This document shows positions 1 to 64,000 of a DNA stretch of 64,000 bases, piece after piece. The translations under genes were made by a program, and so were the position numbers. How positions within the stretch are numbered: the stretch's first letter is position 1; each line of letters begins with the position of its first letter. The stretch is from a virus. Lineage: Duplodnaviria > Caudoviricetes. The DNA is taken from positions 18,130 through 82,129 of IMG/VR virus record IMGVR_UViG_3300030708_002673; one strand, given 5' to 3'. A model generated the notes under the pieces. The model saw only the letters and a list, made by a program, of their open reading frames with translations, had not been told where the DNA came from and did no database searches.

Positions 1-1
1 C

Positions 2-340
2 ATCGTGGCGGCGCACGGTTATTTCGGACGGCTTATTTTCCAATATGCTTCGTTCAATAACAGTCGCTCTCTTCATTTCTTCCTTGCTGCTTGGCCCGTT
101 GTGGGCATTTGGTTTACTGCCCTTGGTGTTAGCACTATGGCTTTCAACCTCAATGGTTTCAACTTCAACCAGTCAATCCAAGACAACCAGGGTCACATCC
201 TGAACACTTGGGCAGACGTGTTGAACCGTGCAGGTCTGGGCATGGAAGTTATGCACGAGCGTAATGCTCACAACTTCCCCCTCGATCTTGCTGCTGCTGA
301 GTCAACTCCTGTTGCACTCACCGCTCCTAGCATCGGTTGA
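2..340 (+). CDS. psbA: Photosystem II D1 protein, C-terminal part (gene starts upstream of window)
   Basis: [26 protein letters not shown]...[17 protein letters not shown] is the D1 C-terminus. Confidence 0.99.
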
Positions 341-362
341 TACTATTTTTCTGTTATAATAT

Positions 363-389
363 GGGGGTCTTAGGACCCCCTATTTTTTT
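363..389 (+). terminator. Rho-independent terminator after psbA
   Basis: GGGGGTC-TTAG-GACCCCC followed by TATTTTTTT. Confidence 0.85.
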
Positions 390-392
390 GAC

Positions 393-674
393 ATGAATAT
401 ACGTCGCAATACTCTGCAACATCTTAGACAACAGTGCAGAGATATTATCGCTGAACAGAATGCAAAGATCGAACAACGTTTAGATCATCGCCTTCCTGCT
501 CACGTTGCTGCTATCTACCCTGGTGCAGCAGATATGGAATCCTTACACATTATCAATCAGTGTTTGGATAAGATCGCCATTACCGAACAACGTCTACAGA
601 TCCTTGATCGGTTTGACTATGAACGGTTGAAAGAACATGACGATCGCCTCAACTACGACACTTACAGCAAATAA
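393..674 (+). CDS. Hypothetical protein (93 aa) between psbA and psbD
   Basis: ORF fills the gap; stop is 1 nt before psbD ATG; no recognised motif. Confidence 0.6.
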
Positions 675-675
675 A

Positions 676-1731
676 ATGGTCGCATCAACGCTCCAACAAC
701 AACAAAGGGGTTGGTTCGATGTCCTTGATGACTGGTTGAAACGAGACAGGTTTGTCTTTGTTGGCTGGTCTGGACTTCTCCTCCTCCCTACTGCCTACTT
801 GGCAATCGGTGGTTGGCTTACTGGCACCACCTTTGTTACCTCCTGGTATACCCACGGACTCGCTTCCAGTTACCTCGAAGGTGCAAACTTTCTCACCGCT
901 GCTGTCAGCACACCTGCTGATGCAATGGGTCACAGTCTCCTTCTCCTGTGGGGTCCTGAAGCACAGGGAGACTTCGTCCGCTGGTGTCAACTCGGTGGAC
1001 TCTGGGCATTCGTTGCCCTCCACGGTGCTTTCGCACTGATCGGATTCATGCTCCGTCAGTTTGAGATTGCACGTCTTGTCGGTATCCGTCCTTACAATGC
1101 AATCGCTTTTTCTGGTCCCATTGCTGTCTTCGTTTCTGTTTTCCTCATCTATCCTCTGGGCCAGAGCAGTTGGTTCTTTGCTCCATCCTTCGGTGTCGCA
1201 GCAATCTTCCGCTTCCTACTTTTCTTGCAAGGATTTCATAACTGGACCTTGAATCCCTTCCACATGATGGGAGTTGCAGGTATCCTGGGGGGAGCATTGC
1301 TCTGCGCTATCCATGGTGCAACAGTTGAGAACACACTCTTTGAAGATGGTGAACAAGCGAACACGTTCAAAGCATTTGAACCGACACAGGAAGAAGAAAC
1401 CTATTCAATGGTTACTGCCAATCGTTTCTGGTCTCAGATCTTTGGGATTGCTTTCTCCAACAAACGTTGGCTTCATTTCTTCATGCTATTTGTTCCTGTT
1501 ATGGGCTTGTGGACATCCAGCATTGGCATCATTGGTCTTGCTCTCAACCTCCGTGCTTACGATTTCGTCTCTCAGGAGATCCGTGCAGCAGAAGATCCAG
1601 AGTTTGAAACCTTCTATACAAAGAACATCCTGTTGAATGAAGGACTCCGTGCTTGGATGGCACCTGCTGACCAACCACATGAGAACTTTATCTTCCCAGA
1701 AGAAGTTCTTCCACGAGGCAACGCACTATAA
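676..1731 (+). CDS. psbD: Photosystem II D2 protein
   Basis: [23 protein letters not shown]...[10 protein letters not shown]; start moved to MVAST (676). Confidence 0.99.
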
Positions 1732-1734
1732 ATA
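1727..1734 (+). promoter_or_regulatory. T4-type late promoter
   Basis: Perfect TATAAATA overlapping the psbD stop. Confidence 0.7.
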
Positions 1735-1791
1735 AGAACATATCGTCGCCGCATGGATACTGTCTGGCAAAATCCAGATAGTTATGCTAAG

Positions 1792-1820
1792 ATAGGGGAG
1801 TCGTAAGACCCCCTATTTTT
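1792..1820 (+). terminator. Rho-independent terminator
   Basis: ATAGGGGAGTC-GTAA-GACCCCCTAT followed by TTTT. Confidence 0.8.
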
Positions 1821-2498
1821 ATGTTCAAATATATTCTTGCCGGTTTTTTATTGGGAGCAGCACATGGTGCAACTGTTCCAGTAGAAGCACATGAGGGCAA
1901 GATTACTAAGGGATGGAAAACCATGGATGCCATGGGGTGCATGCTCCTGAAGGAATGCACTGACGGAGTAGAAAAGATCAGTTCCATCGATGATGTAGCA
2001 AAACTCAACCCCGATCGGGACTGGGATGTTGTACGGGATGAGTTCCATCAGATGATGGATGCCTTCAATAAGATTGGAGTTGATGTGCATCTTGCTGATG
2101 ATAAGTATTTCCCTCCCCTGCATCGTGGTGTCTATCACACAGTCAGTAATCATTTCTATTTGAACAGGGATTACATGACTCGTCCCAGCGCATTCATGAG
2201 TGTGATGAGGCATGAGGGATGGCATGCTGCACAGGATTGTATGGCAGGTACCATCAAGAACAGCATGATTGCAATCATCCTCCCAACAGATACTGTTCCC
2301 CAACTGTGGCAGGACATTGTTGAGCGTGGGTATCCCAAGAGTGCATGGCCATGGGAGAAGGAAGCAACCTGGGCAGGTAAGACTGAAGGCATGACCCAGA
2401 AAGCATTGACTTCCTGTGCTGCTGGTACAATGTGGACTGACTATGAACCCACCCCATTGACTCGTCAGTATCTTGAAGATGAGGGATTCATCAAGTGA
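1821..2498 (+). CDS. Conserved cyanophage protein with HExxH motif (putative zinc metallopeptidase), N-terminal signal-like segment
   Basis: VMRHEGWHAAQDC; hydrophobic N-terminus. Confidence 0.6.
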   Translation: MFKYILAGFLLGAAHGATVPVEAHEGKITKGWKTMDAMGCMLLKECTDGVEKISSIDDVAKLNPDRDWDVVRDEFHQMMDAFNKIGVDVHLADDKYFPPLHRGVYHTVSNHFYLNRDYMTRPSAFMSVMRHEGWHAAQDCMAGTIKNSMIAIILPTDTVPQLWQDIVERGYPKSAWPWEKEATWAGKTEGMTQKALTSCAAGTMWTDYEPTPLTRQYLEDEGFIK

Positions 2499-2761
2499 AA
2501 ATCTGGGAAGTATGGAAGTATTCTCTAGGGAGTTTCTCTGATGACAGAACGAAACCCTATGACAACTACGTGGCTGGCGTACGGACTATTCTATTTCTCA
2601 GCGTTCTTTGTACTAATATTTTTATTGTTAGTGGGGTCATGAGGCACTGGAATGGTTCAACAAATCAAGTGGTTATCGGCAACGATCATCCTCATAGCCA
2701 TGGTTTTTCATGTGATGGGGTGGACCCCTTGGAACAGTATCCTTCAACTGCTGGGCGCTAG
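2495..2761 (+). CDS. Small cyanophage membrane hypothetical protein
   Basis: KIWEVWKYSLG...RTILFLSVLCTNIFIVSGVMRHWN resembles a common cyanophage ORF; its 3' end overlaps the next gene by 110 nt. Confidence 0.55.
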   Translation: MKIWEVWKYSLGSFSDDRTKPYDNYVAGVRTILFLSVLCTNIFIVSGVMRHWNGSTNQVVIGNDHPHSHGFSCDGVDPLEQYPSTAGR

Positions 2762-2870
2762 TGGTTGGACCTACGTAGGAATCAAGTGGAAGGAACGTGC
2801 AATCGTCATGAATTTCCTTCCGCAGTTCTTTATTATCATCCCTGGACTCATCTACCTGCTCTCTAAATAG
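2652..2870 (+). CDS. Small membrane protein
   Basis: 72 aa, mostly hydrophobic helices. Confidence 0.65.
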   Translation: MVQQIKWLSATIILIAMVFHVMGWTPWNSILQLLGASGWTYVGIKWKERAIVMNFLPQFFIIIPGLIYLLSK

Positions 2871-2889
2871 GGCAGGTTTCTTTTTTGAT

Positions 2890-4275
2890 ATGCCCTCCGC
2901 TTACCAACCTTGGGACAGACTGAAGACTTGTCTTGTAGGTAGATCATATCCCCCCGAGTTTTATTCATACATCAAAGATCCCAAAGCACGTGCTGGGATG
3001 GAAAGGATCGCTCAGGAAACTGAGGAAGACTTCCAGAAACTCTCTGACAAACTGACGGAGTTGGGCGTCAATGTTATCCGATGCAATATCTCTGACGACT
3101 GGGAGAAGGATCATAACTGGGGTTATCATTGTAAGTATCCTTCAGCAATGGTTCCACGGGATCACCTTGCAGTGATCGGTGAGAAACTGTACATGCCGAA
3201 CAGTGATTACCTGAAGAACATCGACCTTCGAGAGATGGTCAATGCTATTCACAACCTAGACTGTAAGAAGGAGTGGATGCAACCTGGTTCTGAATTGGTT
3301 GCAGACTTCATCCTTGACATGATGAAACCCGCTAGGGGTGTCTCGAACATGGGTCCTATTGAGGAACTGCGAGACTTCTACTACAACAAATCTGATTCCA
3401 AGCGTCGGGACAAAACCGCCTACGGTATTGGCGTGCTGATGCAAGGATTGGATGCACAGGACATGGAGAACCTGTGTCTGAGTGCTGTAACCAATACGAT
3501 TGGTAACCCTCACCGGGTGAACAAAGAATATAATGAGTTCCAAGATGCAGAGAAGTGGTTCAAGGAACAGGGTGGCGAAGTTGTATACAATCAGTACGTC
3601 AACAGTGCTTCCGTCATCCGATGTGGTAGGGATCTATACTTCTCTATGAATAACATCATCAACTTGGCGAACAAGGATGTATTCATGTCGAAGTGGAGGC
3701 GTCTGTTCCCTGAGTACAGAACTCATCCTCTGATGGTTCCTGGACATGGTGATGGTTCTTTGACTCCTGTCAAACCAGGACTGCTACTTACTATCGCTCA
3801 GGAAACATTCTTCCAAGATACATTCCCTGGATGGGAAGTTGTTCGTATTCCTGGTGCTGGATGGCAGCAGGTGGATGGTTTCTTGAAGATCAAAGAGAAG
3901 AACAAAGGACGTTGGTGGGTTCCTGGAGAGGAAAACAACGATGCGTTGACTGAGTTTGTGGAGACTTGGTTGAAAGACTGGGTGATCTATGTTGAAGAGA
4001 CGGTCTTCGATATCAATATGCTGGTGGTGGATGAGAAGAATGTCATCTGCAACAACTACAATAAGAAAGTGTTCGATGCCTTTGAACGGCATGGCATCAC
4101 AGGGCACATCGTGAACTTCAGGCACCGTTACTTCTGGGATGGTGGACTGCACTGCATCACCATGGACCTTGATCGTGAGGGGTCGATGGTTGACTATTGG
4201 CCTGAGCGTGGGGATGAAAGCTATCTCATCATGGACCCACGGTCAAAAGAAAAGTCGAAGATGTATGGCAGGTAA
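2890..4275 (+). CDS. Amidinotransferase (glycine/inosamine-phosphate amidinotransferase fold)
   Basis: WDRLKTCLVGR start, PRDHLAVIG, GHGDG, and C-terminal FWDGGLHCITMDLDREG with catalytic Cys. Confidence 0.85.
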   Translation: MPSAYQPWDRLKTCLVGRSYPPEFYSYIKDPKARAGMERIAQETEEDFQKLSDKLTELGVNVIRCNISDDWEKDHNWGYHCKYPSAMVPRDHLAVIGEKLYMPNSDYLKNIDLREMVNAIHNLDCKKEWMQPGSELVADFILDMMKPARGVSNMGPIEELRDFYYNKSDSKRRDKTAYGIGVLMQGLDAQDMENLCLSAVTNTIGNPHRVNKEYNEFQDAEKWFKEQGGEVVYNQYVNSASVIRCGRDLYFSMNNIINLANKDVFMSKWRRLFPEYRTHPLMVPGHGDGSLTPVKPGLLLTIAQETFFQDTFPGWEVVRIPGAGWQQVDGFLKIKEKNKGRWWVPGEENNDALTEFVETWLKDWVIYVEETVFDINMLVVDEKNVICNNYNKKVFDAFERHGITGHIVNFRHRYFWDGGLHCITMDLDREGSMVDYWPERGDESYLIMDPRSKEKSKMYGR

Positions 4276-4378
4276 TCGAAAAAAAATCTCCGGCAAAAAT
4301 TTTGGTTCTAAGATTTTTTATGATACAATACTTAGTAAGGGATAATACTTAGATACATACTGTGTCTGCGATTAGCAA

Positions 4379-4702
4379 ATGAAATTTATCTTTGCCCTCT
4401 TCGCTACATTATTCCTTGCATTACCTGCCTGGGCAGTTGATGTACAGATGGGTGCTAACGGGAACTTAGTTTTTGATCCCGCCGAAGTAACTATCAATGC
4501 CGGTGAGTCTGTTCACTTTGTGAACAACATGCTTCCTCCGCACAATGTAATCGTGGAAGGTCGTCCTGATCTTGCACACGAATCTCTCGCCATGCTCCCA
4601 GGCGAAGAGTTTGAAATTACCTTTAGTGATGCTGGAGATTACACGTATTGGTGTGCACCTCATAAAGGTGCAGGTATGATAGGTACTGTTCACGTTCAAT
4701 AA
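4379..4702 (+). CDS. petE: Plastocyanin
   Basis: Signal peptide, [18 protein letters not shown] copper ligands. Confidence 0.97.
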
Positions 4703-4707
4703 ATCTT

Positions 4708-4995
4708 ATGTTCACTGTTACTCTCAAGACTTCTGAAGGAGATCACACTATCGAGTGTGCTCCTGATCAATACATTCTCGACGCTGCTGATGAGGCAGGC
4801 ATCGATCTCCCTTACTCCTGCCGTGCAGGTGCATGCTCCAGTTGTGCAGGCAAGATTGAATCTGGTACTGTCAACCAAGAAGATCAATCATTCCTGGATG
4901 ATGATCAGATTGAAGCAGGTTTCCTCCTGACCTGTGTCTCCTATCCGACTTCCGATGTGACCATCGTCACTGAGCAGGAGGAAAACCTTTACTAA
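4708..4995 (+). CDS. petF: [2Fe-2S] ferredoxin
   Basis: [15 protein letters not shown]...LLTC. Confidence 0.98.
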
Positions 4996-5028
4996 ATACC
5001 TCTGTATAACAGTCGTAAAAACATAGAA

Positions 5029-5385
5029 ATGTCGGTTTCTAAGAGCTGTAATTCACTTTCATCCTCCGAGGTTAGGAGTGAATTGAGAGTTGACGAGAAG
5101 GGACACCTTACACTTGACGGAAGCGGCGAGGTAGTTGATCGCACCGGCAAGTCCCCCATGTGGCGTTTCCGTGAGCGTATCTGGAAGCGTATCGATCGTG
5201 AGCAGCATGATATCAGCATGGATCTGTACCGTAAGCAAGAACTTGCTGTCAAGATGGTCCAAGCTGACGTTGAATATATGGAGCGTGAGAAGGCCAAGAC
5301 TGGTTCCTACCCTGAGCGTTCAGGTGATCCGGTTCCTTCTAAGGAATCCTTGAACGAGTATGCCGATAAGGTTATCGGTGACTGA
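5029..5385 (+). CDS. Hypothetical protein
   Basis: ORF after late-promoter-like TAAATA (4993-4998); true start uncertain. Confidence 0.6.
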   Translation: MSVSKSCNSLSSSEVRSELRVDEKGHLTLDGSGEVVDRTGKSPMWRFRERIWKRIDREQHDISMDLYRKQELAVKMVQADVEYMEREKAKTGSYPERSGDPVPSKESLNEYADKVIGD

Positions 5386-5388
5386 TAA

Positions 5389-5417
5389 TTGACAGGGTAA
5401 CCAAGGTATCCTATAAT
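5389..5417 (+). promoter_or_regulatory. Sigma70-type promoter
   Basis: TTGACA-N17-TATAAT, exact consensus. Confidence 0.85.
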
Positions 5418-5437
5418 ATCTTAGTTACCTTTTTGTA

Positions 5438-5683
5438 ATGACCAAACGACATCAGGTCAAATCAAGATACTACTATTGGTTCTGGGGCGTTGCGACAGTC
5501 TCAGTGGTGGCGGGGCAAATCTATGTTGGTTCAGGCTATCGGCGCATGGCATCTGCCATTGAGTCGATAGTCTCTGCTGTTGGTGACATTGATGTGACGC
5601 TGATTATTCCAGAAAATGATCCTTTACTCAGAGAAGTGGGAGCACCCGCCGGAACTGATCCAAACTCTCAAGCAGAGGTATGA
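5438..5683 (+). CDS. Cyanophage hypothetical membrane protein
   Basis: HQVKSRYYYWFWGVATVSVVAGQIYVGSG; follows a consensus promoter. Confidence 0.65.
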   Translation: MTKRHQVKSRYYYWFWGVATVSVVAGQIYVGSGYRRMASAIESIVSAVGDIDVTLIIPENDPLLREVGAPAGTDPNSQAEV

Positions 5684-6191
5684 TGATCCCTTCTTCCTGA
5701 AAGGAGGGGAAGATTCAATCGAGAATAGAAAGAACTGGGGACAACACTACACAGGTTTCCATAAGAATCCAAACAATAAAGCACCGACTGTTGAGGGTAA
5801 CTTTATTGACAAGGATCTTCTACAACTTTACGTCCCTAAACTAAAGAAAATTCTCGGTGACATTGGTCTTCCTATGGGTAAGACCATCTATAGTTACAGT
5901 AGTATATGGGGTCAACTATATAAACTTGACCTCGAAGCAGTGATTGATGTCCACAATCACTACGAGGACCCACGTCAACTGATTTCGTGGGTGCATTTTG
6001 TTGATGTCCCCGACACCAAACTGTTTTACTTTCAGGTAGGAGATAACAAATTCTATCCTGAGTGTCAAAAGAGTGGGGATCTCATGCTATATCCTTCTTA
6101 CGCCATGCATGGCGTAGACAAGATGACTGAGGGTCTTGACCGCTTCGTCGTCGTAGGCAACATCGTAAAACTCAACCAAAACCGCTGGTAA
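5616..6191 (+). CDS. 2OG-Fe(II) oxygenase-like protein
   Basis: HNH...ISWVHFV...GDLMLYPSYAMHGV...RFVVVGN pattern. Confidence 0.7.
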   Translation: MILYSEKWEHPPELIQTLKQRYDDPFFLKGGEDSIENRKNWGQHYTGFHKNPNNKAPTVEGNFIDKDLLQLYVPKLKKILGDIGLPMGKTIYSYSSIWGQLYKLDLEAVIDVHNHYEDPRQLISWVHFVDVPDTKLFYFQVGDNKFYPECQKSGDLMLYPSYAMHGVDKMTEGLDRFVVVGNIVKLNQNRW

Positions 6192-6192
6192 A

Positions 6193-6429
6193 ATGCAAGC
6201 AGTTCTGTATTCCAAAGATAATTGTCAATGGTGTGACCGAGTTCGTCAACTGTTTACGGCAGTTGACATCGAGTATCTTGAATACAAACTTGACAAAGAC
6301 TTTACCCGGCAACAGTTCTACGATGAGTTTGAGGAGGGTGCTACCTTCCCACAAGTCTCTATCAACAACAAAGCAATTGGTGGATGCAAAGAGACACTGC
6401 AACATCTTCAAAGTTTGGAGATGATCTGA
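6193..6429 (+). CDS. nrdC: Glutaredoxin
   Basis: CQWC, TFPQV, IGGC. Confidence 0.92.
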   Translation: MQAVLYSKDNCQWCDRVRQLFTAVDIEYLEYKLDKDFTRQQFYDEFEEGATFPQVSINNKAIGGCKETLQHLQSLEMI

Positions 6430-6449
6430 TAAACAAGGGCACCCTTCTG

Positions 6450-6542
6450 ATGTATAATCGGAAGAAGCGTGCACCAAAACTCATTCCTCTTTTCAAAATA
6501 TTTGGGAAGAGATTTTCGCTACATATAGAAAGGGAGAATTAG
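6450..6542 (+). CDS. Small basic hypothetical peptide (30 aa, not in ORF track)
   Basis: MYNRKKRAPKLIPLFKIFGKRFSLHIEREN fills the gap between two genes. Confidence 0.4.
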   Translation: MYNRKKRAPKLIPLFKIFGKRFSLHIEREN

Positions 6543-6543
6543 C

Positions 6544-6774
6544 ATGACGCTCGATTCAACTGCTGTCTTACTTGCAATGGGTGCAGTGATCTTACTGCAA
6601 ACGATTGGAATAGGTTTAGTGATTGGATATCTAGTTCGTGCCTACATCCACGATGTAACTCCCCAATATTCTCACCCCGAGATGTTCGATGAGAATGGTA
6701 ACCCAGTTGCCGACACTCTAATCTCTTTCCGATTTGAAGGTGAGACCCCCTACCTCGATGAATTTGACGACTAA
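6544..6774 (+). CDS. Conserved cyanophage membrane protein
   Basis: TM helix then HPEMFDENG motif. Confidence 0.75.
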   Translation: MTLDSTAVLLAMGAVILLQTIGIGLVIGYLVRAYIHDVTPQYSHPEMFDENGNPVADTLISFRFEGETPYLDEFDD

Positions 6775-6776
6775 TC

Positions 6777-7226
6777 ATGGCAAAACTTCCTAACAATCCA
6801 CTGGTCTCCGAACTGTTCAAAGCAGTGCACGGTGCTAAGACTGTGGATAAGAAGGTTGAACTACTGGAATCTCATAAACGGGATGACGTAAAGGCAATCC
6901 TTATCTGGAACTTTGATAAGGGTATCAAGTCTGCCATCCCTGAGGGTGACGTTCCTTACAAGAAGAACGAATCACCTGCTGGTACTGATGGACACACCCG
7001 TCTGGTGCATGAGTGGCGGTCACTGTATAACTTTATCCGTGGCGGCAACGATAAGATCTCTCAGATGCGTCGGGAGACCCTGCTGATTCAACTGTTGGAG
7101 TCACTCCATGCTGATGAGGCAGAGATTGTTACCCTGGTCAAGGATGGTGAACTGCAAAGCAAGTATCGCATCACTCGTAGTGTTGTAGAGAAAGCATACC
7201 CAGAGATCCACTGGCGTGATAAGTGA
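6777..7226 (+). CDS. Conserved T4-like cyanophage protein (DUF6433-like)
   Basis: ILIWNFD...IPEGDVPY...LYNFIRGG...LLESLHADEAE. Confidence 0.75.
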   Translation: MAKLPNNPLVSELFKAVHGAKTVDKKVELLESHKRDDVKAILIWNFDKGIKSAIPEGDVPYKKNESPAGTDGHTRLVHEWRSLYNFIRGGNDKISQMRRETLLIQLLESLHADEAEIVTLVKDGELQSKYRITRSVVEKAYPEIHWRDK

Positions 7227-8335
7227 AGTTTCTCATTGATCTAACAGATCATTGCAACTCCAAGTGTCCTCTGTGTGCCAGACATAAGACATCATATAAC
7301 GATGAGGTTGCGGTGCTCGCACCCGATCCATCAATGAACCTGTCAAAGATTTCACTTGAACAGTGGAAGACATGGTTCCCACAAGAGACCCTTGAGAAGA
7401 CAGAGTTGATCTACTTCCAAGGGTCTTTTGGTGAGCCAACATTATGTGATGATCTGCTTGAGATATATGCCTACACCCTGAAGTCCAACCCCAACATCGT
7501 CTTCCAGATGAGTACCAATGGTGGTACCCGTGACGATGCATTCTGGGGAAGACTTGGTGCTCTCATGGGAGCATCACACAAAGATAGTTTCCTCATCTTT
7601 TCTATTGATGGTCTAGAAGATACCCTGCAGCAATACCGTGTGGGTGTGGACTATAAGAAGGTGATGCAGAGTGCTAAAGCATTCATCAAGGCAGGTGGTC
7701 CTGCTGTGTGGAGGATGCTGGTCTTCAAGCACAACCAACATCAGATACAAAGATGTAAAACATTGAGCAAACTATGGAAGTTCAAAGACTTCCAACACAC
7801 TCGTGTCAATGATATGTATGACGCTAGTGGACGTGGAGACGGTAAGTTTACGTATTCCTACAGGGATAAGGTGCACACCCTGCAGGTAGCAGATGATCCC
7901 AACCAAACGTACCGTCCAGACCCTGTAGCAGAGGACTCAGAGGTCGTGTGTCGCTATGGTCATACCAAAGGTAGTCCTGGGCAACTGAGGATCGATAGTA
8001 GGGGTGTGGTGCACGCCTGCTGCTTCCACCAGTCACGTCTCAGGTTCTTCTACCCTGGATATTATATTGACAATAACCCTGATGCACCTGCGGTCTTCCG
8101 TGACATCAACAACCCGAACAAGGGAGTGGGTGCAGAGTATATGCAGAAGGTCTTCTGGGACAACGTGATTCCCTTGATTGAGGAGCAGGGTGGTATCAAA
8201 TCCATCTCCTTAGAGCACCACTCATTACATGATGTGTTGCAGACTCCCTTTTTCCAACATACTCTGGTAGAATCGTGGAGTAATAGACCGCACATCTGTG
8301 CAGACTATTGCGGTAAGAAAAGATGTATCCGTTGA
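7223..8335 (+). CDS. Radical SAM protein with C-terminal SPASM/twitch-like Cys region
   Basis: CNSKCPLC, GEPTL, STNG, FSIDG; C-terminal C...ACC...CADYC. Confidence 0.9.
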   Translation: MKFLIDLTDHCNSKCPLCARHKTSYNDEVAVLAPDPSMNLSKISLEQWKTWFPQETLEKTELIYFQGSFGEPTLCDDLLEIYAYTLKSNPNIVFQMSTNGGTRDDAFWGRLGALMGASHKDSFLIFSIDGLEDTLQQYRVGVDYKKVMQSAKAFIKAGGPAVWRMLVFKHNQHQIQRCKTLSKLWKFKDFQHTRVNDMYDASGRGDGKFTYSYRDKVHTLQVADDPNQTYRPDPVAEDSEVVCRYGHTKGSPGQLRIDSRGVVHACCFHQSRLRFFYPGYYIDNNPDAPAVFRDINNPNKGVGAEYMQKVFWDNVIPLIEEQGGIKSISLEHHSLHDVLQTPFFQHTLVESWSNRPHICADYCGKKRCIR

Positions 8336-8359
8336 TACAGTTTTCCTTTTCTATATAAT
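8332..8359 (+). promoter_or_regulatory. Sigma70-type promoter upstream of riboswitch leader
   Basis: TTGATA-N16-TATAAT. Confidence 0.6.
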
Positions 8360-8373
8360 ACTACATCATGAAA

Positions 8374-8413
8374 TCGTTCATCCCTTCGGGGACGCAAGTA
8401 AGTCGCGGAACGG
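8374..8413 (+). ncRNA. Glutamine-II (Downstream-peptide)-like riboswitch aptamer 1
   Basis: P1 CGTTC/GAACG, P2 TCCC-TTCG-GGGA, CGCAA junction. Confidence 0.7.
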
Positions 8414-8415
8414 AG

Positions 8416-8594
8416 CGTTCATCCCATGATTGATCTTCTTCTCTACACGGGCATGCTTTGCACTGACGCTGAGGACATAATCCGACGTGCCAGTACACAT
8501 GATGCCATTAGTGCAGCAGTTCAAGCTGAGGTGGTAGCGACCGTAAAGGAAGCAACGCCTGAGTGCAATTGGGACGCAAACGACTGAAGGAACG
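8416..8594 (+). ncRNA. Glutamine-II-like aptamer 2, P2 loop contains an ORF
   Basis: CGTTCATCCCA...TGGGACGCAAACGACTGAAGGAACG; same core as aptamer 1. Confidence 0.6.
8426..8587 (+). CDS. 53-aa peptide nested in aptamer 2 (not in ORF track)
   Basis: MIDLLLYTGMLCTDAEDII...KEATPECNWDAND; GGAG at 8412-8415. Confidence 0.7.
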   Translation: MIDLLLYTGMLCTDAEDIIRRASTHDAISAAVQAEVVATVKEATPECNWDAND

Positions 8595-8627
8595 GGGCAA
8601 AAATCCCATTCTTTTAGGAGACCTACC

Positions 8628-8792
8628 ATGAACACACTGAAGATGATCCGCCGCCAGATCGAGAAGGCAGCTGCCCTTCACGATGCACAGATCACTCACA
8701 CTGCTTACCGTGGTGTGAAGTATGAGTGCAAGCAACCCATTGAGGAAGCTCATGGGAACTTCTGCTATCGCGGACGGACCTACACCAAGTGA
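8628..8792 (+). CDS. DUF4278-like peptide (54 aa, not in ORF track)
   Basis: AYRGVKY and CYRGRTY motifs; AGGAG RBS at 8616-8620; lies downstream of a Downstream-peptide-type RNA. Confidence 0.75.
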   Translation: MNTLKMIRRQIEKAAALHDAQITHTAYRGVKYECKQPIEEAHGNFCYRGRTYTK

Positions 8793-8818
8793 TGAGGTTG
8801 TAACAATCTCATATAAGT

Positions 8819-8846
8819 AAGGGAAGGTTTGACACCTTCCCTTTTC
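8819..8846 (+). terminator. Rho-independent terminator
   Basis: AAGGGAAGGT-TTGAC-ACCTTCCCTT then TT. Confidence 0.85.
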
Positions 8847-8857
8847 TGTTTTATAAT
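8829..8857 (+). promoter_or_regulatory. Sigma70-type promoter overlapping terminator
   Basis: TTGACA-N17-TATAAT. Confidence 0.8.
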
Positions 8858-8863
8858 AAGACC

Positions 8864-9016
8864 ATGGAACGAGACAAACTCAAACTAATCGTTTCCGACT
8901 TGGAAATGCTGCTTAGTGCCCTCAAAGCAGAGGTCTACTCAGATGTAGAAGCGTATCGCTTCGATCAGATTGACCCTGTTGAAATTGATTACGACGAAAC
9001 TTACGAAGGTCCATGA
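8864..9016 (+). CDS. Conserved cyanophage hypothetical protein (50 aa, not in ORF track)
   Basis: MERDKLKLIVSDLEMLLSALKAEVYSD; ATGA overlap with thyX. Confidence 0.75.
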   Translation: MERDKLKLIVSDLEMLLSALKAEVYSDVEAYRFDQIDPVEIDYDETYEGP

Positions 9017-9660
9017 GCGTCAAACTTATTAGCGTCACTCCCGATGCGGAGCAGACGATGGCATACATTGCCCGCGTAAGCAACCCTGCAAACCAAGAAA
9101 ACGAAAAGTATGCAGGACTTCTGAAGTATTGCATCAAGCACAATCATTGGAGTGTATTTGAACAGTCTTCAATGACACTAGAGATTCAAACTACACGTGC
9201 AATTTCAGCTCAAATATTGAGACATAGGAGCTTCACATTTCAAGAGTTTTCACAACGCTACGCTGATACTCAGCTCCTAAAGGATAACATTCCCCTGCCA
9301 AAGATGCGTCGGCAGGATACAAAGAACAGACAGAACTCTATTGATGATCTGGATGAATATATTGTCCAGAGACTAGAGTTGCAGATGCAAACGCTGTTCT
9401 CTTCTGCTCAGGCACTGTACAACCAGATGCTGGATGCAGGTGTGGCAAAGGAGTGTGCAAGAAATGTGCTTCCTTTATGCTCGCCCACCAAAATGTACAT
9501 GACAGGATCATGTAGGTCATGGGCGCATTATATTGCCCTGCGTACTGCTAACGGTACACAGCAGGAGCACATGGACATCGCTAACGAGTGTAAGGAGATC
9601 TTCATCGAACAATTCCCTGCTGTTAGTGAGGCACTGGAATGGGTCGAATCTGCGGAATAA
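9013..9660 (+). CDS. thyX: FAD-dependent thymidylate synthase
   Basis: RHRSFTFQEFSQRY ThyX motif, HWSVFEQ, KECARNVLP. Confidence 0.96.
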   Translation: MSVKLISVTPDAEQTMAYIARVSNPANQENEKYAGLLKYCIKHNHWSVFEQSSMTLEIQTTRAISAQILRHRSFTFQEFSQRYADTQLLKDNIPLPKMRRQDTKNRQNSIDDLDEYIVQRLELQMQTLFSSAQALYNQMLDAGVAKECARNVLPLCSPTKMYMTGSCRSWAHYIALRTANGTQQEHMDIANECKEIFIEQFPAVSEALEWVESAE

Positions 9661-10631
9661 ATCTTTCACACAATGGATCTCTTGCCATCCTTGAGGATGG
9701 GGAGGTCCAATTTTATGTGGAGGAGGAGAGATTGAGTCGTGTCAAGCGGGACAGGTCTGCCTACACTGCTGCGACTCAATTTTTAGATGATTCTATTGAC
9801 GTGGTCACCATCAGTGACTGCTTCACCAAATATAACTTAGAAAAATACCTGCTTAGAACCAAGCAGGCAAACAAAATCATCGACCTGGTCAAGGAAAGGG
9901 GACTTCCTCTCAAGGATTATCGTGACAGGCATCATGAATGTCATGCAGCGAACGCCTACTACAACTCTGGGTTCGATAATGCTGCTGTCATTGTCATGGA
10001 TGGCAAAGGTTCCCTCCATCCACACAAGGACTGGAAGTTCTGTGAGACTGAAAGCATCTATGATGTAAGCAATGGTAAGTTCGAGTCAGTCTTCAAACAC
10101 TACTCAACATTCTGGAGTGAAGAGGAGTCTAAGAAGTTAGGTTCTTCCTTCTGGGATGGTAGAAACTTCTACAGCAACAGGACCAGCGTCGGTCAGGCAT
10201 ACCGCAGGGTGTCACGATACTGTGGGTTTGATGAGACACATGCTGGTAAAACCATGGGTCTGTCAACGTATGGTGCAGCACCTGAAGACCTGTTCGAGAT
10301 TCACAATGGACACAGCGTGTGCTCCACTGAACTCAGTGCAGAAGGTAACACTACTCGTTACACAGGCATTGAATACCACCCTGAAGACTTAGCATACCGA
10401 CTCCAGAAGTCTGCTGAGAAGCATGCCTTATTCATGTTGGAGAAGGCGTATGAGTTGACCGGCAGGGAGAATGTGGTACTGACAGGAGGATTCTTCCTCA
10501 ACTGCATTGCCAACTACCAACTCCTGAAGAGTGGCATAAATCTCTATGTAGATCCACTTGCATATGATGGCGGACTCGCCATTGGTTCTGCCCTTTTAGA
10601 ACATTATGAGAACACTTTATCTCGGTCCTGA
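9639..10631 (+). CDS. Carbamoyltransferase (NodU/CmcH/TobZ) N-terminal Kae1-like domain, copy 1
   Basis: GINLSHNGS, EERLSRVK, HHECHA, MDGKG, GKTMGL, LTGGFFLNC, DGGLAIG. Confidence 0.88.
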   Translation: MGRICGINLSHNGSLAILEDGEVQFYVEEERLSRVKRDRSAYTAATQFLDDSIDVVTISDCFTKYNLEKYLLRTKQANKIIDLVKERGLPLKDYRDRHHECHAANAYYNSGFDNAAVIVMDGKGSLHPHKDWKFCETESIYDVSNGKFESVFKHYSTFWSEEESKKLGSSFWDGRNFYSNRTSVGQAYRRVSRYCGFDETHAGKTMGLSTYGAAPEDLFEIHNGHSVCSTELSAEGNTTRYTGIEYHPEDLAYRLQKSAEKHALFMLEKAYELTGRENVVLTGGFFLNCIANYQLLKSGINLYVDPLAYDGGLAIGSALLEHYENTLSRS

Positions 10632-11202
10632 ATACGATCTCTCCTCAATCAAAGGCGAGGATGTAACTTACGATGATGTAGCAGAGATCATTGCAGGTAG
10701 AGAACTAGTTGCTCTGTTCCAAGGTAGGTCAGAGGCAGGTCCTCGTGCCCTTGGCAATCGCTCTTTGCTTTATGACCCTCGTGATCATGAAGCACAGAAA
10801 GTAGTAAACAAAATCAAAAAGCGTGAGGAGTGGAGACCATTTGCTGCCAGCGTCATGCTTGAGTATGCGAATGATTGGTTTGACATGCAGGGACTCGACG
10901 AGTCACCCTTCATGATGTATGCCATGGATGCACGTCCACCTGGTTGGCATCTAATCCCAGGTGTCCTGCACATCGACAAGACTTGTCGCATCCAAACTGT
11001 TACTGAGCAACAGAACGAGCACTATTACAAACTGATCCGTGCATTCTGGGACAGGACGAGCATCCCAATGCTGTTCAACACTTCGTTCAACCTGGCAGGT
11101 CAACCTCTGGTAGAGACACCGCAAGATGCATTCGCTACCTTCAACATGTCAGACATACCTTACCTTTACTTCCCAGAGATCGGAAAGCTGGTACGAAAAT
11201 GA
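10606..11202 (+). CDS. Carbamoyltransferase C-terminal YrdC-like domain
   Basis: YLGP, FQGRSEAGPRALGNRS, KKREEWRPFA, NTSFNLAGQP. Confidence 0.92.
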   Translation: MRTLYLGPEYDLSSIKGEDVTYDDVAEIIAGRELVALFQGRSEAGPRALGNRSLLYDPRDHEAQKVVNKIKKREEWRPFAASVMLEYANDWFDMQGLDESPFMMYAMDARPPGWHLIPGVLHIDKTCRIQTVTEQQNEHYYKLIRAFWDRTSIPMLFNTSFNLAGQPLVETPQDAFATFNMSDIPYLYFPEIGKLVRK

Positions 11203-12014
11203 CCTTTGAGTTACCGGAAACTGGAAAAAAAACTCGGGCAAAAAATTTGCTCCTAGGGTTGAACCTATCCAACAATGGTTCGGCATGTGTTTTAGAGGAT
11301 GGTAAACCTGTCTGGTACCTGGAGGCAGAGCGTGCTTCCTATGTCAAGTATGACTATGACATCAGGATTCTCCTGGACAGGTTGCCCAAGGGCATAGAGC
11401 ACATTGCTCTGGCAGATTCCTTTTGGCAGCGAGGTAACAAGCAGGTCGATAACGTCAAGATGTTGTCTGCTGTCAAGAAAAAGTTCCCCGGTGCCACACT
11501 GTATGACTACAGGAAGAAGCACCACATGACGCATGCAGCGTGTGGTTTCTACAACTCTGGGTTCACCAGTGCCACCTGCATTGTGGTTGATTCCAACGGA
11601 TCAAAGACACCAGATGGACTAGAGATTGAGTCTGTCTTCTTTGCTCCCACCTGGGACACCATTCACAAGACGATGTTCTCTCCTGACAACATAGGTTTTG
11701 GTAGGAGATTTGAAGAGGCATGTGTCCACTATGGGTGGCACTACATGGATGCAGGTAAGGTCATGGGCAAGAGTGCATATGATTCTGAACCTGCCAAGTC
11801 TCTACAGGCAGAGTGGGAGGAGAGGGTGCTGGATCTGATCTGTACGGCACCTACAAAGGACATTGTTCTGGCAGGTGGATGCTTCCTGAACTGTGTAGCA
11901 AACTACAAAGCACTCAAAAGATTCCCTGACTACAGGTTCTATGCAGAACCACTAGCGAATGATGGAGGCACTGCTATGGGTGCTGCTTACTTGGCATATC
12001 ATGGCATCGATTGA
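11199..12014 (+). CDS. Carbamoyltransferase N-terminal domain, copy 2
   Basis: GLNLSNNGS, EAER, HHMTHA, AGKVMG, LAGGCFLNC, NDGGTAMGAA. Confidence 0.82.
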   Translation: MTFELPETGKKTRAKNLLLGLNLSNNGSACVLEDGKPVWYLEAERASYVKYDYDIRILLDRLPKGIEHIALADSFWQRGNKQVDNVKMLSAVKKKFPGATLYDYRKKHHMTHAACGFYNSGFTSATCIVVDSNGSKTPDGLEIESVFFAPTWDTIHKTMFSPDNIGFGRRFEEACVHYGWHYMDAGKVMGKSAYDSEPAKSLQAEWEERVLDLICTAPTKDIVLAGGCFLNCVANYKALKRFPDYRFYAEPLANDGGTAMGAAYLAYHGID

Positions 12015-12792
12015 CATCCTAGACATCAGTGCATCGATTGGATGTAACCTTCAGTGCAAAGGTTGCAACCATTTCAGTAATTATTTTGCTCCTGGTAGCA
12101 AGATTGATACGGATAGTTTACTCAAAGATATTGAAACGCTATTGCCCAGGGTAAATATTGGTAGGGTATCTGTTATTGGTGGTGAACCCCTACTGAATCC
12201 ACGTTGCAGAGAGATTCTCGATGCATGTACAGCAAACACTGATTCTCCTGTTTATCTATACAGCAATGGTCTATTGCTCCTGGAGAATGAAACGTGGATC
12301 AAAGAGGTCTTAGAGAATCCTCAAGTGTTCCTTAGGATCAGCATTCATTTAGAAAGAGTAGAAGATATCATCAAAGAGTTCAACCATCCCAAGGTTCTCG
12401 TCACTGAGCACCACACAGGTAAGGATAGGTGGTTCAACTCAATCAAGAAGAGGGATGGCAAGGTCTACCCTTACACCCACAAGAATCCAGCAAAGAGTTT
12501 CAAGGTGTGCTCCTGCCCCAACGCACAGTTGTATGGAGGAAGACTATGGAAGTGTCCTAACACAGCATTCCTGAGGGAACTATTGTATGTAACAGAACAG
12601 CAGGATGATCCTGAGTGGCAGGAGTATCTTGTCGATGGTCTTCCTGTTACTTGCAGTGATGATGAGTTGACAAAATTCTGTAGTAATAGTAAACTACCTG
12701 AGAGTGTATGTAACATGTGTACTGCCAAACCAATAAAGTTCAGTGCTGCACTGCAAGAACGCAGTAAACGAAAGGTCATTCTTCCAAAATAA
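12001..12792 (+). CDS. Radical SAM protein
   Basis: CNLQCKGCNH, GGEPLL, CPNAQLYGGRLWKCP; start moved to MASID (12001). Confidence 0.9.
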   Translation: MASIDILDISASIGCNLQCKGCNHFSNYFAPGSKIDTDSLLKDIETLLPRVNIGRVSVIGGEPLLNPRCREILDACTANTDSPVYLYSNGLLLLENETWIKEVLENPQVFLRISIHLERVEDIIKEFNHPKVLVTEHHTGKDRWFNSIKKRDGKVYPYTHKNPAKSFKVCSCPNAQLYGGRLWKCPNTAFLRELLYVTEQQDDPEWQEYLVDGLPVTCSDDELTKFCSNSKLPESVCNMCTAKPIKFSAALQERSKRKVILPK

Positions 12793-12813
12793 ATACCCAA
12801 AACTACCCCCCAC

Positions 12814-13065
12814 ATGCCAACATACCCCGTAAAAAATTTAGAAACAGGTGAGACAAAGGAATTGTCCATGACTGTCGCTGAGTATGATCAGTGGAAGAAA
12901 GACAATCCTGCCTGGGATAAAGACTGGTCTAAAGGTGTTGCCTCTGCCGTTAGTGGCACAGGTGATGTCTATAGCAGAACTGATGGCGGATGGAACGAAG
13001 TCCTGTCAAAGGTTGCACAAGTCCCCGGTTCCAAAGTCAAACCCCAGAAAACTACCCATTCATGA
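12814..13065 (+). CDS. Conserved T4-like cyanophage small protein (MPTY family)
   Basis: MPTYPVKNLETGE...GWNEVLSKV; TAAATA at 12790-12795; usual position before phoH. Confidence 0.75.
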   Translation: MPTYPVKNLETGETKELSMTVAEYDQWKKDNPAWDKDWSKGVASAVSGTGDVYSRTDGGWNEVLSKVAQVPGSKVKPQKTTHS

Positions 13066-13817
13066 CCGCACGTCGTAAGAAAATTTCGTCATCTGTTGGT
13101 GCTGGTATGACTGCTAAGCAAATGCGACGCAAGAAACCAATCAATTCTGATTCGATGGTAGAGATCCTACCAATCACCGACAATCAGGAGACAGTCTTTC
13201 AGAAGTACAAGGAAGATCAGAACCTGTTTCTGTATGGGTGTGCTGGCACGGGTAAGACATTTATCACTCTCTACCTGGCATTGAGGGATGTACTTGATCC
13301 CCTGACCCAATACAACAAGGTCGTTCTTGTTCGCTCGTTGGTGTCTACTCGGGAGATTGGTTTTCTTCCTGGTGATCATGAGGATAAGTCTGCTCTTTAC
13401 CAGATTCCTTACAAGAATATGGTGAAGTACATGTTCGAGATGCCTACGGACAATGACTTTGAGATGCTCTGGGGTAACCTCAAGACACAGGAGTCAGTGA
13501 CGTTCTGGTCTACTAGTTTCATCCGTGGTACCACACTGGATGATGCTATTATTATCGTAGATGAGTCTCAGAACCTGAACTTCCACGAACTTGACAGTAT
13601 CATCACCCGTGTTGGTGAAGGTTCTAAGATCATGTTCTGTGGTGACGTAGCACAGACTGACCTTGTCAAGACCAATGAGAAGAATGGAATCCTAGATTTC
13701 ATGAAGATCATTCAGCGTATGCCTGAGTTTGATGCCATTGAATTTGGTATCGAAGACATCGTCCGCTCTGGTCTTGTCAAGTCTTATCTCACCAGCAAAA
13801 TCGAACTTGGTATGTGA
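13062..13817 (+). CDS. phoH: PhoH-like ATPase
   Basis: GCAGTGKT, IGFLPG, FIRGTTL, DESQN, GDVAQTDL; start moved to 13062. Confidence 0.96.
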   Translation: MTARRKKISSSVGAGMTAKQMRRKKPINSDSMVEILPITDNQETVFQKYKEDQNLFLYGCAGTGKTFITLYLALRDVLDPLTQYNKVVLVRSLVSTREIGFLPGDHEDKSALYQIPYKNMVKYMFEMPTDNDFEMLWGNLKTQESVTFWSTSFIRGTTLDDAIIIVDESQNLNFHELDSIITRVGEGSKIMFCGDVAQTDLVKTNEKNGILDFMKIIQRMPEFDAIEFGIEDIVRSGLVKSYLTSKIELGM

Positions 13818-14482
13818 TGTTTGATCATGTAGAATGTGAACTTCCGCGACTCTCGCGGAAGAATATTGATGGAGTTCGTTTCTACACAGTCAATGAGAGA
13901 CCGATGGTGTCCATCACCTCGGTCACTTCTCATTGGAATGCTAAGAAGTTTGTAGAGTGGCGGAAGCGTGTCGGTGATGAAGAAGCAAACCGCATCACCA
14001 AGCGTGCCACCAGTCGTGGTACTGAATGTCACGAGTTGATCGAGACATTCATGCTGAATAAAGAGGTTCAATATAAGAATCCTGGACCGAAGATGCTCTT
14101 CCTCCAGGCGAAGAAGACGTTGGAAAAGATAAATAATATCTACGCATTAGAAAAAAGTCTCTACAGCGAAGAGCTTGGGGTAGCAGGCACAGTAGATTGC
14201 ATCGCTGAGTACGAAGGCGAGCTTGCTATCATTGACTTCAAAACATCAGCAAAACCTAAACCTAGATCTTGGATTGAAGGTTACTTTGTACAGGCAGCTG
14301 CATATGCTTGTATGTTCTTCGAGCGTACTGGTATTCCCGTCAAAAAACTTGTCATCATTATGACATGTGAGAACGGAGAGGTGCAAGTATACGAAGAGTA
14401 TGATAAAATGAAATATATGAAACTTCTTGTTCTATACATCGAGAAATTCGTTGAAGAAAAAATCACAGCACTCCAAGTCTGA
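13814..14482 (+). CDS. PD-(D/E)XK exonuclease
   Basis: RGTECH, AGTVDCIAEY, IIDFKTS, QAAAYA. Confidence 0.9.
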   Translation: MMFDHVECELPRLSRKNIDGVRFYTVNERPMVSITSVTSHWNAKKFVEWRKRVGDEEANRITKRATSRGTECHELIETFMLNKEVQYKNPGPKMLFLQAKKTLEKINNIYALEKSLYSEELGVAGTVDCIAEYEGELAIIDFKTSAKPKPRSWIEGYFVQAAAYACMFFERTGIPVKKLVIIMTCENGEVQVYEEYDKMKYMKLLVLYIEKFVEEKITALQV

Positions 14483-14483
14483 A

Positions 14484-14732
14484 ATGAAATCAATTTTGAA
14501 GAGTAAGTTCTTGTGTCAAGACAAGTTCACGAATGACATTGAGAACTTAGTCAAAGACAATGCTGACATGAACTACATCGAGGCGATTTGTTTCTATTGT
14601 GAGACAAACAACATCGAGATCGAGTCAGTGTCTAATCTCATCACCAAACCCTTGAAAGAAAAACTCAAAGGGAATGCGATGAACCTAAATTATTTGAAGA
14701 GGACATCCAGAGCAAAGTTCTTTAGTATCTAA
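14484..14732 (+). CDS. gp33: Late transcription coactivator gp33
   Basis: NYIEAICFYCE...KPLKEKL...LNYLK; synteny. Confidence 0.88.
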   Translation: MKSILKSKFLCQDKFTNDIENLVKDNADMNYIEAICFYCETNNIEIESVSNLITKPLKEKLKGNAMNLNYLKRTSRAKFFSI

Positions 14733-15808
14733 TGGACAAACGAGAGTTCAAACTATCTCAGATCAAGAGTCACCTATCAGTAGAGAGACTTCGAGAAGTA
14801 TCTGAGAGTGTGGACTTCGTTAGACAACAGAAAGGATTCTGGACAACAAACTTCAAGCAGGTTACTCCTGAAGAGATTGCATCTCTTGAGGCGGAGCGAC
14901 CTACCACAAGACTGTTGAGCATACATGTCATCAACGGATGCAACCTGGCATGTCGTGCGTGTAACCATAACAGTAGTCTTCTTGGTGTCAAGAGTGGGGT
15001 AGACATCGATGCTTTGATGGAAGACATCAAAGAATTCTTGCCCAAAGTATATGTGTGGAGTCATATCAGCATCATTGGTGGTGAACCTTTACTAGAACCA
15101 CGTACCAGAGAGGTCGTGAAGGTCACCAGAGAGGTCGCAGAGGCAACGGGGCAGACCTGTAACATAAAACTGTTTAGCAACGGTTCACGCCTCTTACAGG
15201 AGCAGGAGTGGATCGCTGATGAAATGTTGAAAGGTGTCAACTTCAGACTCACTTTTCATAAACCCTGGTACACTGAGCAAGGATCAGTGAACTGGTGTAA
15301 TGCTGCAAAGTTCATCAGGTATCTTCAGTCCAGAGACGTGGACATCGATAACCTGTTGGAGTTCAGTGAAGCATTCCGTCAACTGGATGGCAAACCCAGG
15401 CAGTGGTTTGACATCGTGCGGTACGAGATCACAAAAGATCAGATCAAATACTATCCATTCGAGGAAGGGAATCCTGAAGAAAGTTTTCAGCATTGCACCT
15501 GTCCCAATAGTCAGTTGTATAATGGACACCTGTGGAAGTGTCCCATGATCTCTTACCTCAGGGAATCATTGGATGCCACAGATCAACTCAATGATCCTGA
15601 ATGGCAGAAGTATCTGGCGTACAAACCCACCAGCATCTCTGCTTCCACAGATGACATCCGAGCATCGTTTGATGAGGTAACAAAACCTCATGAGATCTGC
15701 TCCATGTGTCCTCGCAACCCTGTGTGGTTCACAGCAACCAAACAGTTGGATGCGAAATTGAAAAAGAACGTCGCAATGCACGATGAAGCAACCTATGACA
15801 CCGTTTGA
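14732..15808 (+). CDS. Radical SAM protein, paralog of 12001-12792
   Basis: CNLACRACNH, GGEPLL, CPNSQLYNGHLWKCP, DPEWQKYL. Confidence 0.9.
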   Translation: MDKREFKLSQIKSHLSVERLREVSESVDFVRQQKGFWTTNFKQVTPEEIASLEAERPTTRLLSIHVINGCNLACRACNHNSSLLGVKSGVDIDALMEDIKEFLPKVYVWSHISIIGGEPLLEPRTREVVKVTREVAEATGQTCNIKLFSNGSRLLQEQEWIADEMLKGVNFRLTFHKPWYTEQGSVNWCNAAKFIRYLQSRDVDIDNLLEFSEAFRQLDGKPRQWFDIVRYEITKDQIKYYPFEEGNPEESFQHCTCPNSQLYNGHLWKCPMISYLRESLDATDQLNDPEWQKYLAYKPTSISASTDDIRASFDEVTKPHEICSMCPRNPVWFTATKQLDAKLKKNVAMHDEATYDTV

Positions 15809-16391
15809 TACTTACAAAGAGTATCTGGCGTACAAGAATCACTTCTCCAAGGAGAAGTATGATTACTTTGTGTATGGTGGCAAGTCCAGAGCAAGTCTTG
15901 ACTCCTTCTACAAGAGGAAGGACAGGTACTTCTTTGAGAAGACATCCAGGAAGTACAAGGACGAGGACATCCGAAACTTCTTCCTTGCTAACTTTGTGAG
16001 CACTGATAATCCACAGGGTCTGTGGATTGGTAACATCATCCGTGGTGGTGAGGGAGTTTACGTAGCGTGGCAGCGTCGTCAGCAGAGTTTGTTCTACAAC
16101 TTCAAGAGCACCAACAAAACCATGCTGGAACAGTATGGGTTGCAGGACTTCATTGAAGTAAAGGGTGGTCACCCACCACTCCTCAAAGAATATCTGGCAG
16201 GCAACCTCAGCATTGAGGAGGCAGTGATCTATGAGAAGTTGTTTGGATACTGTAAAGACTACGACAAGAAACTAGATGACCCGGTGTGGCATCAGATCGG
16301 AATGAAGATCAAAAAGTATCTACCGTTTCTAAATATTGACAAAGAAAAGTATCGCAAGCAAGTAATTGCTGAGGTCAACGATCAATTCTAA
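15795..16391 (+). CDS. gp59: Helicase loader gp59
   Basis: YLAYKNHF...YDYF...KRKDRYFFEK...FFLANFV. Confidence 0.92.
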   Translation: MTPFDTYKEYLAYKNHFSKEKYDYFVYGGKSRASLDSFYKRKDRYFFEKTSRKYKDEDIRNFFLANFVSTDNPQGLWIGNIIRGGEGVYVAWQRRQQSLFYNFKSTNKTMLEQYGLQDFIEVKGGHPPLLKEYLAGNLSIEEAVIYEKLFGYCKDYDKKLDDPVWHQIGMKIKKYLPFLNIDKEKYRKQVIAEVNDQF

Positions 16392-16720
16392 TGAGCAAAT
16401 TTTTTGAGAACGAGAATGTCCGCCGTGAAATGGAGGACATCTATGACATCCAAAAAGAACTGTACAATGTGATCATGCAGTTCCCCTCCATGTCTGATGC
16501 TGCGAAGTGGGAGCACATTGAAACGTTGAAGAGTTTGATTGAGAAGCAGCAGATCATGTGGACCAGGGTCTCGTACTCCGAAGACCCTGAAGCAGTTGAC
16601 ATGAAGAAAAAGATTCAGGAGTCTGCCAAACAGATTGGTTTTGGTAATGCAGACATGAATACTATCTTCAGCAACATGAAGAACACCTTGAACCTCATGC
16701 AGACCCAACTGAAGAGGTAA
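16391..16720 (+). CDS. Conserved cyanophage protein (DUF1825-like)
   Basis: FFENENVRREMEDI...QQIMWTRVSYSEDPEA; synteny after gp59. Confidence 0.7.
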   Translation: MSKFFENENVRREMEDIYDIQKELYNVIMQFPSMSDAAKWEHIETLKSLIEKQQIMWTRVSYSEDPEAVDMKKKIQESAKQIGFGNADMNTIFSNMKNTLNLMQTQLKR

Positions 16721-16743
16721 TAAATAAGTTTTTATTCACTCCT

Positions 16744-17016
16744 ATGATCTCTGTTTTATTTGTTGGTAAGGTGAAGGAGTTCACTGATGAATACAATGAA
16801 TACAATAACACCCTGCTGGATAGTGCACAAAAGATCCCAGGGTTTATTGGTATGGAAAGTGAGATGGTAGATGACATTGAAATCACCATCAGTCAGTGGC
16901 AGAGTGAAGATGACGTGCGGGAGTGGGCACGTGATCCAACGCACATGAAAGCAAAGCGAAGGGTCAAAAAGTGGTACCACTGGTACCGCGCTAAGCATTT
17001 TACGTCTAACCAATGA
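16744..17016 (+). CDS. ABM-family (antibiotic biosynthesis/heme-degrading) monooxygenase-like protein
   Basis: IPGFIGMES...ITISQWQSEDDVREW...HMKAK; ATAAATA at 16720-16726. Confidence 0.75.
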   Translation: MISVLFVGKVKEFTDEYNEYNNTLLDSAQKIPGFIGMESEMVDDIEITISQWQSEDDVREWARDPTHMKAKRRVKKWYHWYRAKHFTSNQ

Positions 17017-17240
17017 ACGACGACGATCTGTATCCCGTATTTGAGGATGATTGGTATGCATCCTTGAATATGGGCATACAGGAACTCCGTATGTTGTACG
17101 ACCATATCGAGTATTCAATCAAGATGTGGCCGGGTTCTCCTGCTCGTCCGGCAGAGGAGCAAGAATATCTTCACAGATTGAGATCAAGAATTGCAAGTGT
17201 AATAATGCAATACAATTTTGACATGCTGGAAATGGAGTGA
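17013..17240 (+). CDS. Conserved cyanophage hypothetical protein
   Basis: WPGSPARPAEEQEYL motif. Confidence 0.7.
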   Translation: MNDDDLYPVFEDDWYASLNMGIQELRMLYDHIEYSIKMWPGSPARPAEEQEYLHRLRSRIASVIMQYNFDMLEME

Positions 17241-17244
17241 TAGA

Positions 17245-17607
17245 ATGCACTTGTATCATGCATTCCGCACTGAAATGGCAAAGGGTTTCAAAGAACTTCG
17301 GAACGTAAAACCACGTCCCGATCTGACACCACAGACCACTGCCCTTGAGACTCCGGACAAAGACAAAAAGAAACCTCAAACCTTGCTGAACAGCAAGCAC
17401 CTTGCCTTTGATAAAGATGGCAATGTGGTAAACCCAAGGGATCTGAGAGAGAAAGAAGCATTGGAAACGAGTAAGCGTATGAATGTGATCCTTGCCACTG
17501 GACTGCTGTTCATTGTCTTTGGTCAGATCTATCTTGGTTCTGCCATCAATGGCATGACAAGAACCATCACTCGTCTTGCTGAAACTTCCTTGACAGGTGC
17601 TAAATAA
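17245..17607 (+). CDS. Hypothetical protein with C-terminal TM helix
   Basis: ORF; LLFIVFGQIYLGS helix. Confidence 0.6.
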   Translation: MHLYHAFRTEMAKGFKELRNVKPRPDLTPQTTALETPDKDKKKPQTLLNSKHLAFDKDGNVVNPRDLREKEALETSKRMNVILATGLLFIVFGQIYLGSAINGMTRTITRLAETSLTGAK

Positions 17608-17618
17608 ACCGCTATATT
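17590..17618 (+). promoter_or_regulatory. Sigma70-type promoter with nested late TAAATA, upstream of gp32
   Basis: TTGACA-N17-TATATT; TAAATA at 17601-17606. Confidence 0.7.
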
Positions 17619-17663
17619 ATGTAAGCGGTGACAATCTTACAAATCCACCGAATCTAATCCAAT

Positions 17664-18602
17664 ATGTCTTTTGCAGACCTCAAAAAGCAATCTCGACTTG
17701 GTTCTCTGACTTCAAAGTTGACCAAGGAAATCGAGAAGATGAATACCAGCGGAGCTGGTAACGCAGACGAACGTCTGTGGAAACTTGAAGTCGATAAGGC
17801 AGGCAATGGTTATGCCGTCATCCGATTCTTGCCCGCTCCTGAGGGAGAAGAACTCCCTTGGGCGAAGGTGTGGTCACACGCCTTCCAAGGACCCGGAGGT
17901 TGGTATATCGAAAACAGCCTGACCACCCTAGGACAGAAAGATCCTGTCTCTGAGTACAACCGTCTCCTTTGGAACAGTGGTACTGATAGTGACAAGGATT
18001 TGGCACGTAAGCAGAAGCGAAAGCTCACTTACATTGCGAACATCTACGTTGTCAAGGATCCGACCAACCCCCATAACGAAGGACAAGTTTTCCTTTATAA
18101 GTTCGGAAAGAAGATCTTTGACAAGATCACTGCTGCCATGCAGCCTGAGTTTGAAGACGAAGAAGCAATCGACCCGTTCGATTTTTGGCAAGGTGCGAAC
18201 TTCAAACTGAAGGCAAAGAATGTTGCGGGTTACCGTAACTATGACAGTAGTGAGTTTGCTGCTGCATCTCCGGTGCTGGACGACGACGATGCCCTTGAGG
18301 CATTGTGGAAGAAACAGTATTCTCTAGAAGAATTTACTCGCCCTGATCAGTTCAAGGCATATGGGGAACTAGAGAAGCGTTTGAATTCCGTGTTGAACAA
18401 CACCCGGAAACCAGTTGACCCTGAGACCTTCGATGAGGAGGAAGCAGCGGTCACTAAATCTCGCCAGCAAATGGATGAGGAAGATCGTATCGTCAAAAGA
18501 AGTCCTGCCCCTGTTGAGTCTGCTGTCGCGACCGGATCAACAGATGCTGATGACTCAGATGACGATGCCCTGTCCTACTTTCAGAGACTTGCCGAGAGCT
18601 GA
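17664..18602 (+). CDS. gp32: Single-stranded DNA-binding protein gp32
   Basis: DERLWK...GNGYAVIRFLPAP...WYIENSLTTLG...YRNYD; acidic tail. Confidence 0.97.
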   Translation: MSFADLKKQSRLGSLTSKLTKEIEKMNTSGAGNADERLWKLEVDKAGNGYAVIRFLPAPEGEELPWAKVWSHAFQGPGGWYIENSLTTLGQKDPVSEYNRLLWNSGTDSDKDLARKQKRKLTYIANIYVVKDPTNPHNEGQVFLYKFGKKIFDKITAAMQPEFEDEEAIDPFDFWQGANFKLKAKNVAGYRNYDSSEFAAASPVLDDDDALEALWKKQYSLEEFTRPDQFKAYGELEKRLNSVLNNTRKPVDPETFDEEEAAVTKSRQQMDEEDRIVKRSPAPVESAVATGSTDADDSDDDALSYFQRLAES

Positions 18603-18605
18603 GGC

Positions 18606-19172
18606 ATGAAGTTCTACAGCTTCAACGAGCTGATTGGAGTCTGGGATGGGGATCTCCCCATCCTGGACTTTTCTCTTAGGAAGATCTATGAATGGAGGGA
18701 CGAGTTCCCTGAGTCCGAAGGCAATTCTAACATCGAGGGTTGGCAACGCACTGGTATGCATAAGGATGGACGATTCAGTCCACTGATGTCACTCATCGCA
18801 AATAAGTCTCGGGAATACATCGATCAGCATGATGTAAAACCACCCCGCTACATGGAGATTGTCCATGCCTTCGCCAACATCAATGGACCTGGTGCATCAA
18901 ACTGCATGCATCATCACACCTATGGTCAGATCAGTGGGGTGTATTGGTTGAAGACCCCACGTAATAGTGGTGATCTAATCATCATGAGTCCTTTCCACAA
19001 CCAATACCTGAACACCTCGTGTGTATCTAAGATTGACCGCAATGCGATGGTCATTGAACCCAAAGCAAACACAGGGGTATTTTTCAACAGCAATCTAGTT
19101 CACTACGTAGATCAGAACCGATCAGGTAAAGACAGGGTGTCTGTAGCATTTCACATCCTTCTTCACCCGTAG
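18606..19172 (+). CDS. 2OG-Fe(II) oxygenase (TIGR02466-like)
   Basis: ANINGPG, HHH, SGVYW, FNSNLVHYV, RVSVAF. Confidence 0.82.
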   Translation: MKFYSFNELIGVWDGDLPILDFSLRKIYEWRDEFPESEGNSNIEGWQRTGMHKDGRFSPLMSLIANKSREYIDQHDVKPPRYMEIVHAFANINGPGASNCMHHHTYGQISGVYWLKTPRNSGDLIIMSPFHNQYLNTSCVSKIDRNAMVIEPKANTGVFFNSNLVHYVDQNRSGKDRVSVAFHILLHP

Positions 19173-19242
19173 CGAAAACGGACTTTCATTTACCAGAAAC
19201 TGGAAAAAAAACTCGGGGCAAAAATCGCCCCTATAGGCTTTT

Positions 19243-19791
19243 ATGTACAAAAACATAGTCATCATAGAACGGAATATCGATGTGACGCCGTTTTTGGAGG
19301 AATTGAACCCAGATCACTGGGACTGGGTTTCGCAGCAAACGGGAAATAACCTCGGAGGCGACAGAAACCCATATGGGTTCTTACCGCTAGTTTGGGCAAA
19401 AGTCCAAAAAGGCGAAGATCCGCATGATGCGATGGGACAAGAAAAAACGGCACTTTACGACTTATACCCCAAAGTGCACGAATTTTGGAAAAAGCACAAT
19501 ATCACCGAAACTGGCAGAGCGGCATTTTTCCGATTACAACCCGGAAAACGTGTTTTGGAGCATATTGACCGTGGTGAGTATTATAAGAAAAAGGACCGAT
19601 ATCACTTATCTCTGCAAGGCACCTATTTGTACCGTGTTGGTGATGAAAGCATGATTGTGCCACCTGGCACGTTTTTCTGGTTCCACAACAAATTACCCCA
19701 CGAGGCATTCAACGTGGGGGATGTTGATAGGTACTCATTGGTTTGGGACGTTCCTCACAGTCCCAATAACCCACATTTAGCGAAGTGCTAA
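19243..19791 (+). CDS. Aspartyl/asparaginyl beta-hydroxylase-like 2OG oxygenase
   Basis: RLQPGKRVLEHID, RYHLSLQG, WFHNKLPHEAFN, R at end. Confidence 0.8.
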   Translation: MYKNIVIIERNIDVTPFLEELNPDHWDWVSQQTGNNLGGDRNPYGFLPLVWAKVQKGEDPHDAMGQEKTALYDLYPKVHEFWKKHNITETGRAAFFRLQPGKRVLEHIDRGEYYKKKDRYHLSLQGTYLYRVGDESMIVPPGTFFWFHNKLPHEAFNVGDVDRYSLVWDVPHSPNNPHLAKC

Positions 19792-20433
19792 AAGACGAAG
19801 ATTATCGCCTTTCTTCATCTTACGGTCAATGTACTGACTAGAATCTTCATAAGTCATGATGTCCCTCATGTCTTCGATAATGGTATCGATGTACATTGAC
19901 TTGAGAGTGTAGATGTTCCGCTTCGCATCATTTTTGCGAGTCTCATACTCCAAGTTACTGACCGACTGAGTTCCTGTATCAGTGTAGTTGATGCCTCTGT
20001 ATGAGTAAGTGAACGTGGCATCTCCATCAACCACGAGACCACCTTGCTGCAAGAGTTTCCCCTCAGGATCACGACGCTCTACACTTTCGTAGTGATGAAT
20101 CTCAGCAAGTTGCTGAGGAGTATAGTTGTTGTTGATATAACGTTGGAAGTCAATCTCACTCATAGGCCATTCATCACGAATGTTCAGAATGTTGTTGGAG
20201 ATTAGGATAATCCAATCGTATTCTGGATTGCCATACAACTCATCTGCCACATTATCGGGACGATCATCGCCACGAATAGAAAACTTGTCAAAGGCAGCAG
20301 CGACCTGGAAGATGTCGTCTCGAATCTTGCCTCTTTTGAAGATATTGGTGCTTTCAACGTAATCGGAACTAGATGACCGATTGTCGGAAAATGAAAGCAG
20401 AGATACTTTGGGAAAGTCGTCGAAATAAGCCAT
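19777..20433 (-). CDS. gp53: Baseplate wedge protein gp53
   Basis: MAYFDDFP, RPDNVADELYG, WIILISNNI, IHHYE. Confidence 0.92.
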   Translation of the reverse strand: MAYFDDFPKVSLLSFSDNRSSSSDYVESTNIFKRGKIRDDIFQVAAAFDKFSIRGDDRPDNVADELYGNPEYDWIILISNNILNIRDEWPMSEIDFQRYINNNYTPQQLAEIHHYESVERRDPEGKLLQQGGLVVDGDATFTYSYRGINYTDTGTQSVSNLEYETRKNDAKRNIYTLKSMYIDTIIEDMRDIMTYEDSSQYIDRKMKKGDNLRLLALR

Positions 20434-21926
20434 TAGAATCCGATGTCCTCCTCGGTAATTTTGTTATCGCCCATGAGAGGACCTTGGAACCTAAGCAGAT
20501 CTTCAGTAGAAGCAGTCCGATCTTCGCCCAACTTATAATCATCACGGAAGATTGGAGTAAGCTCAGTGAAACTGAGCATCATGGTTGTTCTGACTGGTTG
20601 GGAGATTGTCGTGCTGTCGGCATATGACTGATAGACACCTCCATCAGTGTAGTTGAACCCAATATTGGTCAAAGCACACATCTTATGGATAGGCAGTGCC
20701 CTAATTCGTCGCTGCCCATTGAAGTATGAGATTCGGAAGATATCTGGAGAACCAATGAAGATGCCAGTACCAGTCTTCATGGGAGTCATGCCCTCCTTGA
20801 AGAATCTTGAAATGCGATTTGCTTGTTTGGCATCCTCTTCACTATTGGGAGCAAACTCATACTTGAACACAAATTGTCTCAGTTTAGGACCTGAGAATAA
20901 CAACTCCATATTGGGGTTCAAGACCTGACCATTTTTCCTGGCAATGAATTGTGCAGGATCAACATTGATGCCAACCTTAGACAAAAGTATCTTGGCAATT
21001 TGACCACTGATTGCTTGATTGACATCCCCGCCAGAAGTTGTCCCCTGGGCTAGAGTTTTACCAGTGTTCATTATATCTGACAATCCATCTGTTATGAATT
21101 GAGATACGTTTTTCTCGCCACTAAACACCTTAGAAAGTTCACTTTGTGCCTTTATGAACGCACCCGCTTCCACGATATTGGCAGTTCCTTGACCCCAGTT
21201 CATGCCTTGACTAGCTTGGAGGTCATTTGGGATTGGTAGACGGACACCACCAATAAATTTTTGTGTTTGAACGGACCTGGTTAGACCATCAGTAAAAATT
21301 TTCGATAAGTCAGTTGCTACACTGGGATTTGGGGCACTATATTCAAACCGCTCAATCTTCATGTAATCCTGAGCACCTTTATCGTAAAGTGCATCATGAG
21401 GATATTGATAAAACGGTGGCGGTTCACCTTTTGTTGACGTAAACACCTTAGCAGCAGCTTCTTCTGCGGCGGGGGGTACTACTGGGATCGGCACAACGTC
21501 GCCATTGTAAGCAGCGTCAGGGTGGATAAAATTCTTTGCTTGGAAAGATGGAATTACCTGAGACACGTCATATTCACTTTTTCCTAAGTTTGCAGTAAGG
21601 CGGGCGATAGTATTACCATCATAAGCAAACGAGGTACCTGCTTTGTTGGCAGCGTCTTGTAACTCAGATAGCATGCCTGACTTCGATGCCAGGTCATATG
21701 CACTGTCTAATGCACGAACCAATCCTCTTTCTAAGGCAGGATCATCTAGCAATTTTCTATTATTACTCTGATTCAGGTCTAGACTTACTCCAGCAGCATC
21801 CACAAGACCTCTAATCGTTCCAAACTGATTATCCAGTTTGGTGCTCATAAGCAGTCGATGGGCAGCACCTTGGATAGTAACCTTCTGGTTCAGAAGACAG
21901 CTTTTACCAATACATTTGTTACTCAT
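20433..21926 (-). CDS. gp48: Baseplate tail-tube cap gp48
   Basis: LPIP, NPNMELLFSGPKLRQFVFKYEFAP, CALTNIGFNY, FTELTPI. Confidence 0.85.
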   Translation of the reverse strand: MSNKCIGKSCLLNQKVTIQGAAHRLLMSTKLDNQFGTIRGLVDAAGVSLDLNQSNNRKLLDDPALERGLVRALDSAYDLASKSGMLSELQDAANKAGTSFAYDGNTIARLTANLGKSEYDVSQVIPSFQAKNFIHPDAAYNGDVVPIPVVPPAAEEAAAKVFTSTKGEPPPFYQYPHDALYDKGAQDYMKIERFEYSAPNPSVATDLSKIFTDGLTRSVQTQKFIGGVRLPIPNDLQASQGMNWGQGTANIVEAGAFIKAQSELSKVFSGEKNVSQFITDGLSDIMNTGKTLAQGTTSGGDVNQAISGQIAKILLSKVGINVDPAQFIARKNGQVLNPNMELLFSGPKLRQFVFKYEFAPNSEEDAKQANRISRFFKEGMTPMKTGTGIFIGSPDIFRISYFNGQRRIRALPIHKMCALTNIGFNYTDGGVYQSYADSTTISQPVRTTMMLSFTELTPIFRDDYKLGEDRTASTEDLLRFQGPLMGDNKITEEDIGF

Positions 21927-22351
21927 TAGTTCTTGAGGGTGCCTTTACGATAAACCGTGTCAGGATCAATATCAATTTCAACGGACCCGAAGTCCCTAAC
22001 AAATTTTTCAGAATCAAGGTTGACTGCTTTATCCCACTCTTCTGTTGCAATAGTGAGGAAGGGACTGCGGACGTAGGATTTTAGGTATTTATGGAACCCC
22101 CGCAATCTTGCTAAATCTTCTCCAGCATCAATATATCTCATTATTGACAATCTATTCTCTGGTTTATGGTAATGTAGGTTGACACCCCAAAATACTGTGC
22201 CTCTTTCTACCGCAATCAGATAGCACAATGGGTTGCGGTCATAGAAAGGCAATTGCTCTGCTGTTTTTGCTGTATATTGAAACAGAGCAATTTTGCCAGG
22301 GATTGGTCTTCCTTCCAAAGTTGACTTTGGGAATTCATCTCTATATTCCAA
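21926..22351 (-). CDS. gp2: DNA end protector gp2 (short form)
   Basis: FQYTAK...LPFYDRNPL...GVNLHY...FHKYL. Confidence 0.8.
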   Translation of the reverse strand: MEYRDEFPKSTLEGRPIPGKIALFQYTAKTAEQLPFYDRNPLCYLIAVERGTVFWGVNLHYHKPENRLSIMRYIDAGEDLARLRGFHKYLKSYVRSPFLTIATEEWDKAVNLDSEKFVRDFGSVEIDIDPDTVYRKGTLKN

Positions 22352-22772
22352 GTTCCTTCTCCGTCATGACTTGAAACTCCCATCGGCGGTCAGCACAGAA
22401 CTCTTCTGCTGCCTTCCACTTTGCTTGGTTTTTGGCATATTCGAGAGTTTCATAGATATGCTTTTTGGTCTTCCTTTTTGTTGTTGGAGGAGCACACTGC
22501 TTAGCAGGTTTGATCTCAATAATCTTCTCAACAATTTGACCCTTTACATTCTTGTATTTGATGTAAAAGTCAGGGAAGTACCTACGGACACGTTTGGTCG
22601 TAGGGTCATAATATGGAATATGAAACTCTTCAGATGCCCAGAACAAAATGTTCTCATTCTTGTCGCAATAAACCATAAACTTACGTTCCCAGAGAGAACG
22701 ATAGATTATGTTTCTTGAATCCCCCTTATACTTCCTCGGATTCGATGGTCTATACCGACCTTGATATGACAT
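22341..22772 (-). CDS. gp4: Head completion nuclease gp4
   Basis: YRSLWERKFM, YFPDF, IEIKP, NQAKW; start moved to MSYQG. Confidence 0.93.
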   Translation of the reverse strand: MSYQGRYRPSNPRKYKGDSRNIIYRSLWERKFMVYCDKNENILFWASEEFHIPYYDPTTKRVRRYFPDFYIKYKNVKGQIVEKIIEIKPAKQCAPPTTKRKTKKHIYETLEYAKNQAKWKAAEEFCADRRWEFQVMTEKELGI

Positions 22773-22806
22773 ACATAGTATACTAGACCACTCTATATTT
22801 AGAGGC

Positions 22807-23718
22807 ATGGCAGAAAGAGCCGAAGTTATAAGTGATCCTAAAAGGAGGATTCTAAGAACTGATGACCTCTACCTTGGTAGGACTAGGGCAGGCGGTATTG
22901 TGCCCGCCTTCAACAACATTTATGATGTAACGATTGATTTTTCAGGTGATAAGGCAAGCACCTTGAGAGGGCACATCAAATCGACTGTGCTGTACGAGAC
23001 TGAGGAACCTCCTGGAAGTTACCTTTCTCTGTTTTGCTCAGAGGCACTTCTTCCTGGAAGTCAGTTTCAAACTTCCTCTGTTGATGGACTTCGCCAGGGT
23101 TTGCAACAGCAATACGCTTTGTATCGTAGATATCCCGATATCAACCTGACGTGGTATTCTCAAAGAGATTACTTTACTAATGATGTGTTCAATGCCTGGA
23201 TGGAATTTATGTCTCCTCCGGATTTTGGTCAAGACATGGTAACTTTGGATCAAAAACTGAAAGGGAGTAATGCTGCTAGAAGGTTGAGATATCCAGATCA
23301 GTACAAGTGTAATATGGAGATCACATCATTTAGTCGTGACGCTAACAATCCCAGTTACATCACATATCATATTAGAAGAGCATTCCCAAATAACATTGTT
23401 GCTGCTCCTTTGGCATATGGAAAAGCAGAATTGATCAAGACTACAGTATCTTTTGCTTACGAAACATACTACATTGGTCGTCAAGGTAGTTCTGCTAATG
23501 TTACCAAAGCAAACAGTGATGGGATTCTCTTACCTCTCAACCCTGAAACAGTAATCGACGGAACTGACGGTCCGTTACCTAGGAGTAATGAGGAACCAAC
23601 CCGCCCCGGAGCAGACGCTGGCACAAATCTTGATTCCAAACCCCTACCCCCTGCCGCTACTAAACCGCTCCCCGATGTATTCAACAGTCCTGGAGAGAGA
23701 TCTTTCGGGACACCCTAA
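22807..23718 (+). CDS. Tail-tube-like baseplate protein (gp54/gp19 family)
   Basis: LFCSEALLPG, AWMEF, AFPNNI, TVSFAY; divergent from gp4. Confidence 0.7.
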   Translation: MAERAEVISDPKRRILRTDDLYLGRTRAGGIVPAFNNIYDVTIDFSGDKASTLRGHIKSTVLYETEEPPGSYLSLFCSEALLPGSQFQTSSVDGLRQGLQQQYALYRRYPDINLTWYSQRDYFTNDVFNAWMEFMSPPDFGQDMVTLDQKLKGSNAARRLRYPDQYKCNMEITSFSRDANNPSYITYHIRRAFPNNIVAAPLAYGKAELIKTTVSFAYETYYIGRQGSSANVTKANSDGILLPLNPETVIDGTDGPLPRSNEEPTRPGADAGTNLDSKPLPPAATKPLPDVFNSPGERSFGTP

Positions 23719-23745
23719 TAAATACCTGTACTGAATTGAATTGTT

Positions 23746-24474
23746 ATGCCACTGCCTAAGGTTGTAACACCTGTTTTTGAGGTGAATCTGCTATCGACTG
23801 GTAAACCAGTCAGATATCGACCATTCCTGGTCAAAGAAGAGAAAGCACTATTGATTGCACTTGAAAGTGGTAATGATAAAAACATCATTGCTACTGTAAA
23901 AGATGTTCTCAAAGCATGTGTAGTCACTCGGGGAGTAAAGATTGATACTCTCCCCTCATTTGATCTTGAATACCTATTCTTGAACATCCGAGGCAAGTCA
24001 GTTGGTGAGACTGTAGAACTGCTGGTCACTTGTGCTGACGATGAGGAAGTCAAGGTTCCTCTGATGATTCATATGTCAGAGATCGGTCTGGATGTTCCTG
24101 ATGGTCACACTGACACTATTGAACTTGATGGAGGAATCTCTATCAAGATGAAGTATCCATCTATGGATGAGTTCCTGAAAAACAACTTCAGTGTTACTCA
24201 ACAAACCAACAAAGACACGGTGGATGAGGCATTCAAGGTAATTGCCAAGTGCATTGACACTGTGTTTACTGAAGAGGAAGCATGGTCTGCTAGTGATTGC
24301 ACTCAAACAGAACTGGTGAAGTTCATTGAGCAGTTGAGTTCAGCACAGTTCCAGAAGATTGAGAACTTTTTCTCCAGCATGCCCAAATTGAGGTATGAGG
24401 GGAAGGTGACTAACCCAAATACTGAAGTTGTGACTGATGTAGTTGTTGAGGGTATGTCAAATTTTTTCGGATAA
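23746..24474 (+). CDS. gp26: Baseplate hub subunit gp26
   Basis: MPLPK, YRPFLVKEEK, FDLEYLFLNIRGKSVGE, FFSSMP. Confidence 0.93.
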   Translation: MPLPKVVTPVFEVNLLSTGKPVRYRPFLVKEEKALLIALESGNDKNIIATVKDVLKACVVTRGVKIDTLPSFDLEYLFLNIRGKSVGETVELLVTCADDEEVKVPLMIHMSEIGLDVPDGHTDTIELDGGISIKMKYPSMDEFLKNNFSVTQQTNKDTVDEAFKVIAKCIDTVFTEEEAWSASDCTQTELVKFIEQLSSAQFQKIENFFSSMPKLRYEGKVTNPNTEVVTDVVVEGMSNFFG

Positions 24475-24662
24475 TGCTATATCACACGACCATTGATGTG
24501 TGCATGGAAGTCAATTTTGCTCTCATGCAGCATCACGGGTGGTCATTGAGTGATATAGAAAGTTTATACCCGTGGGAAAAAGACGTATACATAAAGTATC
24601 TCACAAATTATCTTGAGAAACAAAGACTAGAGGCAGCACAGGACGCTAATGCCGGATTCTAA
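24474..24662 (+). CDS. gp51: Baseplate hub assembly catalyst gp51
   Basis: NFALMQHHGWSLSDIESLYPWEKDVY. Confidence 0.88.
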   Translation: MLYHTTIDVCMEVNFALMQHHGWSLSDIESLYPWEKDVYIKYLTNYLEKQRLEAAQDANAGF

Positions 24663-26235
24663 CGTACAGTCTGTTACTCCCATGATTGCCCCTTTGCGGG
24701 ACAAGGTGGAGGAACAAGCTGTTGCGTTGAATGATAATGTAGATAGAACGAATGATAATATCAGACGTTTGGGACGTATTGTCCTAGACATGGAAAGAAT
24801 GGATGCAAGCATGAAAGTCATGCGTGCAGACATCAGGAAAGATCTTAGGGCACGAAGGAGATACTTTAGAGAAGAGCAGAAACTTATAAAGAAGGATATC
24901 AAGCAGACAGAGAAACTTGGTAACTCTTTTATTGGATTTAGAGCAACCCTTGCCGGTTTAGCTGCTCTCAGTGCTGGAAGAGAGTTTGGTCAAGGTGATA
25001 TAATCGGTGGGTTACAGGATAGTGCAATTGCTGTTACAGCAATGCTACCTGAAATCACAAGTACAGTTTTAGGAGCAGTAGGTTTGGCATTAGGTTTGAA
25101 AGGTGGAGGCGGGCGCGGACCAACCGCCGGTCCTAGAGCAGCAGCACCTCGTGGGAGAATGCGTGGTGGTCCAGGGTTTATGGCTCTGTTACCACTGGCA
25201 CTTCTTGGTAGTTCTATGTTGATGGGTGGTCCTGCAAAAGGAGATCAGACCCGTGTAGAGATGATTCAACAGCAATCTATTGAAGATAGTTTGATCAGTC
25301 CTAAAGAAGTAAATTTTTTCAGTGCCACAGTTGGTAGATTCAACCGTATTCTGGACAGACTTCTGGGCAGGGAGGTCAAAGATCCCAATATCAATATCAA
25401 TGATCCTGACAAAAAACCAAAAAAACCAAAAAAACTTGATCCACCGGATGACGACGATGATTCACCGGCAAAGGTTGATCCTATTGACTCGATGTTGCCT
25501 GGTATCAATAGAACTCCTCTAGATGATTCTCAAAAAGAAGCACTCATTCAACTCGTAAGAGAAGGTGAGGGCACTGCTGATGCTCAAGGATATAACAAAT
25601 GGTTTGGTGGTGATACCAGTCTTGATATCACCAAGATGACTGGTAATGAAGTGATGCAGGAGCAAATCCGTCGCCTTGATGCTGGCGAAACTCCTAAGTT
25701 TACTGATGCTTTCGGTGTGACATCGACCAGTGCTGCTGTTGGTGCAGGTCAGTTTATGAAACCTGAGCAGGTCATGATCGACATGGGTCTAGATCCTGCA
25801 ACCACCAAAATGACTCCTGAGGTTCAGGATGCGATGATCCTGCATCTGGCAATGAACACACGTGGTGTGGATCTTTCTGATGGGATTGACATGGCTGAGA
25901 TGAGGAGATTGGGTAAGGAGTGGGCAAGTCTCACTTCATACCATGGTCAAAAAGATATCACTCCTCAGGAGTCGATTGACAGGTATAACACGATCTTAGA
26001 AGGTATCAGGAAGCGTAAAGGAGAGACTAAAACTGACCCGCTGGGTCCTCAGTCATCTCTGCCAATGCCGAGTATTCAACCTTCTACTCCTGCTCCCCAG
26101 ATTGCTGCTGTTGCACCCGAACCGCCATCTCCTGCATCAATCACGATTGATCCAAACTCTGCTGGCACCACGGGATCTGAGATTGCATCTACGGCATTGC
26201 TGAGTCAGTATAACATCCCAGCAATGTTCTCATGA
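24649..26235 (+). CDS. Baseplate hub/tail-length-type protein with lambda-lysozyme-like domain
   Basis: Coiled-coil N-terminus; LVREGEGT..GYNKWFGG..TSAAVGAGQF; position after gp51. Confidence 0.55.
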   Translation: MPDSNVQSVTPMIAPLRDKVEEQAVALNDNVDRTNDNIRRLGRIVLDMERMDASMKVMRADIRKDLRARRRYFREEQKLIKKDIKQTEKLGNSFIGFRATLAGLAALSAGREFGQGDIIGGLQDSAIAVTAMLPEITSTVLGAVGLALGLKGGGGRGPTAGPRAAAPRGRMRGGPGFMALLPLALLGSSMLMGGPAKGDQTRVEMIQQQSIEDSLISPKEVNFFSATVGRFNRILDRLLGREVKDPNININDPDKKPKKPKKLDPPDDDDDSPAKVDPIDSMLPGINRTPLDDSQKEALIQLVREGEGTADAQGYNKWFGGDTSLDITKMTGNEVMQEQIRRLDAGETPKFTDAFGVTSTSAAVGAGQFMKPEQVMIDMGLDPATTKMTPEVQDAMILHLAMNTRGVDLSDGIDMAEMRRLGKEWASLTSYHGQKDITPQESIDRYNTILEGIRKRKGETKTDPLGPQSSLPMPSIQPSTPAPQIAAVAPEPPSPASITIDPNSAGTTGSEIASTALLSQYNIPAMFS

Positions 26236-28019
26236 GAAATATAAAACCACTAACTAGCGTAATAAAACAAAGAAATCTACAGGTTTCTAGACTTGAAGAA
26301 CAAAGTCTGAGACTGAGGAAGAAACTTGTAAAGACGCGGGGAGAAGCATTTGAGAAGATCCAGGGACAACTTGGTAATACTTCTTCCTCTTCTGGTGGTG
26401 GTATTGGTCAGGGTCTTTTAGGTCTGGGTGGTGCTGCCCTTGGTGGCAGAATGCTTAGAGGTCTCAGGAATAGGTTTAGAACACCTCCGAGAACTAAACC
26501 TGCCAATAAGATTGTTCCGACTAGGGGTCTTAGAGGTGGTGCTAAACCACGCATTCCATCTATCCGTGGTGGACTGCGAATGGGCAGGTTCAATGCCATT
26601 GCCACCACAGCACTGACTGGGGTTGATTATGGACTGAGACGGGCAGAGGGTCAAACCCAAACCCAGGCAGTCAGTGGTGCACTTAGTACAACAGCAGGTG
26701 GTTTGGCAGGTTTTGCCGCTGGTGCCAAAGGCGGTGCTCTACTTGGCGGATCTATTGGTGCACTTTTTGGTGGAGTTGGTGCTGCCCCTGGTGCTGCTAT
26801 TGGCGGTCTTTTAGGTGGTTTACTTGGTAGTTTTGGTGGTGCAAACTTGGGTGCCGCTATTTCTGACAAGGTAACAGGAGCAGATCAACGGAGAAAGGTA
26901 GAGGAAAAGAAATCAAGACTTTCTGCGAGGACGAGTAAATTTGGTCGTACTGTTGAAGAATTTGATAATGCCTTAGATCGCTTTGATCTACTTACGAAGA
27001 AGAAAATTTACTTCATTGATGATGAGTACAATATTGATGTTGATGTAGATGGTGATGACGGTCCTCTTGATCCTCGGATACCACGTCCACGTGGACCAAG
27101 ACCTGGGGGACCAAAACCCGTCAAACTAGAGAAACCAGATAACATCTTTGAGGCAGAGATCCCTGGTGTATCTGAGGAACACAAGGATGGGCGGAAGTTT
27201 AGGTATTCACGTGACTATGTTCCCACTGGACTTGACTACAGTGAGATTCCCAGCACACCTAGTAATAAGGTGGTGCCAGTTGATAACCTGCCTATACTTG
27301 TCAGACCATTCACTGAAAAGTTTGACCTTGAGGAAGGTAAGGGTGAACGACAACAAATTGACACTCCTTATGGTGTACTAGTCCGTAAACCAGCAACGTT
27401 GTTTGCCCCGGCAGGTTTTCAGTTCTTGAACCGGGATGCTACAGAAGACAAGCGGTTCAGAACAGAGCAAACAATCAAGTCTGCACCTGTGCAAGCAGTT
27501 GGTGGAGCGACTGGATTCTTGAGTTTTCTTAGCGTTTTCAGGGGTCTTAGGGGTCGTAGATCAACTACTAGGACAAGGAGCAACACGGAGATATTGGGTA
27601 AGGATGCTAAACCTACTCAACCACCTACGACTGCTCCTCCACGATCAGTCAAACGACGCACACGTGTTCGTCAGACAAACGTAAATCCAATCACGAAAAG
27701 ACGGCAGACTGTACGAGAACAATTAGAAGAATCTAAAACAGGAGAAGTTACCGTTTCTAATCTTCGGATGTCCCAGGAGCAACTTGAAAACCTGTTCCGA
27801 TCGCCATCTGCCTCAGCAACTGGCGGTACCAACTTCAATGCGATGATTCTTCCTTTGCTTGCCGGTGCCGCTGCTTTGGGAACACAGCAGGGGCAGGGAT
27901 CTCAACAGATGCCATTCATGGTGTCTCCACCAGAATCTGAGAGTGTCATTACACCAGAAACTTCCATGCCTTACTCTAAATACCTTGAGTACGAATCTTA
28001 TATGAAGGTCTGGAAATGA
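26232..28019 (+). CDS. Gly/Ala-rich baseplate/tape-measure-like structural protein
   Basis: GG(A)xxG tape-measure-like tract; synteny. Confidence 0.5.
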   Translation: MRNIKPLTSVIKQRNLQVSRLEEQSLRLRKKLVKTRGEAFEKIQGQLGNTSSSSGGGIGQGLLGLGGAALGGRMLRGLRNRFRTPPRTKPANKIVPTRGLRGGAKPRIPSIRGGLRMGRFNAIATTALTGVDYGLRRAEGQTQTQAVSGALSTTAGGLAGFAAGAKGGALLGGSIGALFGGVGAAPGAAIGGLLGGLLGSFGGANLGAAISDKVTGADQRRKVEEKKSRLSARTSKFGRTVEEFDNALDRFDLLTKKKIYFIDDEYNIDVDVDGDDGPLDPRIPRPRGPRPGGPKPVKLEKPDNIFEAEIPGVSEEHKDGRKFRYSRDYVPTGLDYSEIPSTPSNKVVPVDNLPILVRPFTEKFDLEEGKGERQQIDTPYGVLVRKPATLFAPAGFQFLNRDATEDKRFRTEQTIKSAPVQAVGGATGFLSFLSVFRGLRGRRSTTRTRSNTEILGKDAKPTQPPTTAPPRSVKRRTRVRQTNVNPITKRRQTVREQLEESKTGEVTVSNLRMSQEQLENLFRSPSASATGGTNFNAMILPLLAGAAALGTQQGQGSQQMPFMVSPPESESVITPETSMPYSKYLEYESYMKVWK

Positions 28020-29269
28020 AGTGGTTGAACGGCTATCAAGCTAAGACACTAAATGTATTTCCAGAAGGCAAAGAACCCTTTTCCTTGATCGGTCAGTTTC
28101 AGGGTCTTAGGTATGAGGAGGGAGTTGGTAGGACTCTAAAGGTCACTATCATGATTGCCGACACCTTTGGGTTGTCGCAAGCATTGCCTATTAGAGCTGG
28201 CAATAAGGTTGAGGTTTCATTTACTCACCCTAGTGTCAAAGAACCATTCGAGTTCTCTGCTAAGAAGAAGAATGAGTTGCTGATTGCAAATATCGCCAGT
28301 GAGATGGGCAACTCCAAGCGACACATGTATATCTTGGAGTGTGTTACCAAGACAACCATGTCTAACTTGACTACTAGGGTAATCAAGAGATATAAGGGCA
28401 AGATTACTGATAGTGTTGAGAAGGTTCTAAAAGATGTGCTGGAGGTTGATCCTAGTAGGATTGATATCCCACATCCTGCCATGAATGAATATACATTCAC
28501 TGGTAACTACAATCCACCACTGAAGCAGATCAGCAGACTGGCATCTAAATGTGTTGGTGAGCAGAAGGGCAAGTCATCTGCCGAGAGTGGTAGTGCTGGT
28601 TATGTCTTATGTGAGAGTGAGCGTAAAGGATATAAGTTCTTCTCTGTCGATAAGGCATTGCAGGAAGAAGCAACACATGGTTACGAGCAACTTGCACACT
28701 TTGATTCAACAAAGATCAATAACTTTGCTGCTGTAGATACACCAAGATTTGTGGAAAGTCATGATATCATCAAAAAGTTGATGGTAGGACAATACAAGTC
28801 TGCTAACTGGTACTATAATATTATTGATCGCACTCCACACTTCGTAGAATATAGTTACAAGGATAGTAAACTGGATTCTGCAAACGAAGATCAGTATATC
28901 CCCAATGACATTGATGAGAAGTATTCAAGAATCTTTCTAAATGTTCTTGATGTTGGTGCGATGAGTGAGAAGAAGGCAGAACTGAAGACCCCTGCGGAGA
29001 CCATTGCCTGGCGTCAGGCACATGCAACCGGAAGATTTCAGTCTCTTTTCTCTCAGTCACTGGAGTTGACTGTCCCGATGAACTTGGATTTACAAGTTGG
29101 AATGATCATAAAAATGGCATTCCCACTACTAAATAGTGAGTCAACGGGCATGAACCCCTCATCCGGTAACTACATGGTCGCTAAACTCGCCCATGTATTC
29201 GGGGACCCCCGTGGTGATGTTACCGGACTCTCATTAGTCAGAGATTCTTTCGCATTCTATTCCAAATGA
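28016..29269 (+). CDS. Putative baseplate hub protein (gp27-like)
   Basis: Size and position before gp5; no definitive motif. Confidence 0.45.
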   Translation: MKWLNGYQAKTLNVFPEGKEPFSLIGQFQGLRYEEGVGRTLKVTIMIADTFGLSQALPIRAGNKVEVSFTHPSVKEPFEFSAKKKNELLIANIASEMGNSKRHMYILECVTKTTMSNLTTRVIKRYKGKITDSVEKVLKDVLEVDPSRIDIPHPAMNEYTFTGNYNPPLKQISRLASKCVGEQKGKSSAESGSAGYVLCESERKGYKFFSVDKALQEEATHGYEQLAHFDSTKINNFAAVDTPRFVESHDIIKKLMVGQYKSANWYYNIIDRTPHFVEYSYKDSKLDSANEDQYIPNDIDEKYSRIFLNVLDVGAMSEKKAELKTPAETIAWRQAHATGRFQSLFSQSLELTVPMNLDLQVGMIIKMAFPLLNSESTGMNPSSGNYMVAKLAHVFGDPRGDVTGLSLVRDSFAFYSK

Positions 29270-29475
29270 GCGAATTCATTGACAAGGACGGGAAAGAGCA
29301 CGTCAATCACGGCATGCTTGAGTACACACAAGACGATCTCAAAATGCACGGTTTCATGGATAAGCATGAAGGCGAGGAAGATGATGGGTGGAAAGCACGT
29401 CATCGTGACCAAGTTTTAGAAAAGTATTGCGATAACCATCCCGATGCTCTCGAATGCCGTGTATATGACGAGTGA
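29266..29475 (+). CDS. cp12: CP12-like Calvin-cycle inhibitor
   Basis: C-terminal YCDNHPDALECRVYDE. Confidence 0.8.
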   Translation: MSEFIDKDGKEHVNHGMLEYTQDDLKMHGFMDKHEGEEDDGWKARHRDQVLEKYCDNHPDALECRVYDE

Positions 29476-31676
29476 TGATTGACGACCGGGGTATTGAATC
29501 TAAATTTGCAGGACGTGACGGGTTTCACTGGTTCATTGGCCAGGTTCCTGTTGATCCTGCATGGAGAGAATTTCCTGGCGACAAACAATCACGTAAGTAT
29601 GGTTATCGCGTCAAGGTAAGAGTTCTAGGCAAACATCCAGGCACAGATGATGTCAAGGATGAAGAGTTGCCATGGGCACACATCCTGGTCCCTGCTAGTC
29701 AGGGTGCAGGTGTGAACTATGCTGGTGTTAGTAACTTCATCCAGGGTGGAGAAACTGTTATCGGTTTCTATGCTGACGGTGAAGATGCTCAACAACCAAT
29801 CATTCTTGGCGCTTTATACCAACATTCTCTGATCAAGGATGTACTGAAGTGGGACGATGTTCTAGAAAAAGGAACATCTGGATTCTCAGCGATCACAGTT
29901 GATTCTGTGTTAGAGACTGGTGGTTCAGAGACTGCTCTGGGTGCCAGTGTCCGTCCTACACACAAACTCAGACCTGCTGAGGTTGGCAGTATTCCTAATA
30001 ATGATCAAGAGATTGATGATGACAACGGCAAACCAATACAGACGACTGCTCGTCACATTTTAGACAAACCTGTTGAGATCAGGAAAGCAGTCAAATGTGA
30101 CGTTCCCAAGTCTGCTATGGGTGACGTTGCAAAGACCATGTCGTCTTTCATTGAAGTCATCAAAGGTCTTGAGGAGACTAAAGAGGGATTCATTGACCCT
30201 ATCCTGAATAGGGCGGTGAACATCGATAAGATCATTGATGAGGCATCTGCCAGAATCTCTGGCAACATGAGTGGTTTCATCAGACGAGCACGCTCAGACC
30301 TGTTTGCAAACATTGATGAGGAAGTCGGTAAGGCACTGACCTTCCTGTCTCCAGATAATTTGATCAAGAAAATTGAACTAAAGAAGCAGAAGGACATTGC
30401 CTACTGCTTGATGGAGAACGTTATCAACGGTCTCCGTGACATGATCGGTGGATTCCTGAAAGGAATGCTTGGCAAGATCATCAACTTCCCACTCTGCGCG
30501 GCGGAACAGTTTTTGGGTGGTTTGATCTCCAAGATTACTGACACGATCCAGGGTGTTCTTGGTCCGGTGATGGGTGCTATTGGATCATTGGCAGGTATCG
30601 CTCTGCCTAACTTCAGCAATATCATGAACAAAGCAACCGGTGCACTTCAGGCAGGTCTGAAGTTGATGAAGTGTGAAGGATCTGAGTGTGATCCCCAACC
30701 CTTCGACTGGGCAGCAAACGTTGGACCTGATCCGAAGAAGGTTCTGGACCTGAAGCGTATGTTGGACGTGGGTGGTTTGATTGATGGTATTGATAAGGGC
30801 GTAGAAGGTTTCCTTGAAGATACTTTCCCATTCATTGGACAAGCGAAGGGAATCGCTGATTCCATTACCGGTTCTGTTGGGCAGGTTGCTGGTGTTGTTG
30901 ACACCATCCAAGGAACAGTGGAGCGAGTCGGTAGTGCTGGCAAGATCCTGGGTGGTGTAACTGCTGAACTGGCAGGTGGTTGTAATACCAGTGCATTTGA
31001 GTGTGGACCACCAAGCATCGAAATCTTCGGTGGCGGCGGAATTGGTGCTGCTGCTAAGGCAGTGGTCAATTCAGTTGGTGAAGTTGTCGGTGCAAATATG
31101 GAAGATCTCGGGTTAGGGTTCGACGATGTACCATTTGTTTCTATTGTTGACCGTTGTAATAATGGTCGGGGTGCTACAGGCACCGCTGTCGTCAAAGACG
31201 GTAAAGTTACTAACATTATTATTACTAACCCTGGTTCTGGGTATCTTGGTGGGGGAACTGTCACTGTCGATACACTTACGCCTACAGGGGTGGACTCTGA
31301 TGGCAATGTGATTCAGGAAGTAGTCCAGACTGAAACGCAAAGACCTGGTGGATCTGCCGATGGTGAACAAGTAATTGGACAGGTTGAGGGCATTCAAGTC
31401 ATCAATACTGGTAATGATTATGAGGAAGGTGATACTATTGTCACTGAAAATGGTGGGGTATTGACTCCAATTATTGAAAATGGTAGAATTCTAGGTGCAA
31501 CAGGTGTCGTAGACGTTGGTCTCGACAGAATTCCTGCACTGAAAATCAAGTCTAAGACTGGTTTTGGTGCATATATTCGACCCATAACTAAGTTTACGAA
31601 GATTGAGCAGTATGAGAAACCTCTGCTGCCGACCGCTCAGGTCATCACTGTCATTGACTGCCCGAAAGGTTACTAA
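29472..31676 (+). CDS. gp5: Baseplate central spike gp5-like protein
   Basis: WFIGQV, RVKVRVLGKH, LPWAHIL OB-fold; Gly-rich C-terminal repeats. Confidence 0.85.
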   Translation: MMIDDRGIESKFAGRDGFHWFIGQVPVDPAWREFPGDKQSRKYGYRVKVRVLGKHPGTDDVKDEELPWAHILVPASQGAGVNYAGVSNFIQGGETVIGFYADGEDAQQPIILGALYQHSLIKDVLKWDDVLEKGTSGFSAITVDSVLETGGSETALGASVRPTHKLRPAEVGSIPNNDQEIDDDNGKPIQTTARHILDKPVEIRKAVKCDVPKSAMGDVAKTMSSFIEVIKGLEETKEGFIDPILNRAVNIDKIIDEASARISGNMSGFIRRARSDLFANIDEEVGKALTFLSPDNLIKKIELKKQKDIAYCLMENVINGLRDMIGGFLKGMLGKIINFPLCAAEQFLGGLISKITDTIQGVLGPVMGAIGSLAGIALPNFSNIMNKATGALQAGLKLMKCEGSECDPQPFDWAANVGPDPKKVLDLKRMLDVGGLIDGIDKGVEGFLEDTFPFIGQAKGIADSITGSVGQVAGVVDTIQGTVERVGSAGKILGGVTAELAGGCNTSAFECGPPSIEIFGGGGIGAAAKAVVNSVGEVVGANMEDLGLGFDDVPFVSIVDRCNNGRGATGTAVVKDGKVTNIIITNPGSGYLGGGTVTVDTLTPTGVDSDGNVIQEVVQTETQRPGGSADGEQVIGQVEGIQVINTGNDYEEGDTIVTENGGVLTPIIENGRILGATGVVDVGLDRIPALKIKSKTGFGAYIRPITKFTKIEQYEKPLLPTAQVITVIDCPKGY

Positions 31677-32206
31677 TGTCTAAGTCACCCCCATATATCA
31701 TCAACCATCCTGAGGATGGTTCTTTCCGTATTGGTAGGGAAGAAGATGGCAAGGCAGTGCGGAAGGCACAAGTCTGTGCTGTTGCTGGATCTGCTGCATC
31801 CTTGCGGATCTTCGAGGATGGTGGGTGGGAACTACGTGCCACCGAAAACGACCAAGGTTCCAACATTATTCAGACTGGTGCCGGTCCCATCAATATCAAG
31901 TCTGATGGGGATGTGAACATCGACTGCAAGGGAACGTTTTCGGTGATGGCAAAGGACATCATCATGAAAGCAACTGATGCGAAGATTGGTGACATCTTCT
32001 TGCATGCCGAGCATGACATTCATTTGCAGGGCAAAAACTTTGCTAAATTGATTGGGCACAACACCACGGTCACTGCAAATGACAAGTTGATTACGAACTC
32101 TAAAGGTTTCAACTTTATTATTGGAGACATGGTTCGTATCCATGAACCACAGTCTAAACTCATTCCTGGTCCACTCGGGGACTACATCAACTCTCTCGTA
32201 GAATAA
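31676..32206 (+). CDS. gp5 C-terminal beta-helix-like spike protein
   Basis: Repeating I/V-x-I-x-x-x-G-D beta pattern; follows gp5. Confidence 0.5.
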   Translation: MSKSPPYIINHPEDGSFRIGREEDGKAVRKAQVCAVAGSAASLRIFEDGGWELRATENDQGSNIIQTGAGPINIKSDGDVNIDCKGTFSVMAKDIIMKATDAKIGDIFLHAEHDIHLQGKNFAKLIGHNTTVTANDKLITNSKGFNFIIGDMVRIHEPQSKLIPGPLGDYINSLVE

Positions 32207-33027
32207 TGGCAGGCATTAGAGACATTGAGACCGGCAAGGTCTACATCGGCAGAGAAATCCCAGCGAAACTGGATACTGCTGCTGACACCTTGGACGGTGA
32301 TGCACCCTTCAATGGCACGTTGGTTGCTACTGGACCTGTTATAGCAGGGAAGCATTCCGGATATGCTAAAGCAACTGTAAATATTGGGACGGATCTCGAT
32401 AAGTTCAAGTCTGGTGTCAGTGGCAGAGCACTCCAGGTTGACGGCGATGTTGAGGTCATCGGTGAAGAAGCGGTAAACGCTGTATACATCGACGGTGATG
32501 TATATGTTACGGGTGCAGTTGACTGTTTGAACAAGGGAAGACTGGCATCCAGGTTCTCTACAGCAGACTCTCTGGGTAAGTCATTCGACATCCAGCACCC
32601 CACTCAGGAAGGTCGCAGACTTCGCTACGCATGTATCGAGGGACCGGAAGTCGCTGTGTATCACCGTGGCAGACTGACTGGTAGCAATGAGATCACCCTG
32701 CCTGAATACTGGGTGAACCTGGTGCATGAAAACAGCATCACAGTTTCTATTACATGTATTGGTTCACAGCAGGACATCATTGTCACAGACTTTGACAATG
32801 TCCGTGTTGTGCTGAAGCATGTCGGTGGCAATGCTTCTGGTGCAGATATCGACTGTTTTTACCATGTTTACGGTGAGAGGAAGGATATCAACCCCCTCAT
32901 CACCAATTACGAAGGCAAAACTTGGGAAGATTATCCCGATCCCAACGTGTTTATGGCACCCGATGATGAAGAACGGAACATTTTGGATGAACGTTATCGC
33001 GGACCACAGAACACAATTACAAAATAG
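32206..33027 (+). CDS. Virion-associated protein with KSFDIxHP...LRYACIEGPE domain
   Basis: KSFDIQHPTQEGRRLRYACIEGPEVAVYHRG, a motif seen at fibre C-termini. Confidence 0.6.
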   Translation: MAGIRDIETGKVYIGREIPAKLDTAADTLDGDAPFNGTLVATGPVIAGKHSGYAKATVNIGTDLDKFKSGVSGRALQVDGDVEVIGEEAVNAVYIDGDVYVTGAVDCLNKGRLASRFSTADSLGKSFDIQHPTQEGRRLRYACIEGPEVAVYHRGRLTGSNEITLPEYWVNLVHENSITVSITCIGSQQDIIVTDFDNVRVVLKHVGGNASGADIDCFYHVYGERKDINPLITNYEGKTWEDYPDPNVFMAPDDEERNILDERYRGPQNTITK

Positions 33028-33059
33028 TATGCTATAATAGAAGAAATATCATACTTTAG

Positions 33060-33299
33060 ATGACAACAATTGAATTTCGAGGAAAAGTAACTGTTGATGG
33101 GATCATTGATCTCCCTGAGGAGTGGTATGGCAAAGTGGATGAAAATAACATCCACGTTCAACTGACCCCGAACTCTTGCTTCCAGGAATTGTTTGTGGAG
33201 TCAATCCCTTATGGTAGAACTGTAAAGGTTCGTAATCAAGGCGGTGGGAAAATCGACGCATTTTTTACTGTTACAGCGGTGTTGACAACAGAAGACTGA
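33060..33299 (+). CDS. Small protein homologous to the C-terminal part of the preceding ORF
   Basis: RGK...IDLPEEW...IHVQLTP vs RGR...ITLPEYW...ITVSIT. Confidence 0.6.
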   Translation: MTTIEFRGKVTVDGIIDLPEEWYGKVDENNIHVQLTPNSCFQELFVESIPYGRTVKVRNQGGGKIDAFFTVTAVLTTED

Positions 33300-33335
33300 A
33301 GAAGTATAATAATAGAGTTCCAGCATAGGACGCTT

Positions 33336-33524
33336 ATGTTTGATTCCGAGCACGTGACTAAGATCGAAGTCAACGTTCCTGCTCGAAAGTTTACAATCCA
33401 CGGGTCTGATGGGGCGATCAGAGAACTGGAATGTCCAGAAACAGAACAATTTATGAATGTCTGGGAGGTAGCACAGCTAGCGGTCGAGATTGATGATGAA
33501 ATCGAGATGACTAGTTGCATTTGA
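33336..33524 (+). CDS. Hypothetical protein
   Basis: 62-aa ORF in operon context. Confidence 0.55.
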   Translation: MFDSEHVTKIEVNVPARKFTIHGSDGAIRELECPETEQFMNVWEVAQLAVEIDDEIEMTSCI

Positions 33525-33582
33525 CCTGGTCCAGACACTGTTCCTAAATAATCTGAAGGAATGGTGTCTGGACTCATAGGTA

Positions 33583-36500
33583 ATGCCTCTCAGTAGACTT
33601 GAAAACTTCCTGAAGAATATTCAGGGCAATGTCATCTACGTCAATCCAGAAGAACTGGATGCCACAGATGATATTAGTAACACGGGTAATTCGAGAACCC
33701 GTCCGTTCAAGACTATCCAGCGGGCTCTTATTGAGTCCGCTAGATTTTCTTACCAATTGGGTAAGAACAACGACAAGTTTGACAAGACTACGATTGTAGT
33801 TTCGCCTGGTGTTCACTATGTTGATAACCGTCCTGGTTATCAGATCAACACCTCAGGTACTGTCACTGACGTAACCGGTGCTTCGCAAAGTATCGCAGAA
33901 CTTGGTGTCGGTGCCAACTTCAATATTCAAGACTCCAACAACGTACTGTACCACTTCAACAGTGCGAATGGTGGTGTCATCATGCCACGTGGTACTTCAA
34001 TCTGTGGTTCTGATCTACGTAAGACAAAGATTAGACCAAAGTATGTACCAGATCCACTAAACAACAGCATTCCTTCCACCGCACTGTTCCGTGTAACTGG
34101 CGGTTGTTACTTCCGGGAGTTTACCCTGTTTGATGGTGATCCTGCTGACAGGATCTATAAAGATTACACCACAAACGTCTACGCTCCTACCTATTCTCAC
34201 CACAAACTCACCTGCTTTGAGTATGCAGATGGTGTGAATAAGATGGATGGTAAGGGTCTGACCGACCTTGACATGTATTATGCCAAGTTGACTCTGGCAT
34301 ATGGTAATGCATCTGGTCGTGCGATCCCCACTTATCCTACTAACGACGACTTTGAGCAAGTTGTTGATGAATCTCGGATTGTTGGTGCCATTTCTAACGT
34401 TGGTGCGATCCGGATTCAGGATATTTACTCTGGTGTCAACTCTTCTGACCCCACTGCGACCACTATTGTAACTGTCCGTACCAGTGAGACACATGGTCTT
34501 ACTGTTGCTACACCTATCAACATCAAGGGTGTTGCTGGCAATAGTAATGTCAATGGCACTGAATATGATGGTGTGCATGTTGTTTCTCAGGTTCTGAGCG
34601 ACACACTGTTCACTTATTCTGTAACTACTGCCCCTGCAACTACTGCTACTCCTAACCTTAGTGGTCTTTCTCCCACTGTCACGGTTGAGAGTGACACTGT
34701 TACTAGTGCATCCCCCTATATTTTCAACTGCTCTCTCCGTTCTGTCTTTGGCATCAACGGTCTGCATGCTGATGGTAGCAAGGCAACTGGATTCAAATCC
34801 ATGGTGCTTGCACAGTTCACGGGTGTGTCCCTGAACAAAGATGACAATGCATTTGTAAAATATAATGTAACCAGTGGTGTTTATGAAGATCAGGCAGCAT
34901 TAGGAACCAGCACCATCCTGCACACGGATGGTATGGCACGCCATAAACCTGATTGGCAGAACTTCCACATCAAGGCATCCAACAACGCACAACTTCAGTT
35001 GGTGTCTGTGTTTGCCGTGGGTTGTGGACACCACTTCATCAATGAGTCTGGTTCTGACTCCTCCATCACCAACTCTAACTCCAACTTTGGTGCGTGCGCC
35101 CTGTTGTGTGACGGTTTCAAGGATGATGCATTCCAGAAAGATGACCAAGGTTACATCACTGGAATCCTTCCTACTCAAAAGAACTTTGGTAAAGAGACTA
35201 CATTCAACTGGTTGAAACTGGATGTAGATGATACTGCTGCTGCGGCAGATACGAAACTGTATCTCCGCGACTTCAAGCAACGTGATGATGTTCCTATCGT
35301 TACTGCATCAAAATACTTTGTTGGTAACAAAGTTGGTGACCTCCTGCAACTGAACATCAACGGTCAGGTCACCTCTGCTGAGATCATGATGACTGTGCCA
35401 AATGGCACAACTGCTGCAAGTGGTAAGAAGGAGTTCCTAGTTGGACGTGCTTCTGGTATCAGCAGTATCTCCAGTGACATCCTGACACTGCAATGCCCTG
35501 GGCAGACTCACAACCTGTTCACTGGTGAATCCGTCTGCTTCTATGCTGATGACGGTGCACTTCCTGATGGTATTGATTACAACCGGAAGTATTATGTAAT
35601 CGCTAACCCGGTTGCAAATGAGAACGATAAGATCAAGATTGCAACCAGTAAGGACAATGCCCTTGCTAATGTTGCTCTCACTGGCATCAACAATGCTGGT
35701 GGTCAACTGAGAGTTGTCTCTCGCGTTATTGACAAAGAACCCGGAGAACCGGGTCACCCCATTCAGTATGATGCTACTGGTTGGTATGTGAATGTCAAGA
35801 CTGGCAACACACTACACGATAAGGTCAAGGTCAACCAGTCCTCCATCAGTCCTGAGACTCCTGCAACCTTCATCACTCGTAAGATTGATGACCGCCAGGA
35901 CATCGAGGCAATCTACCGTCTGCGGTATGTGCTGCCTGATGCTTCTGCTATTGCAGCACCTCCACAGAATGGTTATGTCATTCAAGATAGTGGCACAGTC
36001 ATTGATGACACCAACTTCCAGAACGAGAATAATGTTCTGAGCAGTGATCTGGATCTCCGCACGGAGACTTATATCACCAATGCTTCATGGAACGGCAACA
36101 TTGGTTTCATCACCTGTCGCCATCCCCACCGCCTGCATCATGGTCAGTTGATTCAGATCAACAGACTGCGTTCCGAGAATAACGTCCATGGCGAAGCAAA
36201 CTCAGGTTATAACGGTCTGCACTATGTTTCGCAGATCATTGATAAGAAGTCTTTCCGAATCGGTATCAACACGGATCCGGGCGGTATTACTACCATCTCC
36301 ACGGGTATTCCTTACACGACTCATGATAACAGTGTCGTTGGTTCTGGTCGCACGTTCTCTCCTTACTTTGTAAGGAAAGAGTATGGTAATGCCTATCAGA
36401 TTTTCAACCATGAGGTAGTCCAGGAGCACAAACCTGGTGTTCAGGATGGTGTGTATGACCTCACCATGCTGGGTTACCACTCCACTCCTGACCTGGCACC

Positions 36501-39183
36501 ATTCAACATTGACAGGAACCGGTTCCCCCAGAACATCAACTATCTGAAACCAGTTGTTGATGTTGATGCTGTTGTAGATGATCCTCTGGATGCTCAATCT
36601 TATGCTGTCCGTGATGACATTGGACATGTTGAGAGCAGCAATCCTGAGCACAGCATCACCAAGGAATCAACTTATAAGTTGATTGATGACATGGGTATCG
36701 GTAAGAAAATTACCGATGCAACTGTCTCTGGTGCCACAGTAACACTGAATACTGAGGTTGACCATGGACTGAATGGCGTTCTTCAGTTTGGTTCTCTGCA
36801 AGGTGGTGCTGGTTTCGGTGTCAACACCAATGCTGGTGAGTATTACTTTGGTTGCCACTTTACTGGTGGTAGTGGTCAAGGTGCTACCGCTGATGTTGTT
36901 GTCAACGCTGCAGGCAATATCTCTGAAGTCACCCTGGTTGACCGTGGATCGGGTTATGCTGTTGGTGACACCCTGACCCTTGCGGGTTGTCCTAAGTATG
37001 ATCCAGGTGGTGCTAACTCCACCATCAGCGTCACTGAGATCAGCAACGTTGTCGGTGATATTGTCCAGGTTGTGGGCGTGGGTAGCACCGGTTTCAACGG
37101 TCTGCATCGCATCACCCAGGTCACTGATCCTAAGAACCTGCTTTACACCGCTGGTGGAGTCTCTGTAGCATCTACAGGTGGTTTTATCTACCACGTTGGT
37201 GTTACCACTTCTATCACCAACATTGTTCACAATGCGACGACGAAGATCGCAACCGTGACAATGAACACGGACATCGGTCTGAGACGTGGTGATCAGATTG
37301 TTATCAATGGTGCTAATACTGAATACAATGGCACCTGGTCCATTCAGGATCGTATTGGTTATGGATCATCACTGAGTGTCCTGATTGATTCTGATACTGC
37401 TCCTACATTCTCTGGTGCTGGTGCATATGCACACGGTAACGGTATCAACTTCCGTGCCAATGGTCAAACTATCCCCATCTATGATGGTGCAATCAGTGAG
37501 ATCAGTGCAGGACTGAGCACCACTTCAACAAGCATCACACTGAAGAACCCCCACGCATTCAACCGTGGTGACTTCCTTCAGATTGAGGATGAGATTGTTC
37601 GCATCACCAACGCACAGAAGGATCAGATTGCACGGGGTACCATGGGTACCAACGCTGCTTCCCACCTTCAGTACGTTGCTGCACAGCGTATCAAGGTTAT
37701 TCCTGTTGAGCAACGTCGCCACTCAACTATCCGTGCCTCGGGTCACACGTTTGAATACGTGGGTTATGGACCTGGTAACTACAGCACGGGCATGCCTCAG
37801 ACACAAACCCGTGTCTTGGATGACAATCAGCAGTTGTTGGCACAGTCCATCAACACACGTGGTGGCACGGTTGTCTACTCTGGTATGAATGACCGGGGTG
37901 AGTTCTTCATCGGTCGTAAGAAGATTGATGCTCTGACTGGTGAAGAGATCAGCACCATCACCAAGTTTGACTCAACCCCAGTCCTCAAGGTTCCTGTAAC
38001 AGCAGACTTTGATGACCTGACTGTCAAGAACAACCTGTACAGTTTGGGTAACACTGAACTGATTGACCTGCAACTCAAGGGCAACCGTTCAGGTCCTGTT
38101 GGTGCCAGCGTCATCGTTGGTATCAATGGTAGTTCCACCAACGCAGTTCCTACCAGTTCAATTGACCAGATTCTTCTCAATCTGTCATTTGATAAGGGTG
38201 GTTACATTGGTTATGTTAGAACTGGCGACAGTTCCCCGTGGAAGAAGTGGGGTCCGATTACGGTTGACGCCACTGATCACTACGCCTTTGACAAACTTGC
38301 ATTAGGCAACAACACTGGTACCACTGCTCACCGTGTGTTTGATGCAACTGGTGATGGTTACATCAGTGGTGGTCTGACTGTTGGTGCTGCATCCACGATT
38401 GCAAGTCTTGCGGTCAGTGATCTGACCAATCAGCGGATTGTGTTTGCTGGTGCTGGTGGAGAATTGCAGGACAACGGAGTCCTCTACTTCTCTGGTTCTA
38501 CGCTGTACTCCCACACTCAGGTGGCATCCAACACCATCACTGCTGGTGAGTTCATTGGACCTGGCACCATTCCTCTTGGTGGCATCATCATGTGGTCTGG
38601 TAGCAGTGTTCCCACTGGATGGTCACTGTGTAATGGTAGCAACGGTACACCTGACCTCAGAAACCGCTTTATTGTTGGTTCTGGTGATAGTTACAACACT
38701 GGTGCCACGGGTGGTGATGACTCCTACAGTCTGACCCTGGGTCAACTGCCGAGTCACTTCCACAGTCAACCAACCCACACTCACCCTGCTGGAACTCTGA
38801 ATGTGAATGGTGACACTGGCAACCAGAGCGCCAATCACAGTCACAACGCATCGCTGTCCGTCACTATCAATAACAACACCACTGGTATTGAGATCAGAGG
38901 TGGTGGATCAAATGATGACGGTGGTAATGAAGTTCCTGGCGGTAACCATGGCAATAATCAACGGGTCAGCAACGCGGTTGTGGATCCAGGTCACGGTCAC
39001 ACCGGTAGTGCATCAGGCACCACTGATAACAACAACGCCAACCACACTCACAACATCAGTCTCAGCGTTGCTGGTTCCACTGGAGACGGTGGTAACCAGA
39101 ATACTGGAACGCTTGGTAACGGTGATGCGATTGACAACCGACCTCAATACTATGCACTCGCATATATCATGCGGACTACCTGA
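33583..39183 (+). CDS. Large virion structural/tail-fibre protein with C-terminal tail-collar domain
   Basis: MPLSRLENFLKN...RPFKTIQRALIE start; GGIIMWSG..GWSLCNGSNGTPDLRNRFIVG collar; HxH motifs; TAAATA at 33545. Confidence 0.85.
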   Translation: MPLSRLENFLKNIQGNVIYVNPEELDATDDISNTGNSRTRPFKTIQRALIESARFSYQLGKNNDKFDKTTIVVSPGVHYVDNRPGYQINTSGTVTDVTGASQSIAELGVGANFNIQDSNNVLYHFNSANGGVIMPRGTSICGSDLRKTKIRPKYVPDPLNNSIPSTALFRVTGGCYFREFTLFDGDPADRIYKDYTTNVYAPTYSHHKLTCFEYADGVNKMDGKGLTDLDMYYAKLTLAYGNASGRAIPTYPTNDDFEQVVDESRIVGAISNVGAIRIQDIYSGVNSSDPTATTIVTVRTSETHGLTVATPINIKGVAGNSNVNGTEYDGVHVVSQVLSDTLFTYSVTTAPATTATPNLSGLSPTVTVESDTVTSASPYIFNCSLRSVFGINGLHADGSKATGFKSMVLAQFTGVSLNKDDNAFVKYNVTSGVYEDQAALGTSTILHTDGMARHKPDWQNFHIKASNNAQLQLVSVFAVGCGHHFINESGSDSSITNSNSNFGACALLCDGFKDDAFQKDDQGYITGILPTQKNFGKETTFNWLKLDVDDTAAAADTKLYLRDFKQRDDVPIVTASKYFVGNKVGDLLQLNINGQVTSAEIMMTVPNGTTAASGKKEFLVGRASGISSISSDILTLQCPGQTHNLFTGESVCFYADDGALPDGIDYNRKYYVIANPVANENDKIKIATSKDNALANVALTGINNAGGQLRVVSRVIDKEPGEPGHPIQYDATGWYVNVKTGNTLHDKVKVNQSSISPETPATFITRKIDDRQDIEAIYRLRYVLPDASAIAAPPQNGYVIQDSGTVIDDTNFQNENNVLSSDLDLRTETYITNASWNGNIGFITCRHPHRLHHGQLIQINRLRSENNVHGEANSGYNGLHYVSQIIDKKSFRIGINTDPGGITTISTGIPYTTHDNSVVGSGRTFSPYFVRKEYGNAYQIFNHEVVQEHKPGVQDGVYDLTMLGYHSTPDLAPFNIDRNRFPQNINYLKPVVDVDAVVDDPLDAQSYAVRDDIGHVESSNPEHSITKESTYKLIDDMGIGKKITDATVSGATVTLNTEVDHGLNGVLQFGSLQGGAGFGVNTNAGEYYFGCHFTGGSGQGATADVVVNAAGNISEVTLVDRGSGYAVGDTLTLAGCPKYDPGGANSTISVTEISNVVGDIVQVVGVGSTGFNGLHRITQVTDPKNLLYTAGGVSVASTGGFIYHVGVTTSITNIVHNATTKIATVTMNTDIGLRRGDQIVINGANTEYNGTWSIQDRIGYGSSLSVLIDSDTAPTFSGAGAYAHGNGINFRANGQTIPIYDGAISEISAGLSTTSTSITLKNPHAFNRGDFLQIEDEIVRITNAQKDQIARGTMGTNAASHLQYVAAQRIKVIPVEQRRHSTIRASGHTFEYVGYGPGNYSTGMPQTQTRVLDDNQQLLAQSINTRGGTVVYSGMNDRGEFFIGRKKIDALTGEEISTITKFDSTPVLKVPVTADFDDLTVKNNLYSLGNTELIDLQLKGNRSGPVGASVIVGINGSSTNAVPTSSIDQILLNLSFDKGGYIGYVRTGDSSPWKKWGPITVDATDHYAFDKLALGNNTGTTAHRVFDATGDGYISGGLTVGAASTIASLAVSDLTNQRIVFAGAGGELQDNGVLYFSGSTLYSHTQVASNTITAGEFIGPGTIPLGGIIMWSGSSVPTGWSLCNGSNGTPDLRNRFIVGSGDSYNTGATGGDDSYSLTLGQLPSHFHSQPTHTHPAGTLNVNGDTGNQSANHSHNASLSVTINNNTTGIEIRGGGSNDDGGNEVPGGNHGNNQRVSNAVVDPGHGHTGSASGTTDNNNANHTHNISLSVAGSTGDGGNQNTGTLGNGDAIDNRPQYYALAYIMRTT

Positions 39184-39215
39184 TAAATACACTTATAAAA
39201 GGAGTATTTTGGTAA

Positions 39216-41555
39216 ATGGCATCGGTAAATAAAAAGTTTGCTGTCGAAAAGGGTCTGGAAGTTGGCGACCAGGCTCTTGTCGTTGATGCCGACAATGAAC
39301 GTACTGGTATTGGTAAAACAAATCCAGAGTACGGTCTTGATGTTGCAACTACGGCACGTTTTGACGGCATTGTTACTGCCGCTCAGGTAGGTATTGGTAG
39401 TACACAACCTGCTAAGGATGTTGACTTCAATGCGGACATGGCAGTCCGTAAGAAGTTATATGACATGAACGACAGTGCCGGATCAGACCATAAGGTTCTG
39501 GTCTCTGTTGGTACTGGTGTTTCTTGGTCTAACTCCGCTGACATCACTGCTCTTGCAGATGGTCGTCCGGATCAAGTACAATATAAGAAAGATGATGGCA
39601 CCTTTGGTGGTGCTTCTCAATTTGTATATGACGATGGTAATGACCGCGTCGGTATAGGTATTACCACACCGTTCTATACCTTGGACGTTGATGGTACTGT
39701 CCGGCTTGACGGTGTATTCTATGACTCCAACTCTCAAGTTGGTGTTGCGAAATCTGTTCTTGCTGCTAGTGATACTGGTCAACTCCAGTGGGTTGGTGCT
39801 GGTGCATCAACGCTGAACATCATCTATGTTGCAGAAGATGGTAATGATAACAATGATGGCAGGTCACTGAGTAGTGCTAAGAGATCCATCAAAGCAGCAA
39901 CTGAAGTCTCCAGTGCTGGTGATGTGATCCGTGTTGCTGGTGGTGTTTACAGTGAGCAGAACCCCATCACTGTGCCACGTAACGTGTCCATTGATGGTGA
40001 TGACCTGAGAAACACCCAGGTTATCCCAGCAAACGTTGGACAAGATCTGTTCAAGGTTCACAATGGTGTTCTGATTCAGAACATGTCCTTTGTTGGTGCT
40101 GCCAACACTGGTGCAATGATTACATTCCCTCCTGAGGGTGTGGTCAACCGTCACCGTTTCTCTAGTGCCAACGCTAATTCATTCAAGATTGGACCTAACT
40201 GGCACACTGGTGTGTCCACCACACCTACGTTCATCAACTACGATCCCATCAGTGGTGTTACCACTGCCACGATTGTGGGTCATGGTCTGACACTTGCTGA
40301 CAGTATTGGTATTGTCACTGGTGGTTTTGCAATGACCTGTGACAGTGATGATCATGCCACTCTGCACTCATACCCACGGGCAACTGATCCCCTTGCTGGT
40401 ATCTTCACTGGCATTACATCATTCACTGCTGACACCATTACTTTCCAGGCAGGTGATGCTGGAAGTGGTGCACGAATCACTGGTATCATCACCCAGTCCC
40501 CATATGTAAGGAACTGCACGAACTTTGTTCCTGACAGTATTGGCATGAGGATCAATGGTAACCACGCTGGTGGTACCAAGTCCATGGTGGTTGACTCCTA
40601 CACCCAGTACAATCAGGGTGGTATTGGTGTCACAATCTCCAACGATGGTTATGCACAGTTGGTGTCTATCTTCACGGTGTGTGATGAGTACGCCATCTCC
40701 TGTGTGTCAGGTGGTCAGTGTGACCTGAACAACTCTAACGCCTCGTTCGGTACCTTTGGTATCGTGGCATCCGGCGTTGGTACTGTCACAGACACTGGTT
40801 CACTGGCAGTGGAGGCAGTTGAAGAAGACAATACTGTTGTTATCAGTGGTCTTACCCAACGTCCTTACTCTGGTCAGGTCTTCTACCTTGGAGAACTGTT
40901 CAATGAAGTTATCAGGGTCAATGTAACCAACGCAGGTAGTGGTTACACCAGTTCCAACCCACCAACAGTCACCATCGGTGCTCCGTCTGGTCCTAATGGT
41001 GCTAGTGCTGAAGGAACAGCAGTTGTGAACGGGTACGGACAAGTCACTGCTGTCAACCTGTTTGCAACTGGCACGCAGTATCGCAGTGCTCCTTCCGTCA
41101 CTATTGCTGGTGGTAGTGGTACTACAGCGACAGCAACTGCTGAGATTGGACCTACTTACTACACTATAAATACTGCTACGCCGGTTACCGCAGGCGTTTC
41201 GACCGTTACTATTGACCAAACACTACCTGCAAATGTTGGTGTTGGTTCAGCGATCCCCCTCCAGCGACAATCTCTGATTCTTGCATCCTCATATACATTT
41301 GAATTTGTTGGTGCTGGTCTCACGATTGCTAACGCATTGCCCCGTAAAGGTGGCGTTACTATTCCTGAGAATGAAACTGTATCTGAGGGTGGTGGTCGAG
41401 TTGTTTATACCTCCACAGATGAGAGAGGTAACTTGAAAGTTGGTGATGGGTTTACTATCAACCAGCAAACAGGCACCATCACAGGTGACGCTTTCAATAA
41501 GAGCATCCAAGCAACCCTTACACCACTAATCATTGCACTCGGAGGTAATGTCTAA
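39216..41555 (+). CDS. Virion structural/fibre protein
   Basis: IYVAEDGNDNNDG..AKRSIKAA, SPYVRNCT; TAAATA at 39184. Confidence 0.75.
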   Translation: MASVNKKFAVEKGLEVGDQALVVDADNERTGIGKTNPEYGLDVATTARFDGIVTAAQVGIGSTQPAKDVDFNADMAVRKKLYDMNDSAGSDHKVLVSVGTGVSWSNSADITALADGRPDQVQYKKDDGTFGGASQFVYDDGNDRVGIGITTPFYTLDVDGTVRLDGVFYDSNSQVGVAKSVLAASDTGQLQWVGAGASTLNIIYVAEDGNDNNDGRSLSSAKRSIKAATEVSSAGDVIRVAGGVYSEQNPITVPRNVSIDGDDLRNTQVIPANVGQDLFKVHNGVLIQNMSFVGAANTGAMITFPPEGVVNRHRFSSANANSFKIGPNWHTGVSTTPTFINYDPISGVTTATIVGHGLTLADSIGIVTGGFAMTCDSDDHATLHSYPRATDPLAGIFTGITSFTADTITFQAGDAGSGARITGIITQSPYVRNCTNFVPDSIGMRINGNHAGGTKSMVVDSYTQYNQGGIGVTISNDGYAQLVSIFTVCDEYAISCVSGGQCDLNNSNASFGTFGIVASGVGTVTDTGSLAVEAVEEDNTVVISGLTQRPYSGQVFYLGELFNEVIRVNVTNAGSGYTSSNPPTVTIGAPSGPNGASAEGTAVVNGYGQVTAVNLFATGTQYRSAPSVTIAGGSGTTATATAEIGPTYYTINTATPVTAGVSTVTIDQTLPANVGVGSAIPLQRQSLILASSYTFEFVGAGLTIANALPRKGGVTIPENETVSEGGGRVVYTSTDERGNLKVGDGFTINQQTGTITGDAFNKSIQATLTPLIIALGGNV

Positions 41556-41893
41556 TGGCTGCAATCCCACTCAATAAATTTAGAACCATCACGCATGTAG
41601 TCACTGATGCTGCTGTTGGTATCTACACATGCCCTCCAGGTGTGGCATCGCTGCTGATTTACGGCAACGTATCTAATGTGGGACAGGGATCCTCTGTGAC
41701 TACATTTACTGTTGCTCATAAGCGTGGTTCGGTAGACACTGAAGTTGTACGCGACGCACGCATCCCCCATCAAGATGCTATGTCATTCCTTGATGGTCGT
41801 CTGGCACTGGAGACCGGTGACATTCTTACTATCAAAGGTAATGAAAACGATACCATGAAGTGCATTATTTCTGTTCTCGAAAACGCTAAGTAA
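41555..41893 (+). CDS. Small virion-associated protein
   Basis: LNKFRTIT, IYTCPPGV, LALETGD. Confidence 0.65.
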   Translation: MAAIPLNKFRTITHVVTDAAVGIYTCPPGVASLLIYGNVSNVGQGSSVTTFTVAHKRGSVDTEVVRDARIPHQDAMSFLDGRLALETGDILTIKGNENDTMKCIISVLENAK

Positions 41894-41895
41894 AA

Positions 41896-43761
41896 ATGAG
41901 ACTGCTCTCCGGGCGTGTAGGCGTTACATCCTACTCAGGTCTATCCACTGAACGTAAACAAACTGACGGTTTCCCCAGTTTCCTTGGAATGGAGGAGGTG
42001 GAACCAAATCTTGGTCTGCCCGGAAATAATAACTATGTGTTGTATGGCAGCACTGATGGTACGAGATATTGGGGAGCACCATCTGGTGCACCATCCGGTA
42101 GCGTTGATGGTATTGATGTTCAGAAAGATGGTGTAACTCCAGTTGGTTTTGGTGGTTCTACCACTATTATCAACTTTACTGGTAATGGTGTAGATTTCTC
42201 TGCCACCAAGCAAGACAATGGTGGTGTTGAGGTTGGTGTTGCCACCCTCACAATCAACCGGTCTGCTAACGACTTCCAAGACGCTAACGAGTTTACTCGG
42301 GTCACTGGGGTTACCACGTTCCGTGTGGGAACTGGTCTCTCATTCACAGAGATTGCTGGTAAAACTGGTATTGTTTCTATCTTTGCGACTGGTGCAATCA
42401 TCGCCGTCCAGAATGGTGATGGCAGCAGTGCTGTTGAGAACGTAAGTTTTGTCCGTGTGGGCAAAGGTCTCACAGCATCTCAGGTCTCTGTTGGTATTGC
42501 AACCATTGATGTATCAGGTGACTTTGATAACATCCGTGCCGCCGGTATTATTACTGCTGACCAATACTACAGTGGTAACGTAGTTGGAACAGCACTGACT
42601 GCATCCATCTTCGATGGTGGTATCTTCAATGGCAACCTGCTGGGTAATGTAACTGGTAACCTGCTTGGTATCACCACAGGTACCCACAATGGTGATGTTC
42701 TTGGAAATATTGTTGGTGACCTGAACTCTACTGGTGTTTCTACCATCAGTTATCTTCAGAGTGTCAACGTCAACGCTTCTGGTATTGTCACTGCCACCAA
42801 CTTTGATGGTGATCTCGCAGGTGCAGTCACTGGTAGTTTGACTGGTAATGTAACCGGTAATGTAACCGGCAACCTGACTGGTAATGTAATTGGTAACGTC
42901 ACCAGCAGTGGTAGTAACTCATTCAATCAGGTAACAGTAAGTGGCGTTACAACTTCTACTGGCGGTTTTGTTGGTGATGTTACTGGCGATGTAACTGGTA
43001 ATGTCGTCGGTGATCTGAACGGCAACATCAACGCCACCACTGGCATCAACACTATCACCAACCACCTGAAGATCCTGGTTGATGATGGATCTCCTGCACG
43101 TATTGACTACTACTGCGAGACTTCCAACATCCACTACACTCGGGTGAAGTCTGCACCCCACAGTGAGTACAGTGGCAATGTAGAACTGACTCTGGGAACC
43201 AAGAGCGGTGACTTCATCATTGGTGACACTGTTGGTGCTATCACTCAGAACATCCACACCACTGGTATTGTCACTGCATCACACTTCCATGGTAATGGTG
43301 CAAACCTGACTGACATTGTTGCTGGTAACAGCACACTGACTGCAACTAACACCACAAATGCTAATCACTACCTGATTTTCGCTGCTGGTGCGACTGGTAC
43401 TGAACCGTTCCGGACTGACGTTGACCTCAACTACAACCCTGCAACCAACACTCTGACTGCTGTCAAGTTTGCTGGTAATGCAACTGGTCTGGTTGATGAT
43501 CCATCCATCTCAGTGTCCGGCATCACACTGAAGGGCAACATGATTGCCGATGCTGATGCTACACGTAACCTGGGTGCTTCTGGCACACGCTGGGCAAACG
43601 TTTACACCGCTGACATGCACTTCAGCAATGTGGGCACAGGTGGCAACGATGTTGATGGCACTGAAGGTAACTGGACACTTCAGGAAGGTGAGAACGACAT
43701 CTTCATGATCAACAATAAAACTGGAAAACGATTCAAGATTGCACTAACCCCTGTGGATTGA
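41896..43761 (+). CDS. Tail fibre protein
   Basis: GNVTG/GDVTG repeats; C-terminal GNWTLQEGENDIFMINNKTGKRF. Confidence 0.75.
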   Translation: MRLLSGRVGVTSYSGLSTERKQTDGFPSFLGMEEVEPNLGLPGNNNYVLYGSTDGTRYWGAPSGAPSGSVDGIDVQKDGVTPVGFGGSTTIINFTGNGVDFSATKQDNGGVEVGVATLTINRSANDFQDANEFTRVTGVTTFRVGTGLSFTEIAGKTGIVSIFATGAIIAVQNGDGSSAVENVSFVRVGKGLTASQVSVGIATIDVSGDFDNIRAAGIITADQYYSGNVVGTALTASIFDGGIFNGNLLGNVTGNLLGITTGTHNGDVLGNIVGDLNSTGVSTISYLQSVNVNASGIVTATNFDGDLAGAVTGSLTGNVTGNVTGNLTGNVIGNVTSSGSNSFNQVTVSGVTTSTGGFVGDVTGDVTGNVVGDLNGNINATTGINTITNHLKILVDDGSPARIDYYCETSNIHYTRVKSAPHSEYSGNVELTLGTKSGDFIIGDTVGAITQNIHTTGIVTASHFHGNGANLTDIVAGNSTLTATNTTNANHYLIFAAGATGTEPFRTDVDLNYNPATNTLTAVKFAGNATGLVDDPSISVSGITLKGNMIADADATRNLGASGTRWANVYTADMHFSNVGTGGNDVDGTEGNWTLQEGENDIFMINNKTGKRFKIALTPVD

Positions 43762-43762
43762 C

Positions 43763-44575
43763 ATGATCAAATTTTATGATGATCTGATTGACGATACTTT
43801 AGCGGACGAGATCCATAATTATTGTCAGGGTATATCTTGGTATCACAAGTGGTATGGTCTCGACATGGAGACCAACCACTGTACTAGGAAGTTGAATGAA
43901 TATATTCCTAATGAGGATGGTAATGACGTTCGGCGTCACATCCTGTCGCAGGAGGCAGGATTGTTTGGGATGATGCAACTCTTGCAGTTCTCATCATACA
44001 GGCACCCATTTGGGTGGAATACAGAATCATTGAAAGAACGTAATGATTTGATCTGGTCACTGTGGACTAAGATCAATCACCAAGTATTTGATGGTAAGGC
44101 AACGCTAGATGGCATTGGTGATTTTGTTGATGGATTGAGAGTGGGTAACCACTTCTTCAAAGATCAAACAGATTTCTTTGACAAGTATCATGCTCCTCGC
44201 GACATAGAGCATTGGACCTCATACTTCAGTGCCAGGGCATGTGAACCCATTGGGTTGGTAAGAGAAAAGAAGCAGTACAAGATGATCCATAAGGATACTC
44301 GCCCAGAATTTGAGGGTGAGTATTATACAGTATTATATGTGGTGAATAGGAAGTGGAAACCCACTTGGGGTGGTGAGATTATTTTCTATGGTGATGAATA
44401 TACTGGTGGCAAACACCGTAAATATAAGTACGATATTGGGTATCCAACACATATCATAGGAAATAAACCCGGTAGGGTCTTCGTATATCATCATAATGAT
44501 ATACATAAAGCAACGCCCCCTAGTTCTGAAGCAAATGAGATGACTCAGCGCATAGGATTTAGAGTAAAACTGTAA
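43763..44575 (+). CDS. 2OG-Fe(II) oxygenase (prolyl-4-hydroxylase-like)
   Basis: IHKD, WGGEIIFY, H..ATPP, QRIGFR. Confidence 0.8.
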   Translation: MIKFYDDLIDDTLADEIHNYCQGISWYHKWYGLDMETNHCTRKLNEYIPNEDGNDVRRHILSQEAGLFGMMQLLQFSSYRHPFGWNTESLKERNDLIWSLWTKINHQVFDGKATLDGIGDFVDGLRVGNHFFKDQTDFFDKYHAPRDIEHWTSYFSARACEPIGLVREKKQYKMIHKDTRPEFEGEYYTVLYVVNRKWKPTWGGEIIFYGDEYTGGKHRKYKYDIGYPTHIIGNKPGRVFVYHHNDIHKATPPSSEANEMTQRIGFRVKL

Positions 44576-44633
44576 TAACGGGACACCGCACAACTCCCAA
44601 TAGTAGTGCCAACTGAATACCCCTTGTAGTAGG

Positions 44634-45455
44634 ATGGTTACTGTTCACGACGGTCTCATCACAGATTCTCTGTCTAAATCTGTGTACGATTATTGTCAGA
44701 CAATCTCCTGGTATCAGGAGTGGCTTGGGTTCAAGCATCTGCTCAATGATCCTAAAAAATCTTTTCAAGAGTACATTCCAGCAACAGATGGCAAGACATC
44801 TAGTCGCCATTTTTTAGATAAAGACTTAGGACCAATGGGAGTCCTAGGTCTTATGGAGTTTTCAATGTATCGGCATCCATTTGGAAGAAATGCCGAGGAT
44901 TTGAAAGAACATCCTCCCATTGAAGAACTCTGGAATACTATCAATCACAAAGTATTTGACGGCAAAGCATCTCCGGATGGTATCCGAGAGAACTGTGCTG
45001 GATTATCTGGTAATAGAAAGGGATACAAGGATAGGAAAACTTTCTATGAGAAGTATGGGTTTGAGATGGATAATGGGTTCACTGTCATGCTCAATGCAAG
45101 GTGTGCTGATCCCATAGAGTCGCGTCCAATTGGTCTTCGCAATGGGCAACTACATAAAGACACAGATCCAAATATTGGTCCCGACGATAACAGTTGGTTC
45201 ACTGTATTATACATTGCTAACAGGGAATGGCAACCTGATTGGGGTGGCGATTTTTACTATTACAGTAATGAAAATACAGGTGCTAAACACTGGAAACATG
45301 GGTATGATATTGGGTGGGCAAGCGACATTGTGAGCAACGTACCAGGGAGGATAATTGTATATCCTCATACCCAGATACATAGGACAGCAGCTCCAAATGC
45401 TGGGGCACCTGAGATGACACAGCGAATTGCGTTCAGAGTCCGAGTAACTAAATAA
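44634..45455 (+). CDS. 2OG-Fe(II) oxygenase, paralog of preceding gene
   Basis: LHKD, WGGDFYYY, IHRTAAP, QRIAFR. Confidence 0.8.
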   Translation: MVTVHDGLITDSLSKSVYDYCQTISWYQEWLGFKHLLNDPKKSFQEYIPATDGKTSSRHFLDKDLGPMGVLGLMEFSMYRHPFGRNAEDLKEHPPIEELWNTINHKVFDGKASPDGIRENCAGLSGNRKGYKDRKTFYEKYGFEMDNGFTVMLNARCADPIESRPIGLRNGQLHKDTDPNIGPDDNSWFTVLYIANREWQPDWGGDFYYYSNENTGAKHWKHGYDIGWASDIVSNVPGRIIVYPHTQIHRTAAPNAGAPEMTQRIAFRVRVTK

Positions 45456-45487
45456 TACCAGCACCTAACCTGTACTAATAATACGCC

Positions 45488-47323
45488 ATGTCAAGAGCCA
45501 GGGAACTAGCTAAGGTAGGTGGAAAGAATCAACAAGTTATTGCTGGTCTTTCTTCCCACGTTGGCGTCTCCACTTTCGCAGCAGACGTGTTTATGTACAG
45601 TAACCTAGAGGTTACTGGCACAACCACTTTCAATGGAGGCACCCTGACCCTCGGGGATGCTGCATCTGATAATGTTGTATTTGGCGCAGATGTGAATTCT
45701 CACATCATTCCGAATTCGGATGATACTTATGATCTGGGTTCAGCTTCACAACAGTGGCGGAACTTGCATCTTGATGGAGTAGCAAATATTGATACTCTGA
45801 ATGTTGAAGGTACTGCAACTTTTAGTACCGCACTTGCTAATAGTAACTTACAGAACAGCAGCATCAGTCTCGGTGGAGTCTCCATCGCACTGGGTGAGAC
45901 AAATGCAACTCCTGCATTCGACCTCTCAGATGCTACTGACTATCCTACTTCTAGTCTGAGTGGCACGATCACCAACGCTCAGTTGGCAGGATCTATTGCT
46001 AACAGCAAACTTGCTAACAGCACCGTCAGTTTTGGTGGTGTTGAGTTGGCACTGGGTGCTGGCGATGCAACTCCTGCTTTTGATCTGCAAGATGCCACCA
46101 ACTATCCTACTTCTAGTCTGAGTGGCACGATCACTAACGGTCAGTTGGCAGGTTCTATTGCTAACAGCAAACTCGCCAATAACAGCGTATCTTACGGTGG
46201 TATTGAGTTGGCACTGGGTGCATCTGATGCCACCCCTGCCTTTGACCTTTCTGATGCCACTGGTCTTCCGATCAGCAGCGGTGTTTCTGGTCTTGCTAGC
46301 AACGTTGCTACCTTCCTCGGCACACCTTCCAGCGCAAACCTGCGTTCTGTTGTAACTGACGAGACTGGAACTGGTGCTCTGGTCTTTGGTACCTCACCAA
46401 CCATTGCAACGCCAGATGTGACTGGGCGTGCAACGATGGATGATATCGCCCTGAGTGGTGGTATCACAGTTGGTGCTGGTCTTACCGTTACCGGTGACCT
46501 GGTTGTGAATGGTACTACAACTACCATCAACAGCACCACAATTAGTGTGGATGACAAGCACATTGAACTGGGTGCTACTTCTTCTCCTGATGATAGTTCT
46601 GCCGATGGTGGTGGTGTTATCCTGAAGGGTGGTAGTGATCACAGCATTCTGTGGTATAATGATAATGATCACTGGGAGTCCAGTGAGCACTTCAACCTTG
46701 TAAGTGGCAAGTCATACCAAATCGCTGACACCGCAGTTCTTTCTGCAACTGCACTTGGGTCTGGCGTTGTCAGTTCTTCACTGACCTCTGTTGGCACAAT
46801 TGCTTCTGGTGTTTGGCAGGGTACTGCGATTGCTAACGCATACATCGCAAACAGCACCGTATCTTACGGTGGTATTGAGTTGGCATTGGGCGCTTCTGAT
46901 GCCACTCCTGCATTCGACCTCACGGATGCAACCAGTCTGCCTATTTCTACTGGTGTTTCTGGTCTTGGAAGCAACGTAGCAACATTCCTTGCTACTCCTT
47001 CCAGCAGCAACCTTGCTAGTTGTGTGACTGACGAGACCGGTGGAGGCGGTGCTTTGGTGTTCTCATCCAACCCCCTCTTCTCTGGTCTTACAGTTTCTGA
47101 TGACATTGTGCCTAATGCCAACGGCACAATTGATATTGGATCTACTGGCACACGGTTCGCCAATGTCTATACCAGTGACCTTGACCTCAGCAATGAGGCG
47201 AAGGGCGTCAACTCCGTTGACGGCACCTGGGGTTCCTACCTTATTGAGGAGGGTGAAAATGATCTCTACATCACCAACCGTCGTAGTGGTAAGCGTTACC
47301 GCTTCATGATGGAAGAAGTTTGA
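45488..47323 (+). CDS. Tail fibre protein with internal 54-aa repeats
   Basis: MSRARELA start; repeats; C-terminal GSYLIEEGENDLYITNRRSGKRY. Confidence 0.75.
   Translation: MSRARELAKVGGKNQQVIAGLSSHVGVSTFAADVFMYSNLEVTGTTTFNGGTLTLGDAASDNVVFGADVNSHIIPNSDDTYDLGSASQQWRNLHLDGVANIDTLNVEGTATFSTALANSNLQNSSISLGGVSIALGETNATPAFDLSDATDYPTSSLSGTITNAQLAGSIANSKLANSTVSFGGVELALGAGDATPAFDLQDATNYPTSSLSGTITNGQLAGSIANSKLANNSVSYGGIELALGASDATPAFDLSDATGLPISSGVSGLASNVATFLGTPSSANLRSVVTDETGTGALVFGTSPTIATPDVTGRATMDDIALSGGITVGAGLTVTGDLVVNGTTTTINSTTISVDDKHIELGATSSPDDSSADGGGVILKGGSDHSILWYNDNDHWESSEHFNLVSGKSYQIADTAVLSATALGSGVVSSSLTSVGTIASGVWQGTAIANAYIANSTVSYGGIELALGASDATPAFDLTDATSLPISTGVSGLGSNVATFLATPSSSNLASCVTDETGGGGALVFSSNPLFSGLTVSDDIVPNANGTIDIGSTGTRFANVYTSDLDLSNEAKGVNSVDGTWGSYLIEEGENDLYITNRRSGKRYRFMMEEV
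45854..46260 (+). repeat. 162-nt (54-aa) tandem repeat inside fibre gene
   Basis: TATCCTACTTCTAGTCTGAGTGGCACGATCAC at 45941 and 46103; ATPAFDL motif recurs again near 46900. Confidence 0.85.
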
Positions 47324-47363
47324 TCATTATCTATAAATACACTACGAAGGAGACGCAAAGTCA

Positions 47364-48176
47364 ATGGCTCTATACGGTACTGGTTCAAACGTAAACCAAA
47401 CCACAGACGTTAGTGCCGGTAATTATGGTTCGGCTAGTGCCATTCCCATCATTACTGTCGATTCAGATCAGCGCATCAGTGCTATCAACACTGCTGCCAT
47501 CACTCTGGACGCATCGGTCAACGCTAACGCATCTGTTGGTGATGTTGGTACGTACGCTTTTCTGCAACAATCTGGTTCAGAAAACTCGGCAACAAACCCT
47601 GGTAGCACGGTAGCAGGTTCATCCCTGCGCTATTCTGACGCTACTGGGCGTAAAAGTAATACTGCACCGTCAGGTAACTGGCGCTGCATGGGATATGACT
47701 CTGGTGCAGCACTGGTGAACTCCGGTTCTGGTACTGGTTCAGGTTCTGGATCCGGTAACGTGTCCGCTAACCCTGATGGCAACCTGGCACTGTCCGGTGG
47801 TAATATCCAGGGTAACACTTCACTCTCTGGTGGTAACCTTTCTGGTAACTTGAGTGGTAACCTGAGTGGTGGTAACATTGACGGTAACACAAACGTCAAC
47901 GTTTCCGGTAACATCCAGGGTGGTAAAGGCGGTTCCTTCAATGTGAACTCCGGTGTTCCTACCGATAACTTGGCAGTTGGTGGTTCTGTTGACGTGGGTG
48001 GCGATAACGCCACGATCTCGGGTAACGTTCCTACCGACAACCTTAGCGTTGCAGGTAACATCCCAACCGACAACCTGACCATCAACGGCACTGCTTCAGT
48101 CAACGTGACTGTCAACTCAGTGACTGTGAACACCACAGTTGCTTACTCAGCAACCCTTTGGTTGCGTTATTCCTGA
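47364..48176 (+). CDS. Short tail-fibre/adhesin with Gly-Ser-Asn low-complexity insert
   Basis: VGTYAFL..PGSTVAGSSLRY..WRCMG..TLWLRY; TATAAATA at 47332-47339. Confidence 0.65.
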   Translation: MALYGTGSNVNQTTDVSAGNYGSASAIPIITVDSDQRISAINTAAITLDASVNANASVGDVGTYAFLQQSGSENSATNPGSTVAGSSLRYSDATGRKSNTAPSGNWRCMGYDSGAALVNSGSGTGSGSGSGNVSANPDGNLALSGGNIQGNTSLSGGNLSGNLSGNLSGGNIDGNTNVNVSGNIQGGKGGSFNVNSGVPTDNLAVGGSVDVGGDNATISGNVPTDNLSVAGNIPTDNLTINGTASVNVTVNSVTVNTTVAYSATLWLRYS

Positions 48177-48194
48177 TCAACCAAAGGTAGTAAA

Positions 48195-48593
48195 ATGTCC
48201 TTCACAGTAAACGCAGTTCGTAACCCCAAGTGGGCAAACCCTGAACACAATATGATCGACATGGAAGTCGATTTTATTGAGTTTGAGGAAGCATGGCTAC
48301 CATACACATCGTCTCCTACTGATGTGGTAGAGCACTCACGCTCCCTCTATTCTCGTGCACTGGCTGGTGAGTTTGGCACCATTGCCGATTGCGAGACTCC
48401 TCAAAAGTGGACTCCTTATTACGAAGACTCTATCGAAGTCTCCACCGAGGGTCTGGTCCAACTCCTGTTGGAAAAAGGTCTCCTTACAGACGATGAAGTA
48501 GATAGCATTCTGCTTGAGAAAACCGAGCACGTCGGTTATTATCGTCGTACTAATGATGGGGTCAACCGCCAATGGGGCGGTGGTATGGCGTGA
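48195..48593 (+). CDS. tfa: Tail fibre assembly chaperone (Tfa-like)
   Basis: RNPKWAN...IDMEV...PYTSSPTD...LYSRALAGEFGTIA. Confidence 0.7.
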   Translation: MSFTVNAVRNPKWANPEHNMIDMEVDFIEFEEAWLPYTSSPTDVVEHSRSLYSRALAGEFGTIADCETPQKWTPYYEDSIEVSTEGLVQLLLEKGLLTDDEVDSILLEKTEHVGYYRRTNDGVNRQWGGGMA

Positions 48594-49581
48594 GGATTGG
48601 GTCATAGCGCAACCTTCAGACAAATGGCATCATAGTATGATGAGGTATCTTGGTTTTCCCCAGGATACCTTTTTTATGTTTGGTATTGCTCCTGGTGTAT
48701 GTCGGGAAGCAATAGGTCGTCCAGACTTACTGTATACCAAACCAGATGCATTTGATAGTAAACTATTCTATTCATGGTCTAGATTCCACCATGAAAAAAT
48801 AACTAAGAGTAGGTTCTCAACCGTACGTAGTTACTACGGAACATGTCCCTTTGTATGGGAGTTGGGTAGAGTACACACACAGAGACGTGTAGACCCAAAA
48901 GGATCACTATTCTTTCTTCCACGTGATGATCAAGTTACGATCAGAGTGGATGAACACCAGACTGTGCAGGATGCTATTGACTCAGCACCTACACCAGTCA
49001 CATTTCTCGTGCCATTTCGTGACTGTGATAAGTGGAAGCACTGGACTAAACTAAAGTTACCTGAGGATCATGAACTAGTGTCACTGACTGACCGTGATGC
49101 ACGGCAGATCAAGTTGGCAACATTATTCCAGAAGCATGACCATGTTTATATCCCATGGCCAGGCACTGACCTATACTATGCTGCCTATCTTGGTAAGGCA
49201 GTACACTTGTATGATGATATAAGAAACTATAGAACCAAGACTAGAGATGAGATGGACCGTGAACCTGAGAGGATCCTGTCTCATTTGAAGTGGGGATATG
49301 ATTATCTAACAGAGAAGCAGAAGACATTCTTCCACTGGACTGAGAACTGGAATGATATAGATTTTCATGACCGTGTGTGGTTGGTCAATAATATGCTAGG
49401 ACTCGATGCATTGAAGTCACCGAGGAAATTATATACTGACATGATAGAAAATGGTATGATCCATCCCCTGCAACAGTTCAGGGAGCATGAATCATACCAA
49501 CGTGGTTATGAATGGATTGTCAAGCAACAAGTAGACTCAGACCTGACTACACTGGGTGCCAAAATGGCGGGTCTTCTGTAG
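48580..49581 (+). CDS. Hypothetical protein, possibly GT-B-like glycan transferase
   Basis: KGSLFFLP...GTDLYYAAYLGKAVHL resembles polysaccharide-locus proteins; likely GTG start at 48580. Confidence 0.4.
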   Translation: MVWREDWVIAQPSDKWHHSMMRYLGFPQDTFFMFGIAPGVCREAIGRPDLLYTKPDAFDSKLFYSWSRFHHEKITKSRFSTVRSYYGTCPFVWELGRVHTQRRVDPKGSLFFLPRDDQVTIRVDEHQTVQDAIDSAPTPVTFLVPFRDCDKWKHWTKLKLPEDHELVSLTDRDARQIKLATLFQKHDHVYIPWPGTDLYYAAYLGKAVHLYDDIRNYRTKTRDEMDREPERILSHLKWGYDYLTEKQKTFFHWTENWNDIDFHDRVWLVNNMLGLDALKSPRKLYTDMIENGMIHPLQQFREHESYQRGYEWIVKQQVDSDLTTLGAKMAGLL

Positions 49582-50440
49582 GTATTAGATTGAAGAACTC
49601 ACTGTCATGGTGTCCACGGTCATCAACATACGCTGAGGCACGTGGTTTACCAAAGTATAACTGGTGATACTTGACACCCCACTGATCTAATTGCTGCTCA
49701 GTCCTGCTGCGATACAGGTAGTCAGCATTACGTTGCTGTGCTTGTGGGTCATTAGGAAATCTCTGTGCACTAACGATAGATCCACGTGCTGTCTGTAGAT
49801 ATATTGTTGCACCATCGTCATATAACTGATTGATCTTTTTGATGCGATCCCTACGTGGTACAGCATTCCACGGGTCACCATCGTGTGGTTCAGTCAGTGT
49901 GCCATCAATGTCAATGCAGTACACATTGCACCTAGATGGTACATCCTGTGACTTGACACTGCTTGGTAGTTGTGGTAACTCAACACCACACTCTTCCATG
50001 ACATTATATAATGCCATCATGGCAAACACTTCAAACTCATGGTAATGAGTTGCATCAACCACCAGTGTGGGGATGCGATCGTGTTTCTCAGGTGCCACCA
50101 GTAGTATGTTCGTGGTGAATGGTGGTTGCCTACGCCATGCTCGTTCTAATGCACCAAGAGCATACACAGCAGGAGAGTTGATCCTACATGTGATAAGGAT
50201 GACTAGATCTGCTGACTTGGTGGCATAGTCCAACCATGGTCCATGCCAATGACTGTCACCACCTAGTGCAGTTTGATTGACACTATCAGGTGCAAAGCAG
50301 AACTTATCCAAGTGACGATACATGTCACTCGCCATGTGTTGTGCAATGGCAAGGTTGCCACCAGTGCCTAGTAATGCCACACACTTGGCATTACTGACCA
50401 TCTCTGCTGCCTGTTTTAGTTCTGTAGGGTCAACAACCAT
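49547..50440 (-). CDS. GmhA-like SIS sugar-phosphate isomerase fused to HAD phosphatase
   Basis: GTGGNLAIAQHMASD (SIS); CIDIDGTL, TARG, GKP, YVDD (HAD); start uncertain. Confidence 0.75.
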   Translation of the reverse strand: MVVDPTELKQAAEMVSNAKCVALLGTGGNLAIAQHMASDMYRHLDKFCFAPDSVNQTALGGDSHWHGPWLDYATKSADLVILITCRINSPAVYALGALERAWRRQPPFTTNILLVAPEKHDRIPTLVVDATHYHEFEVFAMMALYNVMEECGVELPQLPSSVKSQDVPSRCNVYCIDIDGTLTEPHDGDPWNAVPRRDRIKKINQLYDDGATIYLQTARGSIVSAQRFPNDPQAQQRNADYLYRSRTEQQLDQWGVKYHQLYFGKPRASAYVDDRGHHDSEFFNLIPTEDPPFWHPV

Positions 50441-51129
50441 TCCACCTCTTGAATGTGCCATGTACGATCTACTGCTCTGATTTTACCACACTTTAGATCG
50501 TATGGTATGACATCATATTTACCAATGAAACCAATAGTGTCAAGTCCACGCCAGTGCTTGACAAATGTCATGTCACAGTTAGGGAAATCAACGATGACGT
50601 TTCGTCTATAGAAGTATAGTCCCAGTTGCACAGTGATATTGTCACACACCACATCAGGTGAGCGTTGCATGTGAATAACTTTACCGTTATTCTCTACCAT
50701 CTTGACAACATCTTCGTCTTCAATCTCTCCATCCTCTAATCTTCGTGAACTCTGCACCATGTCACAGTCATTATCAATACCAAACGCAATCATTTCGTCT
50801 ATCCACTCAGGTTGAGTGAGTGGTTCATCACCCTGTAGATTGAAGACATATTCGTGTGGTTGAGTTACTGCTACTTCAGCAACACGATGTGTGCATGTAT
50901 AGTGCACAGAGGTAAGCATTGCATCATATCCATTCTTATATGCTAGATCAACGATTACTTCGTCTTCAGTAGCGATAATAACGTCATCGATATACTTTGA
51001 CCTAGAAGCAATCTCCGCCACTCTCAGGACCATCTGGGTGCCACTGATGAGTGCTAATGGTTTACCTGGGAATCTCCCTGACGACATTCGTGCTGGGATG
51101 ACACATAATACTCGCTTGCCTTTATACAT
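50416..51129 (-). CDS. kdsB: KdsB-like CMP-ulosonate cytidylyltransferase
   Basis: VIPARMSSGRFPGKPLALI, VIIATED, THRVAEV, NLQGDEP. Confidence 0.85.
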   Translation of the reverse strand: MYKGKRVLCVIPARMSSGRFPGKPLALISGTQMVLRVAEIASRSKYIDDVIIATEDEVIVDLAYKNGYDAMLTSVHYTCTHRVAEVAVTQPHEYVFNLQGDEPLTQPEWIDEMIAFGIDNDCDMVQSSRRLEDGEIEDEDVVKMVENNGKVIHMQRSPDVVCDNITVQLGLYFYRRNVIVDFPNCDMTFVKHWRGLDTIGFIGKYDVIPYDLKCGKIRAVDRTWHIQEVEWLLTLQN

Positions 51130-51172
51130 GAGCGGTGATATACTAAGTACATAATAACATCTACTGATATCT

Positions 51173-51736
51173 ATGTCCATCCTTGGTGATAGTCACACCA
51201 AAACTATTTGGCACATGGCATTCACTATCCCTGACATTGAGGAGGGTATTAGATGGTACTGTGATGTATTAGGTTGTAGATTCTGCCAACGTTTTGCTAT
51301 CAATGTTGAAGACGGATCCCATAACCCTGGGTTTATATTCTCTTTCGCTGGGCATCACGTAAGTGTACTCCAAGGACCAACATCTGTTGATCAACCAGAC
51401 AGCAGACTTCCTAGACACAATGGTCCTGTATTCTTGGATCGTGATGAATACTTTGAGGTGGTTGAACATTGTAAGAACCACCCTGAGATCAATGTAATAG
51501 ATAGTAAATACAATTTCTTGATACCCAAGAGAATTGATCCTGCGGTTGCACATTTGCATGGTCAGAATGTTCGGTGTCATAGAACTACTATCAAAGATCC
51601 ATGGAACAATTGGATTGAGTTCAAGTATTATTCCTACGAGGATGAAATCCACGCTCAGAATTTGTCATGGTCTGATAAACCCAAGCATCCAGCAGTTTGG
51701 AGAGCAAAAGATCGAAAGCATCGGTGGTCAAAATGA
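51173..51736 (+). CDS. VOC/glyoxalase-family protein
   Basis: HMAFTIPDIEEGIRWYCDVLG, RHNG, KDPWNNWIEFK. Confidence 0.75.
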   Translation: MSILGDSHTKTIWHMAFTIPDIEEGIRWYCDVLGCRFCQRFAINVEDGSHNPGFIFSFAGHHVSVLQGPTSVDQPDSRLPRHNGPVFLDRDEYFEVVEHCKNHPEINVIDSKYNFLIPKRIDPAVAHLHGQNVRCHRTTIKDPWNNWIEFKYYSYEDEIHAQNLSWSDKPKHPAVWRAKDRKHRWSK

Positions 51737-52389
51737 GAATCTTGTTCAGTGGAGATAGTTTCACTTGGGGTGATGAGTTAGAGAACAATACTGAGGAGAG
51801 ATTCAGTCGCCTGGTATCTCAACATTTTGATGCAGAAGAGATCAATGTATCAAAGTGTGGCAATAGTAATGATACAATCCTCCGGGAGATAGTTGGTGTG
51901 TCTGCTGACATAGTAATCACACAATGGTCAGTGCCTAGTAGATACGAGACATTTCTAAAGAATCAATTCTTGTCTGTACTACCATCAGATGCAACAAATG
52001 GTCCCTTTACTACAAGTAACAACACAATCAGAAACCTGGCGAGACAATACTATGCACATGTTCAGAACAAGGTAATAGATCACAACAATTTGTGGAAGAA
52101 TGTCATGATGGCAGATCTTCTGTGTGATAAAATGGGAGCACTGCATGTAACTGTTGGTTTGAATCGACATGACTACATGCATGAATCAACTGTGTTTCAT
52201 GGTAAGAGACAGGATCTCACATTCATCTGTCCAGATATTATTGGAGAGATGAGAGATGAGAAGACTTTCTGCCCTGATCTTATGCACATTGATAAGACAA
52301 AGCATGGCAATCATCCCAATGTAGAAGGACACAAACGCATCGCTAACTACCTCATCAATCAGATAAAGATCTTACAGAAAAATGCCTGA
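51733..52389 (+). CDS. SGNH/GDSL hydrolase-like protein
   Basis: FSGDSFTWG, GNSND, HPNVEGH. Confidence 0.78.
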   Translation: MRILFSGDSFTWGDELENNTEERFSRLVSQHFDAEEINVSKCGNSNDTILREIVGVSADIVITQWSVPSRYETFLKNQFLSVLPSDATNGPFTTSNNTIRNLARQYYAHVQNKVIDHNNLWKNVMMADLLCDKMGALHVTVGLNRHDYMHESTVFHGKRQDLTFICPDIIGEMRDEKTFCPDLMHIDKTKHGNHPNVEGHKRIANYLINQIKILQKNA

Positions 52390-52735
52390 GTGGAATCAAT
52401 CTAGTGTCCCCCAATTTGAAGAGAATGAGTGGAGTGTGGGTGATATTGTTCAGTTTGGATCCCACTATGGCATTGTGAGTTTCTTTTCAACCAGTGGCAT
52501 GAGTGTGTGTATATGTAAGGGAAGTGGCACAACCTGCTACCCACGTAAGGATGTGATCATGGTAGTGAGGTGTGATCAGGATGTTACATCTCATGACGGT
52601 TCTCGGTTACACTCCTCATTGCGTGGTATAGAACCACAATATAGTTTCTGCCCCACTCCACATACCAATATCAGCAAGCAAATTGCCAAGCGTGTGCCAG
52701 TTTCAGAGGTGGTGCAAGACGGCAAAATGCCTTGA
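52382..52735 (+). CDS. Hypothetical protein
   Basis: ATG overlaps the SGNH stop; 3' part runs into a promoter motif, so its length is doubtful. Confidence 0.4.
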   Translation: MPEWNQSSVPQFEENEWSVGDIVQFGSHYGIVSFFSTSGMSVCICKGSGTTCYPRKDVIMVVRCDQDVTSHDGSRLHSSLRGIEPQYSFCPTPHTNISKQIAKRVPVSEVVQDGKMP

Positions 52736-52750
52736 AAGTGCGGGTAATAT
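52694..52750 (+). promoter_or_regulatory. Palindromic early-type promoter (degenerate copy)
   Basis: GTGCCA-N10-TGGTGC-N29-TAATAT, then CAGTT. Confidence 0.5.
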
Positions 52751-52771
52751 ATACCCAGTTGAAACCCCTCA

Positions 52772-54883
52772 TTGATGTCCACCACTGAGATTCAGGGCAT
52801 GCTCGCCCGTCTCCTGGCAACAGAGAATCTACTAGTTGAACATCGGCAGGTGTCAACTGCATCATTTGATATTGACAGACGGATCCTGACTCTACCCATG
52901 TGGGATGGTGTCTCGAAGTCAGTGTACGATATGCTGGTTGCTCATGAGGTGGGACATGCACTGTTCACACCACTGAGAGAGTGGAAGAGGGAGCGTCATT
53001 ATAAATCAATCCCGTTCTCTTATGTGAACATCATTGAAGATGCCCGTATTGAGGCATTGATGAAGCACAGATATCCTGGTCTTATCCGTGACTTCCACCA
53101 TGGATATAAGGCACTGAATCATAATGACTTCTTCGAGTTGAACGGCAAGGATGTGAATACATTCCTGTTCATTGATCGTATCAACCTATACTTCAAGGTT
53201 GGATCACTGTATGATATCAAGTTCAACGATAAAGAAGCAGATATTGTTACTCAGATCAGTAAGTGCAGGACATTTGATCAAGTCCTGGTGCTTGCAATGC
53301 TGGCATACTCACTAGAGAAGGAACAGCAAAAGGATGCTATTGAAGCATTCCGTCAGGGTGAGAAAGAGGGTCAGGGTGAGAGTGGTGACCAAGGAAACAT
53401 GGAACAGAGTGATAACCAAGGTGATGAGGGTGAGCATAACCCTGACCTAGACACTCCTTCATATGAGAGTGGACAGGATGGTGAACTTGATCCTGATGGT
53501 GAAGAACCTGAGTCAGAAACTCAGAAGTCATTTGATAAGAACCTCAGAGATCTTCGCAATCAGAATAGTTCTGGTCCCACATATATGACTCTGCCGGATG
53601 TATTCTTGGATAAAGTCATCTATCCAGTTGCAAGGGTGAGGGAAGACATGGAGCGTCACTTCAATCTCTGCAAAAATCTAGAGAAGGATGGCACCCATGA
53701 GAATAATATGTGCAGAGAAAGTGTGTTCCAATTTGAGAAGGAGTATAAACAGTTCAAATTGTCTGCACGTAAGGGTGTCAATGCCCTGGTGAAGGAGTTT
53801 GAAATGCGAAAAAGTGCTGATTCATACGCCAGAACATCAATTGCTCGCACTGGTGTACTTGATACAGGCAAACTCCACACCTACAAGTATAACGAAGATC
53901 TCTTCCGTAAGGTGTCCATCACTACAGACGGTAAGAATCACTCCCTCATATTTGTACTGGACTGGTCAGGTTCAATGGCAAATGAGATGCTGAGCACTGT
54001 AAAGCAGTTGTTTCAACTGCTGTGGTTCTGCCGCAAGGTGAGCATCCCCTTTGAAGTATATGCCTTCACCAATGAAGCATGGAGGGCAGATGATAACCCA
54101 GAAGATCACAAGAACTGTGAGTGGAGAGAGAATGATCTCTACCTGGGCAAAGAGTTCCGGATGGTGAACTTGATCAGCAGCAATATGAAACCACATGATT
54201 TCGATCAACAACTGGAATATGTGTGGTTGACTGCTGTGTCATTCACTCACTGGATACATACACCATTTGGATACGGATTGTCCGGCACACCTATCAATGA
54301 AGCAATTGTATGTGTGGGTAAGATTGCCAAAGAATATCAGAAGAAGACTAAGACACAGAAATGTAATGTGGTCTTCCTTACTGATGGTGAGGGCAATCAT
54401 TCAGGCATGAATGTACGTCAGATTGGATATGACGATGTTGAGCGTAACTCAGCGACTGCAATTCGCTGGAATACTATCATTCGCCACAAATCCCATACTT
54501 TCAATATCGACGGGATGGGTGCTGCCCTGACCAACACACTTCTGAGAGCAATAAAAGTGGATAATCCTACTTGCAACTTCATGGCATTCAGGTTGTTCGC
54601 ACCGAACGACATGGTCTCCCTCTACAGGCAGTACGGAACTGAGTCCTACAGCACATATGACGACATGCGTCAAGAGATGAGGAAGCATGGCAGTGTATCA
54701 TTCACTACACCAGGATTCGATCGCTGGTTTGGTATTCCAATCAAGAACCTGTCCACCAGTGAGGAACTAGCAGTGGATGAGGGTGCTAAAAAGAGTGATG
54801 TAAGCAAGGCATTCCGCAAGATGCACACCTCCAAGCGATCTAACAAGTACATTGTGAAGTCCTTCATGGAGCAGATCGCGTGA
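52772..54883 (+). CDS. CobT-like protein: HExxH peptidase-like domain plus vWA domain
   Basis: VAHEVGH, NIIEDARIE, LDWSGSM, FLTDGE. Confidence 0.85.
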   Translation: MMSTTEIQGMLARLLATENLLVEHRQVSTASFDIDRRILTLPMWDGVSKSVYDMLVAHEVGHALFTPLREWKRERHYKSIPFSYVNIIEDARIEALMKHRYPGLIRDFHHGYKALNHNDFFELNGKDVNTFLFIDRINLYFKVGSLYDIKFNDKEADIVTQISKCRTFDQVLVLAMLAYSLEKEQQKDAIEAFRQGEKEGQGESGDQGNMEQSDNQGDEGEHNPDLDTPSYESGQDGELDPDGEEPESETQKSFDKNLRDLRNQNSSGPTYMTLPDVFLDKVIYPVARVREDMERHFNLCKNLEKDGTHENNMCRESVFQFEKEYKQFKLSARKGVNALVKEFEMRKSADSYARTSIARTGVLDTGKLHTYKYNEDLFRKVSITTDGKNHSLIFVLDWSGSMANEMLSTVKQLFQLLWFCRKVSIPFEVYAFTNEAWRADDNPEDHKNCEWRENDLYLGKEFRMVNLISSNMKPHDFDQQLEYVWLTAVSFTHWIHTPFGYGLSGTPINEAIVCVGKIAKEYQKKTKTQKCNVVFLTDGEGNHSGMNVRQIGYDDVERNSATAIRWNTIIRHKSHTFNIDGMGAALTNTLLRAIKVDNPTCNFMAFRLFAPNDMVSLYRQYGTESYSTYDDMRQEMRKHGSVSFTTPGFDRWFGIPIKNLSTSEELAVDEGAKKSDVSKAFRKMHTSKRSNKYIVKSFMEQIA

Positions 54884-54938
54884 CAGTCAAGCAACTGTCA
54901 CACCATTGTCACAGTCCTCCCCCTCCATCCTTTATACT
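54880..54938 (+). promoter_or_regulatory. Palindromic early-type promoter
   Basis: GTGACA-N10-TGTCAC-N31-TATACT, then CAGTT. Confidence 0.7.
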
Positions 54939-54989
54939 TTCTTCAGTTCCTAGGAAACTAGGCGACTCACACTAACCTCATTATTTACG

Positions 54990-56150
54990 ATGCCCCGTAC
55001 CATTGATTCCAAGTTCCACATCAATGCCCTGGTTGAAACCTTCGGCACTGAGATCGATGCAGAGATGATCAAGGCATACTGCAACCATGCAGATGTGTCC
55101 TATCAGACTCTGACCAAATACCTGAACCAGTACAAAGTCCGGCGTGGCAACTGGAATGTCAGTGATGATGACAACAGCAACATCGATCGCAGTCCTGTTG
55201 ACAACACTGCTGAGCATGCCCCGATGATGCAACCCATCAGCGTGTCACCTGCTAAGCAAGAGGAGACACTGGTGCCTTCCAAGGATGACAACTTTGTTCC
55301 CTTTGGTGGTTTCCGTGATCTGAAGAAGGTTGTGCAATCACACCAGTTCTACCCATTGTTCATCACCGGCATGTCTGGTAATGGCAAGACCTTCGGTGTT
55401 GAGCAGGCATGTGCACAACTAGGACGTGAGTTGATCCGCGTCAACATCACTGTTGAAACTGATGAGGATGATCTCATCGGTGGTTTCCGTCTCGTAAATG
55501 GTGAGACTGTCTGGCACAATGGTCCTGTCATTGATGCAATGAAGCGTGGTGCAATCCTCCTGCTGGATGAGATTGACCTAGCATCTAACAAAATCCTCTG
55601 CCTGCAATCTATTCTTGAAGGTAAGGGTGTCTTCCTGAAGAAGATTGGTGTGCATGTTACACCTGGCAATGGTTTCAATGTCATCGCCACTGCCAATACT
55701 AAGGGCAAAGGTTCTGAGGATGGCAGATTCATCGGCACCAATGTGCTCAATGAAGCATTCCTTGAGCGTTTCCCTGTCACCTTCGAGCAATCTTATCCAA
55801 CACCATCTGTTGAGAATAAGATCCTCGCTAATGTTGCAGACTCTCTGAACATTCCTCCTGTTGGTGAACACCTTGAGTTCTACAAGCATCTTGTAGATTG
55901 GGCAGACATTGTACGCAAGACATTCAATGATGGTGGCATTGATGAGATCATCTCAACACGTCGCCTGGTGCACATTGTGCGAGCGTACTCTATCTTCGGT
56001 GACAAAATGAAAGCAATTGAGTTGTGCCTCAATCGCTTTGATGATGACACCAAACTCTCATTCATGCAGTTGTATACCAAACTGGATGCTGAGATCTCAA
56101 CTCCTGATGAACTAAACGTCATCCAATCTGAAGCAGTTTCTATCTGCTAA
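54990..56150 (+). CDS. cobS: CobS/MoxR-like AAA+ ATPase
   Basis: GMSGNGKT, LIGG, LLDEID, TANTKG, LNEAFLERF. Confidence 0.92.
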   Translation: MPRTIDSKFHINALVETFGTEIDAEMIKAYCNHADVSYQTLTKYLNQYKVRRGNWNVSDDDNSNIDRSPVDNTAEHAPMMQPISVSPAKQEETLVPSKDDNFVPFGGFRDLKKVVQSHQFYPLFITGMSGNGKTFGVEQACAQLGRELIRVNITVETDEDDLIGGFRLVNGETVWHNGPVIDAMKRGAILLLDEIDLASNKILCLQSILEGKGVFLKKIGVHVTPGNGFNVIATANTKGKGSEDGRFIGTNVLNEAFLERFPVTFEQSYPTPSVENKILANVADSLNIPPVGEHLEFYKHLVDWADIVRKTFNDGGIDEIISTRRLVHIVRAYSIFGDKMKAIELCLNRFDDDTKLSFMQLYTKLDAEISTPDELNVIQSEAVSIC

Positions 56151-56207
56151 ATACAGCGAAAAGAGAGATTATATGTTATAATCTCTCTATAATACTTTCG
56201 CTGATAG

Positions 56208-56384
56208 ATGAACGTCACTGACCTTATCGATCTTGCTAAAGAATGTAAAAGACATTCTGATTATGAAGCAATGGCGAAGTATGTCGGAGTTGATTATGAT
56301 ACCTACTACGAAAGTATGATGGGTATCAATGATGATGTGCCAGATGAGGATCTGGCACATTTTTGTGTTGAGGAGTGGGATTGA
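56208..56384 (+). CDS. Hypothetical protein (58 aa, not in ORF track)
   Basis: MNVTDLIDLAKEC...HFCVEEWD. Confidence 0.55.
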   Translation: MNVTDLIDLAKECKRHSDYEAMAKYVGVDYDTYYESMMGINDDVPDEDLAHFCVEEWD

Positions 56385-56395
56385 GTCCTTATACT
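56337..56395 (+). promoter_or_regulatory. Palindromic early-type promoter
   Basis: GTGCCA-N10-TGGCAC-N31-TATACT. Confidence 0.7.
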
Positions 56396-56418
56396 AAGGA
56401 CATCAACACAACAGACCA

Positions 56419-56697
56419 ATGAACATCACTGTCACCCTGACGCCTGAGCAACTGGCATTGCTAGAGGAGTTGGTACAGAAAAAGTTCGATGAAGTAGCAC
56501 AGGCATGGTTGCCAGTGGAAGAGACCAAGGACATGAACCGTCTCTCCTATGACACCATGATGGCACTTCGTACTGTACGTGAATCTGCACGTTATGATGG
56601 GGATGAAGCGTTGCACTTCGCAGCAACCAAGAAAGAATACTTACAAGACAACTGCCTTTGTTCTATGAGAGATCTTGCACAACAGGGTCTTATCTGA
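56419..56697 (+). CDS. Hypothetical early protein
   Basis: ORF directly after promoter motif. Confidence 0.65.
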   Translation: MNITVTLTPEQLALLEELVQKKFDEVAQAWLPVEETKDMNRLSYDTMMALRTVRESARYDGDEALHFAATKKEYLQDNCLCSMRDLAQQGLI

Positions 56698-56760
56698 TAG
56701 ACTTACTGTTATGGGAGTGGTGCCGCCCTAAAGATCGCCACCTGTTCTCTATCTAAGATC

Positions 56761-56991
56761 ATGCAAATTACCGGTTCTTCCGCAATCGCTGCAATCAACT
56801 TTGGTGATGACAACGCTGTTAGCGTTCAATTCACCAGCAAGGACACAGCATACGATTTCGTTGCTCTCGATGCTACCGCACTGAAGCAGGAAGTCGAAAC
56901 GACTGTTGCCAAGGGTGAGAGTGTTGGCAAACTGATTGCCAAGCACCGTCGCGAAGGTACCCTGAAGGATGTGACCATCCAAGCATCCTGA
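56761..56991 (+). CDS. Conserved cyanophage protein (KTSC-like)
   Basis: SSAIAAINF...SVGKLI. Confidence 0.65.
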   Translation: MQITGSSAIAAINFGDDNAVSVQFTSKDTAYDFVALDATALKQEVETTVAKGESVGKLIAKHRREGTLKDVTIQAS

Positions 56992-57008
56992 CCTTCATCA
57001 AGTGAAAC

Positions 57009-57047
57009 AATGCCAGGGGTGATTCACACCTCTCTCCCTGGCATTTT
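57009..57047 (+). terminator. Probable terminator
   Basis: AATGCCAGGG...CCCTGGCATT followed by TT. Confidence 0.6.
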
Positions 57048-57064
57048 ATCCTAATACATTGCTT

Positions 57065-57394
57065 ATGGATTACAGTACAGTCTGGAGAGTAATGAACGAT
57101 CTCGATGAGGTTGTTGAGCAATGTAGGATTATTCAGGAAATGTCAAATGACCTGGGTGAAATGATTGCCAACAGCAGTGATACAGATGAAATCCTGAATC
57201 GTGCTATGACACTTACAGGGGTTTCTAAGTATATGTTCGAGAAACTTCAGTATCACAATTCAATCGCTTGGAACAACACAGTGGTGGCATTGAAGAAAGA
57301 GCAAAATGATGCAATTTCAGATGATGGTACCACCCGTGTCTCATCCAGAACATTTGAAAACATCGAAAAAACTGGTCTTATTGATCTCTCCTGA
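57065..57394 (+). CDS. Hypothetical protein
   Basis: Helical ORF in early cluster. Confidence 0.6.
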   Translation: MDYSTVWRVMNDLDEVVEQCRIIQEMSNDLGEMIANSSDTDEILNRAMTLTGVSKYMFEKLQYHNSIAWNNTVVALKKEQNDAISDDGTTRVSSRTFENIEKTGLIDLS

Positions 57395-57402
57395 ACAGAC
57401 CT

Positions 57403-57933
57403 ATGATCGACACCACAATCCCTGCAAAATTCATTGAAAGTTATCAAACTCACGATGATGCTGTAAAGGATCGAGATGTTGATCCCTATGCTGATTCTCC
57501 TTTTCGCATTTATAAGGAGATGAGTAGCAAGAGGAAAGGAAAGTTCTTCGAGTTGCTTGTCAGTGAGTATTGTCAACATCTTGGTTTCAAGGTTGAACGT
57601 GCTAAGACAAGTGAGTACGATAGATTGATCAATGGTCAGCGATGTGAGATCAAAGGTTCAATGTTGTGGGGAAATGGATCACAGTTTAGATGGCAGCAAA
57701 TTCGCCCCAATCAAGACTATGATGTAATCATCTTCCTGGCAATGTATCCTGATCGAGTTGATATGTTCTCCTCTAGTAAAGAGGAAGTGAAGGATTATGT
57801 TGCACACCCAGATGGTGATGGTTTCTGGTTATGTAACCAGCATGGAGGAAAGACTGTAAACTCAGGTACATTCTTCCTTGATGGTTTCCCTGAAGATTTT
57901 TCATTCATGCGCTCACTTTATTGGAACCTGTGA
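57403..57933 (+). CDS. PD-(D/E)XK restriction-endonuclease-like protein
   Basis: KGKFFE...YDRLINGQRCEIKGS...WQQIRPNQDYD. Confidence 0.65.
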   Translation: MIDTTIPAKFIESYQTHDDAVKDRDVDPYADSPFRIYKEMSSKRKGKFFELLVSEYCQHLGFKVERAKTSEYDRLINGQRCEIKGSMLWGNGSQFRWQQIRPNQDYDVIIFLAMYPDRVDMFSSSKEEVKDYVAHPDGDGFWLCNQHGGKTVNSGTFFLDGFPEDFSFMRSLYWNL

Positions 57934-58106
57934 TGAATCAAGTTGAGAAACAGTTTGAATTGGGAGATCGTTGCTATGAAGTAACGATGAGTGAGGAATA
58001 CTATGAATCAGTCAAAGTAATGTGCAAACGTTACAATTGTTCTGAATCATACTACTTCCTTGAGTTTGCTCTCGATCTTGAGATTGATGGCACATTGTTA
58101 TGGTAG
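57921..58106 (+). CDS. Hypothetical protein
   Basis: ORF track; compact operon spacing. Confidence 0.5.
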   Translation: MEPVMNQVEKQFELGDRCYEVTMSEEYYESVKVMCKRYNCSESYYFLEFALDLEIDGTLLW

Positions 58107-58131
58107 AATCCAATCAAGAGTTTTCTGAACC

Positions 58132-58269
58132 ATGAAACAGTTCATCGTATCTGCCCTGGTTGAGGGATACCGTATTGAAGAAAGTTTCAATGCGGTGAGT
58201 GTGCATCATGCAATCAAGTTGATGCAAGCGAAGTACACTACAGCACGAAACATCTACGTCACTAACTGA
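58132..58269 (+). CDS. Hypothetical protein (45 aa, not in ORF track)
   Basis: MKQFIVSALVEGYRIEESF...ARNIYVTN. Confidence 0.55.
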   Translation: MKQFIVSALVEGYRIEESFNAVSVHHAIKLMQAKYTTARNIYVTN

Positions 58270-58271
58270 TT

Positions 58272-58328
58272 GTGACACCCAACTAACCGTCCACTCTTGG
58301 GGAGGAGTGGGCGGTTTTTTAGTATATT
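58272..58328 (+). promoter_or_regulatory. Palindromic early-type promoter
   Basis: GTGACA-N10-CGTCCA-N29-TATATT, then CAGTT. Confidence 0.6.
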
Positions 58329-58350
58329 GACTTCAGTTCAAACCAAGAAC

Positions 58351-58800
58351 ATGTCCCAGACCTTCGCAGACTTCGCAGAAGCACGCCAGGCACGCAACGA
58401 CATTCAACTGAAGATCGTTGAGCATGCTCTCACCTTGTGCGACAAACTGAAGGAAGACTACATCGCTTATTCCATCCGGTCGATCAAGGCAAACAAGCAC
58501 AAGGACAGTGCACACTGGTCTGACTGGTCACAGAATCGTCTCACACGCTTGGAGAAGAATGAATGTGACATGGAATTCATTCTCGACTCCTCCGGTCGCA
58601 AGTACCACAAGATCCAGCAGCGTGATGGTGCTCACGGTAGCGTTCATTGCTTCATCGACAAGCGCACTGGTGAAGTTTACAAAGCAGCATCATGGAAGGC
58701 ACCAGCGAAGATTGTACGGTACAATCTCCTGAGCATCAGCAGTCGCGAAGAATGTTTCTCTCGTGCTGACTGGTGTGGTCATTATCTCTATCTCAAATGA
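58351..58800 (+). CDS. Conserved T4-like early hypothetical protein
   Basis: SVHCFIDKRTGEVYKAASWKAPAK; start moved to MSQTF. Confidence 0.75.
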   Translation: MSQTFADFAEARQARNDIQLKIVEHALTLCDKLKEDYIAYSIRSIKANKHKDSAHWSDWSQNRLTRLEKNECDMEFILDSSGRKYHKIQQRDGAHGSVHCFIDKRTGEVYKAASWKAPAKIVRYNLLSISSREECFSRADWCGHYLYLK

Positions 58801-58921
58801 CCATTAGTGAATTCCAATTGCTGGTGTTATTGTTATCACCAGCAATGCTGATTTCAGTCCTTATTCTCATCACCTTTGCGGCAGGCGGATGATCGTTCAA
58901 CAAGTCCCATTATTTCACCCC

Positions 58922-59140
58922 ATGGAAAACAAACACGTGATGACAAATGTGTGTGATGGTATGACACTCGATGCCATCATGATTCGTTTGAAACTAGTTG
59001 ATGAGATGCTAGTGAAATTCAATCAGGATCGTGAAACATTGGAGAGCATGAAAGATGCACTACTACGTTTCAATGAAATTGATTGGAATGATGTGCCAGA
59101 TGATTTACTGTCCCAATGTGATGGTGCAGCGAACATCTAG
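58922..59140 (+). CDS. Hypothetical protein
   Basis: ORF track; start moved to MENKH. Confidence 0.5.
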   Translation: MENKHVMTNVCDGMTLDAIMIRLKLVDEMLVKFNQDRETLESMKDALLRFNEIDWNDVPDDLLSQCDGAANI

Positions 59141-59149
59141 CATTATTAT
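59093..59149 (+). promoter_or_regulatory. Palindromic early-type promoter
   Basis: GTGCCA-N10-TGTCCC-N29-TATTAT, then CAGTT. Confidence 0.6.
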
Positions 59150-59172
59150 TAGATCAGTTCACACATAGTTCA

Positions 59173-59346
59173 ATGTCTTTCGTTTCCTGGGCAGTATATC
59201 CTGAAGGTGAAGAACACTTCCGTGAATACTACACCAGTGAACATCATGCCGTTGATGTTGCCTACACTTGGTCAATTGAACGGTGTGGTAAGAAAATGAT
59301 CGTTGAACGTAGTGGTATGAAATGGATGGAGGTTCAATCATCATGA
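59173..59346 (+). CDS. Hypothetical protein (57 aa, not in ORF track)
   Basis: MSFVSWAVYPEGEEHF...AVDVAYTWS; follows the promoter motif. Confidence 0.6.
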   Translation: MSFVSWAVYPEGEEHFREYYTSEHHAVDVAYTWSIERCGKKMIVERSGMKWMEVQSS

Positions 59347-59425
59347 TCGTTGACTTTCTCCTCTTCACTTATCTTGTCGGCGGTGTCGCTGGATGGGTGA
59401 TTGCCGTTCATAGTTACCTCAAATC

Positions 59426-59857
59426 ATGACTCATCGCATTTACATCGTCACCGTGGAATATCCTGGTGATAGGGTGAAACAATTTGAGCAGAAAGTTCCT
59501 GTGTTTCGTATGCCTCGTTCACCTGTTGCAATGAATAACAAGGTGGCACGAATCATTGAACGTAAGTTAGCAGGAACAAACTACAATGCGTTTGAATTCA
59601 AACTAAAACCGGATAAAGATAATCCTGCTGTAACATCTAGCAGGCAGCGTGTAACTATGAAAGTGGGCATGAAAGCACCTAAACCCATTGATATTGAGAA
59701 GGAAGAAAGAAAGCGTAATGCTGCTGTATTGAAGAAACAATTAGAGAGGAAAGCATATCAACAGCAACAAAAGAGATTGCGTGAACTTGAACGTGAACGC
59801 AGTCAATCTAATGAATCAAAGTTCACCACTGCCGACCTAATCCCCTCAGATCAATGA
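59426..59857 (+). CDS. Hypothetical basic/coiled-coil protein
   Basis: ORF track. Confidence 0.6.
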   Translation: MTHRIYIVTVEYPGDRVKQFEQKVPVFRMPRSPVAMNNKVARIIERKLAGTNYNAFEFKLKPDKDNPAVTSSRQRVTMKVGMKAPKPIDIEKEERKRNAAVLKKQLERKAYQQQQKRLRELERERSQSNESKFTTADLIPSDQ

Positions 59858-60039
59858 CAGCAACTCTCAAACAATTGCGTGAACATTTAGATGTTCTCAT
59901 CAAACAATCGGGTGAGGAAACTGAGTGTAGATCATGGATTTACACCGACAATAATGTATTCACCCTGAACAAATATGGTGAGTGGATTGAAGATCGAAGA
60001 GACATAAGATATCGCAACAAAGTGTTATTGAATCGTTGA
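59854..60039 (+). CDS. Hypothetical protein, paralog of next gene
   Basis: WIYTDNNVFTLNKYG. Confidence 0.6.
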   Translation: MTATLKQLREHLDVLIKQSGEETECRSWIYTDNNVFTLNKYGEWIEDRRDIRYRNKVLLNR

Positions 60040-60079
60040 ATCAATAACATTATCAACCCATCAAACCTTTCTCTAAATC

Positions 60080-60373
60080 ATGTCTAATTCTCTTGCTGAA
60101 TTCCGTGAACGTGTTGACAAACTGATTGAACAACACGGCGAAGATGCTACATGTGCCGGATGGATTTACACCCAGGAAGATGTATTCACCATCAACAAAT
60201 ATGGTGATGAAGAATATGTTCATGACACAGATCCTGCATTGTGTAGTGATATCCTATGTGATGTTGCTGATGATGATTACATCTATCAGGTGATTCAGGA
60301 TAAGGTTGATGATGCAATGAATCAACGATTGCCTGACCGTGGTAAGAACGTCGGCGGAGTGATTGTCTACTGA
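60080..60373 (+). CDS. Cyanophage hypothetical protein
   Basis: WIYTQEDVFTINKYG. Confidence 0.65.
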   Translation: MSNSLAEFRERVDKLIEQHGEDATCAGWIYTQEDVFTINKYGDEEYVHDTDPALCSDILCDVADDDYIYQVIQDKVDDAMNQRLPDRGKNVGGVIVY

Positions 60374-60375
60374 TT

Positions 60376-60567
60376 ATGAACATCACCGAACGCAATCGTA
60401 AGTTGTACGAACTCCGCAAAATGCTGGATCACCATAAACAATTGGTGAAACATTATGAATCTGAGATTCATCGAGTGAACTTAGAATATAATGATTCATT
60501 GTTATTTGCTAACCGTGAATCGTTGTTCAATGAGATGTTTGAAGAGGAGATTCATGGCATGAAATGA
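60376..60567 (+). CDS. Hypothetical protein
   Basis: ITERNRKLYELR, a common cyanophage early ORF pattern. Confidence 0.6.
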   Translation: MNITERNRKLYELRKMLDHHKQLVKHYESEIHRVNLEYNDSLLFANRESLFNEMFEEEIHGMK

Positions 60568-60616
60568 TTACAAACCTCTTGATTATTATTGTCCTCCACT
60601 AACATCATCTTCCACA

Positions 60617-60820
60617 ATGTCTGCAACTTTGACACCATCTGATCTCGTAAATGTTATTGAAACATTGAGACAAAAGGAGCAAATCTTGCGTCGTCAGCAT
60701 ATGTATTATTCACAGTTTTCTGATGAAATCAGTGAACAACAAGCATTGAAAATGGTGAGTGGATTGATAACAATCAAGAGGCAACTAGATGTAATCGAAG
60801 AAGCATTAGATAAGTTATAA
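60617..60820 (+). CDS. Hypothetical protein
   Basis: ORF track. Confidence 0.55.
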   Translation: MSATLTPSDLVNVIETLRQKEQILRRQHMYYSQFSDEISEQQALKMVSGLITIKRQLDVIEEALDKL

Positions 60821-60823
60821 GTA

Positions 60824-60896
60824 TGTGCCAATAGTTTTAGTGTCACAGTAAATGAGCACTAACACTTGTTTCATGTATTGTATCAACAGTTGAAAA
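60824..60896 (+). repeat. 73-bp direct repeat copy 1 containing palindromic early promoter
   Basis: GTGCCA-N10-TGTCAC-N29-TATTGT; 64/73 identical to 61576-61648. Confidence 0.9.
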
Positions 60897-60912
60897 TTTC
60901 AATCTTTTCATC

Positions 60913-61203
60913 ATGACTGATTCAACCTTTGTTTGTGTATTGTTTGGGCAGGAAAGTTCAAACAAGTGGTGGAACATCGAAGAGAAGGGATTTGCTTCTG
61001 AAAGTATTGCTCAGAAGCATGGATTAGACATGATGAGTAGCATTGGTGTTTTAGGGTTTGCAGTATTTGAATCAGGTGAAGATTCATGGCGTCCATGTTT
61101 CAATTCTTCCTTACTTCCTAAAGAACATTCTATGGGACACAATGGAAGTACAGGTGAATTTTTTGTACGCTATCCTGAAAAAATTGTTCTTATCGAAGCA
61201 TGA
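60913..61203 (+). CDS. Hypothetical early protein
   Basis: ORF after promoter repeat. Confidence 0.6.
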   Translation: MTDSTFVCVLFGQESSNKWWNIEEKGFASESIAQKHGLDMMSSIGVLGFAVFESGEDSWRPCFNSSLLPKEHSMGHNGSTGEFFVRYPEKIVLIEA

Positions 61204-61580
61204 CTATTTCACCACTAATTGTCAAACCCTGGGTGGAGGAGATTGTTAGTCTCCTCCAACAATATCACCCTGATGAACATATTGAGATTGATGAATTCAA
61301 TCGACATTTTAGAATCTGGCGTGATGATGTATTGCATTGTTATGTTCAACACTCACAAGGTAAGTTATATCGACCTTGTGTAAGTGGTCGCGGTGGACCA
61401 CACAAACGTGGATATAATGCAGGCGTTATCTATGATCTAACAAAGGAAGATCAGCGCACTGAATGTTATCAGTACGTAAAAGATCATGGAGAATGTTATG
61501 GTGAGTACACTAAAGATCCTACCAAAAGTAGGACACAATACAAGTACAATAAGAGCGAAGGAAAGTATATGAAAGTGTGA
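61200..61580 (+). CDS. Hypothetical early protein
   Basis: ATGA overlap with previous gene. Confidence 0.6.
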   Translation: MTISPLIVKPWVEEIVSLLQQYHPDEHIEIDEFNRHFRIWRDDVLHCYVQHSQGKLYRPCVSGRGGPHKRGYNAGVIYDLTKEDQRTECYQYVKDHGECYGEYTKDPTKSRTQYKYNKSEGKYMKV

Positions 61581-61648
61581 CAATAGTTCTAGTGTCACAA
61601 TAAATGAGCACTAGAACATATTTCATGTATTGTATAAACAGTTCAAAA
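61576..61648 (+). repeat. 73-bp direct repeat copy 2 containing palindromic early promoter
   Basis: GTGACA-N10-TGTCAC-N29-TATTGT. Confidence 0.9.
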
Positions 61649-61656
61649 ACGGTTCG

Positions 61657-61824
61657 ATGTTTCTTCACAGACTCCCAAACGGCAAACTTATGATGGACTC
61701 AGGATTGCCCCGTGAACTTGCTATCAAACGTATGGAAGATCACGAGCGTTGGTGTCAAGAACATCGCGAAGAACTTGAGGTTTCTTCACAACAACTGTGG
61801 GATGATATGTTCGGAAGTTGTTAG
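61657..61824 (+). CDS. Conserved cyanophage hypothetical protein
   Basis: HRLPNGKLMM..GLPRELAIKRMEDHERWC. Confidence 0.65.
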   Translation: MFLHRLPNGKLMMDSGLPRELAIKRMEDHERWCQEHREELEVSSQQLWDDMFGSC

Positions 61825-61863
61825 AAACTGTCTCCCCTAAAGTTCACTCATTCTTCTAATCTA

Positions 61864-62091
61864 ATGCAACTCACTTCCCGCAAACATTCAATGGTGATTG
61901 ATATCCATCCCCATGTCAATTTTCCCGGTTCAAAGTATGTTTGGAAACTATCATTTAGGGGAGAAGAACAAACCCAGAAAGTTATCAATCATAAAGAGAT
62001 GATTGAATGCATCCGTGCAAGAATTGACCTAGGATATGAGGTAACTGATTATCATTCAGTGCCGGTAAATGCAAACATTTGTATGTGCTGA
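61864..62091 (+). CDS. Conserved cyanophage hypothetical protein
   Basis: MQLTSRKHSMVID. Confidence 0.65.
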   Translation: MQLTSRKHSMVIDIHPHVNFPGSKYVWKLSFRGEEQTQKVINHKEMIECIRARIDLGYEVTDYHSVPVNANICMC

Positions 62092-62094
62092 ACA

Positions 62095-62223
62095 ATGAGA
62101 ATCTGTCTCCTCGCCGTTTTCACTTTCTTAGGTGTGAATCTAATGCTCAATGTATTAGATAGCAAAATGGTTGAAACTATCAACCAACGCAATGAATCCA
62201 TCAACCGAGCATTCAATCAATGA
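62095..62223 (+). CDS. Small membrane-anchored peptide (42 aa, not in ORF track)
   Basis: MRICLLAVFTFLGVNLMLNVLDSKMVETINQRNE. Confidence 0.55.
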   Translation: MRICLLAVFTFLGVNLMLNVLDSKMVETINQRNESINRAFNQ

Positions 62224-62441
62224 CTGACAGAATCATCGACCGAGATATACTTCAAGAGGAGTATATCCGCAAATTAGTTGATAACATGTCCACTGAAGAT
62301 TTGATTCAAATTGTGACTGAAGAACTGCAATCTGAGTTCAATAAGTACACTTTCGATGAGTTGATTGGAGAGGTAGAAGAAAACAAATATGATGACCTAA
62401 TTGATATTGCTACCATGAATAATGATAAAAACCAGAATTAG
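62220..62441 (+). CDS. Acidic hypothetical protein
   Basis: IDRDILQEEYIRKLVDNM. Confidence 0.6.
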   Translation: MTDRIIDRDILQEEYIRKLVDNMSTEDLIQIVTEELQSEFNKYTFDELIGEVEENKYDDLIDIATMNNDKNQN

Positions 62442-62442
62442 T

Positions 62443-62499
62443 GTGACACTAAGATTAGCGGCACACGATATGGTTTTGTACCCTGTTTTCGCTTATTGT
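62443..62499 (+). promoter_or_regulatory. Palindromic early-type promoter
   Basis: GTGACA-N10-CGGCAC-N29-TATTGT. Confidence 0.65.
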
Positions 62500-62558
62500 A
62501 CTTACATCGGGAGGGAAACAAACTTCTCTTCCCACTAACATCAACCCCCATCATCATC

Positions 62559-62909
62559 ATGCGTAAGATTGAACAGCAAATGTGTAGGGCGATTCAGAAG
62601 AACATCAATTGGCAATCTGCCAACACCAGTGTTCACTACAATGAAGAATCTGGCGTCTCTATTGTACGTTTGCACGGCAATAAGATCGCTGAGATTGATG
62701 ACACTACGATGACGATTTATGATGGTGGGCATCAGACAAGAACGACAAAATCCAGACTCAATGCATTATGTGATGAATTCTGCATTGCTGGTGAAGGTGT
62801 ATTTCAAAAGGATTTTGAGTGGTTTATTAGAAAGTTTATCGGAGAATCTCCTACCACTGGTAAAGTCTACAACGTAGAAGATTTCAGCAACGGTTTCACT
62901 TTCGCCTGA
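62559..62909 (+). CDS. Conserved cyanophage hypothetical protein
   Basis: MRKIEQQM...LHGNKIA...TTKSRLNAL...VFQKDFEWF. Confidence 0.75.
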   Translation: MRKIEQQMCRAIQKNINWQSANTSVHYNEESGVSIVRLHGNKIAEIDDTTMTIYDGGHQTRTTKSRLNALCDEFCIAGEGVFQKDFEWFIRKFIGESPTTGKVYNVEDFSNGFTFA

Positions 62910-62914
62910 TTATC

Positions 62915-63091
62915 ATGCTCACTAAAAAAGATCTAATCGAGTCCATAAAAGACACTGAAGCATATAAACAATATGCTCACACTTTGGACCGAGAAGATAG
63001 ATTCAACGTCTTCTGCAACGTGTGTGACAATCTACTCAATGAGAGGAGAATCACACCACAACAGCATAAGAAATGGACCAACGTTTTTTGA
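62915..63091 (+). CDS. Hypothetical protein (58 aa, not in ORF track)
   Basis: MLTKKDLIESIK...VCDNLLNERRIT..QHKKWTNVF. Confidence 0.6.
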   Translation: MLTKKDLIESIKDTEAYKQYAHTLDREDRFNVFCNVCDNLLNERRITPQQHKKWTNVF

Positions 63092-63096
63092 TCATC

Positions 63097-63303
63097 ATGA
63101 ACACAACTTTCAACGAAGTTTGCATCGGTAACAGTCTAGTTCTCAACGGATTAGCAGGTGTCAAAGTATCAACCAGGACCGCTGAATTTATCACTGGAGA
63201 AGATCACAATGGTCACGCAATCTGGACCAAACAATATGTCAAACAAAAGGAGATTGTAAGGATCGCTGATCCTTTCGGTAACGGTATTGTACTCACTTTC
63301 TAA
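63097..63303 (+). CDS. Hypothetical protein
   Basis: ORF track; start moved to MNTTF. Confidence 0.55.
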   Translation: MNTTFNEVCIGNSLVLNGLAGVKVSTRTAEFITGEDHNGHAIWTKQYVKQKEIVRIADPFGNGIVLTF

Positions 63304-63308
63304 TCATC

Positions 63309-63521
63309 ATGGCATTCCCTTATTTCACACTGACCCCAGACAATCAACAAAAGTGGGATGATATCATCTCGACAATTCCTTCCTTTGTTGCTGATACCTA
63401 CAGTGACCTAGATTCAACGTACGATTATGTTTGTGATCAACTAGAATCACCATTCATTGAAAACAAAAAATGTTGGGATGAATTCTATGATAAATGGGCA
63501 GATGCTTTCTATACTAAGTAA
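63309..63521 (+). CDS. Hypothetical protein
   Basis: ORF track. Confidence 0.55.
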   Translation: MAFPYFTLTPDNQQKWDDIISTIPSFVADTYSDLDSTYDYVCDQLESPFIENKKCWDEFYDKWADAFYTK

Positions 63522-63542
63522 CAGTAACTCCAACCCCACTAA

Positions 63543-63767
63543 ATGACAATGAAACGTTTTATTGTTGAGTCAGTTCAGTTCAATTGGATTGATGGTGATT
63601 TTGAATGTCCCGTTGAGTTTCAACCAGGCATTATTGCAGCGGTATTATCAACAGTTTGGTTCGGTGAATCAGAGGAGGAAGTTATTAGTCAAGTGAGAGA
63701 ATCTGCTGCATTTGATGTAAGTTCAATTGATCTAACATATCTACCATATAAGGTGAAATCTACATGA
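63543..63767 (+). CDS. Hypothetical protein
   Basis: ORF track. Confidence 0.5.
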   Translation: MTMKRFIVESVQFNWIDGDFECPVEFQPGIIAAVLSTVWFGESEEEVISQVRESAAFDVSSIDLTYLPYKVKST

Positions 63768-64000
63768 TCTAAGTAATAACGCGCAGTCAACCAGTAAGGT
63801 ACAATGAAGAGACGTAAATCCATTGCAATTACTAACACTTACGTGTATGAGAAGGTTATATTATCCCTTATAAATATGCACCCTTATGACTATAGAATCT
63901 TCAACAAATATCGTGAATGATAGTGTTAGTGAAATGTTGAAATAAATGTATGTTTGTGTTATCTTTTGTTCACTAATGTCCGCTGCCGTTGTTACCTTAG

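Follow-up and report, generated by a model that had tools for sequence, protein, structure and literature searches.

A predicted glutamine-I riboswitch with two interlocked cores and a gene nested in one of its stems in a cyanophage mRNA leader

Riboswitch aptamers are usually regarded as compact leaders without coding function, and their use by phages is said to be rare. Among the glutamine aptamers, the gifB (IF17) element of Synechocystis is activated by glutamine, for which it was proposed that glutamine melts a duplex blocking the putative ribosome-binding site (RBS) of gifB (Klahn et al. 2018, PMC6212724). Two glutamine aptamers have been reported from cyanophage genomes (McCown et al. 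2017), and 157 doublets and 4 triplets of the glutamine riboswitch have been listed and termed pseudo-cooperative (Sherlock et al. 2022, PMC9481103). A nested open reading frame (ORF) is mentioned neither by Weinberg et al. 2010 (PMC2864571) nor by Sherlock et al. 2022 (PMC9481103), and the nested layout reported here was not found in the literature searched, in which the papers on glutamine aptamers are incompletely covered.

Here, we analyzed a 64,000-nt stretch of phage DNA (the window; positions 18,130 to 82,129 of IMG/VR record IMGVR_UViG_3300030708_002673), in which positions 8375–8595 form a cyanophage mRNA leader with two glutamine-aptamer cores, one inside the other (Table 1). The layout occurs far more often than expected by chance, since the same arrangement was found in 423 phage records, all 44 of the 44 IMG/VR loci retrieved through the protein of the nested ORF alone share it, and the relatives used for covariation comprise 243 distinct architectures overall (related sequences, and hence non-independent samples). 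The sequence features from which the original prediction had been built are all in place: the first copy of the core (CGTTCATCCC-TTCG-GGGACGCAAGTAAGTCGCGGAACGG, 8375–8413), the two parts of the second copy (CGTTCATCCCATG, 8416–8428; TGGGACGCAAACGACTGAAGGAACGG, 8570–8595), the promoter, the DUF4278-like YRG peptide, and the terminator downstream of it (8819–8843). An NtcA-box-like palindrome overlaps the −35 hexamer, and 145 of 271 distinct relatives have a strict GTA-N8-TAC within the 70 nt preceding the aptamer. In 186 of the 242 scored loci of relatives, 7–9 nt separate the end of the −10 hexamer from CGTT, a spacing that predicts a transcription start at, or immediately upstream of, the aptamer.

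Table 1. Coordinates of the leader features and flanking signals in the window
Feature	Position	Strand	Remarks
NtcA-box-like palindrome TGTATC-N4-GATACA (GTA-N8-TAC at 8325–8338)	8324–8339	.	Read from sequence; putative NtcA site
Sigma-70-type promoter TTGATA-16 nt-TATAAT	8332–8359	+	11/12 matches
Outer P1, 5′ strand CGUUC	8375–8379	+	Pairs with 8590–8594
P2a hairpin UCCC-UUCG-GGGA	8381–8392	+	8381–84 pairs with 8389–92; compensatory changes in relatives
J2/3 CGCAAGUA	8393–8400	+	Fits Rfam RF01739 consensus
P3, 5′ strand AGUCG	8401–8405	+	Pairs with 8581–8585
Inner P1 hairpin (P1in) GGAACG-GAG-CGUUCA	8407–8421	+	8408–12 pairs with 8416–20
P2b, 5′ strand UCCCA	8422–8426	+	Relatives' modules; A8426 is the A of the nested ORF's AUG
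Nested ORF, 53 codons plus UGA (phrog_504, T4-GC 430)	8426–8587	+	Conserved
P2b, 3′ strand UGGGA (codons Trp49, Asp50)	8570–8574	+	Covaries with 8422–26 across the ORF
Inner J2/3 CGCAAA	8575–8580	+	CGCA invariant; next two nt AA in 196, CA in 47 relatives
P3, 3′ strand CGACU (codons Asn52, Asp53 and first stop base)	8581–8585	+	Covariation
OFF-state helix, CUGAAGGAA 8584–92 with UUCUUUUAG 8609–17, around small hairpin 8594–8607	8584–8617	+	Covariation, RNAalifold
J3/1 GAAG (loop E half, holds GA of stop), outer P1 3′ strand GAACG 8590–94, linchpin G8595	8586–8595	+	Identical to RF01739 consensus GAAGGAACG
Shine-Dalgarno AGGAG of DUF4278 gene	8616–8620	+	Read from sequence and relatives
DUF4278-type (IF17-like) 54-aa peptide, two YRG motifs, phrog_545	8628–8792	+	Basic, pI 9.6
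Intrinsic terminator closing the unit	8819–8853	+	Computed

Judged by its sequence, the leader element is of the glutamine-I (glnA) type and not of the glutamine-II type to which it had first been assigned. The three-way junction of glutamine-I (P1 CGUUC/GAACG, bulged A, P2, P3) is present with covariation for all three helices, as are, in sequence, loop E and the linchpin (C8395 and G8595; PMC6698751, PMC12510878), and the glutamine-II label fails on the P3 and loop E, on the nesting of the helices and on a score of only 25.9 bits for the first copy. The outer core thus reads as a canonical glutamine-I aptamer with P1, P2, loop E and P3. Its junction-proximal P1 pair, C8379:G8590, is never mismatched in the relatives, 230 of which have C-G and 5 U-A (double substitution of C-G to U-A at 9 loci), and the same P1 pairing is given by RNAalifold and by the Rfam alignment of the compact relatives. 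In the J2/3, G8394 and C8395 correspond to G18/C19 of the ligand site (site per PMC6698751), AGUA (8397–8400) supplies one half of loop E and faces GAA (8586–88) across P3, and a G directly follows GAACG in 139 of 139 distinct spacers. The complementarity of AGTCG (8401–05) and CGACT (8581–85), which had been interpreted as a possible loop-loop contact between two aptamers, is a real, covarying pairing, but it is the canonical P3 of glutamine-I rather than an extra contact. Pair 5 of this helix is G-C in 203, A-U in 39 and A.C in 1 of the 243 relatives, with the double substitution of G-C to A-U in 57 of 60; the variation in pairs 1–3 is limited to G.U wobbles and three A.C mismatches, and pair 4 is invariant.

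Covariance models recognize this RNA only in its compact relatives, which match RF01739, and the Infernal/Rfam comparison suggested along with the original prediction gave no match for the window at the gathering cut-offs (35 bits for RF01739, 33 bits for RF01704). The first copy alone stays below both thresholds (28.9 bits for RF01739, 25.9 bits for RF01704), the full element of the window cannot be scored by a covariance model as the 143-nt ORF insert is not bridged, and a model built from the compact nested fold places window positions 8373–8455 at 34.3 bits with the 3′ half mis-aligned into the ORF. A scan of cellular contigs for doublets with GGAACGG-N0-5-CGTTCAT yielded chance matches in unrelated bacteria, this 14-base pattern being too weak to judge hosts.

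The loop of P3 appears to contain a second, circularly permuted core with the same cyclic order of parts, i.e., the P1in hairpin, a bulged A, P2b (8422–26 with 8570–74) and CGCA, which would place two three-way junctions at the opposite ends of a shared P3. For the P1in pair G8408:C8420, 174 relatives have G-C and 69 have C-G, none being mismatched, and contigs fetched by the 5′ variant of the G-C to C-G exchange carry the matching 3′ partner in 114 of 114 cases. The covariation of P2 across the ORF that the original prediction had called for is also found, with compensatory examples such as CCCCA/UGGGG (changing Asp to Gly) and UCCUAUG/CAUAGGA. Both cores contain the ligand-contact set C1:G40, G18>G2:C39 and C19:G41 (PMC6698751), and the contact nucleotides C1, G2, G18, C19, C39, G40 and G41 are kept in the outer as well as the inner one, where G8576 and C8577 correspond to G18/C19 and G8413 to linchpin G41. 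The inner core has no loop E and a J3/1 of just 1–2 nt, and its linchpin G8413, located in a 3-nt hairpin loop, may be sterically tight. The P1in loop varies in sequence and length; it is GAG or starts with GAG (GAGC/GAGU) in only 157 of 243 relatives, and GGAG (8412–15) is therefore not a conserved RBS as had been supposed.

The nested 53-codon ORF is a conserved and genuine gene, encoding an acidic protein in which two Cys are invariant and a hairpin of two helices is predicted; protein searches with it returned hypothetical proteins only. An entire ORF is thus enclosed by an aptamer stem, P2b, and its start and stop are aptamer nucleotides, both as originally predicted. Of 213 distinct nested modules, 199 have the AUG beginning 4 nt inside P2b, 177 have one or more of its nucleotides paired, and 204 have the stop at a fixed aptamer position. 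The last four codons (Asp-Ala-Asn-Asp) and the stop make up the inner J2/3, the 3′ strand of P3 and the outer J3/1, and the end of the ORF is constrained at the RNA level. Codons 50–53 are fixed as GAC GCA AAC GAC (64/64, 68/68, 56/56 and 67/68), while synonymous sites are free through the rest of the ORF, where GAT, GCT and AAT are the predominant codons for Asp, Ala and Asn, so conservation of the WDAND-coding end goes beyond the protein level. The DAND C-terminus is common to several different nested proteins. Across phages, one to three loops per element (P2a, P1in, P2b) bear genes: the P2a loop holds a 65–68-codon ORF in 44 of 235 relatives, and the P1in loop of some relatives holds a homing-endonuclease-like gene of 190–192 aa (PHROGs phrog_314, E 9e-9), for which a Pfam search gave no match. 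An ad hoc alignment across the nested ORFs displays two invariant Cys, yet homology is unsupported, and a single superfamily for all of them was rejected (hhalign of the ORF B against the ORF A families, probability 0.45%). Compact relatives retain both the riboswitch and its stop-codon-like UGA/UAA without any nested ORF, and nested ORFs are therefore not needed for the switch.

Downstream of the aptamer, a DUF4278-type peptide follows in 167 of 179 distinct loci, with 31–67 nt between the nested stop or aptamer and the downstream AUG. The protein of the window scores 22.5 bits against PF14105 (E 1.5e-4), below the curated cut-off of 25.3 bits. Within its family, PF14105 is matched at E ≤0.01 by 43 of 48 members (best E 2.3e-7), and two YRG motifs show little or no variation. 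An OFF-state helix of 6–9 bp contains the nested stop codon and covers A8616 and G8617 of the Shine-Dalgarno sequence; it appears in the unconstrained minimum free energy structure of 8366–8640. Of 179 distinct spacers, 168 have G or A at the central anti-Shine-Dalgarno position; among these, the central pair of the helix is G-C 67 times, G.U 57 times and A-U 44 times, and no A.C occurs. Hence both a putative nitrogen-related target and an RBS-masking platform with a covarying helix belong to the unit.

We consider it probable that the leader is a glutamine-I riboswitch of two interlocked cores that carries a gene in P2b and acts as an ON switch for the DUF4278 gene. The fold, the coding status of the nested ORF, the RNA-level constraint on its end and the masking helix were obtained by computation; glutamine would be bound at one or both cores, and the ON direction is proposed because the masking helix over the DUF4278 RBS shares nucleotides with the sensor. 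Without ligand, CUGAAG(GAA) (8584–92) would pair just 5′ of, and overlapping, the DUF4278 Shine-Dalgarno sequence, and folding of the sensor would take up the same nucleotides and free it, resulting in an ON switch resembling the gifB leader. Nearest-neighbour energies favour the masked state (−78.8 to −81.4) over the nested one (−71.2) by about 8–10 kcal/mol, a gap that would have to be closed in large part by tertiary contacts and ligand. The sensor should be unable to fold while the nested ORF is being translated, and vice versa, as a ribosome positioned on its AUG or on its stop codon has to open P2b, P3 and P1; that ribosomes on this ORF must unfold the sensor had been foreseen in the original prediction and follows from the geometry. 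A ribosome ending at UGA (8585–87) would also open the masking helix, and the output is thus perhaps not set by glutamine alone. More tentatively, and with somewhat less than even chances, both cores may bind glutamine and cooperate through the shared P3 to give a sharp response, the folded sensor blocking the nested gene(s) while unmasking the DUF4278 gene. If this were true, one phage RNA would send ribosomes to different proteins depending on whether host glutamine is low or high, as a riboswitch with two outputs of opposite sign in which coding sequence is part of the sensor.

An alternative to the nested fold is the plain tandem that had originally been proposed, with aptamer 1 at 8375–8412, aptamer 2 at 8416–8594 carrying the ORF in its P2 loop, and a P1 for each. 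Both pairings are possible in the window itself, the strands being identical, the first copy alone gives the sub-threshold Rfam matches, and the second half of one relative (L075) reaches the RF01704 cut-off (34.0 bits vs 33), a score that reflects the shared pocket sequence. Moreover, Weinberg et al. aligned such a sequence side by side (PMC2864571), and the 157 doublets of Sherlock et al. 2022 are listed as tandem (PMC9481103). However, closing each P1 with the nearest partner strand leaves the junction-proximal pair mismatched in 68 of 243 relatives for aptamer 1 and in 69 of 243 for aptamer 2, against 0 for the swapped partners of the nested fold, which always pair. Three independent double substitutions (P1in, outer P1, P3) fit only the nested fold, and it is only there that the loop E halves AGUA and GAA lie opposite each other; side-by-side aptamers keep these halves apart and leave the covarying AGUCG/CGACU helix unexplained. 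Their helices-only energy is −13.5 kcal/mol versus −20.7 for the nested fold, and RNAalifold and Rfam both pick the latter: RNAalifold on 30 compact relatives returns it with 10 pairs showing compensatory changes, and at the gathering cut-off Rfam treats each compact relative as a single RF01739 aptamer that extends over both "copies" (43.6, 42.9, 40.3 and 38.4 bits; cut-off 35), with AGU..ACU as P3 and an insert of 38–48 nt. Two sequential aptamers are accordingly very improbable as the conserved structure, although they could form as a transient co-transcriptional intermediate. A contiguous permuted aptamer (3′ half of copy 1 with 5′ half of copy 2) as the sole unit was ruled out by P2 covariation, each strand pairing better with its own than with the cross partner in 51 of 63 combinations.

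Given the nested fold and the ON switch, the ORFs could still be passive passengers with no coupling of translation and sensing, which we regard as rather unlikely. Hairpin loops of structured RNAs tolerate insertions, as intron loops do, genes sit in three different loops (one of them homing-endonuclease-like), the ORF-less compact forms keep the riboswitch and its UGA/UAA, and the ORF A and ORF B families are without detectable homology. Mere passengers would, however, hardly account for the fixed positions of AUG and stop in the nested modules, for the presence of the ORF B family inside this RNA in every locus with flanking sequence, or for the incompatibility of a ribosome on the ORF with P2b, P3 or P1; further, relatives with loops like GUUC and GAAC have no GGAG, and initiation there should therefore be sensitive to the stem. 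Less likely still is a dominant role of translational coupling, in which ribosomes ending at UGA (8585–87) melt the masking helix to turn DUF4278 on and the aptamer would mainly set how often the nested ORF is translated. The stop codon does lie within the 5′ strand of the masking helix, with a middle base that covaries with its partner, the next AUG is just 31–67 nt away, and the start codon is located in P2b. Yet the same UGA/UAA helix and covariation exist in compact relatives without an ORF ending there, which argues that the helix evolved as the expression platform of a riboswitch, and output would rise with the sensor unfolded, the opposite of the gifB logic.

With the interlocked glutamine-I ON switch as the preferred reading, a known aptamer class occurs across hundreds of cyanomyovirus genomes in a guise that escapes covariance-model scans. 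New are the natural circular permutation of an aptamer inside the P3 loop of another copy, the whole genes in up to three hairpin loops of an aptamer, and the codons that double as ligand-pocket and junction nucleotides. The element offers a testable system for the competition of translation and ligand sensing on one RNA, for cooperative binding by two cores that share a helix, and for how a phage reads host nitrogen status when deploying an IF17-like peptide.

Compared with the described systems, the leader shares with glutamine-I elements of the gifB type (RF01739) the P1 of CGUUC/GAACG, the bulged A, P2, CGCAAGUA, loop E, P3, GAAGGAACGG and the ligand-contact nucleotides, as well as a location at the start of an mRNA encoding a DUF4278/IF17-type protein. 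The RBS-masking duplex that competes with the 3′ strand of the aptamer, proposed for gifB, is backed by covariation here. It differs from glutamine-I in that a second core, circularly permuted, takes the place of a simple P3 loop, whole genes sit in one to three of the hairpin loops, and the start, last four codons and stop of the nested gene are aptamer nucleotides; it is also phage-encoded and missed at Rfam gathering. Published "tandem" doublets (PMC2864571, PMC9481103) likewise have two consensus sets a few bases apart before one gene and probably include compact relatives of this element, which suggests that they deserve re-examination for the nested fold; they were described side by side, whereas here P1 partners are swapped, P3 is shared and one core lies within the other. 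Glutamine-II (RF01704; Huang et al. 2019, PMC6698751) has the same pocket of CGUUC, CGCA and GGAACGG, is likewise associated with YRG/DUF4278 peptides in marine picocyanobacteria, and resembles the inner core in having neither loop E nor P3. It is, however, a pseudoknot with GGAACGG in a 3′ hairpin loop, whereas the helices here are nested and the only pseudoknot is the single linchpin pair.

The tandem glycine riboswitch likewise puts two homologous aptamers with the same amino-acid ligand into a shared leader, where they are physically coupled and serve a single expression platform. Its aptamers follow one another and are joined by tertiary contacts, whereas here the cores share a Watson-Crick helix with one permuted inside the other, and any cooperativity between them is hypothetical. 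In group I and II introns, peripheral loops carry whole genes, including homing endonucleases, and long-range helices close over the ORF. These introns are self-splicing and removed from the transcript, in contrast to the present element, which would act as a riboswitch within a translated mRNA and in which coding sequence supplies core nucleotides of the aptamer.

This T4-like cyanophage fragment, part of an 82-kb IMG/VR virus record, carries at 8320-8860 a self-contained unit, and all coordinates of the original prediction proved correct on re-check. Aptamers of the glutamine class are established as glutamine binders that switch on IF17-type genes. Rfam at gathering thresholds returned no match in the whole window; under relaxed thresholds, 8373-8416 scored 28.9 bits against Glutamine (RF01739; cut-off 35) and the overlapping 8372-8419 scored 25.9 bits against Glutamine-II (RF01704; cut-off 33).

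Features of the unit and helices of the nested fold
Feature	Position	Remark
Promoter	8332-8359	11/12 consensus matches
Two sets of glutamine-aptamer consensus nucleotides	within 8320-8860	
Outer P1	8375-79 with 8590-94	
P2a	8381-84 with 8389-92	
P3	8401-05 with 8581-85	
Inner P1 (P1in)	8408-12 with 8416-20	
P2b	8422-26 with 8570-74	
Nested ORF	8426-8587	53 codons
Second ORF (DUF4278 gene)	8628-8792	54 codons
Terminator	8819-8843	

The two consensus sets, originally read as two sequential aptamers, fold with one core inside the other and not side by side. In compact relatives, which lack the nested ORF, Rfam at gathering thresholds recognized one RF01739 aptamer across both “copies” (38.4-43.6 bits), pairing the first CGUUC with the last GAACG and forming P3 from AGU...ACU with a 38-48 nt insert, and unguided RNAalifold on 30 distinct compact relatives gave the nested fold in agreement with this alignment. 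Covariation swaps the P1 partners: contigs fetched by GCAACG in place of the first GGAACG all (114/114) read CGUUGA in the following 5' strand (inner P1), with the first CGUUC and last GGAACG unaltered, and nine of these loci combine a CGUUUA first strand with a GAAACG last strand (outer P1). Over the P1 positions of 243 architectures, the nested scheme has 0 mismatches against 68 and 69 for the sequential scheme, which was rejected. The proposed long-range pairing of AGTCG with CGACT, which forms P3 in the nested fold, is borne out by compensatory change, as contigs fetched by AGUCA carry UGACU in 57/60 cases; Weinberg 2010 (PMC2864571) includes one AGUCA-type sequence, aligned there as one sequential aptamer that the ORF merely flanks. 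The nested fold alone brings the two halves of loop E, AGUA (8397-8400) and GAA (8586-88), opposite each other. Both junctions have the identical cyclic order P1, bulged A, P2, CGCA, P3, so that the inner core is a circular permutation sharing P3, and both cores retain every nucleotide that contacts glutamine in crystal structures (C1:G40, G18>G2:C39, C19:G41; PMC6698751).

The region from the first aptamer strand through the end of the second ORF has matches in 423 phage records at 68-73% identity, comprising Synechococcus, Prochlorococcus and unnamed cyanophages. The cassette follows different genes in S-H9-2, S-BM1 and S-SM1 (speD; a small hypothetical gene after nrdB), which indicates that it moves as a unit. 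A search with the nested ORF's protein alone found 44 IMG/VR loci, all 44 with flanking aptamer strands, and pattern scans added ~315 contigs; together, the three sources yielded the 243 distinct architectures. One contig with a compact double riboswitch also carries a PhotoRC-II RNA (RF01717; L057:1021-1116, 57.1 bits).

The nested ORF (phrog_504; annotated T4-GC 430 in S-SM1) is a genuine gene, and the RNA sets the sequence of its end. Its length (53-56 aa) changes in whole-codon steps, two Cys never vary and synonymous sites outside codons 50-53 vary freely, all of which mark it as protein-coding; AlphaFold predicts a two-helix hairpin with moderate confidence (mean pLDDT 73.7). Conservation of its end goes beyond the protein level: codons 50-53 are GAC (64/64), GCA (68/68), AAC (56/56) and GAC (67/68), although elsewhere in the ORF Asp is mainly GAT, Ala mainly GCT and Asn mainly AAT. 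The same Asp-Ala-Asn-Asp C-terminus closes different nested proteins of other phages. With a pI of 4.2 the nested protein (8426-8584) is acidic; the DUF4278 peptide (8628-8789), at pI 9.6, is basic.

Other loops also hold genes. The P2a loop contains a 65-68-codon ORF (phrog_6471) in 44/235 relatives, whose first and last codons are mutually paired and covary (e.g., AUGUUAACAC with GUGUUAACAU); the stem's 3' strand supplies its stop codon (UAG or UGA), and its 65-68-aa product has the motif PYGWHMSCERF (L009:965-1162, L007:800-997, L028:968-1162 and ~40 more). In several contigs the P1in loop accommodates a gene for a homing-endonuclease-like protein of 190-192 aa (phrog_314, E 9e-9; no match in Pfam). 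The P1in covariation is preserved across ~590 nt, and riboswitch DNA this highly conserved may serve as a target for homing. The insert sits exactly in this loop (L190:2256-2831, L020:617-1186; also L208, L210, L257, L267, L270), and L118 and L156 retain a short remnant.

The sequence CU[G/A]AAG, in which both J3/1 and the stop codon of the nested ORF lie, is complementary to CUU[C/U]AG running into the next gene's Shine-Dalgarno. In 179 distinct spacers (168 with G or A at the central position), the central pair of this masking helix is G-C in 67, G.U in 57, A-U in 44 and A.C in 0. In the window the helix has 9 bp (8584-92 with 8609-17) and lies within the unconstrained minimum-energy fold. 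By nearest-neighbour energies the masked state is ahead by 8-10 kcal/mol, which is compatible with an ON switch, but tertiary contacts and ligand would have a large difference to make up. A YRG..YRG peptide gene follows the 3' aptamer half in 167/179 distinct loci; 43/48 sampled peptides match Pfam DUF4278, the window copy falling just below the cut-off. In 34 distinct relatives, but not in the window, the spacer also carries an optional, stable hairpin in which compensatory changes occur, GGAUCC-NNNN-GNRA-like loop-NNNN-GAGAAGG (e.g., L002:1725-1765, L009, L011, L021, L023). In five contigs (L018, L019, L020, L043, L047) the stop-codon position is CCA (CGACCCAAGG), the nested ORF is 5 codons longer (…DANDPRNGK) and the masking helix retains only 4/6 pairs.

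Transcription of the unit may also be nitrogen-controlled, as suggested by an NtcA-box-like palindrome at the promoter (TGTATC-N4-GATACA, GTA-N8-TAC; 8324-8339). Strict GTA-N8-TAC occurs ≤70 nt upstream in 145/271 distinct relatives (e.g., L009, L010, L057), where most boxes end 44-47 nt before CGTT, just 5' of a TTGACT -35, and those of a second class at 38-40 nt; the window box ends 36 nt before CGTT, overlapping the -35. Many relatives, not the window, have the -10 hexamer inside a perfect palindrome, GGTCTAT-A-ATAGACC (L010, L029, L032; …GGTCTATAATAGACC…). A 12/12 promoter match (TTGACA-17-TATAAT, 8829-8857) overlaps the terminator's descending arm and T-tract upstream of a 50-aa ORF (8864-9016, phrog_878) and thyX.

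Since sensor and masking helix need the same nucleotides, folding of the sensor should remove the helix and free the Shine-Dalgarno of the DUF4278 gene. In 199 of 213 distinct nested modules the AUG begins 4 nt into the stem, and in 204 of them the stop begins at one fixed aptamer position. Initiation at 8426 or termination at 8585 would require the ribosome to unwind P2b, P3 and P1, so that the folded sensor and nested-gene translation would be mutually exclusive; low glutamine probably favours the nested gene and high glutamine the DUF4278 gene. Rival readings take the nested ORFs as passive passengers or invoke stop-codon coupling.

In cyanophage genomes McCown 2017 found just two glutamine aptamers. 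The literature searched (without Ames & Breaker 2011 and Ren 2015) gave no description of glutamine riboswitches that are nested, permuted or from phages. Tandem glutamine riboswitches were described by Weinberg 2010 (PMC2864571) and Sherlock 2022 (PMC9481103; 157 doublets), neither of which mentions nesting or ORFs. The ON logic proposed for this leader is the one shown for the gifB riboswitch (PMC6212724).
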